Shown here: positions 1 through 64,000 of the stretch, piece after piece
How positions within the stretch are numbered: the stretch's first letter is position 1
Layout of the letters: each line of letters begins with the position of its first letter
Virus record (IMG/VR): IMGVR_UViG_3300042374_001687
Location: 1-64,000 of that record
Direction: 5' to 3' (one strand)
Source of the DNA: a virus
DNA length: 64,000 nt
Notes under the pieces: generated by a model
Databases searched by the model: none
What the model was told of the DNA's origin: nothing
The model's input: only the letters and a program-made list of their open reading frames with translations
Program-made: the position numbers and the translations under genes

Positions 1-593
1 TCCAGGTCTCCCGTTCCGGGCGGGAAAATTCTCCTCTGGATGTTGCTGGTGGGGGTTGTTGGCTTTGTCGGGTTGGCTGGGGCAGCTTTTGGGCTTACTG
101 CCGTGTTGTTCGGTGCTGTTTTTATCTTGTATCCTGAGTTCATGGCCCACCATTCGGCGTCCTGCTTTGGCGGGTATGTGGCTGGATTTGAGAACCTTAG
201 GTTGGGGTAGGCCTTCATCATCCTTTCGTGCCGGGCTCCAATCCCCCAGTCCTTGGCTGCCAGGGGCGTTTTTTCTATGTTCGGCGATTTGTAGAGCGAT
301 CGCCACACGTTCAAGGCCTTGTCGGAGGTCTGCACCTTGGCGGGGGCGAGTATTCCTCCCCTTTTGGACACCAGTTCGAGCGCCAGCATGTACAGCTTCT
401 TTCCGTAGCCCATTCCTTCTGGGGTGACGGTCACTCTGTTTACCCTGTATATTTGTGGATTTTCGGGATCCCGCTCAGCATGGAGGTATCCCCTGACATT
501 GGGGTCGTTGTAGGAAACCTCGACTGATTCCTGCGATTCATGCGTCTTGGTGTTCGGCTCGGTCGATTCCGTTAGCCATTCCTTGAATTTCAT
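1..593 (-). CDS. GNAT-fold acetyltransferase-like protein with CTS-like N-terminus (runs off window edge; not in ORF track)
   Basis: Hand translation from ATG 593 is open to base 1: MKFKEWLTE...VNRVTVTPEGMGYGKKLYMLALE...QTSDKALNVW. GxGxG resembles acetyl-CoA motif A. TATATA lies 5 nt upstream. Confidence 0.65.
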   Translation of the reverse strand, partial: MKFKEWLTESTEPNTKTHESQESVEVSYNDPNVRGYLHAERDPENPQIYRVNRVTVTPEGMGYGKKLYMLALELVSKRGGILAPAKVQTSDKALNVWRSLYKSPNIEKTPLAAKDWGIGARHERMMKAYPNLRFSNPATYPPKQDAEWWAMNSGYKIKTAPNNTAVSPKAAPANPTKPTTPTSNIQRRIFPPGTGDL

Positions 594-629
594 GGTGTTA
601 TATATTTTTCCCAAGAATATTTTCGGCAT

Positions 630-666
630 GGAATAAAAAAAGGCGCGACCCCGGGGCCACGCCTTT
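630..666 (-). terminator. Intrinsic terminator
   Basis: AAAGGCG...CGCCTTT stem followed on the minus strand by TTTTTTTATTCC, downstream of the methyltransferase. Confidence 0.7.
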
Positions 667-691
667 GCCGCAGTCTTTTTGTGCGCGTCCC

Positions 692-754
692 TTATTTGCG
701 GGTCCGCCGGTATTCCCCAAACTTGGCGTTTCTCTTGAATGTTGGTTCGTTCAT
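692..754 (-). CDS. 20-aa basic small ORF MNEPTFKRNAKFGEYRRTRK
   Basis: GGAGA RBS upstream; lies between the MTase stop and the terminator. Confidence 0.4.
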   Translation of the reverse strand: MNEPTFKRNAKFGEYRRTRK

Positions 755-779
755 GGTTGTTCTCCGTTGTTGGTTCGAT

Positions 780-1760
780 CTAGTTTGCGTTTAGTTTTTT
801 AATGATGCTCTTGGCTATGTGGTATGCGAGCCTTGGTGGAACGGCGTTGCCTATCTGCCTGTACTTCTGCATGATGGTTCCTTGGAACCTGTAGTCGTCC
901 GGGAAGGTTTGAATCCTCGCGTACTCCCTTACGGTGAGCGGCCTTGTTTCTGTGGGGTGGCACCTGTCGGTCTGCTTCTGCGAGGGCGACGTGAGCAGTG
1001 TGAGGGACTGGTCGTCCATCCTGAGCCTTCGCGCGAATCCCCTCATTCCCCCTCCCGACCTGATGGCGTTGCCCATGTATTTTTTCTTTATTTCCTCCGG
1101 GAGGTCGACCCAACATCCCCCTTCCGGGACGAGTTCCATGACCTTCCTCTTTTCCTCGGAGTACTTTATTCCCTCGCTATCGGGCACGTCCTTGAGCGCG
1201 TCCCTGAGGGTTTTTCTTTTCTTTATTGGCTCCGGGAAGTCGAAGTCCTTTCCGAGGTCGCTCCTCAAGCCCACTATTATGATCCGTTCCCTCTTCTGCG
1301 GGACCTCGTAGTCGGCCGCGTTGAGGATCTTGTGGTGGACGGTGTACATGCCGCCGTTTTCGAACATTTCGGCGAGCGAGGCGAGCGTCTTTCCCTTGTC
1401 GTGTGTGGCTAGGCCTTTGACGTTCTCGAGGATGAATATCTTGGGCTCGGCCTCGAGGACGAGCCTGTTGAATTCGACGATGAGTCTGCCCCTCGGGTCT
1501 TCGAGTCCTCTCCTCTCGCCTGCCTGGCTGAAGGCCTGGCACGGCACCCCTCCCATGAGCACGTCGGGCCTGAGTCCGTCTAGTTTCAGGTCGGTCATGC
1601 TCCCGTGGTTTATATTTTTCTTTATGGAGGGGTGGTTTTCCATGAGGGTTGCTATGGCCGCCTTGTCGATCTCGTTTATGAGTATCGGCTCGAGTCCCGC
1701 GTCCATGAATCCCTTGCTGAGGCCTCCGCACCCCGCGCAAACCTCTATGAATTTGTGCAT
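780..1760 (-). CDS. DNA (cytosine-5)-methyltransferase, M.Sau96I/M.Eco47II-like (GGNCC-type TRD)
   Basis: Motifs CAGCGG, GGVPCQ, ENV, PQKRER, GNAV. TRD region GGCWVDLP...SPSQKQTDRCHP. Start 1760 or 1769. Confidence 0.92.
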   Translation of the reverse strand: MHKFIEVCAGCGGLSKGFMDAGLEPILINEIDKAAIATLMENHPSIKKNINHGSMTDLKLDGLRPDVLMGGVPCQAFSQAGERRGLEDPRGRLIVEFNRLVLEAEPKIFILENVKGLATHDKGKTLASLAEMFENGGMYTVHHKILNAADYEVPQKRERIIIVGLRSDLGKDFDFPEPIKKRKTLRDALKDVPDSEGIKYSEEKRKVMELVPEGGCWVDLPEEIKKKYMGNAIRSGGGMRGFARRLRMDDQSLTLLTSPSQKQTDRCHPTETRPLTVREYARIQTFPDDYRFQGTIMQKYRQIGNAVPPRLAYHIAKSIIKKLNAN

Positions 1761-1791
1761 GGGAGGCATTTTAATTAAAATGCCGCCGTCC

Positions 1792-1864
1792 GGTCAATAT
1801 GGAATATTATGGAATAAAAGTGGCGGCCGCGTACGGCGGGCACGCCAAGTAGTTTTTGCGCGGG
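1792..1864 (-). repeat. Terminator + sigma70 -35 cassette, copy 1
   Basis: 57 bp (1808-1864) identical to 2545-2601. GC hairpin, minus-strand TTTTATT, then TTGACC. Confidence 0.85.
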
Positions 1865-1902
1865 GCGGCGGCATTGCTTGATCTGGGTCTCATGGGTCCT
1901 TT

Positions 1903-2508
1903 CTACGCCCTTGTCTTCTGTCCGGTCTTCCTTTCCGCGAAGAGTATTTCGCCCATTTTTTTAATGTACTTGGATGCGGCGGGCGACCATCTCTGTTTCT
2001 TTATCATTCCTTCGCCGACCATTTCCTCTATCATCTCGGAGCTGGCCCTGACGCACGGCTTGTAGCCGAACGTCTTGATGTCCGTCCTGACCGGGAGATT
2101 TTCGATGAGGTGTCTGAAGGCCGTTCTTCCGAGGATGTAGTGGACGCCGCTCCTAGGAACGAGGATGTAGGCGCGTTGGGCATAGCATCCCTTGAGGGCG
2201 CATGTCTTGAAGGTGAAGCACTGGGTGCACCATTCGGGTATGGTCTTGACCTCCACCTTGACGGGGGGCTTGCCGCTCGTGAAGTGGAACATCTTGTCGG
2301 CGTTTGCGTTCGGGAGCCTTCCGCGTATGAGTTTGCCGGTGTTGTCGACCCCGTGCTCCTCTATCCTGCAGTCTAGCCCGTTTTCTATGAGGTGGATCCT
2401 GAGCGACATTCCCCAATAGAATTCCTTCTCGGTGAACTGGGACACGTCCTCTTTGAAGTCCTCTTCGGACCTGTGGTCCATGCGCATCGACAGGCATTTG
2501 TCTTCCAT
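1903..2508 (-). CDS. Putative PD-(D/E)xK nuclease
   Basis: NADKMF...KVEVKT motif; adjacent to a C5-MTase. Confidence 0.45.
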   Translation of the reverse strand: MEDKCLSMRMDHRSEEDFKEDVSQFTEKEFYWGMSLRIHLIENGLDCRIEEHGVDNTGKLIRGRLPNANADKMFHFTSGKPPVKVEVKTIPEWCTQCFTFKTCALKGCYAQRAYILVPRSGVHYILGRTAFRHLIENLPVRTDIKTFGYKPCVRASSEMIEEMVGEGMIKKQRWSPAASKYIKKMGEILFAERKTGQKTRA

Positions 2509-2538
2509 GCTTTTCTTTTAACACGCATGGTTGCATCT

Positions 2539-2601
2539 GGTCAATATGGAATAAAAGTGGCGGCCGCGTACGGCGGGCACGCCAAGTAGTTTTTGCGCGG
2601 G
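2539..2601 (-). repeat. Terminator + sigma70 -35 cassette, copy 2
   Basis: Direct repeat of 1792-1864, lacking the internal TATGGAATA duplication. Confidence 0.85.
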
Positions 2602-2642
2602 CCGGCGGCGGGGATTTTGCTCGGCGGGTCCATAGATAGTGC

Positions 2643-2807
2643 ATGAGATTTTCGGAGTGGGTGGAATTAAGGGAATCGCGGGATGCTTGCTATCACAAGG
2701 TGAAGAGAAGGTACCAGAAATGGCCGTCGGCCTACGCCTCCGGGGCGTTGGTCAGGTGCCGCAAGGTCGGAGCGAAAAATTGGGGAAACAAGTCGAAAAA
2801 GAAGTGA
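2643..2807 (+). CDS. Small basic T4-like phage protein (DACYHKVK...WPSAYASGALV motif) with CTS-like start; not in ORF track
   Basis: MRFSEWVELRESRDACYHKVKRRYQKWPSAYASGALVRCRKVGAKNWGNKSKKK; TAGATA 4 nt upstream. Confidence 0.8.
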   Translation: MRFSEWVELRESRDACYHKVKRRYQKWPSAYASGALVRCRKVGAKNWGNKSKKK

Positions 2808-2809
2808 AC

Positions 2810-3115
2810 ATGAAGAACGCAGATTTAAAAAATCCTATGCCCGGTTCGAGTTTCAAGGATTGGTTGAACGAGGGAACGTTTGATTTAGAAAAGGAGCGTG
2901 GTCTTAGAGGCTGGTTCGACAGGAACAACGGCAAGGGATGGGTGGACTGCAAGGCGAGCAGGAAGGGCAAGATAGTTCCATGCGGCCGGGAGAAGGCAGG
3001 CCGGGGCACGGACAGGAAGTATCCCGCGTGCCGGCCGACACTTTCGGCATGCAACAGCGTGGGCAAGAGGAGAAAGAAGGACTCCAAGCCCATTTCTTGG
3101 AAGGAAAAGGAATGA
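2810..3115 (+). CDS. Small basic Cys-containing phage protein (GLRGWF...WVDC...PCGR...YPACRP)
   Basis: Likely start 2810 or 2837 inside track ORF 2639-3115; SFKDWLNE motif. Confidence 0.7.
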   Translation: MKNADLKNPMPGSSFKDWLNEGTFDLEKERGLRGWFDRNNGKGWVDCKASRKGKIVPCGREKAGRGTDRKYPACRPTLSACNSVGKRRKKDSKPISWKEKE

Positions 3116-3127
3116 TTCAAGGGGCCA

Positions 3128-4009
3128 TCAGTAGACGCTCTCCTTCATGATGCCGAGGAGATACTTGCCGTAGCCGCTATTGTCAAGCGCCGTCGCCAGG
3201 GCCTCGAGTTGCCTGTCTTCGATCCAGCCGTTGCGCCAGGCGATCTCCTCGGGGCAGCAGATCTTCAGGCCCTGCCGCTTCTCGAGAGACTGGATGAACT
3301 GCCCGGCCTCGAGCAGGCTGTCGTGGGTGCCGGTGTCGAGCCAAGCGTCGCCGCGGCCGAGGATCTCCACCCGCAGGCCGCCCCGCTCGAGATAGGCCCG
3401 GTTGATATCGGTGATCTCGAGTTCGCCGCGGGCCGAGGGGCGGATGCCGGCGGCGATGTCGACCACCTGCTCGTCGTAAAAGTAGAGGCCCGTCACCGCA
3501 TAGCGGCTTCGCGGCCGTCGAGGCTTCTCCTCCAGCGACTTGGCACGGCCGGAAGCGTCGAACTCCACGACGCCGTACCGCTGCGGATCGGACACGGGAT
3601 AGGCAAAAACTGTGGCTCCGGCCGGATGCTTGGCGGCCGACCGTAGCCGCTGGGCAAGGCCGTTTCCATAGAAGATGTTGTCGCCTAGAACAAGTGCCGA
3701 AGGGCATCCGCGGACGAAATCGGCGCCGACGACGAACGCTTGTGCGAGCCCCTCCGGCCGCGGCTGCACGGCGTAGTCAATCCGCATGCCCCAGCCCGAA
3801 CCGTCGCCGAGCAAGTCGCGGAATCGCGGCGTATCTTGGGGCGTCGAGATGACGAGCACGTCGCGGATGCCAGCGAGCATTAGGGCGCTCAACGGATAGT
3901 AGACCATCGGCTTGTCGTAGACCGGCAGCATCTGCTTGGAGACGCCGAGGGTCACGGGATGGAGCCGGGTACCGGAACCTCCGGCCAGGACGATACCTTT
4001 ACGATGCAC
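3128..4009 (-). CDS. rfbA: Glucose-1-phosphate thymidylyltransferase (RmlA/RfbA)
   Basis: [53 protein letters not shown] 4009 gives 293 aa. Confidence 0.97.
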
Positions 4010-4046
4010 CGAAGAGCCTTTGTTGTGATTTTGACTTGGCCGGCAT
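3999..4046 (-). pseudogene. Truncated [13 protein letters not shown]-type phage gene remnant overlapping the rmlA start
   Basis: AGGAG RBS + [15 protein letters not shown]; stop falls inside rmlA codons 3-4. Confidence 0.6.
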
Positions 4047-4053
4047 GTTGCTC

Positions 4054-4341
4054 CTATTGGTTTTCTTCCTTGGCGAACCAAATGGTGTACCTTATCTCCC
4101 TCTTGTTTTCCGTGACATCCCATAGAAAGGTGTCGCATTCGTTGATTCTGGATATGAAGTCCACTACGAACATGGTCGTGTCCTCGGAAACGGCCGTCTT
4201 CCTAATGTCACCCCCTCCTTCCTTGTGTTCTTTTACTATTACACGGTGTGCTCTTGTCGGCCTAGGCTCTGCGTCCCTTGAAAGCAAGTATGCGTTGCAC
4301 ACGAGAGACACTAACAGCAATATGGCATAAAGGTTCTTCAT
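4054..4341 (-). CDS. Hypothetical protein with N-terminal signal/TM
   Basis: Hydrophobic N-terminus; AAGGTGG RBS. Confidence 0.6.
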
Positions 4342-4420
4342 TTTTCCACCTTGGTTGTTTTGGTTTTATCTAGGGGTTTTGGGGAAGATTATGGATGATT
4401 GCGACCTATATTACTGAAGA

Positions 4421-5818
4421 ATGATCTATCTGCTTGAACCAAGTTATGTTTTGGAGGCCACTGTCGCGGAATACTTTTCGTACAGCCGTCTTTCCCCCGA
4501 ATTCGGCGACGAGCTCACGGGGGGAGAAAAAAAGGTGGTGGTTTACGACTGCTTGGACAAGGATTTTGACGGGAACTTGGCTGAAAGGATACTGAATGGC
4601 GCCAACACGACGGTATTCGTGGTCTTGAACGACACGAACTTGGGCTTCATCCAGTCCAAAAGATTCAAGATGTACAACCACAAAGGGCCAATAGGGGTTA
4701 ATCCCGATGAGTTCAAGAAGAACTTGATTCACAAGTTGGCATGGTTGTTGGATCCCGAGGACGACTTTGATCATGTGCTGTATCTGGACAGCAACCCGAA
4801 CTTGCTAGAAAGGTACTACAACACTCCTTGGGCTAGGGAGAACAACATATCCGACAGACAAAGGGCATATCACCACTACTTGCTGCATGGTTCGGACTGG
4901 TTCTTCGGGTCAAAAGAGAACTTGCCTCCCGAAAAGATACTCAGCATGGAGGTCAACGACAATTTGAAAAAGATCGTTAACTCGGTATGTCCGGAGATTA
5001 AAAAGGAGATCAGGCAGAACAGGCTGGAGTGTGTCTGTTTGAACATGACTTCGAGCGAGAAGGACGGCTACGAAACCTTCGCGGGCAGAATTCTAGCAAG
5101 CACGAACAAGGAGTCGGCGAGGGACATCGACTTCGTGATAGTCGTGAACAATGACAATTTCAAGCCTGATGTGGGGGCGTTGAAGAATTTGTTCAAGAGC
5201 GTCGTTGTGATCTCGTTGAACTTGACGGCCGAGCAGGACATTTATGTTAGACCCGGCTTGGAGGATGAGTTCTTGCAGAGGAATTCCGTTCCGGACTACG
5301 GGCTCAAGGCCGGACCTAACATAATGTTCTTAAGGTCTATGGAATTTTTGAGGAGGTACAACACCTCCTTGCTGGTCGAGACCGACTGCCATTTTGGAAA
5401 GGGCTGGCTTGGGTCTCTTCGCCGTTACACGAGGGATTCAAACGGATTTCTCGTGTCTGGCTCTACTTACGACGGGGTTGTATACACAAAGGCCAACACC
5501 GCAAACTTCAACCACCTCAACGGGGTCGCACTTTACGCAACTGGAGACTCCAACTTCCAGGCTCTAATGAGGTGTTTCGATGGCTTTTTGAAAGAGCATG
5601 TGAGGACGATGCCGCATCTGGCCTATGATTTCGGCATGAAGTTAATGGTGGATTTTGGCCTAGACCACTCCGCAGATAAGATGATCTGGAACTTCATCAA
5701 CAGAAACATCGTAGTCAACAAGCACATTTTTAATTTCAGCACCTTGGAAGACAGTTCTCTGGACGAGGGCGAAATAAGATCTATCTACAACTACGCGGTG
5801 CTTCACAAGAAGGGCTAG
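4421..5818 (+). CDS. Glycosyltransferase-like hypothetical protein
   Basis: LVETDC (DxD-like), HLNGVALY; FD..Y...N...HY...G module. Confidence 0.5.
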   Translation: MIYLLEPSYVLEATVAEYFSYSRLSPEFGDELTGGEKKVVVYDCLDKDFDGNLAERILNGANTTVFVVLNDTNLGFIQSKRFKMYNHKGPIGVNPDEFKKNLIHKLAWLLDPEDDFDHVLYLDSNPNLLERYYNTPWARENNISDRQRAYHHYLLHGSDWFFGSKENLPPEKILSMEVNDNLKKIVNSVCPEIKKEIRQNRLECVCLNMTSSEKDGYETFAGRILASTNKESARDIDFVIVVNNDNFKPDVGALKNLFKSVVVISLNLTAEQDIYVRPGLEDEFLQRNSVPDYGLKAGPNIMFLRSMEFLRRYNTSLLVETDCHFGKGWLGSLRRYTRDSNGFLVSGSTYDGVVYTKANTANFNHLNGVALYATGDSNFQALMRCFDGFLKEHVRTMPHLAYDFGMKLMVDFGLDHSADKMIWNFINRNIVVNKHIFNFSTLEDSSLDEGEIRSIYNYAVLHKKG

Positions 5819-6435
5819 GCCAGCAACTCCTTCATGGCCTCTAGTTTGGTTTTGCCGTTCTTTTGGCAGTGGGCTTGGCTGCAATGCACGATGCCCCCAT
5901 TGTTGGGATAGTCGACGACCGTCCGCAGTTTCTTGAATTTAATCTTGCCGCTTTCGAGCATTATCATGTCGGAAGTGTGAGGCCTGCCGTCGTGTAGGAT
6001 GAACTCGTCCTTAATGGCGCAAAAGCCTCTGCAAACCTCGAGGTACTGTTCAGGGGTTCCATAAACTACGCATGGAACATGTCCTTGGTAGACGGTGAGT
6101 TGTGTTTCGTCGCGGTCTAGATGATAGACTCCGTTGTTTATCACATCGTAGTCTATCATCAAACCTCCGCCCGTTTGGACCATCGCCAGCCATCTTATGA
6201 AGCAACTGTAGTCGTACATGGACGGGTTGACTGTGGGCAGTTCATTTATTATCTGGCTGTACTCGCCAAAGAATTCGTGCTTTTCCGCAACGGAATGATC
6301 AAGGACGATCAGTTCCCAGCCGCTCCTCTTCCAGGACTCCTTGCACAGGTCTAGGAGTTCTTTCTGGGTAGATTTTCTCCTGGGGCAATTGTTTATGGCG
6401 TCTATTTCTTGGTAGTAGGTGTAGCATTTATTCAT
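5815..6435 (-). CDS. DxD glycosyltransferase-like protein
   Basis: SW..SGWE, RWLAM..GGLMIDYDV (GT32-like pattern). Confidence 0.55.
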   Translation of the reverse strand: MNKCYTYYQEIDAINNCPRRKSTQKELLDLCKESWKRSGWELIVLDHSVAEKHEFFGEYSQIINELPTVNPSMYDYSCFIRWLAMVQTGGGLMIDYDVINNGVYHLDRDETQLTVYQGHVPCVVYGTPEQYLEVCRGFCAIKDEFILHDGRPHTSDMIMLESGKIKFKKLRTVVDYPNNGGIVHCSQAHCQKNGKTKLEAMKELLA

Positions 6436-6437
6436 TT

Positions 6438-7310
6438 TTAGCAGTACGACATCATAAGCTTTATCTGGTCGTCCGTTATGAAGTTTTCTTCTTCTGTCGG
6501 ACGGTAAGTCATATTCTCTTTTCTCACGACCTCGTCCTCAAATATAGTGGCATTGAACCTAAACCCGTAGTGCTGAGCGTCGAACTTGGTGATGGGGGTT
6601 GAGTTTCCGGAAAGAAAGTGCTCCGTGGATGCCTGCCTTAGGAAATTAAAATCCACAAGCCTTTTGTATATGCCGAGACGCTCCGCCATGATTTTGAATG
6701 TCATCATGCTGATGATCGTGGTCGGGTGGTTGATGGTAGAGAACATTTTGATATTTTGGAAGTTTTCGTTGAAGAAATCGTTTACGGGTTGGAAGTCGTT
6801 CTTTTCAATCGAACGCTCAAGCCGCAGTCTGGAGTTGGCGTGTATCTCCTTGATTTGTCCGATCTCGTCTTCCGAACCGGAGAAGTCGAACTTCTTGAGC
6901 TCGAGGCGGATTATATCGTGAAGGTACATGAAAAGGACATAGTTAGGAAGCCTTATTTCCTCCGGGGAAGTCCCGAACTCATCAAAGAAGTTTTTATCAC
7001 ATTCCCTGCAGGTGTTGAGTATTGAATTGTTTTTAACGCTTTCCGTAACCATTGTCTTGGTTTTGGGAAGTATATTTTTTATGGATTCCTTGGGGAATGG
7101 GAAGAGGGGGTCGGAGTTCCACTGCGTGCTCCAGAATGGAACATATATGCAGAAAATATTGAGATCGGGCCTGAGCAGGCTCAGGTAGTACATGATCGGG
7201 CTGAGACGGCAAGAGCCAATGAAAAGCACATTTTCTTCGCCTGTTCCCTTGTAGGCGAGGAATTCGCTCTTGCTGTTAATGCTGTCTAGATCATTTGGCG
7301 TTTTTATCAC
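6438..7310 (-). CDS. WcbI-like polysaccharide biosynthesis protein
   Basis: IGSCR and MFSTINHPT resemble the WcbI GNCQ / LFxTxNHP motifs. Confidence 0.55.
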   Translation of the reverse strand: MIKTPNDLDSINSKSEFLAYKGTGEENVLFIGSCRLSPIMYYLSLLRPDLNIFCIYVPFWSTQWNSDPLFPFPKESIKNILPKTKTMVTESVKNNSILNTCRECDKNFFDEFGTSPEEIRLPNYVLFMYLHDIIRLELKKFDFSGSEDEIGQIKEIHANSRLRLERSIEKNDFQPVNDFFNENFQNIKMFSTINHPTTIISMMTFKIMAERLGIYKRLVDFNFLRQASTEHFLSGNSTPITKFDAQHYGFRFNATIFEDEVVRKENMTYRPTEEENFITDDQIKLMMSYC

Positions 7311-7376
7311 TGATTTAGTCTAATTTATCGGTCTATTACATATCTAGTGGGAGAGCATTTTGTTTTGGAGGCTACG

Positions 7377-9113
7377 ATGATCAGTTTTAAATTATGGATG
7401 GAAGCGGAGGAAGCGGAGAATGTCTATAATGTCCCCCAAGACAGAATGCCGGTCATCAACAAGCAACTTGAAAAGGTCAATAGGCGTGCGGCAAAACTTG
7501 GCTTGCCCCCCGTGAAACTAATAGAATTGGGCAGGTTCACCAAGGAGATAAAAAATCAGGACGGCAGGAAGTGGGACAGAGAATACTTGAGGCTGAGGGT
7601 GGATGGGGAAGCCCCTAAGGTCAAGGGGTGGACATTTGTGGCCAGAATAATGCATTCGGAGGGCGGGAACATAATAAACACCGCCCCGGGAATGAGTCCC
7701 CCTCCCGCGAAGTACAGAACGGCGGAGCCGAACTGCGAGCACTGCAAGATGAACAGACGCAGAAACGACACATTTGTCATGAGGAGCGAGCAAGGCGAAT
7801 ACAAACAGATAGGCAGAAATTGCCTTGCGGACTTTTTGGGCAGCGCAGATCCGGCGGAACAAATAGGCTTCTTCGGCGACTGGAATAGTGTCGTGCAGTC
7901 GCTAGGAGACGAAGACAGCGATTACTACGGTGGTGGTTCGGGATCCAGAACCATAGAGATAGTGTCGTACTTGACGGCGGCCTTGGCTGTTATCCGCAAG
8001 TTTGGATTCGTACCCAGATCCAAGTCTGAAGATCTGGGCAAGCCGGCCACTTCTTATATTCTGGATTCTATTTTCTTTGGAATGAGCAAGGATGATCAAA
8101 AGCTGAGGGACGAGGTGCGGGCCGTCAAGAAGCCCGACGACGAGGACAAGGCTAGGGAGATTTTGGACTGGGCGAAGTCGCAGAAGAACCAAGAGGATGT
8201 GAGCGACTACTTGTGGAACATAAGCGCGGCGGCCGAGAGGATCGTGGTTGACAGCAAGACGGCGGGTCTTGTCGCCAGCATTCCGGCCGCCTACCAGAGA
8301 GCCATGGACAAGAAGGTAGAAAAAGAGAAGGTTGAAAAGGAAGCAGAATCCGCTCCCGAAGTGACGCTTAAGCCTAAGGATAAATTTGAAGGGGTCTTGA
8401 CCGTGATTAAGACCCCCAGGTGGAGCAACGACTACGGCCTCACGGTCTTGCACATAATGCAAGACGAGCATGGTAGACTTTACAAATGGAAGGCGTCCAA
8501 CGAAGACATACCGGTCGGATCCAAAGTGCATATCAAAGGAACGGTGAAGGCTGTAGGTCCGGACAGCTATGCGGGTGGAAAGATCACGGTGGAGCTGACC
8601 AGGTGCAAGGTTGTCAAAATGCACATGGGCAAGGAGCATCAGGCAATAATTGATCAGAAACAAGGGCTCATTGACGCTTTTGAATCCATAGTGGGATCAG
8701 ACTTGCCCGCCATTACGACAAGTGGGCAGCCGGTTTCTCCGTACCATGTTAGAGAGCACATATTTGGAGATATGCTGCGAGAGAAACTTGCTGCGGCCGG
8801 GGTCAAATACGAGGAATGGAGAGCTTTGGTTTCTTCGTGGGATGTTATGTTTTTGTCTAAAGATCAAAACTTTGAAAGAACCAACTCTGCAGAAGATTTG
8901 ATAAGAAAAATAAAAGCTTCAAAGGACGCTCCTGAGGCCGATGTCGCGGTCAAGGGACTCCAGATATTTGCAAGCATGGTCCAAGCTAACCAACAAGCCC
9001 AAGAAATAATCAAAAAACTTGAGGGGATATACAAGGTAGAGGGTGATTATTCTGGAAGGGTTGTGCATAGAGAATCCTTCTTGGGGTGGGTGGCAAAGAG
9101 AGAGTTAATTTAA
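7377..9113 (+). CDS. Phage protein with Zn-ribbon and probable OB-fold; CTS-like start
   Basis: CEHC...QIGRNCLADF; C-terminal beta-rich IKGTVK...VELTRCK; GGAGG RBS. Confidence 0.6.
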   Translation: MISFKLWMEAEEAENVYNVPQDRMPVINKQLEKVNRRAAKLGLPPVKLIELGRFTKEIKNQDGRKWDREYLRLRVDGEAPKVKGWTFVARIMHSEGGNIINTAPGMSPPPAKYRTAEPNCEHCKMNRRRNDTFVMRSEQGEYKQIGRNCLADFLGSADPAEQIGFFGDWNSVVQSLGDEDSDYYGGGSGSRTIEIVSYLTAALAVIRKFGFVPRSKSEDLGKPATSYILDSIFFGMSKDDQKLRDEVRAVKKPDDEDKAREILDWAKSQKNQEDVSDYLWNISAAAERIVVDSKTAGLVASIPAAYQRAMDKKVEKEKVEKEAESAPEVTLKPKDKFEGVLTVIKTPRWSNDYGLTVLHIMQDEHGRLYKWKASNEDIPVGSKVHIKGTVKAVGPDSYAGGKITVELTRCKVVKMHMGKEHQAIIDQKQGLIDAFESIVGSDLPAITTSGQPVSPYHVREHIFGDMLREKLAAAGVKYEEWRALVSSWDVMFLSKDQNFERTNSAEDLIRKIKASKDAPEADVAVKGLQIFASMVQANQQAQEIIKKLEGIYKVEGDYSGRVVHRESFLGWVAKRELI

Positions 9114-9142
9114 GTTTATTTGGCATCTATCTAAATAGTCCT

Positions 9143-10018
9143 ATGCAAAGGTTTCACGAGTTCGCCAAGGACAAGTCAAAAAAGAAGGTGGTTCTGGTTG
9201 TTGGGTCGGCCAGAAATTCCGATTGCTGTCCAAATGAGAAAAGCAAGACCCACAAGTTGGCGGATAAGATCCGTGCGGAATTTTCCGAACTAGTTAATTT
9301 TGAGGTTGTAGATCTTTCCGTCAAGTGCGACGGGGTTAATGTCCAACCTTGCAAGGGCTGCGTCAGCACATCTAACATGCACTGTAGGTGGCCGTGCGAT
9401 TGTTATGGAAAGCAGAGCGATCCGAAGGATTTGATGCACAAGGAGGATGTGTACCGAAAACTGGAGGCTTGCGACGGTTTTTTTGTATTAACTCCTATAA
9501 ACTGGAGTTCGTGCTCTAGCGTGGTCAAGAGTTTCTTTGACAGGCTTGTGTGCGCCAACCTAACAATCACTGCAAATGAGGCCGTGGAGATATTCGGCAA
9601 GGATCACATAAAGGACTCCAAGGCGACTAGGGAGGCGGAAAAATCCGGAAAATACAACGAAATGCTTAGGAATCATCTGGAGGGGAAGGTCGCGGGTTTC
9701 TTCGCTCATGGCAACGATGGAGGGGCGGATTATATTGAATTTGCCAAGAAGAAGACAAAGGCCTTGCCGGTCATCCCAGAAAGCATGAAGGAATATGAGA
9801 AGTCACATGGCAAGGAGGATTCTAGCAAGGTTCTTGACCCTCTTGTAAGGCAATGCGTTTATTCCGGAATAAGGGTTCCCGACGATTGTGTAAGGGTCGT
9901 CACATATGGATTCGGCATTTCTTACGGTGATTCAAACGATTTGTTTGAAAAGGAAGCGAAGCTTAAAAAAGATGCCACAGAAGTATTTGAATCTTTTTTG
10001 GGGCATTTGAGCTATTAG
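9143..10018 (+). CDS. Iron-sulfur flavoprotein / NADPH-dependent FMN reductase family
   Basis: VGSAR, PCKGCVS...CRWPCDC, TPINW, KSFFDRL, GKVAG. Confidence 0.85.
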   Translation: MQRFHEFAKDKSKKKVVLVVGSARNSDCCPNEKSKTHKLADKIRAEFSELVNFEVVDLSVKCDGVNVQPCKGCVSTSNMHCRWPCDCYGKQSDPKDLMHKEDVYRKLEACDGFFVLTPINWSSCSSVVKSFFDRLVCANLTITANEAVEIFGKDHIKDSKATREAEKSGKYNEMLRNHLEGKVAGFFAHGNDGGADYIEFAKKKTKALPVIPESMKEYEKSHGKEDSSKVLDPLVRQCVYSGIRVPDDCVRVVTYGFGISYGDSNDLFEKEAKLKKDATEVFESFLGHLSY

Positions 10019-10084
10019 AATCATTCTGGGTCTGTTTTTAGATCATAATGTCATTATAACCTGAGCACCACGAGGCCAAGCGCA

Positions 10085-10591
10085 ATGGACATCGTTGAAT
10101 TCTATAGAAAAAACAGCGTTGAAAAACAGTTTGATGAAGAGTTTTATTTATCACAAAACAATGATTTAAATAAATTCTACCAGCCATATTGCAAAAACAA
10201 TAAAATTACAGAAAGACAGAGGCTTTTTTATCATTATGTCTTTTTTGGCAAGAAAAATGGAATGTTTAAAAACAAGGATGAGAAAAAAAGGCACAGAGAA
10301 GAAAGGCTGGCTTCTCGTAAAAGACTAAGGGGCAGAGACGAGGAAATAGACCTAAGAGGTCTAGAAAAATATATCATTGAGGAAAATATGGACGGATATG
10401 TGGCTGATCACAATAAGCACTATTTCATAAACCGATATGCTCATAAGGTACTTGAATCAATGTCTCAAGAAGATAAAGAAAATTATATCATAAATAAGAT
10501 AACTAAATCTTTTGAAGACATGAACAATATTGAAGTGCAAGAAAAAATAAGTGAAAAATACCCCGAAATAATAATGGAAGAGATAGATTGA
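10085..10591 (+). CDS. Hypothetical protein (AT-rich island)
   Basis: ORF; shares the FD..Y..N...ERQR..HY...G module with 4421-5818. Confidence 0.6.
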   Translation: MDIVEFYRKNSVEKQFDEEFYLSQNNDLNKFYQPYCKNNKITERQRLFYHYVFFGKKNGMFKNKDEKKRHREERLASRKRLRGRDEEIDLRGLEKYIIEENMDGYVADHNKHYFINRYAHKVLESMSQEDKENYIINKITKSFEDMNNIEVQEKISEKYPEIIMEEID

Positions 10592-10788
10592 ACGCAGATT
10601 CTGTTGAGCAATATAGGGAAAAACTTGAAGATGTTAATTTTTTTGTATTAGAAACCCAAATGCAATTGTGCATCAATCCTTATTTTTTTGAATTGATCAA
10701 AAATCCATACGACAAAGAATCATATGTTTTACAAAAAGACGAGATAATCTCAGAGTTGATAAAATTGCATGAAGAAAATGCACAATAA
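10588..10788 (+). CDS. Hypothetical protein
   Basis: Overlap-coupled ORF. Confidence 0.45.
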   Translation: MNADSVEQYREKLEDVNFFVLETQMQLCINPYFFELIKNPYDKESYVLQKDEIISELIKLHEENAQ

Positions 10789-11698
10789 ATTTGCTTTTTT
10801 TGGTGCGTCTGTAACTAAACAAAAAAAATCGTACGCCGATTTTTTGATGGAAATGATCCAAGAAAATGAATACGGCAAGTTCGGATATGGATCAATGCAT
10901 TTATCTGATGCGGGCGTTTGTTTCATAGATCATGTTGTAAGCTACAATCCCGATGTTTGCTTCATAGACTGGTTCTCAACTTCTAAGACCAATTACGGTG
11001 ATGGAATATCCGTATATCTTGATTGCTTGGTGCTCAAGCTTTTAGAAAATAACATAAAGCCTGTCTTTTTATTGTTTCCGATATCGGAGATGCTCGCACC
11101 CAGAGTTGAAATGTATGATACTGTTAGAAAATATGCATTAAAGTACGCCATTCAATGTTTGGATATAAACGAAAAGAGCAAAAAAGAAGAAATTGATATT
11201 TCAACAATAATTAAAGACTATGTTCACACTACTGATTTTGGGGGCTATTATTACGCATCCAAGATACTTGAACTTTTAGGAGAAGATTTTTTTAACAAAA
11301 AAGATGCAGTTTCCAATTGTGTCCGACCCGAAAAAAACAAGTACTATGGAATACTAAAAAAAGAAATGAATATAGAGGTAAAAAAATTCATTAATTTTTT
11401 AGTTGAGGACGAATTGATAGGAATATATCAAACAATTGGGCCTTATTCTAACAATGTCAATATATTTAAAGAAGGTAAACTCATACAGAAATGTCCAATA
11501 TGGGATTGTTGGTGCCATTACGAAAGAGATACATTCAAATTGTGCATAAAAGAGCCCGGTCGTTATTTTATAGAACTAGCAAATGACATTGACAAGTCAG
11601 CATGCAAGGTTCAAAAAAATTGGGGGGATTTTGTCAATGCGTTGAATTTGAAGGATGCTTTTTACACATCTAATTTTTTGGTTGAAGATTATGAATAG
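10769..11698 (+). CDS. SGNH/GDSL hydrolase family protein
   Basis: FFGASVT (block I) and DYVH (DxxH). Confidence 0.7.
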   Translation: MKKMHNKFAFFGASVTKQKKSYADFLMEMIQENEYGKFGYGSMHLSDAGVCFIDHVVSYNPDVCFIDWFSTSKTNYGDGISVYLDCLVLKLLENNIKPVFLLFPISEMLAPRVEMYDTVRKYALKYAIQCLDINEKSKKEEIDISTIIKDYVHTTDFGGYYYASKILELLGEDFFNKKDAVSNCVRPEKNKYYGILKKEMNIEVKKFINFLVEDELIGIYQTIGPYSNNVNIFKEGKLIQKCPIWDCWCHYERDTFKLCIKEPGRYFIELANDIDKSACKVQKNWGDFVNALNLKDAFYTSNFLVEDYE

Positions 11699-12473
11699 TA
11701 AAAGCGGCAACATACTTAAAATCAAGTGCCCAGACGGTTTTGCAAACCAGTTAAGATTGTCTTTGGCTGCAAACTTGCTCGTTGAAAAGAAGATGGCCGA
11801 TGAGGCGGTTCAAGAATGGGTCTTGAACAACCACAATATCGTTGATTTTTTGAAGTTTTTCCATCCTCTTCCAAATGTAAGATTCTCAAAATTGATGGAC
11901 GAGGAAGATCTGATAGCGACCCAGTCTTTTGAGTACATGACCAGGCAACTAGATGTTACTTCAATTGTAGATTTGTTCAATGAGGCGTATGGACACTTAA
12001 GGTTGAAAAATGATTACAAAGTGATAATTCAATCTTTTATAGACAAATTTGAAATTGGGAATTGCATAGGCCTACATTTAAGAACTGGGTGCAAGACGGC
12101 CTTGCTTTTCTCGGAAAATGGAAAGGGAAGAAGCAGGCCAATTCCTCATGGTGCAATAATAAAGTTTTTAACGACCAACGATAAGAAAATTTTTTTGGCA
12201 ACAGATAACGCAGAAACACAAGATAAATTTTTCAATGTCTTCAAGGAAAGAATAGTTTTTTTTGAAAAAATCAAGGAGGGAAAGGAAAAATTTGAAGGTA
12301 CTTATGATGAAAAAAAGGTCGTCAGATTCGCCGGAGACATGCACACTATAGCGGATTTTTATATCCTACAGAACTGCCGGTATTTTATAGGATCTAACGA
12401 AAGCTCCTTTTCGTTGATGATAAATTACATACGGAACAATGAATCGGACTATAAAATTGATGGAGTTTTATGA
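11691..12473 (+). CDS. Fucosyltransferase-like (NodZ/O-FucT type)
   Basis: DGFANQL, IGLHLRTG, IFLATDN, SSFS motifs. Confidence 0.75.
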   Translation: MNSKSGNILKIKCPDGFANQLRLSLAANLLVEKKMADEAVQEWVLNNHNIVDFLKFFHPLPNVRFSKLMDEEDLIATQSFEYMTRQLDVTSIVDLFNEAYGHLRLKNDYKVIIQSFIDKFEIGNCIGLHLRTGCKTALLFSENGKGRSRPIPHGAIIKFLTTNDKKIFLATDNAETQDKFFNVFKERIVFFEKIKEGKEKFEGTYDEKKVVRFAGDMHTIADFYILQNCRYFIGSNESSFSLMINYIRNNESDYKIDGVL

Positions 12474-13231
12474 ATATTTTTTTCTGCATAGTTAATAACG
12501 GATACAAATATTTTGCTCTTAATTTCCATAAAAGATGGCTTCAACTAGATATAGAAAAAAAATTAGTTTTTATTTGCACCGATGAAATTTGCTATGAGGA
12601 ATTGAAAAAAGAAGGTGCCGAGTGTAATCTTGTTCAAAACAAAAATTTGTCAACTAGTTTTCACGGATGGACAACGAAAGAATACAAGAAAATAGTTTTC
12701 AACAAATTATTTTTGACCAAAAATTTCATTGAGAATCATCATAAAGATTATCCTTTTATTACTTATGTTGATACCGATATGTGGGTCAATTATGACTTTA
12801 CCAAAGATTTGGATGTTGTACTGTGCAAGAGCAATTTTGATATTATATTTCAAGATGGAGAAGATTACCTTGAAAATATTGATGACTGCTCCGTCTTAAG
12901 TTCTGACGGGTCAATAAGCAAGGTGAGGAATTGCATCAACTATTGCACAGGATTTATGGTGTTCAAAAGCAGAGAAAAAGACAAAATTTTTAATCTGCTA
13001 TCTTATGACAAAGAAGATATTGAAAAAAATATTGGAAATCAAATTTACATAAATAAAAAAATAGCTGAATTGAATATGAATGTGTGTTCTTTGCCTAAAA
13101 AAATTATGCCGAACTTTTCAACTTCTTTTTACTACAAGAATCTAGAAAGATACTGGATGTTGCATTATACTTATATTGTGGGAAAAGAGAAGATATATTA
13201 CATGAATAAAAATTCTCATTGGATTATTTGA
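12470..13231 (+). CDS. Nucleotide-diphospho-sugar transferase (GT77-like)
   Basis: YVDTD, IFQD, CTGFM, NQ, HY motifs. Confidence 0.7.
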   Translation: MNIFFCIVNNGYKYFALNFHKRWLQLDIEKKLVFICTDEICYEELKKEGAECNLVQNKNLSTSFHGWTTKEYKKIVFNKLFLTKNFIENHHKDYPFITYVDTDMWVNYDFTKDLDVVLCKSNFDIIFQDGEDYLENIDDCSVLSSDGSISKVRNCINYCTGFMVFKSREKDKIFNLLSYDKEDIEKNIGNQIYINKKIAELNMNVCSLPKKIMPNFSTSFYYKNLERYWMLHYTYIVGKEKIYYMNKNSHWII

Positions 13232-14144
13232 TCTTTACCTCAGTAGACTCCTTGACAAACAATAGAAATGCCTTAAATGTTCTTTCAAATTCTCTGGTAG
13301 TCTCTAAGAGTGTGGGTTTTCTCTGGTGTGTGCCGAATTCGGCGACCATTGCGAATGCCCCGTTTCGGTGATACCAGTCTATCTCCGTTCCGTATATGGG
13401 CCTGTTGTACAACTCGGAGGCCTTTTTCAAGTCGTAATTGGACAGGGCACACATCTGTGATGAGATCCTTTCGTATTCCGCAACGTTAGGATTGTCTTTT
13501 TTGCTATCTCCCCAAGGAATGAGATAGACGCGACCAAATGTATGCCCCGCCAAAACACTGTCCGGCTTTATCTTCAAGAATAGGTTCTTGAGGTTTTCAA
13601 CCGGTGATACGGAAATTTTTTCGGGGTTTTTGAGCGTGGGGAAGTCCCTGTTGGGATCTTTTCCTTCCACCCTCCTGCTGTCCGGGTAGCTGTCAGGCGA
13701 CACGACAGGAACGAAGTATATCGTTCTGCTGTTAACAAGTTCGGTGATGGCCTCGTCCTCTCCATAGGCGGACAAAAGCTTCCCTGCATAGGCCATCACC
13801 GTGCTCGTAGAAAGAGGCTCGTTGCCGTGTATGCACGCGGTCACCAGAACCGTCTTGTCGCTCGGTGCCAGTTTGTTTCCTATTTTTAAGTAATATTGCT
13901 TGAGGCCGTCGGAGGTCTTGCCGTAGGACGACACCTCTGCGAGTTCGGGAGCGGCTGACTCCCATTCCTTGATCGTAGATAATATCTCGTCGTAGGTCTG
14001 ATGGGCGTATAGGTGCCGCTCTATTGCCGGGCAAGCCGGAATCTTCGGGGCCGGGTCTTCCTTGACATCAGCCCTCTGGACTGTCCTATAGAGCAGCACC
14101 AGCACCAGGCATAAAGCCATGGCACAAACAACGCCTTTTAACAT
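13224..14144 (-). CDS. M14 zinc carboxypeptidase family with N-terminal signal anchor
   Basis: IHGNE, PVVSPDS, NRDF, GHT, catalytic AEFG. Confidence 0.9.
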   Translation of the reverse strand: MLKGVVCAMALCLVLVLLYRTVQRADVKEDPAPKIPACPAIERHLYAHQTYDEILSTIKEWESAAPELAEVSSYGKTSDGLKQYYLKIGNKLAPSDKTVLVTACIHGNEPLSTSTVMAYAGKLLSAYGEDEAITELVNSRTIYFVPVVSPDSYPDSRRVEGKDPNRDFPTLKNPEKISVSPVENLKNLFLKIKPDSVLAGHTFGRVYLIPWGDSKKDNPNVAEYERISSQMCALSNYDLKKASELYNRPIYGTEIDWYHRNGAFAMVAEFGTHQRKPTLLETTREFERTFKAFLLFVKESTEVKIK

Positions 14145-14167
14145 AGACCTCCTTGTCTATCCGTCAA

Positions 14168-14392
14168 TTAATATCTGTTGATAGCGAGCAGACCGCAAAG
14201 GACTGCAAATCCTCCTATTAGCGACACAGGAAACGGCGCGACGCAGCACCAGTATCCTCCCCAAAATATTGCGAATACAGCGATAACAGCCCCGAGGTTT
14301 CTAAAATTCATAGCCATCAGCATCATTGCCAGAGGCCCAGAAAGTAAAACCGAACACAACATAATCGTCACTATCAAAGCCAAACTTGCCAT
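14168..14392 (-). CDS. Small multi-TM membrane protein
   Basis: 74 aa, almost entirely hydrophobic; GGAGG RBS. Confidence 0.7.
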   Translation of the reverse strand: MASLALIVTIMLCSVLLSGPLAMMLMAMNFRNLGAVIAVFAIFWGGYWCCVAPFPVSLIGGFAVLCGLLAINRY

Positions 14393-14403
14393 AATCCTCC
14401 TGA

Positions 14404-14898
14404 TCAGTCAGAGAAAACGACGCACCAATAGTTTCTATTGTTCTTATCCTTAGCCACGCCGATTCCGACCTTTTTGTATTTTGACCCTAGTATGTTCCAT
14501 CTGTGGCCTGTGCTCTTCATCCAAGCCTTGACCACACTAATTCCGTCTTCTTGACCGCAGGCTATGTTTTCTCCAACGAAGCTTGCGTCTTCATTGACCT
14601 TTTGAAGGTTTGACATGCTAGAGTGATTGAGCGAGTTGCTCTTCGCCATTTTTTCGGCGTGTTTCTGTGCGTACTCACACAAGTCTTTGTCCAGCTCCAA
14701 GCCTTGATATCCCTTGGACTTTCTCTCTTTGTTGTGAAGATCCAAAAGTTCTTTTTGTATGTCGCTGAACTTGTCCTGTCCAATTTGAGCCTTTGGACTA
14801 GACGGTTGGCCAATAGGCCCATTCGCCTTTTCATGATGCCTTACGGCCAGAAACAGTAGGAACACGCACCAAAAGAACAGAACTGTTATTTTTTTCAT
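14404..14898 (-). CDS. CAP/SCP domain protein with signal anchor
   Basis: HNKER, AQKHA..M, GENIA, WMKSTGHRWNIL, YWCVVF. Confidence 0.9.
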   Translation of the reverse strand: MKKITVLFFWCVFLLFLAVRHHEKANGPIGQPSSPKAQIGQDKFSDIQKELLDLHNKERKSKGYQGLELDKDLCEYAQKHAEKMAKSNSLNHSSMSNLQKVNEDASFVGENIACGQEDGISVVKAWMKSTGHRWNILGSKYKKVGIGVAKDKNNRNYWCVVFSD

Positions 14899-14928
14899 TT
14901 TTTGGACTCCTTTCCAAATTTTTGACAT

Positions 14929-15315
14929 TTATTTTTTATGCTTTTCTAGCCATCCTCCATAATCTTGCCTTGTATAACCCGACTTCCTGGCTATTTCCTT
15001 TCTGTTGAACAGCACCACGGAAGTGGGAAGCGTCTTGAACAAGTATTTTTTCTTCAGATCCGGCCTTTGATCTACATCGACCAAGCAGACGATATATTCG
15101 TCAACTTGAAGCATGTCAATTTCGTTCTTGAGCACTTGGCAGTAACGGCACCATTCGGCACCAAAAACGACCAGGATCTTTTTGCCCTCTATTTCAACGG
15201 CTTGTTCGTAGTCGTTAACATACGAAACTCCGGAAGTGTATTCTTGGGCATTGGCTGAGAGGGTTGCAGTCAGCAGCACAAAGACAGCTAATGCATTAAT
15301 TATCTTCCTTGTCAT
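14929..15315 (-). CDS. Exported thioredoxin-family protein
   Basis: Signal peptide ending ANA; WCRYC; cis-Pro LPT. Confidence 0.88.
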   Translation of the reverse strand: MTRKIINALAVFVLLTATLSANAQEYTSGVSYVNDYEQAVEIEGKKILVVFGAEWCRYCQVLKNEIDMLQVDEYIVCLVDVDQRPDLKKKYLFKTLPTSVVLFNRKEIARKSGYTRQDYGGWLEKHKK

Positions 15316-15400
15316 ATGCCTCCTGTGCAATCCATGCCTACATTTATATAGGAGAGGCTAAACTCGTTTGACCGTTTATTATTTCCAAGTGCACGAGCGA

Positions 15401-15988
15401 TCAGGATCGACCCAATTTTCTGGGTCTTATTCCGTGCGAAAGTCTTATTTTATCCAGGCCGTCGTTCAAAGATCTCCATGCTGTTGCTGAGGAGATTCCG
15501 AGTTCGTAACCTATGGCTCTGACCGACTTGCCTTGCGAGCACATTCCTATGATTTTTCTTTCTTGGCTAGTCAGTATCTTCTCGGCCCTCTTCATCAAGG
15601 AAGATAATGAACTTTCGCTACCCAACGACTTTAAGACCTTCACGCATGAAAGATTTTTTTTGGCCTTGCGTTTCTTGGCATGAAGTCCGGAAAGGCTGTC
15701 GTGCACTGATCGCTTGAAGAATTTCCCCGCCGAATAGGACGAAACATGGTCGCCGTCAAGCGTTTTTTCAATTGAGGATCGGATGGCCTCTTCCACATCG
15801 TCATATTGGGCTTTTGGGAACTTTTCATAGAAATGCTTGGTGTATTTTTCTTTGAGTTTACCCAGCAGATCTAGCAGTTCTTTCTTCGTCGGCCTTGACT
15901 TGGCTTCTTGTGTTGTAGATTCAGATAGCACGCCGGATTCTTCCAGACGGGCTAGTTCTCTCATTATGAAATACCTTGCAAAGCTCAT
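15401..15988 (-). CDS. Sigma-factor-like protein with sigma70 region-4 HTH
   Basis: LTSQERKII...GKSVRAIGYELGISSATAWRSL..GLDKIR; TATATA 5 nt before ATG 15988. Confidence 0.6.
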   Translation of the reverse strand: MSFARYFIMRELARLEESGVLSESTTQEAKSRPTKKELLDLLGKLKEKYTKHFYEKFPKAQYDDVEEAIRSSIEKTLDGDHVSSYSAGKFFKRSVHDSLSGLHAKKRKAKKNLSCVKVLKSLGSESSLSSLMKRAEKILTSQERKIIGMCSQGKSVRAIGYELGISSATAWRSLNDGLDKIRLSHGIRPRKLGRS

Positions 15989-16004
15989 GAATTTATATAC
16001 ATAG

Positions 16005-16583
16005 TTAGAGCCAAAAAGTAATCGGGCACCAGGCCCTGTTTGTTGCACGGGCGATGAACAGTCCCCTGTTTACCCAGTTGTTGCAGTTGGTGAAGCAGTT
16101 ATATCTTAGGTTGGATTCATAGAAATCGCCTTTTTGGTAGTAATGCGGCTTCTTTTGTATCTTTTTGCCGCTGTGGGATTCCTTTACATATATTTTGAGT
16201 ATTTCAAGTTGAAGATTGTCCACTTCCATTTCTGTGCTGCCTTGCGGCAGATCGTCCATAAAGTCAATCCTAAGGACTGTTTTATTCAGACCGAAGAAGG
16301 CAAACAGAAAGTCCATGGTCCTGAGTTCAGACCAGCACCTTGTCTCCAAGAATATCTTTCTGTCCCCCCAGCCTATTTTGATGTATTTTCCTTTGGGCTG
16401 GAACTCGCTCTTCCAAAGCGAAGATTCAAAGACATAATCCGAGTGAATCATGTCTTTTGATATATAGAACTTGATTCCTTTGCCCTTCTTGATTTCGCCG
16501 ACCCTTATAAGAGGGAGGGTGAGGCATAAAACAAGATATGTCGCGAATAAAGGCGATAGGTACAACAGCAAAAGAAAATGCAT
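16005..16583 (-). CDS. DUF2459-like membrane-anchored protein
   Basis: IHSD, IGWGDR.F, FYES..RY..FTNCNNW. Confidence 0.75.
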   Translation of the reverse strand: MHFLLLLYLSPLFATYLVLCLTLPLIRVGEIKKGKGIKFYISKDMIHSDYVFESSLWKSEFQPKGKYIKIGWGDRKIFLETRCWSELRTMDFLFAFFGLNKTVLRIDFMDDLPQGSTEMEVDNLQLEILKIYVKESHSGKKIQKKPHYYQKGDFYESNLRYNCFTNCNNWVNRGLFIARATNRAWCPITFWL

Positions 16584-16590
16584 ATTCAGA

Positions 16591-17643
16591 CTAGTGTTGA
16601 GTAAGGAGTATCGTCTTGACATCCGGCCTAAATGCTGCGTCGTCGCCGTCGCCCGGGGTCACCACAACATGCCAGCGGGGTGATTCGCCACGGGGAGTAG
16701 ACATCATTTCGGGATATGTCAAAACATCCCCCAACGGCAGCACGAATTTCTTGGCTATTCTTAGCTTCAACTCTTTCTCGTCGTCTATTTTCATCAGATC
16801 TAGATCTGAGAACATTTCGTTCGGCACGACTATGGACAACTTGTGCTTGCTGAAGTCTACTCCTGCCGTCTGTTTCGTATTCGCTCCGCTCGAGAAGGTG
16901 GTCTGGAACTCGGCGTTGTTGGCAACATCCGCCACTTTCGTATAAGCATAACTATCCACATTCCAACCTTCGCTCTTAAGCCTTTTCAAAACATTCTCGG
17001 CGATGCTCTTGTACTTCTTAGTGAAAAAGTCGCCCGAATCGTTCCAGCGAAGTATTACCTTTGGCTTGTATCCGACTTTGGCACCGTGCTCATGGCACTT
17101 GGCCTTGATCTCGGAATACATTTGCTCCTCGTACATGTCCGGATGATTCATCAGATAGTTAAGCCTTCTTGTCATGCTATCGTAGGCTTCGGCGTACTGT
17201 ATGTACCTTCCTCTTCGAGCGTAGCATATTAAGACGCACGCACCGGCTCCCGGGCATGTGTTTATCACGAAAAATTGACCGGAAGATTTGTCATAGACTA
17301 TCCCCCTGAATGCAGGTATGCCTGTTTTGTAGACAAATTCATTTGGCCCGCCGCTTTTGAGTATCTTCTCGTTAGTATTGATGATTGTCTTGGGGGGCTC
17401 TGTTATTCTTTTTGCGAACGCTTCTGCGTCCACCTCGTCTTCTTTTCCAAAGAAGGAAGACTTCGCATGGACAAACGGCATGTTGGGGCTGAACTTCTCT
17501 CTCTTTCCGTAGTCTATCTTGGCGTTTGCCCTGACGGCGTTGAGGTACTTGACTATCTCCTCCGGGTTCTCGCATGTCTTTTGCACATCGGAGAACTCAG
17601 ATTCCCAATCCACTTCGTTATAGAGCCATTCTTTAAATTCCAT
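16591..17643 (-). CDS. Phage Gp88-like protein with CTS-like start
   Basis: TCPGAGAC...CYA, RWNDSGDF, YAYTK; starts MEFKEWLYNE. Confidence 0.7.
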   Translation of the reverse strand: MEFKEWLYNEVDWESEFSDVQKTCENPEEIVKYLNAVRANAKIDYGKREKFSPNMPFVHAKSSFFGKEDEVDAEAFAKRITEPPKTIINTNEKILKSGGPNEFVYKTGIPAFRGIVYDKSSGQFFVINTCPGAGACVLICYARRGRYIQYAEAYDSMTRRLNYLMNHPDMYEEQMYSEIKAKCHEHGAKVGYKPKVILRWNDSGDFFTKKYKSIAENVLKRLKSEGWNVDSYAYTKVADVANNAEFQTTFSSGANTKQTAGVDFSKHKLSIVVPNEMFSDLDLMKIDDEKELKLRIAKKFVLPLGDVLTYPEMMSTPRGESPRWHVVVTPGDGDDAAFRPDVKTILLTQH

Positions 17644-17725
17644 GGTGCATTCCATCCTTTTATTCCGCTGACTCTATTAGAAGTAAAGAGCCGCTGTCGT
17701 TTGAACAACTGTATATATTTGGGTA

Positions 17726-18487
17726 ATGTTGAAAATGCACGAAGTTTACAAGCACGGGTACAGCACGCTTCCCAACCTGCGAAAACTCCGACCCGAGGAG
17801 GTTTTTGAAAGAGACAATTCGGAATCCAGGTCTATTCAGCAAGAGAAAGCCGAGGCCCTACAGAACCAAAAATGCTTCATGGAACATAAAAACGACCCGA
17901 GTTTTTACGAAATATGCGAAGAATGGATATTGAAAAACTATCCCAGAACATTGAAAGGCAATGGCTATCTGGAAATCGTCAGAGAGGCGGACGAGGATTT
18001 TCTAATCCACAGGGTTGATGGAGACAAGGACTGGCTAAGTAGTGCCCATGTCTGCTTCCCAAGCCATTGGAGGCCTGAGGAAAAGATAGGGGCCTCATTC
18101 GACAAAATTCACGAAAATGTACCTATGAACTTGAAGAACAGCCCAAAGTTGGTGAATGCGATAGTTCACGGCGGCATGTTTGAAAGGTTCGTCTGGAGTG
18201 TTGTCTATGACAACCGATATAACTTTCACCCAAGACTACCTCACAGCAAGTTCAACAAAGAATATCCAAGGGTCTTCGTCAAGGTTGAAAGGCAAGTTAC
18301 TGTCGGATTTCCGCAAAAGAACTTTTGTCTTTTTGTGCTGCGTCAGTATTTGATTCAAGAAGAGTATTTGGACAAGGAGGCCTTGGCCGGCTCCATAGAA
18401 GCGATGACTCTTGAGCAAAAGAAGTACAAGGGTCTTGAGAACAGCGAGGACTTGATGCTTTATCTCAGAAGCGGAACCTCATATTGA
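17726..18487 (+). CDS. DUF3445 / heme-dependent oxidative N-demethylase alpha-like
   Basis: EDF, VCFPSHWRPEEKIG, IHENVP, KVERQ. Confidence 0.75.
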   Translation: MLKMHEVYKHGYSTLPNLRKLRPEEVFERDNSESRSIQQEKAEALQNQKCFMEHKNDPSFYEICEEWILKNYPRTLKGNGYLEIVREADEDFLIHRVDGDKDWLSSAHVCFPSHWRPEEKIGASFDKIHENVPMNLKNSPKLVNAIVHGGMFERFVWSVVYDNRYNFHPRLPHSKFNKEYPRVFVKVERQVTVGFPQKNFCLFVLRQYLIQEEYLDKEALAGSIEAMTLEQKKYKGLENSEDLMLYLRSGTSY

Positions 18488-18526
18488 TTATTGCTTGATT
18501 TAATGTTAAATTGTTAGGAACACATC

Positions 18527-19714
18527 ATGTTTGATTTGACTTTGTGCGTCCTCGCCACATCTAAAAACGAAAAGGCTCTCCGTCAGTTCATTGAAATAGG
18601 AAGAACGAAAAGTTCAAGGAAAATAAAGACAGTTTTCTTGGCGGACATCAACGACGAGAAGCCAGAATTCGTTCTAGATGATTGGGAGGCGATGGACTGC
18701 CCCTTGAGTTGCAGATTCGCCAACTATCTCTGTTCATCAAAGATTGATTCAAAGTGGCTCTTGCAAGTTGACGACGACTCTTGCACCGATCTGGATAGAA
18801 CTTTGGATGTAATAAATGGATTATATGACCACCAAGATCCGGTGATAATCGCAGGCTCAAGTATTTATCTAATCGGATCTGGCGAAAACAGAACGCACAT
18901 GTCCGTGTTCATGGAGGACAATATAAAGGAAGTGCTGCACGAAATGGGCGTGAAACACTTGTTCCCCGGGGTTGAGGATCCCAACAAATTTGATCTTATG
19001 CCGCACTTCAGGCACTCGTGGGAATCCAGCATGATTTCCTCGGCCGGAGCCAGAAAAATATCAATGTGCGAAAGTGCGAGGGAATTTCTAAGGTGCTGCC
19101 ATTCAAAGCCTCCTTTTTATGGTGACCAAGTGCCCTATGTGGCTGCTAAACTTTCCAAGGTTCCCGTTTCCGAATGCTCTATATTCTGCCCATTTCCGAT
19201 TGCGGCTAGATACACTGGCATAAACAGAAACGGAATTTACACGCATATACACCATGTCGTGGACTATTGGGACGAGCTGGACAATTTCAAGAAAATTCTT
19301 GCGTCAGGGGCAATTTTTGATAATGAAAAAGAGGCGGGCGAATCGCTAAGGAATTCGTCAATAGATGATGGACACTGGTATCTGACGGAGCTCAAGAACG
19401 GCCAGAAAGTAATTTTGGACATAATGAAGACCAAATCCGACGGTTCGGTAGAGTTTCAAAATAGAAACAATGCAAGATGGCTTCAGAATGGATCCTCTAT
19501 CTTTCTTGGGGAAAATGACGGGGGATGGGGGGTGGAGTTTGCCAAGATCGGCGAGGGCTTATACGAGAGCAATCATTCCGAATCCAATTATTTCATGGAG
19601 AGGATGGATGTGATATCGCTGATAGGGTTGGTGGGCAACAAGAGGAAGCTTCAGCGCGAAGGAAATACAAATTCGCCCTTCGGCAGCATAACGCCGGGAG
19701 GAAGACACCAATAA
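18527..19714 (+). CDS. Fringe/GT31-like glycosyltransferase candidate
   Basis: KWLLQVDDD...YDHQDP pattern. Confidence 0.45.
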   Translation: MFDLTLCVLATSKNEKALRQFIEIGRTKSSRKIKTVFLADINDEKPEFVLDDWEAMDCPLSCRFANYLCSSKIDSKWLLQVDDDSCTDLDRTLDVINGLYDHQDPVIIAGSSIYLIGSGENRTHMSVFMEDNIKEVLHEMGVKHLFPGVEDPNKFDLMPHFRHSWESSMISSAGARKISMCESAREFLRCCHSKPPFYGDQVPYVAAKLSKVPVSECSIFCPFPIAARYTGINRNGIYTHIHHVVDYWDELDNFKKILASGAIFDNEKEAGESLRNSSIDDGHWYLTELKNGQKVILDIMKTKSDGSVEFQNRNNARWLQNGSSIFLGENDGGWGVEFAKIGEGLYESNHSESNYFMERMDVISLIGLVGNKRKLQREGNTNSPFGSITPGGRHQ

Positions 19715-20340
19715 TCCCAGTCATTGCTTTTCAAGTCGGAGGTTTGATACATGAGATCTTGAAATTCCATGTTCAATCTTGTTCTTTCAATAATATTCTT
19801 GATCTCCTCCTTGCTCCTTCCGTCTCTAAGTTCTTTTCTTACATATTTTTTCATGGCCAAGGAGCACACTAAGGGATCCCTCCAGAATGTGTCGAATAAA
19901 TTGAAGTAAAGTTGCTTGCACTGGTCGGCAACCGTTGTGGCCGGTGGCTGTTTGACATCGCAGTAAAGTTCTGCCGCGATATCTATTTTGCACTTTATTT
20001 CGCACACGCTAAATTTTTCGGAATAGATTATGTCGTAGCCCTTGGGGAATCTTAGTTCCGGCTCCAGGAACCATATAGATGGCATTTCGCCTTCTATGTC
20101 AATATGCATGTACTCTTCATAGAGTTCCCTTGATTTCAGTGCAATTTCTAGGTCTGGGTCGTCAAAGTGCTGCTCAAGGTGAGGAATGGCAGCGTATCCT
20201 GCGTTTCTTATGCAACGTGCAGAATTTTCTCTTTCAGCATAGGATTTGCTTCCGAGCTTGGAAATCAAAACATTAATTTCTTCGGCATTTGAAGAGCCGA
20301 ACAGAGTGATGGCTGTTAAAAAGAACAACCATTTAATCAC
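19651..20340 (-). CDS. Exported protein with HEAT-like N-terminal repeat
   Basis: GTG 20340 coupled to the upstream stop; signal peptide; LISKLGSKSYAERE...AIPHL...DLEI. Confidence 0.6.
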   Translation of the reverse strand: MIKWLFFLTAITLFGSSNAEEINVLISKLGSKSYAERENSARCIRNAGYAAIPHLEQHFDDPDLEIALKSRELYEEYMHIDIEGEMPSIWFLEPELRFPKGYDIIYSEKFSVCEIKCKIDIAAELYCDVKQPPATTVADQCKQLYFNLFDTFWRDPLVCSLAMKKYVRKELRDGRSKEEIKNIIERTRLNMEFQDLMYQTSDLKSNDWDYWCLPPGVMLPKGEFVFPSR

Positions 20341-20432
20341 TTTTTGCAGGAACATCCCTCGCACTTGCAGTCCTTGCATCTGCATTTCTCGCATTTTCCC
20401 CTTACGCACGGAACGCACTTGCACTTGCACAT
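20337..20432 (-). CDS. Metallothionein-like peptide, 31 aa with 11 Cys (not in ORF track)
   Basis: MCKCKCVPCVRGKCEKCRCKDCKCEGCSCKK; GGAGG RBS; TAAATA upstream. Confidence 0.8.
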   Translation of the reverse strand: MCKCKCVPCVRGKCEKCRCKDCKCEGCSCKK

Positions 20433-20497
20433 GTTGGCCTCCTGTTTTGAAATATTTAGTACGCTCAATAATCAATTTGAAATAGCGTATATAGGAT

Positions 20498-20911
20498 ATG
20501 ATTACTTTTGGAAAATTTATGGAAATAGCTGTCAATGCAGACGCTATGAATCTGATCAAGCCACAGGCTGGGTCGTTGAGGTCTTCTTCCAAAATCAAGC
20601 CGGATGAAAGTGGTTTCAGCATAATACCCATAAGGCTTGGATACTCAACATACAATGTATTTAAAAGGTACATAACTCCCAGGTATGAACTGGCTGGGAA
20701 TCTCTTGAGCCGGCGGGGCGAAAGCGTTGATTTTGTCACCGTTAAGGCATCGAACGAGGAGCTCGCAAACTTGAAAGAGCTCGCGGAGCATATTATTAAA
20801 AATCCAAACGGCGGCCAATTCGGGTGGAAGGAGGGCGAGGTCAGGACGGCCCAGGCCACAATAAAGGCGATAGAGGATTCAATGTTGGCATCAGCCGGAT
20901 CTAGAACTTAA
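20498..20911 (+). CDS. Hypothetical protein with CTS-like start
   Basis: MITFGKFME; TATATA 4 nt upstream. Confidence 0.6.
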   Translation: MITFGKFMEIAVNADAMNLIKPQAGSLRSSSKIKPDESGFSIIPIRLGYSTYNVFKRYITPRYELAGNLLSRRGESVDFVTVKASNEELANLKELAEHIIKNPNGGQFGWKEGEVRTAQATIKAIEDSMLASAGSRT

Positions 20912-21935
20912 TCTGCTTAAACAAGGCCTCCAGCACAGGAACGGCTATACTATTTCCTGCGACATGGTAGAAGAAGGTTGGTTTGATTTTTTTGCTAAAC
21001 ATGTGTTCTTTGGCCTTCTGATAGTCCTCGTCACTGAAACCCATCAGAAGCATGGACTCCTTGGGGGACATGAGCCTCACATTATCAATGTTGAATCCAA
21101 ATTTCTTTTTTCTAATTTGTTCTATAGACAAATTTTTGGAGTTTTCTCTGAGGGGGTAGTTGTCTTCCAACTCGGAGCAATACAGAACAGCTCCGAAGTT
21201 TCCCGGGTGGCTCCCTTGCGTGGTGAGGGCGTGAACTGAACTGTTCTTCCCATATATCCTATTCGTACTGTTTGTGGACTGGGTGTTGTTTATCGTCTTC
21301 CATATTCTTAGCGCCATGTCCTCGCAACCGAAATAAAGGGTTTTTCCAAACTCCTTCTTGACCTCATCCTCAGACGTCATGAACTCAGCCAGCCGAGATT
21401 TCTTAGACGACTCTGGGAATTTAAATTCCTCATCCAACGACGATACGACAAAGACTCGCTCTCTCTTTTGGGGAAGCCCGAAGTCTTCCGCGTTCACAAC
21501 CTTCCAAGAATTCTTGTAGCCCAGGGACTGCAAGGTTCCCAGCCACAACTTGAAATTGCTCAAATGCTTTGGGGAAGCAAGCTGCTTCACATTCTCAAGC
21601 ACAAGATTTCTAGGAAGGATCTTTGAAGAACGAAGCAGTCTTTCGACTTCCCACAGAAGGCTAGATCTCGTTCCGGAGTCCTTTTTCAATCCCTTTCTGT
21701 TTCCGAGTATTGATAAGTCTTGGCATGGGAATGAGTAGGTCAAAAGATCACACTCGGGCAGTTTCGAAACCTTAGTAATGTCCCCAAGATTTGCCGTCTG
21801 CCCGTGTATGGCCTCATACACGGAATGCGTTCTTTTATCAACCTCGCAAGCGATGGCTTCATGCTGTACGCCGATGTTCCTAAGGGCCTTTGATTGGGCT
21901 CCTATTCCCGAGAACAATTCAATTAATTTTACCAT
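20901..21935 (-). CDS. DNA (cytosine-5)-methyltransferase
   Basis: ELFSGIG, SFPCQ, ENV, PQKRER, GNSI. Confidence 0.92.
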   Translation of the reverse strand: MVKLIELFSGIGAQSKALRNIGVQHEAIACEVDKRTHSVYEAIHGQTANLGDITKVSKLPECDLLTYSFPCQDLSILGNRKGLKKDSGTRSSLLWEVERLLRSSKILPRNLVLENVKQLASPKHLSNFKLWLGTLQSLGYKNSWKVVNAEDFGLPQKRERVFVVSSLDEEFKFPESSKKSRLAEFMTSEDEVKKEFGKTLYFGCEDMALRIWKTINNTQSTNSTNRIYGKNSSVHALTTQGSHPGNFGAVLYCSELEDNYPLRENSKNLSIEQIRKKKFGFNIDNVRLMSPKESMLLMGFSDEDYQKAKEHMFSKKIKPTFFYHVAGNSIAVPVLEALFKQIKF

Positions 21936-22653
21936 TCTTTTGATAATCGCACAATTCGTGAAGGTTATATAAATTGACAATCTCTTTAGATGGAATCTTT
22001 ATGTCGCCGCGCATGAAGAGCCATCCCGACCTTATCTTGTGAACGCCTGAGGCTTTCAAGGTAGCGGAGTTAGTAATCTTGGATCCTTCCTTCACTGGTT
22101 TTTTTGAGACATTCCAGTCCGAACTGTTAAGCGAATTGGTAAAGAAGGCTCCTATGATTTCCGGAATGCCGTCGTCATGCCTCCATTGAACAGTCAAGAT
22201 TGTCGTTGTCTGGTCATGGTGCGAGGAGGGCTTGACCTTTGTAAATTCGCCCTTTTCAGTAAGGCACGCCTTGGTATCAAAACCCCCTCGGAAAATATCC
22301 TTGGTCGGTTCGGAAAACCAAGACGAACTTTCTTCGACGATTGGTATAAAGTCAGGACTCCCGGATTCATGTGGGTTTTTCCCTAGTCTTCCATTCAAAA
22401 GAAGCGAATAACTTCTCCCCAAGCATTCTCCAACCGCACCGCTGAGATTTTTCTTTGGAATGTTGGCGAGGAGACTTATCGGACGATCCTTGTTGAAATT
22501 GACCTCTTTCTTGATCTCAGAATTCGCCAGTTTTGCTGCGTCGATCAATATGTTTATGTCTATAACCCAAGTTTCGTCGTTGTTATCTGCGTAATATGCA
22601 AGATCTTGAGTCGTAAGGTTTTTATTTGTTATATATTTATGGCCGTCTTCCAT
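21919..22653 (-). CDS. Putative type II restriction-like PD-(D/E)xK endonuclease
   Basis: GSPDF...GFDTK; overlaps the MTase start. Confidence 0.55.
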   Translation of the reverse strand: MEDGHKYITNKNLTTQDLAYYADNNDETWVIDINILIDAAKLANSEIKKEVNFNKDRPISLLANIPKKNLSGAVGECLGRSYSLLLNGRLGKNPHESGSPDFIPIVEESSSWFSEPTKDIFRGGFDTKACLTEKGEFTKVKPSSHHDQTTTILTVQWRHDDGIPEIIGAFFTNSLNSSDWNVSKKPVKEGSKITNSATLKASGVHKIRSGWLFMRGDIKIPSKEIVNLYNLHELCDYQKNGKIN

Positions 22654-22744
22654 CTCTGTAGTAATCTTTCGTTCATGAGAGGCCTTAAAATAATAGATTA
22701 CTATAGATAAAGCAATACCAGTTTTTCGTTACTATGCTAGATTT

Positions 22745-23206
22745 ATGAATCTAAGAGAAATGACCTCCATTTTGGAGGAGAATCCGCTTCGTAAGGTCGA
22801 GTTTGTAATAAACAGCGAGAGGGTTCCTGGGCACTTCCACATAACCGAGGTGGGAAGAGTCTCCAAAATTTTTATAGATTGTGGCGGCAAGAGGAGGGAT
22901 TCTTTAAAATGCGTCTTGCAGGTTTGGGTCGCGGATGATATAAATCACAAAATAGACGCAAGCAAGATGATGAAAATTTTACAATTTTCAGACAATATTT
23001 TTGAAAAATGGGAAAATCCGGAAGTCCAAGTAGAGTACGAAAAGGGCGTCGTTTCGCAATATCCCGTGAACGGGTTTGACATATCAAAGGATGAAATAAG
23101 GTTCCATTTGGGCTTCACACATACTGCTTGTCTAGCACCCGAGAAATGCGGTGGTGGATGTTCGCCTACAAACATTGTGGATCTTAGGAGGGGAGATGGT
23201 CGATAG
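22745..23206 (+). CDS. DUF6428-like protein
   Basis: HFHITEVG...FIDCGG, LQVW, VEYE, TACLA..KC. Confidence 0.8.
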   Translation: MNLREMTSILEENPLRKVEFVINSERVPGHFHITEVGRVSKIFIDCGGKRRDSLKCVLQVWVADDINHKIDASKMMKILQFSDNIFEKWENPEVQVEYEKGVVSQYPVNGFDISKDEIRFHLGFTHTACLAPEKCGGGCSPTNIVDLRRGDGR

Positions 23207-23291
23207 AGAAAAATTCATTCCCTTCAAGCCTCTGATAATTTTTGTATTTGCTATGTTTTTGCTATTTCTTCTGATGGAGATCTTGAAGTGA
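23196..23291 (+). CDS. 31-aa single-TM small protein
   Basis: MVDREKFIPFKPLIIFVFAMFLLFLLMEILK; GGAGG RBS; stop overlaps the next GTG. Confidence 0.55.
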   Translation: MVDREKFIPFKPLIIFVFAMFLLFLLMEILK

Positions 23292-23713
23292 AGGTCGTAT
23301 TTCTTGATGTAGACGGGGTCTTGAACAACTACAGCCTTTTGTACAACTATGGTTATGACTACATAGATGAAGATGTGGTTGACCTTTTGGGCCAGATAGT
23401 TAGAGAGACCGGATCCGAAATAGTTCTGACTTCCACATGGAGATTAGAAAACTACAGCAAGAAAATCGTTGAGGAAGCCCTAATTAGAAAGAAAATGACA
23501 CTTTTAGACTCCACAATCAGCATCAAGGGGAAAAAGAGGGCGGAAGAAATAAAAGAATGGCTGGGGCGGCACAAGGTCAAGAAGTACGCGATAATAGATG
23601 ACACAGAGGATGCCGGGGTTGGTTTTGGAAAGAATTTTTTCCAAACTGACGCTGAAATAGGTTTAACCGGAGATCTGGCGAGAAAAATAATAAAACACTT
23701 GGGGGCATCTTGA
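23288..23713 (+). CDS. HAD phosphatase, Swiss-Army-Knife RNA-repair type
   Basis: FLDVDGVLN, LTSTWR, RAEEI..W, AIIDD. Confidence 0.85.
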   Translation: MKVVFLDVDGVLNNYSLLYNYGYDYIDEDVVDLLGQIVRETGSEIVLTSTWRLENYSKKIVEEALIRKKMTLLDSTISIKGKKRAEEIKEWLGRHKVKKYAIIDDTEDAGVGFGKNFFQTDAEIGLTGDLARKIIKHLGAS

Positions 23714-23868
23714 AAAACACGGGCGTGAAGATCAAAGTCAACGATGGGGGCGATCACGGCTACCTCCTGCGGAGGCTCAATGCGGATGCGTACGAGGTTT
23801 GGCTAGAGCAGAAGGGCATTTTGGTTGTTCTTTCTCCGAAAGAATTCGTGGAGGTTGAAAATGAATAA
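23710..23868 (+). CDS. 52-aa small beta protein
   Basis: TTG-start ORF exactly filling the gap, overlapping both neighbours. Confidence 0.5.
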   Translation: MKNTGVKIKVNDGGDHGYLLRRLNADAYEVWLEQKGILVVLSPKEFVEVENE

Positions 23869-24826
23869 AAAGTTGGCGATTCTTTTTTTCTTTTTTCTTT
23901 CTGCCGCTGCGGCAGCACAGGAAAAAACCGGCATAGCCATAAACCCGGGAGTCAAGAATGTGGCGGCCTTGTTCACGATGACGGACGAGGGCGGAAGGCT
24001 CCGAAACTTGGAACTAATGGAAAGCATATTTGCCGACAAGTCCTTGGGATTTGAATCCGAGCGTCATCACAATGTCTCTTCTCCGTACATCTATTCAAGG
24101 ATGACACAGTTGGCTTCCGAGTTAGAAGACGGCGCGACACTTCTGCTTTATTTCAACAGTCACGGCGGAGGAAGCGGAGACAGGTTTGCAATGACAGCTC
24201 AGGGAGGTAGTTTTAAGTTCAGCAAGGCATTGGATGCTTTGAAAAAATCCAACAAGACTATAAGTCGTCTGATATTTCTAGTGGATACTTGTCACGCCGA
24301 GGGAAGCATACAAGATAGCCTCAAACAGGACGGAGAACTCCTTAAGAACATAAAGACGGCAAAGCCCACAAGTTTCCTTCCTGAACTTCCCTCTGCCTAC
24401 TCGAGGAACGAACTTCCTTTCTTGTCCGTCTTCTTGAATACGGCCGAGCAAATTGTCAACGGCAAAAAGGTCTTTGACGCACAGATAGACTACGGCGAGG
24501 ATTCCGGCGTTTACGACGAAATACTCATAATAAGTTCATCTAGCGTTGAGGATTTGTCTGTGCGGGGGGCGTTTGCCTCAAGGCTCGCATCCACATTCAA
24601 GTCAATAAAGAACGACCGGACGGTGACCGTCGGAGAGTTCCTCAAAAAGTTTGCCGAAAGCCACGGCCCCAGCGGCCAGCAACCTCACTACAAGATACTT
24701 CCAAACAACTCAATGTTTGGAGAACTTTTATTTGGGCCTTGGTTTGTTCAGACAATTCCGATAATAAATTTCGGAAAGCGCGAAGAGTTTGATATCAACT
24801 TCATTCCGGTACCTAATTCAAATTGA
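23861..24826 (+). CDS. Caspase-family (clan CD) protease with signal peptide
   Basis: LLYFNSHGG and FLVDTCHA His/Cys dyad; signal ending AAA-Q. Confidence 0.75.
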   Translation: MNKKLAILFFFFLSAAAAAQEKTGIAINPGVKNVAALFTMTDEGGRLRNLELMESIFADKSLGFESERHHNVSSPYIYSRMTQLASELEDGATLLLYFNSHGGGSGDRFAMTAQGGSFKFSKALDALKKSNKTISRLIFLVDTCHAEGSIQDSLKQDGELLKNIKTAKPTSFLPELPSAYSRNELPFLSVFLNTAEQIVNGKKVFDAQIDYGEDSGVYDEILIISSSSVEDLSVRGAFASRLASTFKSIKNDRTVTVGEFLKKFAESHGPSGQQPHYKILPNNSMFGELLFGPWFVQTIPIINFGKREEFDINFIPVPNSN

Positions 24827-24862
24827 CAATGAATCCCAAAACCCATTGGTCAATTGAGTCGC

Positions 24863-25498
24863 ATGAAATACAAAATTAAGAACATATGTCAAAATGTGAT
24901 CGCTCTAGTGGTGCCCGACGATTATGACAGGGCTATGCTTTTCTGTCGTGTCCAAGAGTTCTACGAGAGTCCTAACAAGAATTTTAAGAACAAGGGCTTC
25001 TCAATATGGGATTATTACCGTTGGTATAGCAAAGAACACTCCGGATGCTTCTCGTATGTCAAGGATTTTGTGGGATTCAATCTCCCGCTGATCGTGGCGA
25101 AGAAGTGCTACCAGATAAACGAGACAGAAACGCCGTATGATGTAGAAATGAAGCGAATAGTGGATGAACTATTTGTTTCCGGAGAAAGGAAGTATCTGAT
25201 CGGTGTGGACTGTTTGAAAAACTCAACATTTGATCACGAGTTGTGCCACGCCTTATACTATACGAACATGGACTACAAGATAGAGATGGACGAACTGACG
25301 GCATCCATCTCAAAAGTGAATCTCCAGAAGTTCAAAAAGAACTTGAAGTCAATTGGCTATTGCTCGGAAGTGATGAAGGACGAGATACAGGCATATATGG
25401 CCACCGAGGTAAGCAAAAAAGTTGCTAAAGGCATAGGCAACGCAAAATCACTTCACAAGAAATACAAGGCCGTATTCAAGAAGTACAGGTCGTCATAG
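24863..25498 (+). CDS. HExxH phage protein
   Basis: RVQEFYES, GFNLP, HELCHALY, DEIQAY. Confidence 0.6.
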   Translation: MKYKIKNICQNVIALVVPDDYDRAMLFCRVQEFYESPNKNFKNKGFSIWDYYRWYSKEHSGCFSYVKDFVGFNLPLIVAKKCYQINETETPYDVEMKRIVDELFVSGERKYLIGVDCLKNSTFDHELCHALYYTNMDYKIEMDELTASISKVNLQKFKKNLKSIGYCSEVMKDEIQAYMATEVSKKVAKGIGNAKSLHKKYKAVFKKYRSS

Positions 25499-26962
25499 TT
25501 CGCCAGCATAGTTATTCTTCATAAGATCCATGAGCGTATCATAAACATTTTTGGACGCCTTCAGTTTTGGAAAGAAGACTTTATCCACCCAGAACTTCTT
25601 TTCCTCCCCATTAACTGTCGCATGAACGATTCCGTCCGCCCTGTAGACTTTTATAGTTGCTGAGTTGTGTTGGGTTCCTTCCTCAATCTCTGACTCGTCC
25701 TTTTGGGCATCTTGGCTTAATTTGCTCTTTATGCCATTTATTATCTCCTTGGCGGCCTTTTGTATGTTTGCCCTCCTCGCTCTGATGTCGTCGCCCTTGG
25801 CCCTCCACATGGCGAGGTAGTTGCTCGTGTCCTTGGTCTCAAAGCCGAAGTGGCTGAGCACTATGAACGCTGTAGACTCGGCATCTATTTCCTTCTCCAT
25901 CTTGCTGGACTTCTTATCCTTGTCTTTCCAGTGAAGGATTTCGTGGGCCACCTCATGGACATATGTGCTAAATAGGTTTATGCCTTTAAATAGGTTGTTT
26001 ATGGCTACCTTTCCCCCCGCCGAATACCCTCCGAGTTCGGGATCTAGATCTTCATAGGAGACTTGTATATTTTGCTCCTTGACCCAGGCGTCAAGGGCGG
26101 CCATATACTGCTTGATTTCCTCAACATCCTCGTTTGAGTCAATGCTCCATTGTTTTCTTGAGACCGGCTCAAAGCTCTTGGGATGGCCGGGTATAGGTAC
26201 GGTTGAACTTACATCGTAGACTTTGACTGTTTTGAAGAACATTCTGCTCGGCTTTTTCTTTGCCTCGGGATCCATTTCCGAGACGGGCTCCGCCTTGTCT
26301 TTTGAGATTATGGGCATCAGTATTGATATTCCCGATCCAAAATCTCGCACCGTTCTTCCAAAATTCTGCTCCCATTGTTTGGCTCCCGCAACATGGGTTG
26401 CACGACCCCTGGTTTGTATCCAAATCAAGAACTGGTTGTGCATGCTGTAGTTGTAGAACTTTCCGGCGAATTCAAAGAAATTTCTTATGAATGCTTGCTT
26501 GGCCGCCTCGTCGGTGCTGTTGGCTATCCTTTCAATCATCCTCTCTATGCTGTCTATCAAGCTCTGGGTCTTGGGGTCGTCGGCGATGACGCTAGAGAGT
26601 TCTTGCTTCATCTGCTCCAGGTTCTGATCCACAGCTGGGGCTTCTGGCTGGTTTGCGGTCGGGGCCGAGGTCACGACTTGGCCACTTTCGTACCCGCTCA
26701 TGTCCACTCCAAGATCGGACAATCTTTTCTTCATCAAGTCATCGACCTTAGCAGAGAAGACGGAGTATGTTCCGCTTGGCGCAAAGTATCGGAAGCCCAT
26801 TTTTTTGAGTTCGTCCTTGAAGGAGAACATGAGATCTCTTTCTTCCTTGTCTGTTCCGTAAAGCACGAGGAAACTGTTGGCCGGATTCTTGGGACTTATG
26901 TCCTTTCTTGTCCTGACCCTTTTTTGCTGCTCTTCTGAGAATAGCCAAAGTGAAAAATTCAT
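25493..26962 (-). CDS. ArdC-like ssDNA-binding domain + M78 (ImmA/IrrE-like) zincin; CTS-like start
   Basis: YNYSMHNQFLI..Q, VAG..QW...GR.V, F..VKVYDVS.T; HEVAHE, EIDAES.AF, YLAMW. Confidence 0.85.
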   Translation of the reverse strand: MNFSLWLFSEEQQKRVRTRKDISPKNPANSFLVLYGTDKEERDLMFSFKDELKKMGFRYFAPSGTYSVFSAKVDDLMKKRLSDLGVDMSGYESGQVVTSAPTANQPEAPAVDQNLEQMKQELSSVIADDPKTQSLIDSIERMIERIANSTDEAAKQAFIRNFFEFAGKFYNYSMHNQFLIWIQTRGRATHVAGAKQWEQNFGRTVRDFGSGISILMPIISKDKAEPVSEMDPEAKKKPSRMFFKTVKVYDVSSTVPIPGHPKSFEPVSRKQWSIDSNEDVEEIKQYMAALDAWVKEQNIQVSYEDLDPELGGYSAGGKVAINNLFKGINLFSTYVHEVAHEILHWKDKDKKSSKMEKEIDAESTAFIVLSHFGFETKDTSNYLAMWRAKGDDIRARRANIQKAAKEIINGIKSKLSQDAQKDESEIEEGTQHNSATIKVYRADGIVHATVNGEEKKFWVDKVFFPKLKASKNVYDTLMDLMKNNYAGEL

Positions 26963-26988
26963 GGTGGTATGTAAATTCATGATTAAAT

Positions 26989-27078
26989 TCACTCGCAATG
27001 ACTTCTGCCGCTATCTACATTGCAATTTGACGAGCATGGCTTTCCTGTTAGGCTACTAAAAATCGGTTGGCCTGTCAT
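26989..27078 (-). CDS. 29-aa small ORF with 3 Cys
   Basis: MTGQPIFSSLTGKPCSSNCNVDSGRSHCE; AAGGGG RBS; TATATA at 27112. Confidence 0.35.
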   Translation of the reverse strand: MTGQPIFSSLTGKPCSSNCNVDSGRSHCE

Positions 27079-27156
27079 TATTTCATCCCCTTAATTTATT
27101 TTTACGCCGCTTATATAGATATTGACTTTTAATCAGAAATTTTTTGGAGTTATAAT

Positions 27157-27378
27157 ATGCGATTTTCATCGTGGCTGGGTGAAAGGATGCTCAGCGAGAG
27201 GAAGGTAGGATCCAAGCCGGTGCAGATGCCCAAACAGACCACGAATGTGGTCAAACTTTCGGAACCGAGCCCCCAGAGGGAAAGGTCTGGGAGGAGGGAT
27301 ACCGCATTCAAATCGGCGAAGGAAAAAGGAACTAGGGGATCCAAAAACAGGTCGGCTATAGACCAGTCCCGAGATTGA
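27157..27378 (+). CDS. Small basic protein with CTS-like start
   Basis: MRFSSWLGE; GGAG RBS. Confidence 0.65.
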   Translation: MRFSSWLGERMLSERKVGSKPVQMPKQTTNVVKLSEPSPQRERSGRRDTAFKSAKEKGTRGSKNRSAIDQSRD

Positions 27379-27409
27379 TGTTTTAAAGGCAATATGATAT
27401 ATTGCCATC

Positions 27410-28429
27410 ATGACAACAATATTCACTCTGCTTGCCTCATTCGTAGGGATGTGGGCTTTTTTTAAATATGTTCTCCTCGTGGAGATGAGGATTGATTCCA
27501 ATACGTACAAAACGGTTTATGACCTTTGTGCAAACGAAAAAAAATTCATGATCTACGAGGAGTTCGTTTCAGAAAACAGGCACCCCGTAGCATATGTTGC
27601 ATTTTGCTTCTTCAAGGGAGCCCCTTGGTTTCATATAAACCACTCTGAACGGTTGATGCAAGCCGGCTGGAACGAGAAGGATCATGTTACGGTTCTGACT
27701 TGCTTCAGATGGAAGTATAAAAAACTGAAGTCTTTTTTAAGGTCAAAGTTGAAGGAGATGCAGTTGTGTACCTTGGGGGTCCCGGTGCAGCTCATGCTTC
27801 CCTACGGAACCGACAAAATAGGCTCTTTGAAAGAAACCTTCTCAGAACCCATATTCGAAGAAGAACTGTGGAAAGATTTTGAGGTTGAGGTCGCAGAAGT
27901 CGTGGATTGCAAAAGAAAGAAAACAAGTGCCCTTCTTTATGGATTCCCAGGCAATGGCAAGAGTTTCTTTGTCAAATACCTAGCCACAAAATATAGATTG
28001 CCAGTGATGATTTTTACGCTCAATCCGGACTGGACGAATCATGAATTATTGTTGATATTTGCACAGATACCTAAAGGGTGCATTGTTTTATTTGAAGACT
28101 TTGACAATTACTTTGACAAAAGAACTTGCATAATTGGGGGTGATAACAAGTCAATAAAGTTCACCTTTGACATAATACTGAACGGATTGGACGGCGCCTA
28201 CACGACTCACGAAAATGTGGTCTTCATAATGACCGTGAACGATATAGAGAAGGTGGATGAGGCCTTAAAGAATAGGCCTTCGCGCTTCAAATATGTAAAA
28301 CATTTTGGAAACCCGAGCCTTGAGACCAGGATGAAGCTGTTGCCCAAAGAAATAGCCGTGGATTCGGAGGGATGCAGCCTAGACCAGGTTTTTAAGCTAA
28401 AGGAAAGCTGCGAAAAAGCAGGAATGTAA
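27410..28429 (+). CDS. Membrane-anchored AAA+ ATPase (BCS1-like)
   Basis: N-terminal TM; GFPGNGKS; VLFEDFD; LNGLDG; RPSRF. Confidence 0.85.
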   Translation: MTTIFTLLASFVGMWAFFKYVLLVEMRIDSNTYKTVYDLCANEKKFMIYEEFVSENRHPVAYVAFCFFKGAPWFHINHSERLMQAGWNEKDHVTVLTCFRWKYKKLKSFLRSKLKEMQLCTLGVPVQLMLPYGTDKIGSLKETFSEPIFEEELWKDFEVEVAEVVDCKRKKTSALLYGFPGNGKSFFVKYLATKYRLPVMIFTLNPDWTNHELLLIFAQIPKGCIVLFEDFDNYFDKRTCIIGGDNKSIKFTFDIILNGLDGAYTTHENVVFIMTVNDIEKVDEALKNRPSRFKYVKHFGNPSLETRMKLLPKEIAVDSEGCSLDQVFKLKESCEKAGM

Positions 28430-28490
28430 AAAGGTCAAAAAACCATAATCCCATTGTTCCCCAAAGGTATATACATGCAAAGGTATTCAC

Positions 28491-28703
28491 ATGGGGATGA
28501 ACAATATGGGAATGGCTCCTTATGTTAGAAAGGAACTTATAGAAAAGGCAGACGAGCTTGTCCGGTTTGCCAGATCCGTATTCAGCGAAAAAAGAAGCGA
28601 AACTTTGAGGAAGGCAGCCAAAATGTACAAGGAGGCGACGCTCAGCTTGATGGCGGAGATAATTGAAAAAGAAGCTGACGACTGGGACATCTGGCTTGGT
28701 TAA
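28491..28703 (+). CDS. Hypothetical protein
   Basis: ORF behind TATATA at 28468. Confidence 0.5.
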   Translation: MGMNNMGMAPYVRKELIEKADELVRFARSVFSEKRSETLRKAAKMYKEATLSLMAEIIEKEADDWDIWLG

Positions 28704-28713
28704 GCTATTATAG

Positions 28714-29262
28714 TTGATGGAAAAGCCTAAATTAAACATCTCCAGAAAAATAGAGCTGGGTTATTCTGATCTTCATGGCAGAGGAGTATTTGCCACTGCC
28801 GACATAGCCAAGGGCGAAATTGTAGAGCGAGCTCCATTTGTGGTTATGGATTTCAGAATGAAATACCATAAGGATAACAAAATATGGGAGTACATGTTTA
28901 CTCACACTTGCCCTTGCGATGAATGCAAGAAGCACGGAGGTCATTTCCTTATGGTGCTGGGCTATGCACAGCTCTACAATCATCAAGATAAAAACAGTGC
29001 CGAAATCACATTTGACTTGAAGAATCAAATTGCTGACATAATAGCCGTCAGAGACATTAAAAAGTCGGAAGAAATATTCATCAATTACGGTCCTAAGTAT
29101 TTTAAGAACAAAAAAAAGATAGATGTAGACTTTGAAGAAGAGCAATCAGAGGAAATTGAGCCACATCAAGTAGAAAAGACTAAGGTTCAAAATATTTCAC
29201 CAGCCATATTCATGGAGACGCCGGTCGTCAATAACGACAAAAAAGTCTACAGACCATTGTAG
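28714..29262 (+). CDS. SET-domain methyltransferase
   Basis: HGRGVFA..DI..GE, YNH, EEIFINYG; CPCDEC insert. Confidence 0.9.
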   Translation: MMEKPKLNISRKIELGYSDLHGRGVFATADIAKGEIVERAPFVVMDFRMKYHKDNKIWEYMFTHTCPCDECKKHGGHFLMVLGYAQLYNHQDKNSAEITFDLKNQIADIIAVRDIKKSEEIFINYGPKYFKNKKKIDVDFEEEQSEEIEPHQVEKTKVQNISPAIFMETPVVNNDKKVYRPL

Positions 29263-29291
29263 GTTCTGGCTGACATGCAAACTATATAATA

Positions 29292-29516
29292 ATGCCTAAG
29301 CATTTAAAGGAGTTTGTCATGACTAACAACAGGTTTTTGTTGATAATCGCCAGAACTATAGATCACAGAATAGGAAAAACAGATTTTGACAAACCTGACT
29401 TGCCGATACTTACAGTACAAGAGGCTTTGATTTCGTTCTTCATCAAATTTTTTATAGTTCTGGTTAATTTTGTAACTTGCGGCTTTGTAATAGCCAATGT
29501 CATTCGGCATTGGTGA
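29292..29516 (+). CDS. Small membrane protein
   Basis: C-terminal TM ending ANVIRHW; TATATA 3 nt upstream. Confidence 0.6.
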   Translation: MPKHLKEFVMTNNRFLLIIARTIDHRIGKTDFDKPDLPILTVQEALISFFIKFFIVLVNFVTCGFVIANVIRHW

Positions 29517-29700
29517 CGAGTCTTCGAAGGACACAGAGACATATCGGAGGCTGCGCGTTTTCTGAATAATTAGAACCGCTTGATGGCATCCCCGTTTCTC
29601 TTATAGGCTCCCATCCCTCTTGAAGCATTTTTTCAAGATTCTTCATAGAGGAGTTGTCCTCGTCTAGCACGCACATCATATATTTGTATTCGTATTTCAT
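29500..29700 (-). CDS. Small hypothetical protein
   Basis: YEYK...L..GWEP pattern. Confidence 0.5.
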   Translation of the reverse strand: MKYEYKYMMCVLDEDNSSMKNLEKMLQEGWEPIRETGMPSSGSNYSENAQPPICLCVLRRLVTNAE

Positions 29701-29781
29701 TGTGGTCGTGTGTTGATTTTGCTCCAACTAATATAGTATTAATTTGGCCAAGAATTTGACTATATATTGCCGAGGTTGAAC

Positions 29782-30138
29782 ATGAAATTTTCTAATTGGT
29801 TAAAGTTGAGAGAGGATGGGGCGGCGGCTGGAGGGGGTTCTGCTGCTGGAGGCTCTGCTGCTGGAGGCTCTGCTACTGGGGGCTCTGCTACTGGGGGGAA
29901 TTCAGCTGTTGGCGAAGGAGGAGGCTCGACTCCTTCTGGAGGAACATCGGATGGAGGAACATCTGCTGAGACTGGCGGCGGTTCAAGCGGATCTGATCAT
30001 CCACAAGGAACAAGTTCTGGGTCGGTGGCTGGTCGCCCCCCGGTTCTCGGCTGCGGTTACTGTTATCCGTATTGCAATTGCGGAAACTGCAATAAGAAAC
30101 GAAAAAAGAAAAAGAAGACAAGTAAGAAGAAAAAATGA
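29782..30138 (+). CDS. Gly-rich protein with CTS-like start, Cys cluster and poly-Lys tail
   Basis: MKFSNWLKLRE; GSAAG/GSATG repeats; CGYCYPYCNCGNC; KKRKKKKK. Confidence 0.7.
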   Translation: MKFSNWLKLREDGAAAGGGSAAGGSAAGGSATGGSATGGNSAVGEGGGSTPSGGTSDGGTSAETGGGSSGSDHPQGTSSGSVAGRPPVLGCGYCYPYCNCGNCNKKRKKKKKTSKKKK

Positions 30139-30959
30139 CTAAGATAGGATTTTGCTTTACAGGGGAAGGGGCACGAGGATCCATACAAGCTGGAATAGCA
30201 TTGGGTCTTCATGAACAAGGAATCAACGCAGATTTCACAATAGGGGTTTCTTCCGGATCCATATGCGCAGCATCTTACGCTTTCTTGGGAGCCCAAGGGC
30301 TTGCTAACATGTGGAGCAAAATATCCAACATCTTTGATGTATTTGGCATAAACTACGACTTTCCTTGGCGGACAGGGCTGATGAACCAGCGTCCAATGGA
30401 GAAGATTGTATACAACGCAGTAAAGAACGAGCCAATATGCGAAAGTGTTGTAGTAAGAATGAACATTGAAGACGGAAGAATGGATTATGTCTCAAACAAA
30501 TCCGTAAGCCCAATCGACTTCGCAGAGGCCGTTTTGGGAAGTGTTGCCATAACTGCGCTTGTAGAAGACAGAAATGGATGGGTGGATGCTGGCAGCAGGC
30601 AACTCGCTCCTCTTGAACAGTGCATAGAGGCAGGATGTAGCGACATATATGTTATAATGGGAAGGCGTTTTGAGATAGACGAGTGGAAAAAACCATCAGG
30701 GTTCATGAAGGCAATCAAGATGGCCTACAGGGCCCTGGATATTAGTTTGAACGAAATCATGATGAGAGACATAAACAACTGCTTAAAGAAAGAAGGAGAA
30801 TTTGGATACAAAGGCATAAACATACATCTAGTGGAGCCCAACGAGACCCTTTTTGAATCAGTAAGTTTTAACAAATGCAAAAAAGGAGTGTTGTACGGAA
30901 GGTCTTCCTATCAAATTCTTGATAGAAAAGGACTATTGGGATACATGAAAATTAACTAA
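30135..30959 (+). CDS. Patatin-like phospholipase
   Basis: GEGARG, GVSSG, DAG. Confidence 0.85.
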   Translation: MTKIGFCFTGEGARGSIQAGIALGLHEQGINADFTIGVSSGSICAASYAFLGAQGLANMWSKISNIFDVFGINYDFPWRTGLMNQRPMEKIVYNAVKNEPICESVVVRMNIEDGRMDYVSNKSVSPIDFAEAVLGSVAITALVEDRNGWVDAGSRQLAPLEQCIEAGCSDIYVIMGRRFEIDEWKKPSGFMKAIKMAYRALDISLNEIMMRDINNCLKKEGEFGYKGINIHLVEPNETLFESVSFNKCKKGVLYGRSSYQILDRKGLLGYMKIN

Positions 30960-31861
30960 CTCTTCTTGAAGAATTTCTTAATGAACGAGTTGTCCAAAGC
31001 CTCAAACTCTGGCGTCTCTTGATGGCCGGGGTGCATGTGAGCGAACGGACATTTGTTTGGCTTTGGGGCGGGGCATTTTTCAACATCACTCAAGGGCTCC
31101 ATCTCTTTGCCAAGAAGCCTGCTCTTCTCCCTGAAATATGTTGTGGAGTCCTTGGTCAAAGTCTGAGTTAGGGCTTGCTTGCCGCCGAACTCGAATTTCT
31201 GCTTGTTGTAATGCAGCCAGTAACTAAAGACCTTGTCGGCTTCGGTTGAGTCCCGATTAATCCTTTCTCTGCTGATGTCCCAATCGCCTTTAAATCCTTC
31301 CCTTCTCACGGGAACAAGTTGGGCTATGGGCGTATCCTTCCGTATTGATATGATTTTCCCGACCTCCGTCACCGACAGGTTCATCCATATGTCATACTGA
31401 AGCCAGTCGGTCTCCAGGACTGCCTCCATGACATTAAATCCATATTGGGGAAAGTTTATCGGACTGCGTATGTGCAAGCACCACCCCGGAGGGGTTTGGA
31501 ATATCAAACCAGTCCAGATTTGAACGACATTCGGTTCTACGGATCCAAATGTCACCTTTGTCCTGCCGGAGTTCGGAAATATCCACTTCTCAAAGTCCGA
31601 GTGGTCCTCCGGCCTAATCAATGAGCGCACGACACGATAATCCTCGTCGTCGTACCCTTCCATGTTTGTCACTTTAAAATTGCCGTTTTCAAAAGAAAAG
31701 TCCATGTCCACGGGAGGGTATACCCAGAACCCGTACTGGTTGGCATTTACATAGGGCCCGCACCATTGTACGGCACCCTGGTTGGCCAAGCCCTTGCACG
31801 ACTTTTCGGCCTTTTCTATCTTGCAGGATTTAGAGTGAATTTCCCAGATTTTAAGTTGCAT
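30956..31861 (-). CDS. DUF6065-like protein
   Basis: CGPY..ANQYGF, F.TPPGW, SPIN, VLETDW, PIAQL.P. Confidence 0.65.
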   Translation of the reverse strand: MQLKIWEIHSKSCKIEKAEKSCKGLANQGAVQWCGPYVNANQYGFWVYPPVDMDFSFENGNFKVTNMEGYDDEDYRVVRSLIRPEDHSDFEKWIFPNSGRTKVTFGSVEPNVVQIWTGLIFQTPPGWCLHIRSPINFPQYGFNVMEAVLETDWLQYDIWMNLSVTEVGKIISIRKDTPIAQLVPVRREGFKGDWDISRERINRDSTEADKVFSYWLHYNKQKFEFGGKQALTQTLTKDSTTYFREKSRLLGKEMEPLSDVEKCPAPKPNKCPFAHMHPGHQETPEFEALDNSFIKKFFKKS

Positions 31862-31890
31862 AGGTAATTATTTTCGTTGAAGGATGCATA

Positions 31891-31919
31891 ATCTTAATCA
31901 ATTTTAGGATTTAAGTCAA
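31891..31919 (-). promoter_or_regulatory. Sigma70-type promoter
   Basis: TTGACT-17 nt-TAAGAT upstream of the 31861 start. Confidence 0.65.
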
Positions 31920-31947
31920 TTGGTTTGGGGAGCGAATAAAAAACTAT

Positions 31948-33194
31948 GCGAGGTGCATATGTACGCATAGTATGAACTATGCCTACAAATTCAGATTGTA
32001 TCCGACGAAGGATCAAGCCCAACTGCTTGACAAGCATTTTGGATGCGTAAGGTATGTGTACAACCACTTCCTTGAAAGAAGGATCAAGTTCTACGCAGAG
32101 AACGAGGAAAAGAAAGACCACAAGAAGTCCTTGAACTACTACGACGATGCCGGCGAGTTGACCAAGGTGAAGAAGGAACTGGCTTGGTTGAGGGAAACGA
32201 ACGCTCAAGCCCTGCAATTCTCGCTCCGATGTCTGGAGATAGCCTACAACGGATTCTTCTCCAAGAAGACCAAGTTCCCGAAGTTCAAGAAGAGACACGG
32301 CAGACAGTCGTTCACTGTCCCGCAGGCAATTTCTTTGAGTAACAGCAAAATCAAAATTCCAAAGTTCAAGGAAGGAATCAAATACGATAACCACAGAGAA
32401 GTGCAAGGAAAGATTTGCCACGCAACGATAAGCAAGAACAAGGCGGGGCAATACTTCGTCTCAATCAATGTTAAAAAGGAAATCAAGCAACTTCCCAAGG
32501 TAGAAAAAATAGTCGGAGTCGATTTGGGATTGAAACACCTTGCAATTCAGAGTGACGGCAAGAAACACAAAAACATCCGTCCATACAAGAGCCTCCGCTC
32601 GCAACTCAAGAAGTTACAGCAAAGATTCAGCAGGACGGAGAAGAAAAGCAAACGGCACGAGAAATTGAGAGTCCGAATCGCCAAGCTGTACCAGCAAATG
32701 GTCAACATCAGGACAGACCATCTCCACAAGGTCTCTACAAAGATTGTTCGTGAGAACCAAGCGATAATCCTCGAAGACCTTTCGGTGAGGAACATGATGA
32801 GGAACCACAAAGTTGCAGGTGCATTCGGCGATGCGGCGGTTTCGGAGTTGACGAGGATGATTAAGTACAAGGCAGGGTGGTATGGAAGAACGGTTTGCAA
32901 GATTGACCGGTTTTTTCCTTCAAGCAAGCAGTGCTACGACTGTTTATATATCAATGACTCCTTGACTCTCAAGGATCGTGATTGGACTTGTCCAAGATGC
33001 GGGGTGAGGCATGACCGTGATTTGAATGCCGCACGAAATATTCTGCGTCAAGGACTAAATAAACTAAACCGTGGGAACCACGGGGTTGGCTCGGGGAGCG
33101 GAAAGAAGACCTTAAAGGCGGATCAAGGTCTGCCGGAGGGGCATTCTGCGTTGAAGCGAGAAACCCACCCGTCTTTGGCGGATGAGTAGTTCAT
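31948..33194 (+). mobile_element. Solo-TnpB (IS200/IS605 family, IS1341-like) element; left boundary inferred
   Basis: tnpB with no adjacent transposase; right-end hairpin followed by GTAGTTCAT. Confidence 0.65.
31972..33189 (+). CDS. tnpB: RNA-guided endonuclease TnpB
   Basis: AYKFRLYP HTH; RuvC GVDLG / LEDL / DRDLNAA all intact; CYDC...CPRC Zn finger. Confidence 0.96.
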   Translation: MNYAYKFRLYPTKDQAQLLDKHFGCVRYVYNHFLERRIKFYAENEEKKDHKKSLNYYDDAGELTKVKKELAWLRETNAQALQFSLRCLEIAYNGFFSKKTKFPKFKKRHGRQSFTVPQAISLSNSKIKIPKFKEGIKYDNHREVQGKICHATISKNKAGQYFVSINVKKEIKQLPKVEKIVGVDLGLKHLAIQSDGKKHKNIRPYKSLRSQLKKLQQRFSRTEKKSKRHEKLRVRIAKLYQQMVNIRTDHLHKVSTKIVRENQAIILEDLSVRNMMRNHKVAGAFGDAAVSELTRMIKYKAGWYGRTVCKIDRFFPSSKQCYDCLYINDSLTLKDRDWTCPRCGVRHDRDLNAARNILRQGLNKLNRGNHGVGSGSGKKTLKADQGLPEGHSALKRETHPSLADE

Positions 33195-33210
33195 ATAGGT
33201 TTTGTAGTTA
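33060..33210 (+). ncRNA. Predicted TnpB omegaRNA scaffold + guide
   Basis: CCGTGG-GAA-CCACGG hairpin and terminal hairpin overlapping the tnpB 3' end; guide predicted from the flank. Boundaries approximate. Confidence 0.6.
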
Positions 33211-33226
33211 AACCAAAGGATGAAAG

Positions 33227-34048
33227 ATGGCATTTTTCCAGAATTTGTTTGATCAAGAGTACCAAGGATTTCTTGTTCTAGCCGACAGGAAGTTGGCGCC
33301 GACATTCAAGGTTGCTCCGAACAAGAACCTGCAATCCAACCAGGTTGCTTGGAACCCGGGACCGTACGATTTCTCGTCTTCTGGGGCTTTGGAGTTCAAC
33401 TTTGCTTGGGATCCCGAGTTCAAGAACTGGGTGTCTGTGTCCATAGATGTATCCGGGGCTGATCCGGCAAATACCAGCGCCCAAGAGGTGGTGGACAATC
33501 TGAACTCTGAGTCAATCTTTTCATCCTTGTTTATAGCCAGAGTCGTAAAGGTAGATGGGTCGGATTCTGTGGGCATCATGAAGAATCCTGCCAAGAAACA
33601 AAATGTAAGAATGTACTTTGGAAACTACGGAGCCGAGACAAAGTTGGGATTCAACAAGAAGGCTGGGGTCGCTGAACTCCCAGAGTACTTCGCAAGACAC
33701 ACCATACAAAATAGATCCAAGTACGAGGACTCGGTTGGAATGCTGATCATGCTTGACGAGTCGGATCCGGCCGATCAAGCCATCATAGAGAACGCGGGTT
33801 TTGTCCCTGCAGATATGAAGGAAGATTGGGAACTACTCAAAGGAAGGGGAGCGGGACTTTTCACTTTTCAGAAGTTAACGGTAGATCCTTCTGATAGGAT
33901 CACTCAGATAATAGAATACCCGGCCGGAAGCGTTGCTGGTGATTTTGCAAGGAAGATAAGCTACACATACACTTCGGCCAATAAGAATCCAAGCTCCATT
34001 ACCGAAGTTCCCTATGTCTTGCAAGAAGGCGATCTGATTACGCCGTAG
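33227..34048 (+). CDS. Hypothetical, possibly structural protein
   Basis: Acidic beta-rich ORF with RBS. Confidence 0.55.
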   Translation: MAFFQNLFDQEYQGFLVLADRKLAPTFKVAPNKNLQSNQVAWNPGPYDFSSSGALEFNFAWDPEFKNWVSVSIDVSGADPANTSAQEVVDNLNSESIFSSLFIARVVKVDGSDSVGIMKNPAKKQNVRMYFGNYGAETKLGFNKKAGVAELPEYFARHTIQNRSKYEDSVGMLIMLDESDPADQAIIENAGFVPADMKEDWELLKGRGAGLFTFQKLTVDPSDRITQIIEYPAGSVAGDFARKISYTYTSANKNPSSITEVPYVLQEGDLITP

Positions 34049-34081
34049 ATCCAAACAAACTTAACCGCAAGGAAACTGTTG

Positions 34082-34321
34082 TTATTTCTGATCCTTCTTC
34101 CTGGACTTCTTGGGTTTGTCTGAAGAACTGGATTCCGGGGCTTCTTTTTTGACGGCCTTTGAGCCCTCAACGAGCGCCTTGAGCCTTGACCGCTCCTTGG
34201 CGGCACCGATATCCTTTCCGAAGATGGAATCTAGATGTGCAATCTGATCCTTGTGGCTTCTCTTGGCCCTGAGTTGAGCTCTTTCTTCGGCTTCTTTCTG
34301 CTTTTCCAGTTTGCTTTTCAT
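34082..34321 (-). CDS. Small basic protein
   Basis: ATG 34321 behind TATATT. Confidence 0.55.
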   Translation of the reverse strand: MKSKLEKQKEAEERAQLRAKRSHKDQIAHLDSIFGKDIGAAKERSRLKALVEGSKAVKKEAPESSSSDKPKKSRKKDQK

Positions 34322-34353
34322 GGAATAATATAGTCCCGGAAAATAAAAAAGAT

Positions 34354-34641
34354 TCAGTCTTTGGTTCGAACAGGCACTTCTGAATTGATTGGGCATATCA
34401 ACAATTGTGATCCTTTAATTTCAATGCGGTACCCGCCCGACTTCAGCGCGTCTTCGCCAAAAAGTTCCTTTTCTGCCGCAGTCCAGAACTCCTTGTCGCG
34501 TCCCCAAGGACATCCCGAATCCTCCCACTTCTTGTAGGCCAACTCTCGTATTTGTTGCCTAAGGGTCTCAAATGTTACGCCGTGGTCTTCTTTGGTCACT
34601 TTCGGCCTCTTAAATATTTTTTTAAGCACGGATGCGATCAT
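34354..34641 (-). CDS. DUF2934-domain protein
   Basis: IRELAYKKWE..G.P.GRD.E.W.AAEKEL. Confidence 0.8.
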   Translation of the reverse strand: MIASVLKKIFKRPKVTKEDHGVTFETLRQQIRELAYKKWEDSGCPWGRDKEFWTAAEKELFGEDALKSGGYRIEIKGSQLLICPINSEVPVRTKD

Positions 34642-34705
34642 CCCAACATTGTATTCCGGATCCGCAATTTTGTCAAGAAAAAAGGAAAGGTTACTATTTT
34701 ATCAC

Positions 34706-35584
34706 ATGCAATATTTCGTGAGCGCAGAAAATTCAAGTTATTTTTACTGGCAGCTGGAACTGCTTATTGAAAGTTTCTTGATGCATGGGATTGAAAACAG
34801 TTTGGTCATAGGGCTGGCCGAGAACAACGACCAAAAAGTAAAGGATTATTCCTCCAATCTGGTTCGTTACGGCAAGAAGTTCATACACTCGAACGAGGGT
34901 CGAGAATTGGACTATCTGCCTATGAACAGGGTCTCGGCGCTAAGGTACGCCTTGGCATATGATATACTTAAGCCGCCGTTTGTGCTGATCCATTCCGACA
35001 TGATACTTAGAAATCCCATAATACTGGGACAGGACGACAAGGATTATGGCATCATAGTCAACAACTACGAAGACATATCGACCGCAGAAGAGAAGATGGT
35101 GAAGGAGCAGATTGAACCCAACCTCCAGAAGTTGGCCGAGGAGCGCGAGGTTTCGGTGGATGATCTTCCCAAGTTGCCCTTCGTTTCGGCTCCGATCATA
35201 TTCAACGAGCCTTCGGAATATGTATTAAACACATTCTTTTCCAAACTACAAGTGAACCTCATGCAGATTTTGAAGTCAAGGGACAAGAACTTTCCGTGCG
35301 AGCAAGCGGCCTGGGAGCTTACACTTACCGAGTCTTTCCAGCACTGCGGTATAAAGGGCAAGTTCTTGGCAGCTTCACTCCTCCACGGGGATGACAATCT
35401 AAACTTCATACACTACAAGAACGGGATACCCCCGGTCTTCAATAAGAAGTTCTACCAATTCGAGCAAGGAACCTTCTACAGCAGCCTAGGGCCGTACGAG
35501 ACGCTGATGGAACACAACCCTACCGTGAACACGAACTATTTGCAGCAGGTTATAAGATCATACAAGAGAAGGTATAACAAGTAA
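34706..35584 (+). CDS. Protein O-glycosyltransferase-like (SGT1/HPAT-like N-terminus)
   Basis: SAENSSYFYWQ..LL.ESF, Y.PMNR, HSDM, IHY. Confidence 0.55.
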   Translation: MQYFVSAENSSYFYWQLELLIESFLMHGIENSLVIGLAENNDQKVKDYSSNLVRYGKKFIHSNEGRELDYLPMNRVSALRYALAYDILKPPFVLIHSDMILRNPIILGQDDKDYGIIVNNYEDISTAEEKMVKEQIEPNLQKLAEEREVSVDDLPKLPFVSAPIIFNEPSEYVLNTFFSKLQVNLMQILKSRDKNFPCEQAAWELTLTESFQHCGIKGKFLAASLLHGDDNLNFIHYKNGIPPVFNKKFYQFEQGTFYSSLGPYETLMEHNPTVNTNYLQQVIRSYKRRYNK

Positions 35585-37081
35585 TCAAGAGCCGTGGGTA
35601 TCAAACATCTGCTGCAATTTGCCTTTGTTAATGTCTTTTATTACGGTGCCTCTGAAGTGCGGCGGCACATTATCCAGCCCCTTTTCCTTGATTTCGGGGT
35701 GTACTTCTTTGGTGGGATTTCCCTTTTCGTCCCTTGAATACCAACTAACCAATTTAGTTGGATCCGGCGAGAAGTCGGCGAACTTCTTAACGCTTTTAGC
35801 CCAGTCGGGTCGCGGGGTTTTCACCGTGTGCTTGTCAACGACATCAAAAAGTTCAACCCATTTTCTTATCTGATCCTTAGTTATGCCGAGTATTTTTCTC
35901 TTGTTAATAAGATCATCTAGTTGATCTTTGTCAAATTCCTTCAGTCTCAAAAGATAAACGACTGTGTCCCTTTCTTGATTAGACCATCCAGTTGGGGCCT
36001 CTTTTTCCCCAACCTTCCTGCTTCTTCCTAAAACTTGCCCAACCATTTCGGTTGGGTTTTCCTTAAGTATCCAAGCCAAGGCGAGGAACTTGTCTTTTTT
36101 GTCGCGCAACTGCAGTGGGACATCAACGCTCAAATGTACGCCCGGTAGGACTTTCTTCAATAGGCCGAGCCTAGAATACAAGGAGATGTATTTCCTTGGA
36201 TCTATATCAACATCCTCCAGACCCTTCAAGAACTCTTCACGAACCCTCTCTAGGGCTACGCCGTCAAGATCCGAGAATTTTGATATAGCATCCTTGATAG
36301 AGACATCCATCGGCTGCTTTCCGTATTTGGACTGCATCCTTATGGCTCTCATCACTCTGAGTTTGTCCTCGTCAAACCTGGCTTCGGCTTTTCCTACAGC
36401 TCTTATCGTGCCGGAGTGTATGTCGTGATATCCTGATTTGGTCGGGTCATAGAGTTTGTTGTTTTCCCCATCGGCCTTGTTCAATTCTATGTACATCGCA
36501 TTTATTGTGAAGTCCCTTCTTTCGGCATCTTCGTGGGGATTGTCCACAAAATCAACCTCGGACTGGCCGTTGACTGTCTTTGCGTCCTTCCTGAAGGTCG
36601 CTATATCAAATTCCTCTCCGTTCACAACGGCACCGACGACAAAGGGCTTGTCTGCGGAATCTCTGCCCTTCAAGTAGTACTTCTTATTGTCTTGATCGTC
36701 CGCCACCTTCGGCTTGAAAGGCAGATCCCAGCTGGGGTCCTCTCTGGTTATAGAAAAACCCGCGTTATGCAGAATGAGTGCTATCTGTTCCGGAGTGGCG
36801 TTTGTGGCAAGGTCCAAGTCTTTGGATTTTTTTCCGAGGAGAAAGTCCCTTACCGGGCCGCCGACGAGAAAAAGAGACTTCTTCGGCATCGTCACCTTGG
36901 AAGAAAGGTCGTTTGTCAACGATATGGATCCGCTGTCAAGGAAGGCTTGTATGACGGGTCGCAAATTGGAAGGCGGAACAAACCCCTTCTCTAGCTTCAA
37001 GTATTCCTTGCGCCAGTCTTTCTTTTCAATCTCCTCGGAGATTATGTTTTTTTCGGATACGAATTCCTTGAATGATTTCAT
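35585..37081 (-). CDS. cca: Class II tRNA nucleotidyltransferase (CCA-adding / poly(A) polymerase family); CTS-like start
   Basis: VGGPVRD, DLDLAT, RRDFTINA, EDKLR, ERVREE; starts MKSFKEFVSE. Confidence 0.88.
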   Translation of the reverse strand: MKSFKEFVSEKNIISEEIEKKDWRKEYLKLEKGFVPPSNLRPVIQAFLDSGSISLTNDLSSKVTMPKKSLFLVGGPVRDFLLGKKSKDLDLATNATPEQIALILHNAGFSITREDPSWDLPFKPKVADDQDNKKYYLKGRDSADKPFVVGAVVNGEEFDIATFRKDAKTVNGQSEVDFVDNPHEDAERRDFTINAMYIELNKADGENNKLYDPTKSGYHDIHSGTIRAVGKAEARFDEDKLRVMRAIRMQSKYGKQPMDVSIKDAISKFSDLDGVALERVREEFLKGLEDVDIDPRKYISLYSRLGLLKKVLPGVHLSVDVPLQLRDKKDKFLALAWILKENPTEMVGQVLGRSRKVGEKEAPTGWSNQERDTVVYLLRLKEFDKDQLDDLINKRKILGITKDQIRKWVELFDVVDKHTVKTPRPDWAKSVKKFADFSPDPTKLVSWYSRDEKGNPTKEVHPEIKEKGLDNVPPHFRGTVIKDINKGKLQQMFDTHGS

Positions 37082-37089
37082 ATGATTCC

Positions 37090-37773
37090 TCAATCGTTTT
37101 CAAAATTTTGTCGCTTGATTCCGTCGGGCACATTGTCGCGGCGCTTGAAAGAAAACACGCATGTCAAGATGTTGTTGCTGTCGGCGTGCTCCAGTTCTGT
37201 CTGCGGGTTGTCAAAGTCATATTTTGAAAGTTCCTCGCTTCCTACTTCGTCGCTCCAAACATTCAAGGTCATAATATGTATAAGGGTCTTGGTGAAGGCC
37301 ATCGCGAAGCCAAATTCACTATTGTTTCCAGGGGCGGGAGCTATGAATTTTCCGGAACTCTCAGGCTCGCCCACCTTCCTGACCCTATTGTCGTTTTCAG
37401 GATCTTGGATGATGCTGCTTACCGTCTTCCAAGACGTGGATGTCATACTGTATTTCGGATTGCCATAATCGTCTCTTTCCAAGGCGGGAAGTTGTAGCGG
37501 CAGCGAAATTCCATTGGGTATCTTTCTTGAGACGGCCGTCGGTATTTCCTCAACCTGCGGCGATGGCCTTATATTAACGCCCATTCTGTCTTGGGCCCTT
37601 CTGACTCCCAATCCGATTCCGCCGCCAAGACCCGTGAGGGCAGCACTGATCGGCGCCTGTGTTCTCGAGCTGCCGAACGGGATGCCGTACATATTTCCCT
37701 TGTCCGTCACGGCGTCCGAAGGAAGCCTATTTCTTGTCGCTATTTCCGAAACCAGCCATTCTTTGAAGTTCAT
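37090..37773 (-). CDS. Hypothetical protein with CTS-like start
   Basis: MNFKEWLVSE; ATGA overlap with the upstream gene. Confidence 0.65.
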   Translation of the reverse strand: MNFKEWLVSEIATRNRLPSDAVTDKGNMYGIPFGSSRTQAPISAALTGLGGGIGLGVRRAQDRMGVNIRPSPQVEEIPTAVSRKIPNGISLPLQLPALERDDYGNPKYSMTSTSWKTVSSIIQDPENDNRVRKVGEPESSGKFIAPAPGNNSEFGFAMAFTKTLIHIMTLNVWSDEVGSEELSKYDFDNPQTELEHADSNNILTCVFSFKRRDNVPDGIKRQNFEND

Positions 37774-38126
37774 AACGGAGCCTGTAGTCCTAATTTTGTC
37801 AACAACCATGCGGCCATGGAAACCCAAACTAATTGTACAACGAAGTTGAGAACCATGTTCCAGTTGGCCCTCCTCTTGTCGTGATCCGACTCGAAGGATC
37901 TGACCTTACTATCTATTTCATATAGCTGCTTTTTTATGCCTTCTATATCATTAGATTCTAGGGACTTGACCCTTACCTCCAGGTCATGCCTTGTTCGCAT
38001 CAGATTGTCAACTTCTTTCTCAAGTTCAAGGTTTCTTTTCGTTACGGTTTTAACCCTGTCCGAAATTTTATCTATGGATTCCCAAAAAGATGGATCACCC
38101 TCTTTGTCCATGAGTACCTTTGGCAA
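37770..38126 (-). CDS. Coiled-coil protein with C-terminal TM
   Basis: Heptad pattern followed by a hydrophobic C-terminus. Confidence 0.6.
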   Translation of the reverse strand: MPKVLMDKEGDPSFWESIDKISDRVKTVTKRNLELEKEVDNLMRTRHDLEVRVKSLESNDIEGIKKQLYEIDSKVRSFESDHDKRRANWNMVLNFVVQLVWVSMAAWLLTKLGLQAPL

Positions 38127-38146
38127 TTAATTGTAAGAAGTCATTC

Positions 38147-38152
38147 TATATA
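38147..38152. promoter_or_regulatory. TATATA late-promoter-like hexamer between divergent operons (representative copy)
   Basis: Same TAnATA motif at 599, 2633, 7337, 9132, 15345, 15994, 17712, 20453, 20488, 26968, 27112, 28468, 29283, 29761, 40349 and 58450. Confidence 0.65.
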
Positions 38153-38158
38153 GTTGAT

Positions 38159-38599
38159 ATGGACAAAGAACTGGAAGTGGTGGAGGCGGAGGTAGAGAAT
38201 GGGGTGATGAATCCCAAATCCCAGGAATTGTCAATTATTAGCGACGAGTCCCTTTTGGGGGTGTACGGCGAGATAATGAACAATCTGCGCGACGATAGGA
38301 ACCAAGTTTCTGGTCTAGTTGATACTTTTTCAAACATGGTTCTTAACGATGGAGATTCATCGACCGCAAGCAAGGAGGCCCTTGTCAACCTTCTTAAGAC
38401 AAAGATTGAGACAAGCGACAAGATGGCAAAGATAGCCGATCTCATGACGAGAATCAAACTCAAGCAACCCGACACTTTCCAGCCTTGGATGGGAAAAGGA
38501 AAGGAAAAGGGCGGCAACACAATCAACATATACGACTCGAGCGGCATAAACAGAAAGTCGCTTATGGAGAAGATACAGAGGGAGAAGAAGGAACCATGA
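38159..38599 (+). CDS. Hypothetical helical protein
   Basis: ATG 6 nt after TATATA. Confidence 0.6.
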   Translation: MDKELEVVEAEVENGVMNPKSQELSIISDESLLGVYGEIMNNLRDDRNQVSGLVDTFSNMVLNDGDSSTASKEALVNLLKTKIETSDKMAKIADLMTRIKLKQPDTFQPWMGKGKEKGGNTINIYDSSGINRKSLMEKIQREKKEP

Positions 38600-39858
38600 A
38601 TCACAATCTTGAATTTTGGCTAGAAGCGGAGATGGATGCGGCGTCGGCTCAGACGAGCCAACAGCCAACAGAACAAGAGCCCTCCGAGGAAATGCAAGCA
38701 CAGGATCAAAATCTTGGGATAGAGCCGGAATCACAGCAGCAGAATGATGACGTGACGGAGGATCCAGAAGTTCCGGACATGCCCGAAGAGTCCGACTCAG
38801 AGTTGGATTTTGAAGTTTGGAAATCAAACTACTTCAAGGAAAGCATAAAGGGGGATGCGGCGAAGCTCATGGACATGCTTTCTCCAATGAGAGATCGGGA
38901 TGAAATGGAGCCCTACCAGAGAAAGTTCATCGAGGACAACTGGAACATACAGTTATTGAGAATGAACTCAAACATCGCGAGCGCATCCAAGAACATAAGG
39001 AAGAGCATTAAGGATCAGCTTGACAAGAACAATCCAGCAACGAGCGTTGTCAACCACATATTTCAAGGCCTGGAGCCGGTTCCCGGACTGAATGAGGCTC
39101 TCATAAGGATGATGGGATACAGCGGAAACAAGGGCGAGATACACAGAAAGTTCTTGGCCGCCCTTACAGGTTCGGTGCAAGTCAGCAGCAGTCCCGATAA
39201 AGAAAATATCATCTTCAACGAGAAGGAGTACTCAATAAAGATGTCTACCAGGCTCAACTCGGAATGGGGCGAGGTTGCTCTTGGCAGTTGGTGCTTGAGG
39301 GAGGATGATCCTGAGAGATATTTGTCGGAGCCAGAACTCAAGAGACTTTCAGACGGAAGTCCCGAAGAAAGAGATGTGCTAAGAAGAAGAATCGTGGTTG
39401 AATCAATTGCCAAGCAATTTGACGAGCAAGCATTCATTATAAATGTCGTGGATGAGGGCGGAACGATTTACTACTTGGGCTGGGACATGTCTAACGCTCT
39501 CAGGGGAGCCTACGCCGAAGGAAAGATTCTAGTTAAGACCGTGCGGTCTGAGAACTCAGAAGCCATGATCACGGACGACGGCCAAATAGTCCCGATGATA
39601 GACCTCAAGATTTACTTCGTCAAAGAAACAGATGGTCAAGATGAGTACGGCAACCCCAGGATGGACGAGATAGAGTTCATGGAAAAAAGAAACGGCATGC
39701 TCTTCTTAACGGCCGGCTTATCAACAATCAGGGAAGCGGCAGAATCTATGCAAGGCACGGAGTTCAAGGAGTTCGCATATCCTGGCAATCCGAGCGACTT
39801 GAAAGTTCTGAAGAGATGTGTTTACAGCGTACACGACCTACTGATGAGGCAATGCTAA
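38596..39858 (+). CDS. Hypothetical protein with acidic N-terminus (probable virion protein)
   Basis: ATGA overlap; LEFWLEAE start. Confidence 0.6.
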   Translation: MNHNLEFWLEAEMDAASAQTSQQPTEQEPSEEMQAQDQNLGIEPESQQQNDDVTEDPEVPDMPEESDSELDFEVWKSNYFKESIKGDAAKLMDMLSPMRDRDEMEPYQRKFIEDNWNIQLLRMNSNIASASKNIRKSIKDQLDKNNPATSVVNHIFQGLEPVPGLNEALIRMMGYSGNKGEIHRKFLAALTGSVQVSSSPDKENIIFNEKEYSIKMSTRLNSEWGEVALGSWCLREDDPERYLSEPELKRLSDGSPEERDVLRRRIVVESIAKQFDEQAFIINVVDEGGTIYYLGWDMSNALRGAYAEGKILVKTVRSENSEAMITDDGQIVPMIDLKIYFVKETDGQDEYGNPRMDEIEFMEKRNGMLFLTAGLSTIREAAESMQGTEFKEFAYPGNPSDLKVLKRCVYSVHDLLMRQC

Positions 39859-39859
39859 A

Positions 39860-40321
39860 ATGAGATTTTCAAGTTTTATAGACAAGAAAAACGCGAGAGC
39901 CAGAGAAGAGCTGGAGATCATACGAGATATACTGGGTGAGGGTGGGCTCAAGGTGGATGACTTCTTAAAGAGCGACAATCCTTATCTGTTTCTCAGCACC
40001 CCTCAGGAAGGACTCAACTTTGAGGGCGTCCGCATATACAAGGTGGGATCTAACCTTGCTTATAGAATACAAAACGAAAGCGACACAGAGCCGTACGGCA
40101 AGGCCTACTCATTGAACTTGGAGGAGGTTTTCTCGGATCTCATATCCGACATGACCGGCGAGGAGGCCGCCGAGAAGATAAAAGAGGCGGTAGTGGACGA
40201 GTTCAAGAACTTCTTTAAGAAAAGCTCCGAGGCTCAAGAAGAACTCAATTCCACCCCGAATGATCCACAGAACAAGATAATAGTCAACGGAAGTGCCGGA
40301 GACTTATCCAACAGCATGTGA
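39860..40321 (+). CDS. Hypothetical protein with CTS-like start
   Basis: MRFSSFID. Confidence 0.6.
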   Translation: MRFSSFIDKKNARAREELEIIRDILGEGGLKVDDFLKSDNPYLFLSTPQEGLNFEGVRIYKVGSNLAYRIQNESDTEPYGKAYSLNLEEVFSDLISDMTGEEAAEKIKEAVVDEFKNFFKKSSEAQEELNSTPNDPQNKIIVNGSAGDLSNSM

Positions 40322-40390
40322 TCTGACCAAAATTTCCGCCAAAAAGCCTATATACGTAGCCCACCCCACCGGCTTACCCATAGGCTATAA

Positions 40391-40936
40391 ATGGCTTTTC
40401 AACCCCGAAATAGATCGAGTCTACTAGAGCAGTTCTTTGCTCCGGTTCGTCAAGATGTTGTAACCAACCCGAACCGAAGAATGAAAGGCAACTTTATTGC
40501 CGTGAGGGGAAGCCTTGTGAGCTTCAACTACACTTTCTGGCGTCATGATCCTTACCCACTCATCATAGTTGTGGAGAACAATCCCGCTTCTGACAAGATC
40601 TCAGGAATAAACTTGCACAGGCTTACCTTTCCTTCAATAAGGGATCTAATAGCCAGAACCGGCAAGATGGGGTTTTCCTACAAGTCGGTATCGGATGATG
40701 AGAACTTCAAGGCGGCATACAGATCCTACAAAAGGGCGGGTATAAGGCAAATGAAGGTTCTGGATAGCAAGTTCTTGCTGAGTGTGATGTCGGCCGTGCG
40801 GTCATATGACCCGGCCGAGGTTCAAATCATAAGACGACAAGTTCAAGAGCAGATAAGGCAGCAGATAAACCCAAAAGCAAGCCAAATGACTAATTTAAAC
40901 CAGCCCCAGCAAGGACAGATTAACACCGGAGAGTGA
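40391..40936 (+). CDS. T4 gp2-like DNA end protector
   Basis: DPYPLII...GINLHRL...YRSY pattern. Confidence 0.6.
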   Translation: MAFQPRNRSSLLEQFFAPVRQDVVTNPNRRMKGNFIAVRGSLVSFNYTFWRHDPYPLIIVVENNPASDKISGINLHRLTFPSIRDLIARTGKMGFSYKSVSDDENFKAAYRSYKRAGIRQMKVLDSKFLLSVMSAVRSYDPAEVQIIRRQVQEQIRQQINPKASQMTNLNQPQQGQINTGE

Positions 40937-43900
40937 TGGCAGAGATAAATGATTCACGCGGAAGAGTAACCGAAATCAATAGTGCTGAATTTGAAAAATT
41001 ATCGGCCTCGCTGCTGTCTGCCACGAAGATAGTGATAGACAATGTGTCTAAAATGGCCAAAGATCAAAGTTTGAATTCGGAAATTGTCAAGGCATTGGGC
41101 GATCTAGGCGAAAATGTTAGCAATAATGTAGAAGCATTGCGGAACTTGGTCGCTCAGATTAAGGAAGTTGGGGATGAACTTGAGAAACAAAAATCTGCCT
41201 CCTCCGAAGCAAGCAAAGGCGATAGGCAGTCATTAAGAGAAACAAATAGCATACTTCAAAAAATACTGGCTAGCCATGAAAAGGCCAGACAAGAAGTGTC
41301 GGAACGCATTCTTTTGGGTGCCGGTGCGGCAACGGCAGCGATAGGCGCGGACAGCCGTGCGGAAAGGGCGGCTGCGGCGGCGTTGAGGCATGGATCTGGT
41401 GGTGGACGAAACGGAGGAGGGCCGCCCATTAACCCATCTTCGCCGGGAGATCCGGGCGATGCTGCAAGGTATAGAAAGCACGGCGAGGATCTAGCTGCCT
41501 ACATCAACCAAGGGTTCAATGACAATTTTAAGGTACGGATGGCCAAGCTTGCGATGGGCGTTAGCAGCATGATGCTTGGCGGGCATGGGAGTTTAATACA
41601 GAGCATCTTTGCGGGCTCCGTGGCCGATGCCACAGAGTTCGGACAAGAGATGAAGGAAATAGCATTTCAAACACAAGGCGTAACGGGTGAATTTAGAAAT
41701 ATGCAGAACGAGTTCGCCAATCTAGGCGGCTCGGTCGTCAGTGAGACAGGCAAGACTGTGGACGCTCTCCAAAAGGCAGTGACTACAAACTTCAAGAAAG
41801 GATTCAAGAATCAAAAGGATGGGTTAAAGGTTCTCAAGTCTGGCTTGTTCTTGTCTACGATGATCGGATCAGAGACGCAGCAGACGGCCGAGCTGTTTGG
41901 TGATTGGCACAGGACGCTCGGAATGAGCGCAAACCAAATGAGCGACCTCGCAAGAAGCATGAGGGATGTCGCTCTTTCAACGGGGGTGACCGGGGATGAG
42001 CTTTTGGGAGCAATGAAATCGTCCGAGGGAATCCTCAAAAACATGAGGAACCAAGGAATCCTCACATCCTCAGCGGCAAGATCAACGATACAGATGGTCG
42101 CCGAGTTCAAGAAGACCGGGTTTGAAGAGAACACAAAGTTCGTAGAGGCTATGTCCAGTTATGCCGGGATGATGAATGCCGATCAGCGTACTCAAGCTCT
42201 TCTTTTTAGCGTTGCTGCACAAGCTGGGGGCGATGCGTCGGAGAGGATGATTTTTGGAAATTTCGGAAAGACCAGAAAGGATCAATCGGTTTTTGCTTCA
42301 AGTTTGAAAGATATGGTTGCTGAGGCGATAGGAAGAGGTCCCGGCCAAGGAAAGAACTTGGATTTCAAAAATCTGTCCGAGGAAGAAAGACAGATATTGT
42401 CTGTATTTTCAGAAAGCTTGGGAACAAGCATAGCCGGGTTGGAGAGTTTGGCGTCAACATATGAAAAGTCCAGTAGGGGACTAGACGCAACATTAGAAGA
42501 GCTTGACAAGAAAGCCAGTTCCAAGTTTGGGACAGAAGAAGAGAAGAAACAAGCCTTACAGCAGAAGAATCAAGCGATAATGGGCGCTGGACAGAACGCC
42601 CTTGCGTCGCTCAGAGAAAAATCGGCTGAGGATATAAATCTAAAAGACGCAATGAAGCAGATCTACGAGAGTAGAGATTTTTCAAATAGTAAAGATGATA
42701 TGTCGTCAGCCATGATAAATCTCGCCTCAAATTCCGCCGAGATGGCCAAAAAGTTTGGCCTCAGCGGAACGAAGGAGCAGATGGCAGCACAAGTTGCTGG
42801 GATGGGTGAACAAAAGTTTTTTGAAAACAGCATGGTTGCGAGCGTAGAGGCCCTTATGAAGGGTCAAAAGGAACAAGGATTGGATGTCGGCGACTACAGT
42901 GCGATGCTCAAGGCGCTAAAAACGGGCGACACAAAGACATTCAATGAGATGTACGACAAGTTTGACAAGGATCAAAAGATTCTTGCGACAAAGACTGAGG
43001 CGGCTCTGGATCCGGCAAAGGCCCTCGCGAATAGCATGGCTGAGTTTAATGAGAAGGTCAGGAACTTTGTTTCTAAATTCGTATCTTCCTCTATGGCCTT
43101 GATAGGATCCATGGGCTTGCTTGCGCTTCAAATAGGACTAAACAGTGCGGCGTTGTGGGCGACGCTGGGAAGCCCAGTCAGAGGAATAGGATCGTGGCTC
43201 GCTGGTTTGGGGGGCATGGGCGGGACAGCGGCTGGGGCTGCGGGGGTCGGCGGCGCGGGCGGCAAGCGATTTAATCCGAGAGACATTTTTGGATCATTGG
43301 ATGAAACGGGAGATAGATGGAAAAACAACATTGTCGGATCATTAGAGGATGTTGGAGAAAGAGGATCTAAATTCTTCAATAAGGTTGGAAATGCTTTTGA
43401 AAATGCTTCACGATCATTCAAGGAGTCAAGAAAAGGAATTGATGCCTATTTCTTCAAATTGAAGCCCAAGGGAATTTTTGAGTCGCTTTTGAATTCTGGG
43501 GACGCTTTTTTGGACACATTTTCAAAGTCCAAGACGAAGCCGCTAACAAAGTTGTTGGACAGTTTCAAAAACACGAGACCTTATAAGACTACAGCTTCGG
43601 CACTGGATCATGTGAAAAAAGCATTTAAAGAAAGCAGCAAGGCATTCGCTCTGGCTAGGCGCGGAAATGCAGGGTTGGGTTTCAAGGTTCCCCCAAAGAA
43701 CATACTCAAATCGTCATTCCAGTCCGTGGATAAGTTTTTTGATGTTTTTACGGGAGGTAGAGTAGCCAAGGGCTTTAATTTCATTACAAACTCCTTCAAG
43801 AATGTATGGAAGGGTTTAAAAATAGACTTGGTGGGAGGACCCAATCCATTTGATTTAATTTCTAGAGCCTGGAAGAGCAAGGGGGGCTTCTCTGGCCTGA

Positions 43901-46900
43901 CGAAGGTGTTCTCTGGCGGCTTCGGGGGCTTCTTTAGAAACATCGGCGGAATATTCAAAGGTGGCATGATGGCCACCGCGAAGGGAGCAAGGGCGGCAAT
44001 ATTGGGGGGTACTGCCGGAACCGCCCAATTGGTCTTTACGGCTATCGACGCGGTGTTTGGTGCAGTCAGCGGATTCCAGAACACCGGAAAGAACTTTGAA
44101 GGACTAATGAAGGCCATGGGCAAAGAGACCCAAGACATGACATGGGGAATGTACGCCGCGTCAACGACCTCGGGAGCATTAGTTGGAATATTGGATGGTT
44201 TGACATTCGGCTTGCTGAGGTTCAGCGGGGCTGCTGAGTGGCTTGAGAAGTTCTTGTCCTTGACGCTTTATGGAGCGTTCACAATTTTTGAGGGAGTGCT
44301 CCAAGGTTTCTACGATGTTCTAAAACCAGTTGGCAGGGCGTTTTTATACATAGGAGAGCAATTCAAGGGAATCGGAGAATCGTTCCTGAAGGTTTTCAAC
44401 TCAATAGCCAGCATATTCGGTGCGGAAGCGGCCGATTTGAGCGGAGCATTTGCCTTAATTATTCCGTGGCTGAAGCCGATAGGAAGAGCAATTGGTTGGA
44501 TTGTTGGAGCACCAATAGGAGCCGCACTCTGGGTTGTGGTCAAGGCCATAAGCGCCGTAATAGGTGTTGTTGAAATTTTAGCAAATGTATTTGCTGCCGC
44601 AGTTAAATGGGTTACAAGTTTTGTAAAGGCAATAGGCTCTATATTTACTGGCGATTGGAGTGCACTAGGGAAGAACTTGACAGACATGGGCGGAGCAATG
44701 TTGGATGCGGTTACAGGCATATTCAAACCAATAGTCAATTGGATTTGGAGCATAGCCGCAGACATAATATCTCCTTTCAAATGGCTAGGTGATATTCTTA
44801 TATGGAATTCAATAATTCCAGACATGTGTTACGGAATAGCAGGCTTCTTTGCCGGAATGGCAAAAACCGTTTTGCTTGGACTTGGAAAGTTCGTGTTCAA
44901 TGTGGCGCGCTTTTTCTTAAAGCTTCCGTTCAAAATAATGAAGGGCTTGTTCAACACCTTTGTTAGGTCTCCCATAAAGCTCATGGGAAGATTCATAAAA
45001 GGAGCTGCTAAGGTGTGGCAGAACCTATCGCCGTATGTTGACGAATTCTTCTCGCTTTTTAAGAAAAACTTGTACGATTATGTCGGCATAGCGATAAGGG
45101 CTTGGAAGGGGTTGTTGGACTACATATCAGGAGGGTGGTTTAGCAAGATATTGGGTTGGCTTAAGGGATTTGGGAAATGGATAGACGATTATATCTGGCA
45201 ACCTTTGAAGGACTTGGGGGGCAAAGTTCTAAAGTGGGCGGACGAATACATATTGACACCTTTGAAAAATCTTGGGTCAAGAGTCGCAAAGTTAGCGGAT
45301 GACTGGCTCGTCAAACCGTTCGCCAGCGCAATGCAATCAATAAGCCAGAAGTTCAGCGACTATCTTTTCAAGCCCGTGACCAATTTCTTGCAAAAGATCG
45401 GCCTAATAGGAAAAGAGACTGCAAAGAGTGCAGGAAAAGCGGCTACTGCCGCAGCCAACCCAGTCGCATCCGCAGCGGATGATGCAGCAAAGGCTGCGGG
45501 GAAGGCTGCGGCTCAAAAGGGCGGTTGGTTCAGAAAGATTTTCGGAAATGCGGATGATGTGGCAAAAACCAATCCCTTCGGCAAAATGGGAGGCAGTATG
45601 GGTAAGGCCGCTAGAGCAACATCAAAGGCTGCTGTTGTTGATGATGCCGCGAAGGTGGTTTTGTCCAGTGCCGATGATATTGCAAAGGCGGCTCCCAAGG
45701 CGCTTGGCTTCTTAGGTAAGGCGTCTAAATTTGTCGGCGTTGCAGCAAAGAAACTCCCTGTCGTGGGCCCGCTGATTGATTTCGGCATTAGAAAGATGAC
45801 GGGCGAGAGCACAAGTAAGGCGGCAGTAGGGGCTGCCGGCGGGATGGCCGGAGGTCTTGCCGGGGCGGCGGCGGGCGCGGCTATAGGAAGCATAATTCCA
45901 GTTATAGGAACCGGAGTAGGGGCTTTTGTTGGGGGTATTGTCGGCAGTCTCGGCGGAGGATGGATAGCAGATACGATATATGACAATGTAGGAGGAGCAT
46001 TTAGCACCATTGGCAGCGGGTTGAAATCAACCTTCGTTGACTTTCCGATGTGGGTAGGAGGAAAGGTCAAGGACGGATTCAACTCTGTCGGTTCATGGAT
46101 AGGAGAAAAGGCGTATGGAGTCTATGAGTCGGCCGGGGGTGCGGTTGACTGGGCCTTGAAGAAATCCGAACAGCTCGGCAACTACATGGGCAAGATGCTA
46201 GATCCGGCAGCTTGGGGAACATGGCTGGGTGGTTTGCAAGAAGGATTGAATGGAATATGGGGATGGATGAAAGGATGGATTCCGGGGCTAGGGGCGGCTG
46301 CGGAGGGCTTCAGCCAGACGGCAGCCGAACAAGCCAGATCGATGGAGACCAACGGCCCAAGCACTGCACACGCAGTAGGTAGCGTCTATGGGGCTGGGGC
46401 GAACTTGTTGCAAGGTAATGTCTGGGAGGCCGGCTCTAAGGCTGGAATGGCCATACAAGAAACGGGAATGGCGGCAGTAGAGAATGCCAAGATCGTGGGA
46501 GCAGCAATACAAAAAGGATTTAGTTCGGCTTGGGGAGGACTGAAGTCGATGTTCGGCTATGGAGATTCATTGGACAAGCAAGTGGAACAAGGAAAGGCCA
46601 TGGAAAAAACCATGGAAATGGGACAAAACCCTGGGTCCATATATGTTCATGACACTCATACGGAAAAAGCCCTCAACGATTTGATGGGCAAACTGATGCC
46701 AGCAGCAACTTCCGGATCGGGTCTTGAAAACCTATTGAAGAAGACGCAAGTGGGCCTAGAGGACAGGGCGGTGGCACTCACCACGCCGGTTGGGCACCAC
46801 GCAATCCCGATGGTAAGGCCAGAAAGCGAATCGGAGGTCGGTGCAGTTCAGCCAGTTCACTTGCGCGACATAACCGAGTCCATACTTAGAGAAAAGACAA

Positions 46901-47181
46901 GCGCCCAAGCTGGGACGAATAAATTGCAGAGCGACGAGTTGGCAAGGATAGAAGAGGCATCCAAGGAGCAAGTTGACGAACTTGTCCAGATAAAGGAAGC
47001 CATCAATTCATTGGTAGATCTTATGAAGCCGAGGTCATCCATATTGCCGGGCGGAGGAGCAAATAGCCAAGGAAATACAAGGGATCCCAGAAGTCCCGTG
47101 CATGCGGCAATTTTTGGAAATAGCAGATATGGCCGAGTGGGAGATAGTGCAAATAGAAGTCTTGTAAATAACGGAAAGTAA
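40933..47181 (+). CDS. Tail tape-measure protein
   Basis: 2082 aa, Ala/Gly-rich and helical with Trp/Phe periodic repeats and hydrophobic segments; precedes the baseplate genes. Confidence 0.88.
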   Translation: MMAEINDSRGRVTEINSAEFEKLSASLLSATKIVIDNVSKMAKDQSLNSEIVKALGDLGENVSNNVEALRNLVAQIKEVGDELEKQKSASSEASKGDRQSLRETNSILQKILASHEKARQEVSERILLGAGAATAAIGADSRAERAAAAALRHGSGGGRNGGGPPINPSSPGDPGDAARYRKHGEDLAAYINQGFNDNFKVRMAKLAMGVSSMMLGGHGSLIQSIFAGSVADATEFGQEMKEIAFQTQGVTGEFRNMQNEFANLGGSVVSETGKTVDALQKAVTTNFKKGFKNQKDGLKVLKSGLFLSTMIGSETQQTAELFGDWHRTLGMSANQMSDLARSMRDVALSTGVTGDELLGAMKSSEGILKNMRNQGILTSSAARSTIQMVAEFKKTGFEENTKFVEAMSSYAGMMNADQRTQALLFSVAAQAGGDASERMIFGNFGKTRKDQSVFASSLKDMVAEAIGRGPGQGKNLDFKNLSEEERQILSVFSESLGTSIAGLESLASTYEKSSRGLDATLEELDKKASSKFGTEEEKKQALQQKNQAIMGAGQNALASLREKSAEDINLKDAMKQIYESRDFSNSKDDMSSAMINLASNSAEMAKKFGLSGTKEQMAAQVAGMGEQKFFENSMVASVEALMKGQKEQGLDVGDYSAMLKALKTGDTKTFNEMYDKFDKDQKILATKTEAALDPAKALANSMAEFNEKVRNFVSKFVSSSMALIGSMGLLALQIGLNSAALWATLGSPVRGIGSWLAGLGGMGGTAAGAAGVGGAGGKRFNPRDIFGSLDETGDRWKNNIVGSLEDVGERGSKFFNKVGNAFENASRSFKESRKGIDAYFFKLKPKGIFESLLNSGDAFLDTFSKSKTKPLTKLLDSFKNTRPYKTTASALDHVKKAFKESSKAFALARRGNAGLGFKVPPKNILKSSFQSVDKFFDVFTGGRVAKGFNFITNSFKNVWKGLKIDLVGGPNPFDLISRAWKSKGGFSGLTKVFSGGFGGFFRNIGGIFKGGMMATAKGARAAILGGTAGTAQLVFTAIDAVFGAVSGFQNTGKNFEGLMKAMGKETQDMTWGMYAASTTSGALVGILDGLTFGLLRFSGAAEWLEKFLSLTLYGAFTIFEGVLQGFYDVLKPVGRAFLYIGEQFKGIGESFLKVFNSIASIFGAEAADLSGAFALIIPWLKPIGRAIGWIVGAPIGAALWVVVKAISAVIGVVEILANVFAAAVKWVTSFVKAIGSIFTGDWSALGKNLTDMGGAMLDAVTGIFKPIVNWIWSIAADIISPFKWLGDILIWNSIIPDMCYGIAGFFAGMAKTVLLGLGKFVFNVARFFLKLPFKIMKGLFNTFVRSPIKLMGRFIKGAAKVWQNLSPYVDEFFSLFKKNLYDYVGIAIRAWKGLLDYISGGWFSKILGWLKGFGKWIDDYIWQPLKDLGGKVLKWADEYILTPLKNLGSRVAKLADDWLVKPFASAMQSISQKFSDYLFKPVTNFLQKIGLIGKETAKSAGKAATAAANPVASAADDAAKAAGKAAAQKGGWFRKIFGNADDVAKTNPFGKMGGSMGKAARATSKAAVVDDAAKVVLSSADDIAKAAPKALGFLGKASKFVGVAAKKLPVVGPLIDFGIRKMTGESTSKAAVGAAGGMAGGLAGAAAGAAIGSIIPVIGTGVGAFVGGIVGSLGGGWIADTIYDNVGGAFSTIGSGLKSTFVDFPMWVGGKVKDGFNSVGSWIGEKAYGVYESAGGAVDWALKKSEQLGNYMGKMLDPAAWGTWLGGLQEGLNGIWGWMKGWIPGLGAAAEGFSQTAAEQARSMETNGPSTAHAVGSVYGAGANLLQGNVWEAGSKAGMAIQETGMAAVENAKIVGAAIQKGFSSAWGGLKSMFGYGDSLDKQVEQGKAMEKTMEMGQNPGSIYVHDTHTEKALNDLMGKLMPAATSGSGLENLLKKTQVGLEDRAVALTTPVGHHAIPMVRPESESEVGAVQPVHLRDITESILREKTSAQAGTNKLQSDELARIEEASKEQVDELVQIKEAINSLVDLMKPRSSILPGGGANSQGNTRDPRSPVHAAIFGNSRYGRVGDSANRSLVNNGK

Positions 47182-47195
47182 AAAAGGTAAAAACA

Positions 47196-47783
47196 ATGCC
47201 AGCAGCAACAATAACGGGCGGTCCTCTCGTTCCCATAAAAGATTGTTACATAATAATACCATGCCAAGACTGTTTCTCGTTGCGTGACTTTTCGGGAAGG
47301 TACTACAAGAACAATGAATTCACACTTCAGATGAAAGTTCTTCCCGAAATAACAGACACCAAGTCCGCATCTTATAACGACGAGGTGGTTATCGGAAGGT
47401 CTTCTCCCCTCAAAACCTACTCCCAGTCGGACAACAGGGCAATAACGATGACAATACACATGATCGTTTCAGAGCCCGAGGATATAAACTACAATATGAT
47501 GGCTCTCAGGGCGATTCAGAGTGCGACCTATCCCCAAATGGGTCAAAACGGGGCTCCCTTCGTGCCTCCCCCTGTTTGTCGCATGAAATGCGGACAATTG
47601 CTCGCCGAATACGAAGAATTATGCGTAATTCTGAAAAATTACTCTGTTAAATTTCCTACGGAGGTTGCTTGGGAAGAAGCGACCTTCGTGCCTTTCAAGT
47701 TTGACATAGAAACCAGTTGGGATGTGGTATACAAAAGTGCCGAACTGCCGGGGCAAGAGAGAATTTTCAAACTGGGGAAGTGA
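47196..47783 (+). CDS. Tail tube initiator / baseplate tube-like protein
   Basis: IGRSSP..Y..S..R, YP...PPPVC; position after the tape measure. Confidence 0.65.
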   Translation: MPAATITGGPLVPIKDCYIIIPCQDCFSLRDFSGRYYKNNEFTLQMKVLPEITDTKSASYNDEVVIGRSSPLKTYSQSDNRAITMTIHMIVSEPEDINYNMMALRAIQSATYPQMGQNGAPFVPPPVCRMKCGQLLAEYEELCVILKNYSVKFPTEVAWEEATFVPFKFDIETSWDVVYKSAELPGQERIFKLGK

Positions 47784-47786
47784 ACG

Positions 47787-48113
47787 ATGGCCAACAAAAT
47801 AGAATTCACAAATTTAAGCGCTATGGAATTCGTAACCAGAGTGAGCAGATATGCAGACAGCAGAATTATCTATTATTCAGATGAAAAAATAATCACATTT
47901 GAAACATACAAAAAAAATAAGTTTGTTGAATCTAGTGGAGATAAGGTTGCTGTAATTCCCCCAGGAATGGAATTCAGACCAGATCTGGTTTCAAAGGAAA
48001 AATATGGATTACCAGACTTTTGGTGGAAGATAATGGAGGTGAACAGCATAAAGGACATATTTGAATTTAAGGCGGGAAGGACGATAGTCCTACCGGAAAA
48101 CATATATGGTTAG
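47787..48113 (+). CDS. Baseplate wedge gp53-like LysM protein
   Basis: RPDLVS...YG...FWWKI..N.I.D. Confidence 0.8.
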   Translation: MANKIEFTNLSAMEFVTRVSRYADSRIIYYSDEKIITFETYKKNKFVESSGDKVAVIPPGMEFRPDLVSKEKYGLPDFWWKIMEVNSIKDIFEFKAGRTIVLPENIYG

Positions 48114-49593
48114 TGAAAACTGCCTGGCGGGATGTGCGGCCAATTACGCATGTGGGGAGCTCCAATTGCCCGGTCCGGCAAGAGAACAAGCAGAGAGTTT
48201 TGCCCCGTGGGTTTGGGTGCAAATCGGCAACGGAGACCAGATAACGGTCGGCAACAAATCCTACCCCACAAATGAGAACAAGGCTTGCATAAAATCTTTT
48301 GAAATCGGATGGTCTGATACGCCTACTGTTGAGGTTGAAATTCTAGATGAATCCGGCGGCAGAATGGGCGCTATTTTAGATTCATTGGTGAAGTGTCCCT
48401 ATAGAGTTGGCCTTGATACTCAGATGAAATTCCAGTTCGGATGGACGATGATCACATGCGAAGGCCAAAAAAGGGTTGTCCCGTCTGTTCCTTTTAGAAC
48501 TATCATCAGAGACTTGGATGTAAATTACAGCGAAGGAAAAATAAAATATAAGATAACAGGGGCCACTGTCGTACCTCTACTTGAATCAATGAGAAGCAAT
48601 GAAACTTGGGGAACACAAGAAAACCCGATTGACATAGAAACTGCGATAAGGACTTTGTGTTCTAAAGAACCGCAAGTTAATGTCAGATTCATGAAAAAAC
48701 AACCTGACGGCAAATTCGTAGACACAGAATTTGATTGGAAGGGATACGGAAAAGGCGGGCCGAAAGTTTATTGGCAAGGAGACAATTCAAATAGGCTTGC
48801 GATCATAGTAAAATGGTTAGAGCCATATAGAATAAATGATGGGACTGCCGAAGGATCGGGCCTTGCGTTGGCGTGGTGGCCGACAGAACCCAACACATTG
48901 GTTATTTTTCCGGACGTATTGAAAGCAGAATTTAATGCTTGTAATAAAAGTGATGTGGATTCAAATCTTGGAACTTTTATAGTCAATGGAGGAAAGTGCA
49001 GTACGGTGATAGAATTTACTCCTAAATTTAATTGGACAAACGCACAATCAAATTTTTTGGCCGGCGGAGGAACATCCGGTCCCGGGAACACGGCAAATCA
49101 AAATTACATAGATGCCAAAGTAAGTGGAAAAGATGGAGATTGTGGCAATGAGGTTGGTTTGCAACAACAATTAACAATAACTCAACAAGCTTGGGAATCC
49201 TATGGACCCAAAAATGCATGGAAAGAATTGATGAAGTCTCAAAGGGCACATTTTCTTGCGGGAAGAATATCTTCAAATGGTCAAGGAATGAGGGCCGATT
49301 TAAAAATACTGGGGGATCCTAGGCCTATGTTTTGTCAAATGGCGAAAGGGAAACATGTTTCAATAGTTGCAATAAATCCATTTCATTTGGGAGGTGATGG
49401 TTGTGGAGTTTGGCTCGCAGAGCCCGGGTGTAATCCGATCATGAGCAACAGAAAATGGATGGTAGAAGGAATAAATCACTCCATTCAATCAGGATCTTAT
49501 ACAACTACTTTAAAGTTGCTCCTCGCCTTGCCGGGCGTGGATGTTCCTGTTGGAGAGCCACTTGGCGGAGCGGGGAGCGGAGGTCCGAGCTAA
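48106..49593 (+). CDS. Baseplate hub (gp27/GpD-like)
   Basis: FGW, LKILGDP, W.VEGINHSIQSGSYTTTL. Confidence 0.65.
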   Translation: MVSENCLAGCAANYACGELQLPGPAREQAESFAPWVWVQIGNGDQITVGNKSYPTNENKACIKSFEIGWSDTPTVEVEILDESGGRMGAILDSLVKCPYRVGLDTQMKFQFGWTMITCEGQKRVVPSVPFRTIIRDLDVNYSEGKIKYKITGATVVPLLESMRSNETWGTQENPIDIETAIRTLCSKEPQVNVRFMKKQPDGKFVDTEFDWKGYGKGGPKVYWQGDNSNRLAIIVKWLEPYRINDGTAEGSGLALAWWPTEPNTLVIFPDVLKAEFNACNKSDVDSNLGTFIVNGGKCSTVIEFTPKFNWTNAQSNFLAGGGTSGPGNTANQNYIDAKVSGKDGDCGNEVGLQQQLTITQQAWESYGPKNAWKELMKSQRAHFLAGRISSNGQGMRADLKILGDPRPMFCQMAKGKHVSIVAINPFHLGGDGCGVWLAEPGCNPIMSNRKWMVEGINHSIQSGSYTTTLKLLLALPGVDVPVGEPLGGAGSGGPS

Positions 49594-49603
49594 GGATTAA
49601 TAT

Positions 49604-51727
49604 ATGGCAGATAATAAAATAAGGTCAGATTATAGTTCCATTCCTGAAAACATACAGATGATAGAGCAGAGACTCGCTCAAGTAGAGGAGCGATTTTCTG
49701 ACATGGGTTATGGAGTAAGATCATTAGTTACGACTGTAGTTAAGGATAATGTGGACATACCGGCCCAACAAGAGGCGATATATGGTATGCACACGGCAAT
49801 TTGTATAAGCACAATAGACCCATGGAAAATGGGAAGGGTCAGATATTTCAGTCCTTTGCAGCACATGATGAACAGTCAAGTAGACTCACTCCCTTGGGCG
49901 TATCCGATTTCTAATCAAGGTGGTTTTGACGACTCGGGCTGTACCTGGGTTCCGCCAGCCGGATCAAAACTGTGCTTAATATTTGAGGCTGGGAACAGGC
50001 AGTGGCCATATTATCTCGGAACCACATGGGATAGGGACAGGTCACCCGGATGGAACTTTCCCGTTCCTGAATATGAAAAAATCCACAGAGGCCACCGGGG
50101 AGGGTATCTTTTGGGTCCTGACGAAACACAAGTGTTTCCCCCTTGGAATACAGAGAACTACAACGGGATAGACATAGATTCAATCAATGATTTTGAAAGC
50201 GATCCCGAGGCGAGAAACAAGATAACATACCCAAACATATATGGATGGAAGACACCTCAGAAGCACATGATAAAGATGGTGGATGGGAATTACAAGTGTA
50301 ATTTTCGTTGGCAGAGGTTAGAGATAAAGTCGGCACAAGGCAATCACCTCATATTCAAGGACGACAGGGTCCATCCTGCCGCCCAGTGGGCAAATCCTAA
50401 GTGTGGATGCGGATCCGGAGATTTCAGCAAGTGCAACGAGGGAGACGAGCCCATAGAGCAGCCTGACCAGTGTCCAGCAAATGTGCAAGGCGATAACACT
50501 CCCGTTTCTCCAAGTGTGATGATGATAGGCGGTGGTGGTGCAAGCGGATCAAGCGGGGGAGGAAGTTCTGAGGGACAGTGTGCAAATCCTTATTTTAAAC
50601 ACAGAAGTGAATGCCGACCATATACAGGTCCCGGCAATCCTCAAAATAACAAGGTAGACAAGACTACGCTTCCGCAATCCGGAATACAAATGACCTCATT
50701 GAGCGGACATACATTCTGGATGGATGACTCGGTGAACGAACCCAAGGGCAAGAACAACTGGGAGCGGGGCATTCAAATGTTTGATTATGGATGCGACAAG
50801 GTCTTCAAAGGCAAAACAACATGGAAGTCGGCTCACGGCCATCAGATAATGATCAGCGATGTAGAGCCGGACGGGTTGCCCAACACAAGAGGCGATGAAA
50901 ATTTCATCAGACTCCTCACTGCCACAGGCAACAGAATAGAGATGAATGACGACACCCAAGGGGAAAGCTGCAAGGCAGGCCCAAGGAGAGGGATAGAACT
51001 CCACAGCACCTCAAACCACATCATTCAAATGATTGACGAGAATAACGATCAGTGTGGTCCCAAAAGAAGAGAGGGAGGGATGCCCATCAACAAGGCCACA
51101 AATGCATTTGTAAGGATAAGGACAGGATACGGTTTGGAAATGATGATGGCGGACGACAATCACCAAAAAGATACACAGACCCAATATATCCAGATAACCG
51201 CGCCTCAGTACGACGCTTGTTGTGGGCCTCATTTTATAAGAATGCAAGAAAGTGATTATTGCGGATACATCTTCATTCGTGCCGGAGGCGATTACATCTG
51301 CATGACTGAGGGAGACCATGTCACAGTCGTAGGGGTTGGAGAAACAACGCCGAAAGACGATTTTTGCAAGGGAGGATGCCTTGGCCCAAGAAACTGGATA
51401 ACCCTTGCGTCCCAACACTCGGTGCACTGGTCTTGCAATTTTTACTTTAATAAGGCGGAAATCCATGCATTCTTGGCGGACAAGTTCATACTATTGATGG
51501 CGGGAAAAGATTGCCCTCCGCCTCCTGATTCGGAGAGTATGGAATGCGTGCCTTGCGTCGGACAAGTGGCGGTTCTCTTGACAGACCCCATAACTAAGAC
51601 ATCAAGGCTCGTCGCAAGCGACAGAGTTTTTGCCTCGGCCTCGCTAGAAGCACCTTGCATAAGCATGCTTAGCATGATGCAGAAATGCGACGGCGTAAAC
51701 TGCCCTCCCCCTTACATAGGTAACTGA
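49604..51727 (+). CDS. Baseplate central spike gp5/VgrG-like, Cys-rich
   Basis: DPWKMGRVR, LPWA, VPPAGS..FEAGN..P.YLG OB-fold; SGH/GH beta-helix repeats. Confidence 0.85.
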   Translation: MADNKIRSDYSSIPENIQMIEQRLAQVEERFSDMGYGVRSLVTTVVKDNVDIPAQQEAIYGMHTAICISTIDPWKMGRVRYFSPLQHMMNSQVDSLPWAYPISNQGGFDDSGCTWVPPAGSKLCLIFEAGNRQWPYYLGTTWDRDRSPGWNFPVPEYEKIHRGHRGGYLLGPDETQVFPPWNTENYNGIDIDSINDFESDPEARNKITYPNIYGWKTPQKHMIKMVDGNYKCNFRWQRLEIKSAQGNHLIFKDDRVHPAAQWANPKCGCGSGDFSKCNEGDEPIEQPDQCPANVQGDNTPVSPSVMMIGGGGASGSSGGGSSEGQCANPYFKHRSECRPYTGPGNPQNNKVDKTTLPQSGIQMTSLSGHTFWMDDSVNEPKGKNNWERGIQMFDYGCDKVFKGKTTWKSAHGHQIMISDVEPDGLPNTRGDENFIRLLTATGNRIEMNDDTQGESCKAGPRRGIELHSTSNHIIQMIDENNDQCGPKRREGGMPINKATNAFVRIRTGYGLEMMMADDNHQKDTQTQYIQITAPQYDACCGPHFIRMQESDYCGYIFIRAGGDYICMTEGDHVTVVGVGETTPKDDFCKGGCLGPRNWITLASQHSVHWSCNFYFNKAEIHAFLADKFILLMAGKDCPPPPDSESMECVPCVGQVAVLLTDPITKTSRLVASDRVFASASLEAPCISMLSMMQKCDGVNCPPPYIGN

Positions 51728-51728
51728 T

Positions 51729-52154
51729 ATGTCTTTTCTAGGACTTCCATACCCGATCACAAGACACCCCTTGGGACTTCTGAGAACCCAAGGAGGGGTA
51801 AATCAAGTAAAATCCGATCTGCTTGTTCTGCTCCTTACGGAACCTGGGGAGCGGGTCATGCTTCCCGAATTCGGAACTCCACTAAAACAGTTTTTCTTTG
51901 AACCCAACGATTCAATAGTAGTCGAAAATGTAAAACAAGCAATAGCCGATTCAATAAGAAAATGGGAACCTAGAATAGCGGTTACGCAGATAGATGTCAC
52001 AAACTCGTACGACAGTATTGGGCCTTCCTTGAGCGACTCGGACAAAAAGGAGGATATTGGGCACATACTTCTCATAAGAATTTTGTTTTCGGACTTTAAT
52101 AACATACAGAGTGTCCAAGAACTTAAATTAGAAATACCTCTCGGAGGCCAATAA
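51729..52154 (+). CDS. Baseplate wedge gp25 / GPW family
   Basis: LLT.PGERVM.PEFG, FEPN, WEPRI. Confidence 0.92.
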   Translation: MSFLGLPYPITRHPLGLLRTQGGVNQVKSDLLVLLLTEPGERVMLPEFGTPLKQFFFEPNDSIVVENVKQAIADSIRKWEPRIAVTQIDVTNSYDSIGPSLSDSDKKEDIGHILLIRILFSDFNNIQSVQELKLEIPLGGQ

Positions 52155-52155
52155 G

Positions 52156-53730
52156 ATGCCCGAAAACTGTCCTTTTGAAATAACCCCATATTCTCAGTCC
52201 AATCCGATAAAGAACGACAAGATAATCAGCCTTAACTACACAAATCAGGACTTTTGGTCGCTCAAGACAAGGCTTGTTCAATTCATAAGGGAAAGGTTCG
52301 GCGAGACGGGAACGGTCATTCCCAACGCCTTCAATGACTTCGTGGAAAGTTCCATAGCCATAATGCTTGTTGAAAACTGGGCATTCTTGGCTGACACACT
52401 GTCTTTCAAGATGGATCAAATGGTCAACGAACTATTCATTGACACGGTGACCGAACCTGACAATGCCTTCAGGTTATGCCAACTTGTGGGCTTCAAGCCT
52501 ACCCCGCCAATTCCTTCAAGTTCCATGTGGACAGCAACAATAAATAATCCTCTAGACATAGACTTGGAAATAATTACGCCAGTCTCGGTGGATGTTGGCA
52601 CGGAAGATGGGCTTATATCAATAGAACTATTTGCGGCAGATGCCAAAAACAACCCAATGTTTGATGAGCCTATAATAATACCCGCCGGAACATACACGAA
52701 TTCTTCCGTGATCGGACTTGAGGGCAGAACATTTATAGACAATTATACAGGAACTGGACAGACGCTTCAGTCCTACCAGACCACAAAAGACTCTGTCATA
52801 TATGACTCAATCAGCGTGAAGGTGGATGGAATACTGTGGGAGAGGGTCGAATATTTCAGTGATTCTCAGCCCCGACGAGAATACAGAGTGGAGTTGGACT
52901 CCTCCTACAGGGCCTACATAATGTTTGGCAATAACAGGGCAGGCCTTTCTCCTCCAAACGGTTCGCAGATAGAAATAAAAGCCAGAACGGGAGGAGGAGT
53001 TAGGGGCAACATAGTCACTGGGTATGTGGAGTATCAGAGCCAAGCGACTGTTTTTGGACTTAGTTCTAATGTTCCCGTCACTTTTTCTAATTATACCAAG
53101 GGAGACCACGGCTATGACGGGGACTCTATAGAGGACATACGCCGCAAGCTTCCGGCCTATCTCAGGACGCAAGACAGGGCGGTAACAGGGCTTGATTATA
53201 AAACTCTGGCGGATCAATTTGTCACTCCATACTATGGACAGATAGGTAAGTCAACGGCCGTACTCCGCAATCATGGCTGCGCTGGCAATGTAGTGGATAT
53301 TTATGTTCTTGCCAGAAACGGGAACTCCGGTCTCCAGGAGGCAAGCGATGGACTGAAGCAAGAACTCGCGAATCTCCTAGAAACAAAAAAAATGATAACT
53401 GACTACATCTGCATAAAAGATGGCCAAGTAATTGAGGTTGATGTGTCGGTAGAGGTGGTACTGTCAAAGATTAACAAGAAGTTTGAGCAGGAAATAAGAG
53501 TAAACATAGAAAACAGCATACAAGACTTCTTTGGTTTGCAGAATTGGGAATTCGGACAATATCTGAAGGACAGTGACCTTGTTAAAAATCTGTCGTCTGT
53601 TAAGCAGGCCGAGGGGTTTGAAATAACATTCACAACAAATTATCCAAATAACTCAGGTTCTTTGGTGACTGCGAAGTTCTTTGAGATAATAAGGCCGGGA
53701 TCAATAGAAGTGGCTTTCATGTATGAATGA
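52156..53730 (+). CDS. Baseplate wedge gp6 / baseplate J-like
   Basis: YTNQDF, FGN..G..P, GG..GN, RAVT..DY. Confidence 0.9.
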   Translation: MPENCPFEITPYSQSNPIKNDKIISLNYTNQDFWSLKTRLVQFIRERFGETGTVIPNAFNDFVESSIAIMLVENWAFLADTLSFKMDQMVNELFIDTVTEPDNAFRLCQLVGFKPTPPIPSSSMWTATINNPLDIDLEIITPVSVDVGTEDGLISIELFAADAKNNPMFDEPIIIPAGTYTNSSVIGLEGRTFIDNYTGTGQTLQSYQTTKDSVIYDSISVKVDGILWERVEYFSDSQPRREYRVELDSSYRAYIMFGNNRAGLSPPNGSQIEIKARTGGGVRGNIVTGYVEYQSQATVFGLSSNVPVTFSNYTKGDHGYDGDSIEDIRRKLPAYLRTQDRAVTGLDYKTLADQFVTPYYGQIGKSTAVLRNHGCAGNVVDIYVLARNGNSGLQEASDGLKQELANLLETKKMITDYICIKDGQVIEVDVSVEVVLSKINKKFEQEIRVNIENSIQDFFGLQNWEFGQYLKDSDLVKNLSSVKQAEGFEITFTTNYPNNSGSLVTAKFFEIIRPGSIEVAFMYE

Positions 53731-53736
53731 GGATGA

Positions 53737-56700
53737 ATGATTAAAACAGTGGGCAAAGAAAGCGTGAAAATTTCCGAAAAGGCAAAGTTCGTCCTCGAGA
53801 CTAGAGACGGCGAGGGATGTCTACGCACTCCGTATCAGATAAAGAATGTAACCATATATTTCGTGAACAGAGAGTTCACAGATTCTACTGCAAGAGAATA
53901 CCAGCACGAAACAGCGGATGCTGAACTTAAAAATCAATACGAAGCTTTAAAGCGACAAATATGCTTGAAGGCCAAAAAAAGCGTTCGTGTTGCCACAACG
54001 GAAGAAATAATCCTGGTGGGCGAGCAAGAAATAGACGGTGTGTACATTGTTGAGGGTGAACGGGTTCTGGTTAAGGATCAAGTTGAAAGAAGTGACAATG
54101 GGATATATGTTGCAAAAACAGGGCCATGGACGAGGGCAGAGGATGCTAACAGTTCAGACAAGTTGGTGAGAGGAGCATATTTATTTGTAGATGAAGGAAT
54201 AGAGAATATAGAAACGGGATGGGTTCTTGAATCTGCCGGGATTGAGCTTGGTTTGTCACCTCTGGACTTCTTCAGATTTTCCTCTCCTCAAGATCCTGCG
54301 GACGCCCCGACGGAAAATTCCATGGAGCGGCTTGAATTTTTGAAATCCAAGCTTGACAGTTCCAAGTCCACATCACAGTTTTTCTACAAAGAGGCCACCC
54401 CGGTAAAGGTTTTCGGTGGCTACAAAGATCCTAAGACCGGAGAGCTGTTCCCGGCTTGGCTCAATCCTTCTTTGGTTCCGACCGAATTGAGAGCAAAGAC
54501 GGAGGGTGACAATATCCTTGCTCCCTACGAAGAAGGCAACGAAATAATAGAGGGCAAGTTTGAACTTGAATGGGACACGAGCGGATGCAGAGAGGGCGAT
54601 TATTTCATTTGCTGGTCTTGGATGCCCAACCTTGTTGGAGACACTGTTTCCGCCCATATGTTTTTTTCATTGGACGGAAGCACGCTTGTAACTACAAGCA
54701 TACCGACGCATTTTACAAATCCAGAAAAATACGAGACGCTTTTGGATCGGTATACGCCGGAAATGTTCAAGACGGTAATATCAGACACGGACTTGACCCC
54801 TAGGGTGATGAAAGGTTTAAACGGTGCGGTGGCGGCGGGATTCACATTCCTAGAAAACATGGCGAATCAAATAATAGACCTTCTTGATTCCAACGCTACC
54901 CACGAACAGCTTCTCCCGCTTCTTTCAAATTTTTTCAATTTGAGTCTTAAGTCCAACGATCCTACCTTGTGGAGAAGGCAGATAAAAAAGGCAATACCGA
55001 ACTTCAAGAAGAAGGGAAGCATAGTCGGACTAAAAGAGGCGTTCTCGGACGCTGGGATGAAGTTCTTGAAAATTACCAAGCTGTGGCAGGTGGTTTCAAA
55101 ATATACCTTTCAAGAGCACTTTAAATATGAGGGCAATTCAGTCTTCAGGCTGTCTAAAAACGCCCTTCTTCCAGTGGACTTAGACTTTGAGATTTGGATA
55201 AGGAAAGCGGGCGAGGGATCGGAGTGGGAGTCACTACGCCCAGAACTTCCTGCGGAGAACTGGGTCGAATCCTATGTCAATATATCAGGCGATGAAATGG
55301 CTTGGGTTGGTGCCGAGTTGCAATTGGGCGACTCAATAAGGATAATGTACAAAATCAGGGAAATTCCCTCGGGCGAGCGAAGCGTCGATGAGTACATAAG
55401 GCAGCTGCCTTTAATGGACGACAGGGACGAAAGGAGTCAGAGTTATCCTCCGAAAAACTGGAACACGCGTTTGATAGAAGAGGATGATGATCTTTTTGAT
55501 CTTGTGGTTCCCGTAAGACATCCTCTGGCAGATCCTATTGTGTGGGGGAGAATAAGGACGGAGTTTCCATACAGCGAAAATGCTTACAACATGGATGAAT
55601 ATAACGGATCCAAGCGTGATAGTTTCAACCCGTGTGACATAGACAAGGAATTTACAGATCCTTGCGGCCAGTGCCAGAGCAGCAAGTACAACTTAGACCT
55701 TGAGGTGGAGAGGCTTTCAAACGACAGCTTGCAAGAGGCAAAAAGGGTAGTGGAGGAATTCATGCCGCTCCATGCCGTAGTCCATTCATTCAATTTTTCA
55801 GGATCTGTTAATGAATTCATCAAGACAAACGAGGAGAGAATAGAGGCTCTAGTCACATATTCGGCAGAGGACACCATTCTCGCGGGAGAGGGCCAGAACA
55901 TATTCAACAGAGACATGGATCGCAGAGAGATGCAGAACATCAAGAGGGAGGCGCTTGCCAGCATGTCCGTGGTCGTTCCCGACGGGACCGGGAGCATTTG
56001 CAATCAGAGGATCGTACTCCAGTCTTCTAGCATAAACACAGAAGACGAAATGAATAACGCAAGCTTCCAAAATAAGACGCAAGGATTTGAGTTCAAAAAC
56101 ATCAACACCGGTTTTGCAGAATCCGATCCTTTTGACAGTGGAAATCTGCTGGAGGTTCTGGGGAATGTGGTTGCGAACTACACGATCTCAAGGTTTAGCA
56201 GAAACTCGGCCGAAATTTATGGATCCGTAAATGAATTGGCGATTGGTCCATTATTTGAATACAGAATATCCAACAAGATTGCAGATTTGAATGTGGACAT
56301 AGCTCAATCGGACAAGGTTACTTTCAATGATGAAAACGCAGACTTTTGGATGCTTGGGATAACGACACAACACGATATTGATGAGGGGCTTTCAGCTTCT
56401 TCTGTTTGGAAATTCAGACATGATGACAAAGAGTATGCGATTCAAAATATCATGCCAGATGGATCGTTGCTGCTGGGGGATGAATCGCCATCGTCGCCGA
56501 TAGTAGGATGGCAGCTTTTAAAAGACGGGGATGTGGTAAAAAGTTTGAATTCGGGAACAAAAACTGTGTCTAAATACGGTTTTGTGGAAATCAATTGGCC
56601 AGAAATAGAAATGAGAAATGTTTTGGCCATAGGAGATTATGTTTACCTCGGATGGCCGGACGAGACCAGAAGATACAAAATAAAGTCATTCAAGGGCGGC

Positions 56701-57270
56701 GATGAGAATGGATTTTATATTGAGGGGTACGATGAGGGATCTGTGGGGGGCCAGAACATAAAGGTTTACAGAAGGGTGGTGGAAAACAAGGTCGGACAGT
56801 TCGGCTATGAGGGAATAGTATTAAACGCTGATGCCAACATAGAGGAGCGACTTTTGATATCCAACGGTGCAAGTAAGGATCCCAACAACATAAGATCCGA
56901 CAATATTAAGGAAAACTTCTTGGTGTTATTTGACCAAAAATACTATTCTATTTCGGAGATAGATGGAGCCAGATTGACACTAGACGGACCGATGGGAAAT
57001 TACACCTTGGATGGCCAAGACATAAACTTCTTGGTCTATAAGTTTTCAAAGCTTGGTCTTTCGGTCTCCGAACGGCACATCCCGTCGGTTCCAGCGAATG
57101 TGTTTGAGATGGTAGATAGATCCGGAAAGGGAACGATCAAGGTGGTTCAAGACAACGCCTTGGCCGGAACCGTGTCTATGCTTAACTCGGCCAACTCTGG
57201 GGAGAAGATCGACATGGTTGGACAAAAAGAGGACATAGAATTCCAGATAGAATACAGAGAGGAAACATGA
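53737..57270 (+). CDS. Baseplate wedge gp7 / tail protein I-like with fibre-type insert
   Basis: LLPLLS.F, KKKGS..GL, P.HA; RVLVKDQ...NGIY module. Confidence 0.7.
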   Translation: MIKTVGKESVKISEKAKFVLETRDGEGCLRTPYQIKNVTIYFVNREFTDSTAREYQHETADAELKNQYEALKRQICLKAKKSVRVATTEEIILVGEQEIDGVYIVEGERVLVKDQVERSDNGIYVAKTGPWTRAEDANSSDKLVRGAYLFVDEGIENIETGWVLESAGIELGLSPLDFFRFSSPQDPADAPTENSMERLEFLKSKLDSSKSTSQFFYKEATPVKVFGGYKDPKTGELFPAWLNPSLVPTELRAKTEGDNILAPYEEGNEIIEGKFELEWDTSGCREGDYFICWSWMPNLVGDTVSAHMFFSLDGSTLVTTSIPTHFTNPEKYETLLDRYTPEMFKTVISDTDLTPRVMKGLNGAVAAGFTFLENMANQIIDLLDSNATHEQLLPLLSNFFNLSLKSNDPTLWRRQIKKAIPNFKKKGSIVGLKEAFSDAGMKFLKITKLWQVVSKYTFQEHFKYEGNSVFRLSKNALLPVDLDFEIWIRKAGEGSEWESLRPELPAENWVESYVNISGDEMAWVGAELQLGDSIRIMYKIREIPSGERSVDEYIRQLPLMDDRDERSQSYPPKNWNTRLIEEDDDLFDLVVPVRHPLADPIVWGRIRTEFPYSENAYNMDEYNGSKRDSFNPCDIDKEFTDPCGQCQSSKYNLDLEVERLSNDSLQEAKRVVEEFMPLHAVVHSFNFSGSVNEFIKTNEERIEALVTYSAEDTILAGEGQNIFNRDMDRREMQNIKREALASMSVVVPDGTGSICNQRIVLQSSSINTEDEMNNASFQNKTQGFEFKNINTGFAESDPFDSGNLLEVLGNVVANYTISRFSRNSAEIYGSVNELAIGPLFEYRISNKIADLNVDIAQSDKVTFNDENADFWMLGITTQHDIDEGLSASSVWKFRHDDKEYAIQNIMPDGSLLLGDESPSSPIVGWQLLKDGDVVKSLNSGTKTVSKYGFVEINWPEIEMRNVLAIGDYVYLGWPDETRRYKIKSFKGGDENGFYIEGYDEGSVGGQNIKVYRRVVENKVGQFGYEGIVLNADANIEERLLISNGASKDPNNIRSDNIKENFLVLFDQKYYSISEIDGARLTLDGPMGNYTLDGQDINFLVYKFSKLGLSVSERHIPSVPANVFEMVDRSGKGTIKVVQDNALAGTVSMLNSANSGEKIDMVGQKEDIEFQIEYREET

Positions 57271-57740
57271 ACGAAGAAAAGATGAAATGTAGAGGGGATG
57301 TCCAGGCAATTCTGGAGCATAGGGGTGGTGAAAAAGAGATCATAGAATTCCGAAACACGATATTGCAGACGGGAAGAGAGGCATTGGCACTTTCGCTTGC
57401 AAACATGATAGGAGACGACTTTGATTTCTTCATAAACAGAATGATATTCGGCGACGGAGGAACCACGGGCGGCGTGCCTAAGATGGTATCGGCCGACAGG
57501 AACGGTCTCTTTGGAGCCGCCAGGGTGAACAAGCCTGTGGTGGCAAATATAGATGCGGCCACTGGGACGCAGGTGATATTCACCTCGGTGGTCGCTTTTG
57601 ACGAGGGAAACGGATACGACTTGAACGAAATGGCGCTGGTCATGCAGAACGGGGACTTATACAGCATGGCAACTTTCCCAGGAATATCCAAAACTCCTCA
57701 GACACAAATAACTTTCAATTGGCGGCTTTCCTTTATATGA
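57267..57740 (+). CDS. Baseplate/tail-fibre N-terminal-type structural protein
   Basis: N.IL..GR, FGDGG, NEMAL, F..ISKT...W. Confidence 0.7.
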   Translation: MNEEKMKCRGDVQAILEHRGGEKEIIEFRNTILQTGREALALSLANMIGDDFDFFINRMIFGDGGTTGGVPKMVSADRNGLFGAARVNKPVVANIDAATGTQVIFTSVVAFDEGNGYDLNEMALVMQNGDLYSMATFPGISKTPQTQITFNWRLSFI

Positions 57741-57985
57741 AAAAATTTGAAGTATGCAGGGTTGAGAATCAAAATGTGATAAAGATAGATGGTGATGTTT
57801 TTGACTGGGGTCTTGATGACGATGCACTAGCCCAAGCAAACCAGCATGCTTTAAGCAAAGACACTATGAAGGCCATACATTCCGACATAAAAAATCACTT
57901 TTTGGATTGCCTTTCGGAGCATCTTGGATTTAGGCCCACAATGAAACAAGTCAACAAGGCTTTAAAGGAGGGATTCATTGATTAG
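57737..57985 (+). CDS. Hypothetical protein
   Basis: ATGA-coupled ORF. Confidence 0.55.
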   Translation: MKKFEVCRVENQNVIKIDGDVFDWGLDDDALAQANQHALSKDTMKAIHSDIKNHFLDCLSEHLGFRPTMKQVNKALKEGFID

Positions 57986-58478
57986 TATAGAGGAAAAGGA
58001 CAATAGGTTCTATATTTCCGAATCCAGCCAGCAGAATGCCGGGTTAGGTTTGTTTGCCTCTGTGGATATAAAAAAAGGCGATAATCTTGAAGTGATCGGC
58101 GTAATGGTTGACAGAGGTTCGCCGGCCGATGTCTGCACGACTTATGCAAACACATTCAAGTTTGCGGCCGACTATTCTGACTCGTTCAAGAAGCACATCA
58201 TCCCTATGGGCTATGGAGGGATGGTAAATCATGCCAATGAAAAGAAGGATCAAAATGTAGAGATAAGGTACATTAAAAAAAATGACGATTTGGCGTGCGT
58301 GTACTACTTCATAAAGGATGTGAAGAAGGGCGACGAAATATTGGGCGATTATGGTGATGACTGGCGGAGCTTGCTGAATTGGACGCGGAATATTAATTCG
58401 GCAGATGAGGGCGACGACGAGGAGTGGATGAGTTTTCTTGAACTGGGTCTATATAATTTGGGAAAACTCAAGAGGTAA
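57978..58478 (+). CDS. SET-domain methyltransferase
   Basis: AGLGLFA..DI, MVNH, KGDEILGDYG. Confidence 0.85.
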   Translation: MISIEEKDNRFYISESSQQNAGLGLFASVDIKKGDNLEVIGVMVDRGSPADVCTTYANTFKFAADYSDSFKKHIIPMGYGGMVNHANEKKDQNVEIRYIKKNDDLACVYYFIKDVKKGDEILGDYGDDWRSLLNWTRNINSADEGDDEEWMSFLELGLYNLGKLKR

Positions 58479-58485
58479 GGAAAAA

Positions 58486-59676
58486 ATGCCGCAGATAAAT
58501 AGTATTCCGGAAGTCACATACCAGCCCGATCAGCCCTACCATTACCTCTACGACAATCTTCCTCTGAAGAACATCTTGACGAGGATCGGATTGGTGAACA
58601 TTCAAGTTGACACCAATACGGACATACTGCGTGGTGCGGGTGGTTCTGCCGGTTCACTCAGCAACAGGCTTGGAACCTCCCTGGAGGATTCGGGCGCATT
58701 GAAGGCGGCGGCGGTGGACGAGTCGCTACATAACATAGGGCACCATTCCGACGGCATGGGACCAGACGGGGTGGAGTATGTCAGAATGACCTCTGACGAA
58801 AGAAACAAGTTACTTGGCGTGTCCTCAGGAGCTAACAGTTTGCAAATTGAGATAGAGGATACCCTTCCGACCATAGGCTCATTTGTTAACATTGAAAACG
58901 GAATACTAAAGATAAGAAACTCTCCGACAATATTTTTTGATTTTGAGGCTCCGGACATATTGAAGGCCCATTCAATATTTCCACCAGACGCAGCCCATCG
59001 TCATCACTACGATTTGGTTCCGGCATACGACATTCCTTCTAATCCTAGCTTTCAAAATTTCAAGACAACTTCTTTTAACACCCCATTCGAGGAAGGATCA
59101 CTTCGTGTTTATGTCAATGGCATCAGGTTGGCTAAGCCTTCTGAAGGTGCCTTGAACTACTCGGTCGATGTTCCAGACTACGGCGATCCGAATGGCCCTT
59201 GGATCCCCACACATATTGAAAGTCAAGACCATTCAGCAGGCACATTCAGTCTAAATAGGGCCTTGACAATAGACGATGTGATACGGATAGATTTTGACGA
59301 GACATTTATAAATCCCTCCATTTCTGGTTCCGTGGTAGCGGATTACACAGTTCAGCCTGCCTCGTTAAGCATTTATGACGGAGAAGATGCGAACTTCAGC
59401 TTCACACTAGAATTAACAAATTCACTATACAACTTGCCACAAGTGGTGTATCAGTACTCAACTAATTTGATAGATTGGGCAAATATAAACGAAGGCACTT
59501 CCGGCTTTTCTTCAACTACACCAGGCGTGATAAATGGCTATCTTAACTTGACTAATGTATCCGTTGCCGTGCCATTCAGGCAATACAGGGTCATATGCAG
59601 CGACCCGAGGGAAGGATATAGTGTCATAAGTGAAGTGTTCACTCTGACAGTGAACCCTCAAAGTCAGATAGAATGA
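58486..59676 (+). CDS. Virion structural protein with Ig-like C-terminus
   Basis: SLRVYVNG; QP...YQYS...W..I...YRV. Confidence 0.55.
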   Translation: MPQINSIPEVTYQPDQPYHYLYDNLPLKNILTRIGLVNIQVDTNTDILRGAGGSAGSLSNRLGTSLEDSGALKAAAVDESLHNIGHHSDGMGPDGVEYVRMTSDERNKLLGVSSGANSLQIEIEDTLPTIGSFVNIENGILKIRNSPTIFFDFEAPDILKAHSIFPPDAAHRHHYDLVPAYDIPSNPSFQNFKTTSFNTPFEEGSLRVYVNGIRLAKPSEGALNYSVDVPDYGDPNGPWIPTHIESQDHSAGTFSLNRALTIDDVIRIDFDETFINPSISGSVVADYTVQPASLSIYDGEDANFSFTLELTNSLYNLPQVVYQYSTNLIDWANINEGTSGFSSTTPGVINGYLNLTNVSVAVPFRQYRVICSDPREGYSVISEVFTLTVNPQSQIE

Positions 59677-59695
59677 TTCATGTTTAAAACAACAG

Positions 59696-60256
59696 ATGCT
59701 TTCTAAAGAGACTGTGGATATAAATTTTGTGATAATATCTCCCGAGCCCAACATAGGAAGGCTCAAGGGAACTGTCAGATCAATATTCAACAACTACCGA
59801 AGTGATGCAAAGATAATATGCTCCGTGAACAAAACGATAAAAAAACCACAAATAGACGAGATGTGCGATGTTTGTCCAACCTTTAGGGGTGGTCAGACCA
59901 TAACATCTCTCATCAACAACGGCATGAAGCGTGCACACAAAGGGTGGAACATGATCGTTGTAGAGGGAGCGTGGGTGCCTAAAAACATTCAAAACAAGTA
60001 TTTGAGATGGATGTCAGATTCTAAGGATGTGTTGTTCCCTATTGTAATGAATTTGGATAGGCAAGGAATTCCCATGAGAATACTTAGCACTTTCAGCGAA
60101 TGCACGCTAAACGGGGTGCTCTTGGATAAAGACTTTTTTCTAGAGGTAGGCAATCTTTCTGAAAACCCCTTGAAAATATCAAGGGAATTTTGGGCTATGG
60201 AGGCCGCAGACAAAGGAGCAAGATTCAAGGCTATATTGGGCATCAAGATTTGTTGA
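59696..60256 (+). CDS. Degenerate GT-A-like hypothetical protein
   Basis: VII..., T.RSI, INNG...W pattern, but no DxD. Confidence 0.35.
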   Translation: MLSKETVDINFVIISPEPNIGRLKGTVRSIFNNYRSDAKIICSVNKTIKKPQIDEMCDVCPTFRGGQTITSLINNGMKRAHKGWNMIVVEGAWVPKNIQNKYLRWMSDSKDVLFPIVMNLDRQGIPMRILSTFSECTLNGVLLDKDFFLEVGNLSENPLKISREFWAMEAADKGARFKAILGIKIC

Positions 60257-60782
60257 TTTCAAAAAATCTCCATCTGCCCTCACAATTGATAAAAGTGTCT
60301 CTGTCAATGTGCGAGAGGTATTCTTGAACTTCCTCCCATGTTGAAAAAAACATGCTGTGGGGTAGCGTTCCAAAAAGCCAGTCGGGGGTGTGTTCCTTAC
60401 CTTGCTCCATGTGGACGACAACCGGCTTCTTAGATCTGTTCGCCAAGAATATCTCCTCCAGAGTTCCGCAAGGATGGGTATTGAGATCCAAGTTGACGAT
60501 CAAAAAGTCACTTATATCGACGAGTCTGAGGTCTATTGACCTCACATTTTTCATTATATTAGAAAATTCATCGTAATTGCCCTTCTCCTTCAAGAGCTTT
60601 TTGAGGATCGTAGAATCCTCATCCTCTAATCCGATATTGCTCGGTTTGTTGAGGGGATTGAAGACAATTACGCCCTTTTCCTCAAGGAAGGGGGTTATGC
60701 TGGATCGCCATCCCGCACCCCTGTCCGGTACGCGATCCATGGCGCCAGCGAGGTAAACTCTTTGATTTTTCAGCCTATTCAA
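60243..60782 (-). CDS. Nucleoside 2-deoxyribosyltransferase-like protein
   Basis: VYLAGAM, WR, FNP, DL..VD.SD, GT.EE. Confidence 0.8.
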   Translation of the reverse strand: MNRLKNQRVYLAGAMDRVPDRGAGWRSSITPFLEEKGVIVFNPLNKPSNIGLEDEDSTILKKLLKEKGNYDEFSNIMKNVRSIDLRLVDISDFLIVNLDLNTHPCGTLEEIFLANRSKKPVVVHMEQGKEHTPDWLFGTLPHSMFFSTWEEVQEYLSHIDRDTFINCEGRWRFFEINKS

Positions 60783-60855
60783 GGTGGAATCCTTTGTGTA
60801 AATTCTGACCGGAAAGTCCTCTACTAATACTAGAAGATATAGAAAGGAACTTTGT

Positions 60856-61518
60856 ATGTCAAGCGAAATTTATCAAAAAGCGTGCGATTTGGTGTCAAAC
60901 AATCCCGTCTGCACCAGACACACCTTTTATCAATTAAAGCACTTTGTCCTGGGTAAGGAGTTGACCACACAAGCGAAGCTTCAAAAGTGCCTCAGGGAGA
61001 TAGATGCAAGAAGAAGTTCCTTAAAATCTATGATTTTGGGCATAGAAGAGGCAGAGGACGAGGCTAGGGTTCTAGACTTGAAAATGACCGCTTTGGACAA
61101 AAAGAAAGCAAAAAACGAACTAGATAGTGAGTACAAGTCCATTCAAAAGAGGAAACTGATTAGAAAAAAGGACTCCCTCTTTGATTCAATCCGGGAAATG
61201 AAGCAAAAGCTCAAGGAAACGGAAGAGGAAATGAGTTTTTTCTTGAGTGCCTATCAGCAGCTGGAGAAGATAGAGCCACTCAAGAGGTACGACGACCCAG
61301 AGTCAAACGCCCAATTCTGGAACGAGAACTTTGCCCAAGAACTTCAACTTAGAATTCTTTTGCAGAAGCCTCTAGATCTGGAGCTTGTGAAGTGCATTCT
61401 GGCTCTAGACGATGGTTCGTCCACCAGAAAGGAGATGATAGGAATATTGGAGCAGATACAAAACCAGACAATTGCGGCAAGGAATCATTCTAGAATAGAG
61501 GGAAACAGAAATGGCTGA
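60856..61518 (+). CDS. Coiled-coil hypothetical protein
   Basis: Long heptad region. Confidence 0.6.
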   Translation: MSSEIYQKACDLVSNNPVCTRHTFYQLKHFVLGKELTTQAKLQKCLREIDARRSSLKSMILGIEEAEDEARVLDLKMTALDKKKAKNELDSEYKSIQKRKLIRKKDSLFDSIREMKQKLKETEEEMSFFLSAYQQLEKIEPLKRYDDPESNAQFWNENFAQELQLRILLQKPLDLELVKCILALDDGSSTRKEMIGILEQIQNQTIAARNHSRIEGNRNG

Positions 61519-62515
61519 TCGAGTTTCAAGTTTAGACAAGGGTTATGTATCAGGAAATCTGTCCCTTTTTCCCGATGTAATAGATGACAAAAGTAGTCTA
61601 TATGAGGTCAGAAACAATGCCGAATCTAAACTGATGGCGGGGTTGCCTTTCAACGGCAAAAAGATGATCGTTGAAAGTACAGCTTCCTTTCCGAGCCAAG
61701 GCTTGGTGAGGGTTGGACCTCCAGCGGGGCAGGCCGGCGAGGCTGAGTTGGTTTACTACGAGTCCAAAACGGAAACCACTTTCAAGGGTCTAATTAGGGG
61801 CTTTGCAGGATCAAGACAGAATCAATGGAATTCCGGGTCTTGGGTTACGAATGCGGTAACCGCTGAACCCCACAATGCAGTCAAGGACGCTTTGCTGAAT
61901 ATTGAAAAAAGGATGGGATTGAAGGAATCTCCCGAAGCAGGATCGTTGAACAGAAGGCTTAAAAACTTGGAGTTAAAGTTTTTTGCTCCGCGGGCAGTTT
62001 TTAGGGCGTTTCCAAAGAATATAAAGCCTGGAAAGTCGGTGAGGTTTCAGAGTTTCTGTGAGGGCGACATAATAAGATATTTGTGGGACTTTGGAGACGG
62101 TGGCCAAAGCACAGAGCAAAATCCATCGCACACATACACAAGCGAAGGAACATATACTGTAAAGCTGCATCTTATAACCAGTTCGGGCGCTCAAGGCATA
62201 TCCACGAAAAACAACTACATAACAGTTTCAAACAACGAGCAGCAAGCATTCTTTTATGCGGTTAGAACCGGCCCTAAAACTTATATGTTCGTAGATCAAA
62301 CTGATGGAGATGTTCTTGAACGATTCTGGGTTTTTGATGGCACGGTCAGTTTGGATGACAAAGAAGTGGACAAGCATGTGGAGCCTGACACAAACAAACA
62401 CTTCATAGAAGTTACCTATTTAAAGGCCGGATTGTACCGTCCTTCTTTATTGGTGGGTTTTGCTGGGGATGTGTTAAAAAGGGTGTTTTTGAGCGAATCC
62501 TTGGAGGTAACATGA
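61511..62515 (+). CDS. PKD-domain virion protein
   Basis: WDFGDG...NPSHTY...GTYTVKL. Confidence 0.85.
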   Translation: MADRVSSLDKGYVSGNLSLFPDVIDDKSSLYEVRNNAESKLMAGLPFNGKKMIVESTASFPSQGLVRVGPPAGQAGEAELVYYESKTETTFKGLIRGFAGSRQNQWNSGSWVTNAVTAEPHNAVKDALLNIEKRMGLKESPEAGSLNRRLKNLELKFFAPRAVFRAFPKNIKPGKSVRFQSFCEGDIIRYLWDFGDGGQSTEQNPSHTYTSEGTYTVKLHLITSSGAQGISTKNNYITVSNNEQQAFFYAVRTGPKTYMFVDQTDGDVLERFWVFDGTVSLDDKEVDKHVEPDTNKHFIEVTYLKAGLYRPSLLVGFAGDVLKRVFLSESLEVT

Positions 62516-64000
62516 CCAATATTCCCAAGACAAGTAACTTTCCGAACTCTTTTGACACTGACAATAACCTTTTTTTGGTTCACGACTCTTTGAGGGTAAG
62601 ACTGCTGGAGGATTACAATCCTGGCGATAAGAGCATTCTGATTGAGGGAGACACAGAGGTTATAAACAAGTTCCCTCCCACGGGAATAATAACTTTGACA
62701 GAACAGTGCAGCGATATAGACAAGCGAGCATTGAGCTTTTACTACAATTCAAGAACTGCGAGTAGTTTTGACGAGTTGGAACTGCTGCCTGAATTTTTGG
62801 GCCTTGAGATTGCCAAGCCGAAAAAGGCCACCAATGTGACGATGAATGTCTTGGATCTCCATCATAATCATTTAAAGGACGCCTTGATCTCGGTTGAAAG
62901 TTTTTTGGGAACAAAATACTCCCCAAATGAAAACAGCATATCGGGAAGGATAAAGTTTTTAAATGAATTGGTGCTTTCTCCAAAGGCTTGGTTTACCGTT
63001 GAAAGTCAAATTGGACTTTCCTCTCAAGGAAATCCATTCAAGGCCAAATTCAAGGATGAAAGCGTCAGGTTGGGAGACGGCCCCTTCACGCACCACTGGG
63101 ACTTCGGTGACGGATCCACGTTGGAGTTTGTTTCGGAAAGCATGGAAGAGTACAAATCGAGGCTGACGGAAATAGACGGGGTGAATATTTCGGGAGCTGA
63201 ATTAGTCAAGACATATGATTCTCCCGGGCTTTATACCGTCAAGTTGACTGTGAGCAACAAATACGGGGACAGCGATGTGGAATTCAACGATTTGATCAAT
63301 GTAAAAAACGAAGCTCCAGAGGAAGCAGTAATTAGAATAATCCCAAGTGCCTCTCAGAACTACAACCAAGGGGATGTGGCCAACGGCATATATCCGAGGA
63401 TAAGATCCATAGCAAACTCATTCATCAACATAGAGATACCGGAAGGAAACAATCCCGAAAATCCTGGCTATTCTTATGGAGGAGAATTGCTTAATGCCGG
63501 GACTCCTGTTGATCCCATAGAGGAATATACATGGTCTCTCGGCGACGATCTTCCTCATTCCAATTCAAGCTTGGCAAAGGCCTCGTACAGTCTTGGTGGG
63601 TATTACGACATAGTTCTTAGAGTTGATACAAAATACGGATCTTACCGAATAACACAATATAAGGATTCTGTTGATATTATTGAAGCCAAAAACCTATGGA
63701 TGTTTAATTTCAAAACTCTAAATAACAACGGAAGCGGTACGGTTCAGGCCTACGAGTTTTCTCTCGGCAGCGAGACATTCAAAACCTTGGGAAACCAAAC
63801 TCTTTCTGTGCAGAGGAGCGATGCCTTTTTGGATAGCAGTCCGCTTTCCTATAACGATGAGCAGTATTATTCAGACACGCTTGGAAGGGCGGTCAAAGAG
63901 TTCCGCAGAAATGTAGAGTTCACTCTTGCCGGAACGGCCAGTTCGGGAAACAAAGGCAACTCCTTGCTTTTTTGGGCATCTGGTGGCTCTGTCATAGATG
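62512..64000 (+). CDS. Large PKD-domain virion protein, 3' partial; N-terminus paralogous to 61511-62515
   Basis: MTNIPKTSNFP...HHNHLKDAL..., WDFGDG, PGLYTVKLTVSN; appears open to the window end. Confidence 0.8.
   Translation, partial: MTNIPKTSNFPNSFDTDNNLFLVHDSLRVRLLEDYNPGDKSILIEGDTEVINKFPPTGIITLTEQCSDIDKRALSFYYNSRTASSFDELELLPEFLGLEIAKPKKATNVTMNVLDLHHNHLKDALISVESFLGTKYSPNENSISGRIKFLNELVLSPKAWFTVESQIGLSSQGNPFKAKFKDESVRLGDGPFTHHWDFGDGSTLEFVSESMEEYKSRLTEIDGVNISGAELVKTYDSPGLYTVKLTVSNKYGDSDVEFNDLINVKNEAPEEAVIRIIPSASQNYNQGDVANGIYPRIRSIANSFINIEIPEGNNPENPGYSYGGELLNAGTPVDPIEEYTWSLGDDLPHSNSSLAKASYSLGGYYDIVLRVDTKYGSYRITQYKDSVDIIEAKNLWMFNFKTLNNNGSGTVQAYEFSLGSETFKTLGNQTLSVQRSDAFLDSSPLSYNDEQYYSDTLGRAVKEFRRNVEFTLAGTASSGNKGNSLLFWASGGSVID

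Follow-up and report, generated by a model that had tools for sequence, protein, structure and literature searches.

The stretch of DNA analysed here, referred to as the window, is 64,000 nt long and corresponds to minus-strand sequence of an IMG/VR viral contig of 121.8 kb that is estimated to be 24% complete; genes for tape-measure, baseplate-wedge, and tail-fibre proteins are present in it. A first-pass annotation of the sequence had reported a gene at 3128-4009. The ORF is real, and its strand is corrected here to the minus strand. It is a host-derived rmlA gene for glucose-1-phosphate thymidylyltransferase (882 nt, 293 aa, GTG start, TGA stop), bordered on both sides by phage genes on one molecule. 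The left border of this slot is a conserved phage gene of 95 aa with an N-terminal hydrophobic segment (4054-4341, minus strand), which is the first gene of the minus-strand unit, and the right border is a conserved, convergent phage gene of 101 aa (...YPACRP...SWKEKE*; 2810-3115, plus strand). An AGGAG Shine-Dalgarno sequence, identified by reading the sequence (4051-4055, minus strand), shares bases with the TAG that ends the 95-aa gene and serves a chimeric 15-codon ORF (3999-4046, minus strand), in which codons 1-13 correspond to the 5' remnant of a DUF3008 gene and the last codons and TAA to the tail of a host rmlD. The 5' junction between phage and host sequence is at 4007-4010 (minus strand). 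Downstream of rmlA, ATGGCC (3123-3128, minus strand), whose A also belongs to the rmlA stop, corresponds to codons 1 and 2 of host rmlC and marks the end of host-derived DNA, and a 7-nt spacer, CCTTGAA (3116-3122, minus strand), separates it from the stop of the convergent gene.

The rmlA product aligns with known thymidylyltransferases over its full length. The Pfam profile NTP_transferase (PF00483) matched residues 4-240, the whole catalytic core, with an E value of 3.6e-75, and the product matched the solved RmlA structures 5IDS (E 7.7e-141) and 1FXO (E 2e-138), the latter ungapped with residues 1-293 on 1-293. The GGxGTRL loop is retained as GGSGTRL, and residues G11, R15, K25, Q26, D110, K162, and D225 are kept with the P. 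aeruginosa numbering unchanged; the catalytic and binding roles of R15, K25, D110, K162, and D225 we take to be those given in the P. aeruginosa RmlA literature. The phage protein and P. aeruginosa RmlA/RfbA (EC 2.7.7.24, PDB 1FXO) thus have in common the 293-aa length, the ungapped alignment, the loop, and these residues, whereas the phage gene is solitary with no rmlB, rmlC, or rmlD nearby, and starts with GTG downstream of a remnant ORF. These matches indicate that the gene at 3128-4009 encodes an intact RmlA, the enzyme activity of which is predicted.

In base composition and codon usage, rmlA differs from the phage genes far beyond chance. Its GC content of 65.2% stands against 45.8% for the whole window, with 55% and 49% in flanks of 300 nt, and the shift is located no more than ~40 nt from the ORF ends. 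Arginine is encoded in rmlA by 24 CGN codons and 1 AGR codon, as opposed to 131 CGN and 454 AGR codons in 27 phage genes (Fisher p 2.5e-14), and isoleucine by 14 ATC and 0 ATA codons, as opposed to 157 ATC and 435 ATA (p 1.4e-8). The codon tests and GC values agree with the first-pass annotation, which had described a GC-richer gene with CGN arginine and ATC isoleucine codons among AGR- and ATA-using neighbours and had placed the shift at the ORF ends. CpG depletion was tried as the source of the phage's AGR preference and rejected, with CpG observed/expected at 0.87-0.93 and phage-branch changes not concentrated at CpG.

The contig as a whole (G000) has two codon-usage domains, with the boundary ~2 kb beyond window position 1 (contig ~68.5 kb). 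In the structural half, of which the window is part, AGR accounts for 78% of the arginine and ATA for 57% of the isoleucine codons; the other half relies on CGN and ATC, has hardly any ATA, and carries DUF932, PcfJ, ATP-dependent ligase, and DUF2201/VWA plus AAA genes. Since CGN and ATC codons are common in that other half, host-like codons alone are no proof of foreign origin. Genes for tRNA-Arg(CCT) and tRNA-Arg(TCT) are encoded in the CGN/ATC half and fit the phage's own AGR-rich usage, and the two domains may represent an early/late split tied to the phage tRNAs.

The upstream ORF begins ATG CCG GCC AAG TCA AAA TCA CAA CAA AGG CTC TTC GGT, and the 13 residues encoded, an N-terminus that had been recognised from small phage proteins in the first pass, were found exactly in 24 IMG/VR viral contigs. 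The 24 viral proteins continue MVHAYQKGE...DFAxTKHKGLP and were assigned by Pfam to DUF3008 (PF11450), with the consensus followed through Gly13. The family covers 57 positions including ...DFAxTKHKGLP, of which the upstream ORF has the first 13 residues only, and a search of the contig with PF11450 gave no match at E ≤ 1, hence neither an intact DUF3008 gene nor its body. By its residues, the upstream ORF reads as a DUF3008 remnant and not as a member of the family.

At the 5' junction, bacteria read ...CTGCTCGCCC ATG CAC CGT AAA GG..., with rmlD ending ...HAP* on the TAA, and the phage reads ...AGG CTC TTC GG T GCA TCG TAA AGG. Phage ...CTCTTCGG is joined here to host TGCAYCGTAA..., with homology to L131 and L002 beginning at TGCA. 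Since homology starts at TGCA, the junction lies within the start codon, where a host ATG has become a phage GTG. The upstream ORF had been seen to end within the rmlA start, which is correct in that its TAA (4001-3999) falls in codons 3-4 of rmlA (GTG at 4009-4007); we add that this TAA is the host rmlD stop. Because the remnant ORF ends at the host rmlD stop, the overlapping stop/start geometry is a legacy of the host operon.

At the 3' end, phage and bacteria share ...GTC TAC TGA TGG CC and diverge immediately after. The sequence TGATGGCC is the overlap of the rmlA stop and rmlC start, identical in L131, L132, L133, L002, and L005, and in all close bacterial loci ATGGCC is where rmlC starts (M-A). 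The phage has CCT TGA after ATGGCC (MAP*) and then the antisense of the conserved convergent 101-aa gene, the stop of which is 7 bases on. ATGGCC after the rmlA stop is probably an rmlC scar and not the continuation of a phage gene; its earlier reading as the original continuation (LFG-MA) is not supported, given the host overlap and the phage frame, which ends at MAP* and gives way to the antisense of the neighbour. It is possible that ATGGCC acted as microhomology. The earlier statement that no host DNA flanks the gene was nearly right, with five host-like bases, TGGCC (3127-3123), present after the stop, and its central proposal, that rmlA was captured start-to-stop and joined to the beginning of a small phage gene, holds almost exactly, the small gene being DUF3008.

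The proteins closest to the phage RmlA are P0003, P0004, and P0123, with 92-93% amino acid identity, from bacterial metagenome contigs; P0123 is an NCBI protein labelled Planctomycetota bacterium MAG. All three loci are rmlB-rmlD-rmlA-rmlC operons followed by ABC-transporter and glycosyltransferase genes. The nearest DNA is the Planctomycetota-type rmlA of L131 (91.8% identity, 72 of 882 sites differing), which is of the kind found in the rmlB-rmlD-rmlA-rmlC operons of freshwater Planctomycetota contigs. A STAS-domain gene adjoining the donor-like operon has named relatives confined to Planctomycetia/Planctomycetota MAGs. In a maximum-likelihood tree, the phage RmlA fell within a bacterial clade (98/96), in a subclade with P0003 and P0123 (99/93), with a long tip of 0.066 compared to 0.011-0.023. 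JGI sample 3300059473 contains both a 64-kb contig of the phage and the bacterial P0003 contig. None of ~400 sampled Planctomycetota species representatives had a protein more than 75% identical to the phage RmlA, and a pattern scan of GTDB species representatives gave a best match of 75%. As the Planctomycetota representatives reach only 75%, the donor genus is absent from those sets. A further protein, P0002 (385 aa), is a bacterial RmlA with an internal duplication and was set aside as not a relevant fusion.

The donor clade of rmlA was in this way traced to Planctomycetota-type operons at 91.8% nucleotide identity, and the expectation that the captured gene would point to a host was borne out as a usable lead, Planctomycetota, through the nesting, the operon context, and the MAG label. 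Judged from these sequence relationships, a donor-type Planctomycetota bacterium is probably the phage's host or a close relative of it; the gene donor need not equal the present host. Lake phages have been predicted to infect Planctomycetes (PMC9040852). The lead to freshwater Planctomycetia is a concrete one for a family of huge lake phages that are uncultured and for which hosts have seldom been assigned.

We consider it very likely that a huge tailed freshwater phage took rmlA from a high-GC Planctomycetota-type bacterium, and that the gene was trimmed, replaced the cargo of the slot, and became an established auxiliary gene. The donor layout would have been rmlD-rmlA-rmlC with overlapping stops and starts, of which only rmlA survives in the phage together with two host scars, namely the rmlD stop in rmlA codons 3-4 and the first two rmlC codons. 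Host DNA would have been fused to the Shine-Dalgarno sequence and first 13 codons of a phage DUF3008 gene, with loss of the remainder of DUF3008, by illegitimate recombination (at most microhomology-level) followed by trimming, and not by a clean one-step insertion. The resulting cassette sits between the two conserved convergent border genes, in a slot that is hypervariable; after capture rmlA remained under purifying selection, with its catalytic residues kept, and drifted toward the AT-richer phage composition. Both junctions can be placed to within a few bases and the operon of the donor is known, and the locus illustrates how an operon-internal gene can be cut out, trimmed, and re-plugged into phage signals.

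The slot was compared among related phages. Orthologues of the 95-aa gene are present in L137, L138, and L140 (73-76% identity) and in L142 (71% by tblastn), orthologues of the 101-aa gene in L090-L094, L137, L138, L140, and L142, and further large phage contigs, including one that measures 385.6 kb, have homologues of the 465-aa neighbour (56-60% identity). When the window was aligned to the relatives, flank homology ended where the two border genes end. At the orthologous slot of relatives L137, L138, L139, L140, and L142, rmlA is absent and other cargo is present instead: L137, L138, L139, and L142 have a 36-aa hydrophobic/membrane ORF of 111 nt (MEKGLEILGF... or MQKGLEILGF...), and L140 (2649-3095) has a 148-aa Mtd_N-domain protein of the major tropism determinant N-terminus type. 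The differing cargo between conserved border genes indicates that the slot is hypervariable, and by this comparison acquisition of rmlA is lineage-specific. No long-diverged rmlA occupies the site in the relatives, in agreement with the capture proposed in the first pass. A simple insertion inside a gene, as had also been proposed, is not supported by the locus, since the DUF3008 remainder is absent and the slot of relatives holds the different 36-aa ORF. The slot history is one of replacement within a hypervariable slot, probably in more than one step, with the 36-aa ORF as the probable ancestral occupant; the CTTGAA of the spacer may be a relic of that ORF (...TAC TTG AAC...), a 6-nt match. 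Searches of IMG/VR for an empty allele found nothing through the 465-aa and 95-aa neighbours and five distant loci without synteny through the 101-aa neighbour, and the exact left-junction pattern had no match among metagenome contigs, a set in which the phage's own and nearby records may be hidden.

A slot of this kind could also have received the gene by way of another phage. The DUF3008'-rmlA fusion might have formed in another phage and only then been carried into the slot, already assembled as a cassette, by recombination between phages, which would be consistent with the hypervariability of the slot and its three unrelated cargos in relatives, with a commonest allele of the relatives that is the 36-aa ORF and not DUF3008, with the possible CTTGAA relic, and with the widespread occurrence of DUF3008 genes among other phages. 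However, no other carrier of the DUF3008-rmlA fusion-junction pattern was found in the viral contigs searched, where records closest to this genome may be hidden, and among the rmlA homologues found in at least 240 IMG/VR contigs, the nearest phage rmlA is only 63% identical; blastn of rmlA to GenBank phages gave a best match of 71.5% identity. Transfer of a finished fusion therefore seems somewhat unlikely to us, and capture from a Planctomycetota-type bacterium with trimming and replacement of slot cargo remains the preferred reading.

Large T4-like phages have hyperplastic, or hypervariable, regions. The slot is like these in being fixed between conserved genes and filled with unrelated cargo in different lineages; unlike them, it displayed no flanking repeat or promoter-stem-loop element in a shallow look. 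One could speculate, at low probability, that the slot is a dedicated cargo-exchange site of this family of phages in which the conserved DUF3008 Shine-Dalgarno sequence and ~13 codons act as a reusable translational landing pad. If this were true, host genes without their own ribosome-binding site, which is often the case in planctomycetes, would be expressed at once by termination-reinitiation, and such phages would have a general route for ORF-precise domestication of host genes.

Other features of the slot's surroundings vary among these phages. A DUF5872-like ORF (2643-2807) and the ...YPACRP... ORF (2810-3115) lie in different frames in the window; the pair is split also in L137 and L140 and is a single fused gene in L138, L142, and L092-L094; a frameshift or a natural division of the gene would account for the separation. 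IS605 OrfB/TnpB-like (Cas12f1-like_TNB) genes are located 1-4 kb from the slot in L137 (3142-6411) and L138 (338-2618), and L142 has a 302-aa ORF with a Cys-rich C-terminus ~1.6 kb from the slot (5016-5924). None of these genes is present at the corresponding place in the window.

To place the capture in time, substitutions in rmlA were polarised with L002 as the outgroup, which assigned 52 to the phage branch and 12 to the bacterial branch (binomial p 5e-7). GC-to-AT changes made up 44/52 on the phage branch and 4/12 on the bacterial branch (p 8e-4), and 37 of the 52 phage-branch changes were at third positions; a coarser polarisation with more distant outgroups gave GC-to-AT fractions of 39/50 and 11/28. 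The GC3 of rmlA, 0.82, lies between that of the donor clade (0.93) and that of phage genes (0.55), roughly 30% of the way toward the latter. Compared to L002, dS is 0.42 and dN/dS is 0.10. By these measures rmlA is a selected resident gene of predicted function that is partly ameliorated toward phage composition, a process of which it offers a worked example. Some of the substitutions on the phage branch may have arisen earlier, in a bacterial donor that is unsampled.

These values bear directly on the earlier proposal of a very recent, precise capture, by which rmlA would have entered an intact DUF3008 in situ and in one step between Gly13 and Met-Ala. Some DUF3008 members do read ...QQRLFGMALAV... 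(L097, L104, and L111), the composition of rmlA is still far from that of the phage (GC3 0.82 compared to 0.55), and two assemblies made from different samples have the gene without a single difference. On the other hand, TGATGGCC corresponds exactly to the host rmlA/rmlC overlap, the frame after ATGGCC stops (MAP*) and is followed by the antisense of a syntenic gene with no DUF3008 body, and the 52 AT-biased phage-branch substitutions are ~4x those of the bacterial branch, with the nearest bacterial DNA 8% diverged. The term very recent does not fit a gene with its nearest DNA at 91.8%, a 52 to 12 excess of substitutions, of which 44/52 are GC-to-AT, and a GC3 that has moved from 0.93 to 0.82. 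We judge a one-step capture of this kind to be quite improbable, and the older, trimmed acquisition from a Planctomycetota-type donor is preferred.

The integrity of the assembly was assessed with independent sequence. L089, from another ENA assembly and a different sample, matches the window at 99.95% identity across 12 kb, with identical rmlA and junctions, and the 64-kb JGI contig has the gene order of the window. Logan contigs from lake runs not flagged as source cross both junctions without mismatch; X4 (2024) provides a 62-kb contig (record 16) over 3901-4500 and one of 550 nt over 2700-3152, and X5 (2020) provides contigs (records 17 and 23) over 2700-3162 and 3908-4058. Record 1 of X1 is also junction-crossing. 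This run evidence consists of assembled unitigs and not raw reads, and unitigs break inside rmlA where its k-mers are shared with community bacteria. A chimera, in which reads of a bacterial rmlA would have been wrongly assembled into phage sequence, might be suspected from those breaks, from rmlA k-mers common to many community bacteria, and from depth spikes at 3310-3370 and 3859-3980, but it is made extremely unlikely by the identical junctions in L089 and the JGI contig, by the error-free Logan contigs over both junctions (X4, X5, and X1), and by an intact ORF under purifying selection with phage-specific substitutions throughout. A mis-join had been named in the first-pass annotation as a possible source of the arrangement; at the unitig level, both junctions are spanned by contigs from independent runs. 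All six differences between the window and L089 over the 12 kb cluster within 330 nt (2272-2602), in the gene at 1903-2508 and its upstream region.

That rmlA is an old phage gene, passed from phages to the bacterial clade or lost by relatives, is hardly credible even with homologues in at least 240 IMG/VR contigs, because the phage is a single long tip in a bacterial clade whose members P0003, P0004, and P0123 lie in a conserved rmlB-D-A-C operon, the rmlD and rmlC scars lie in the phage and not the reverse, and the phage-branch bias is directed away from bacterial composition.

The acquired gene has the geometry of a translationally coupled pair, with the stop of the upstream ORF 8 nt past the rmlA GTG, and a weak AAGG is present 8 nt upstream of that GTG. 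The predicted RNA fold of the start region was no better than shuffles (z -0.16), and no RNA structure masking the rmlA start was found by this comparison. A promoter and terminator scan gave site counts not above shuffles. Translational coupling, which had been proposed from the arrangement, is therefore compatible with the layout but is qualified by the gene's own weak AAGG and the ordinary folding of its start region. We infer that rmlA would be co-transcribed with the 95-aa gene, and that ribosomes would load at the strong AGGAG of the remnant ORF, stop at the TAA that follows the GTG by 8 nt, and then reinitiate at rmlA; the weak AAGG may allow direct initiation on rmlA as well. Bacterial rml operons have an 11-nt rmlD-rmlA overlap and a TGATG at rmlA-rmlC, and the phage retains both the TAA 8 nt downstream of the start and the terminal TGATG. 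In contrast to these operons, the upstream cistron in the phage is a 15-codon DUF3008/rmlD chimera under a phage AGGAG, and rmlC is cut to two codons.

Putative genes for glycan modification lie beyond the 95-aa gene. A 465-aa protein (4421-5818, plus strand) is a predicted GT-A fold glycosyltransferase with an extra N-terminal domain (AlphaFold2 pLDDT 85); Foldseek searches with its model returned glycogenin/GT8, GT6, and TarS/TarP matches at E ~1e-5 (1.5e-5), and E320/D322 (E-x-D) are invariant. It had no Pfam or PHROG match, and members of its family come only from large phage contigs. An RgpF identity for this protein was considered and rejected, as the Protein Atlas score of 0.86 is below the usable level, and only the GT-A fold was retained. 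A WcbI-like gene (6438-7310) and an O-FucT-like gene (11655-12473) are also present, and we propose a glycan-modification island that starts at 4421-5818, runs to ~7310, and perhaps includes 10769-13231. The counterpart island in L138 has pyruvyl- and sulfotransferase genes.

Family searches for rmlB, rmlC, and rmlD had no match on the 121.8-kb contig, which is ~24% of the estimated genome. RmlA would make dTDP-glucose from dTTP and glucose-1-phosphate during infection, and its most likely role is to raise the supply of dTDP-glucose, which would feed host RmlB, RmlC, and RmlD and the adjacent island of phage glycosyltransferases. RmlA and RmlB have been reported as auxiliary genes of virulent coliphages (PMC6969025) and rfbA has been reported in prophages (PMC11515562), so phage carriage of rmlA as an auxiliary gene is already known, and what is new here is a separate instance. 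Like those auxiliary genes and morons, the gene described here is a host-derived sugar-nucleotide gene of foreign composition, of a kind acquired independently in many lineages. It differs from known phage rmlA/rfbA genes in being a separate acquisition, at most 63% identical to the IMG/VR rmlA genes found, with a donor clade traceable at 92% nucleotide identity.

Two further features were observed in the window. A low-GC island at 9900-13250 (29-36% GC compared to ~45%) contains four genes, one of them O-FucT-like, and is probably a second foreign cassette from an AT-rich donor. An FMN-reductase-like gene (9086-10018) is intein-free in the window, and its counterpart in the 385-kb relative (L137, 16570-17416) contains an intein with LAGLIDADG.
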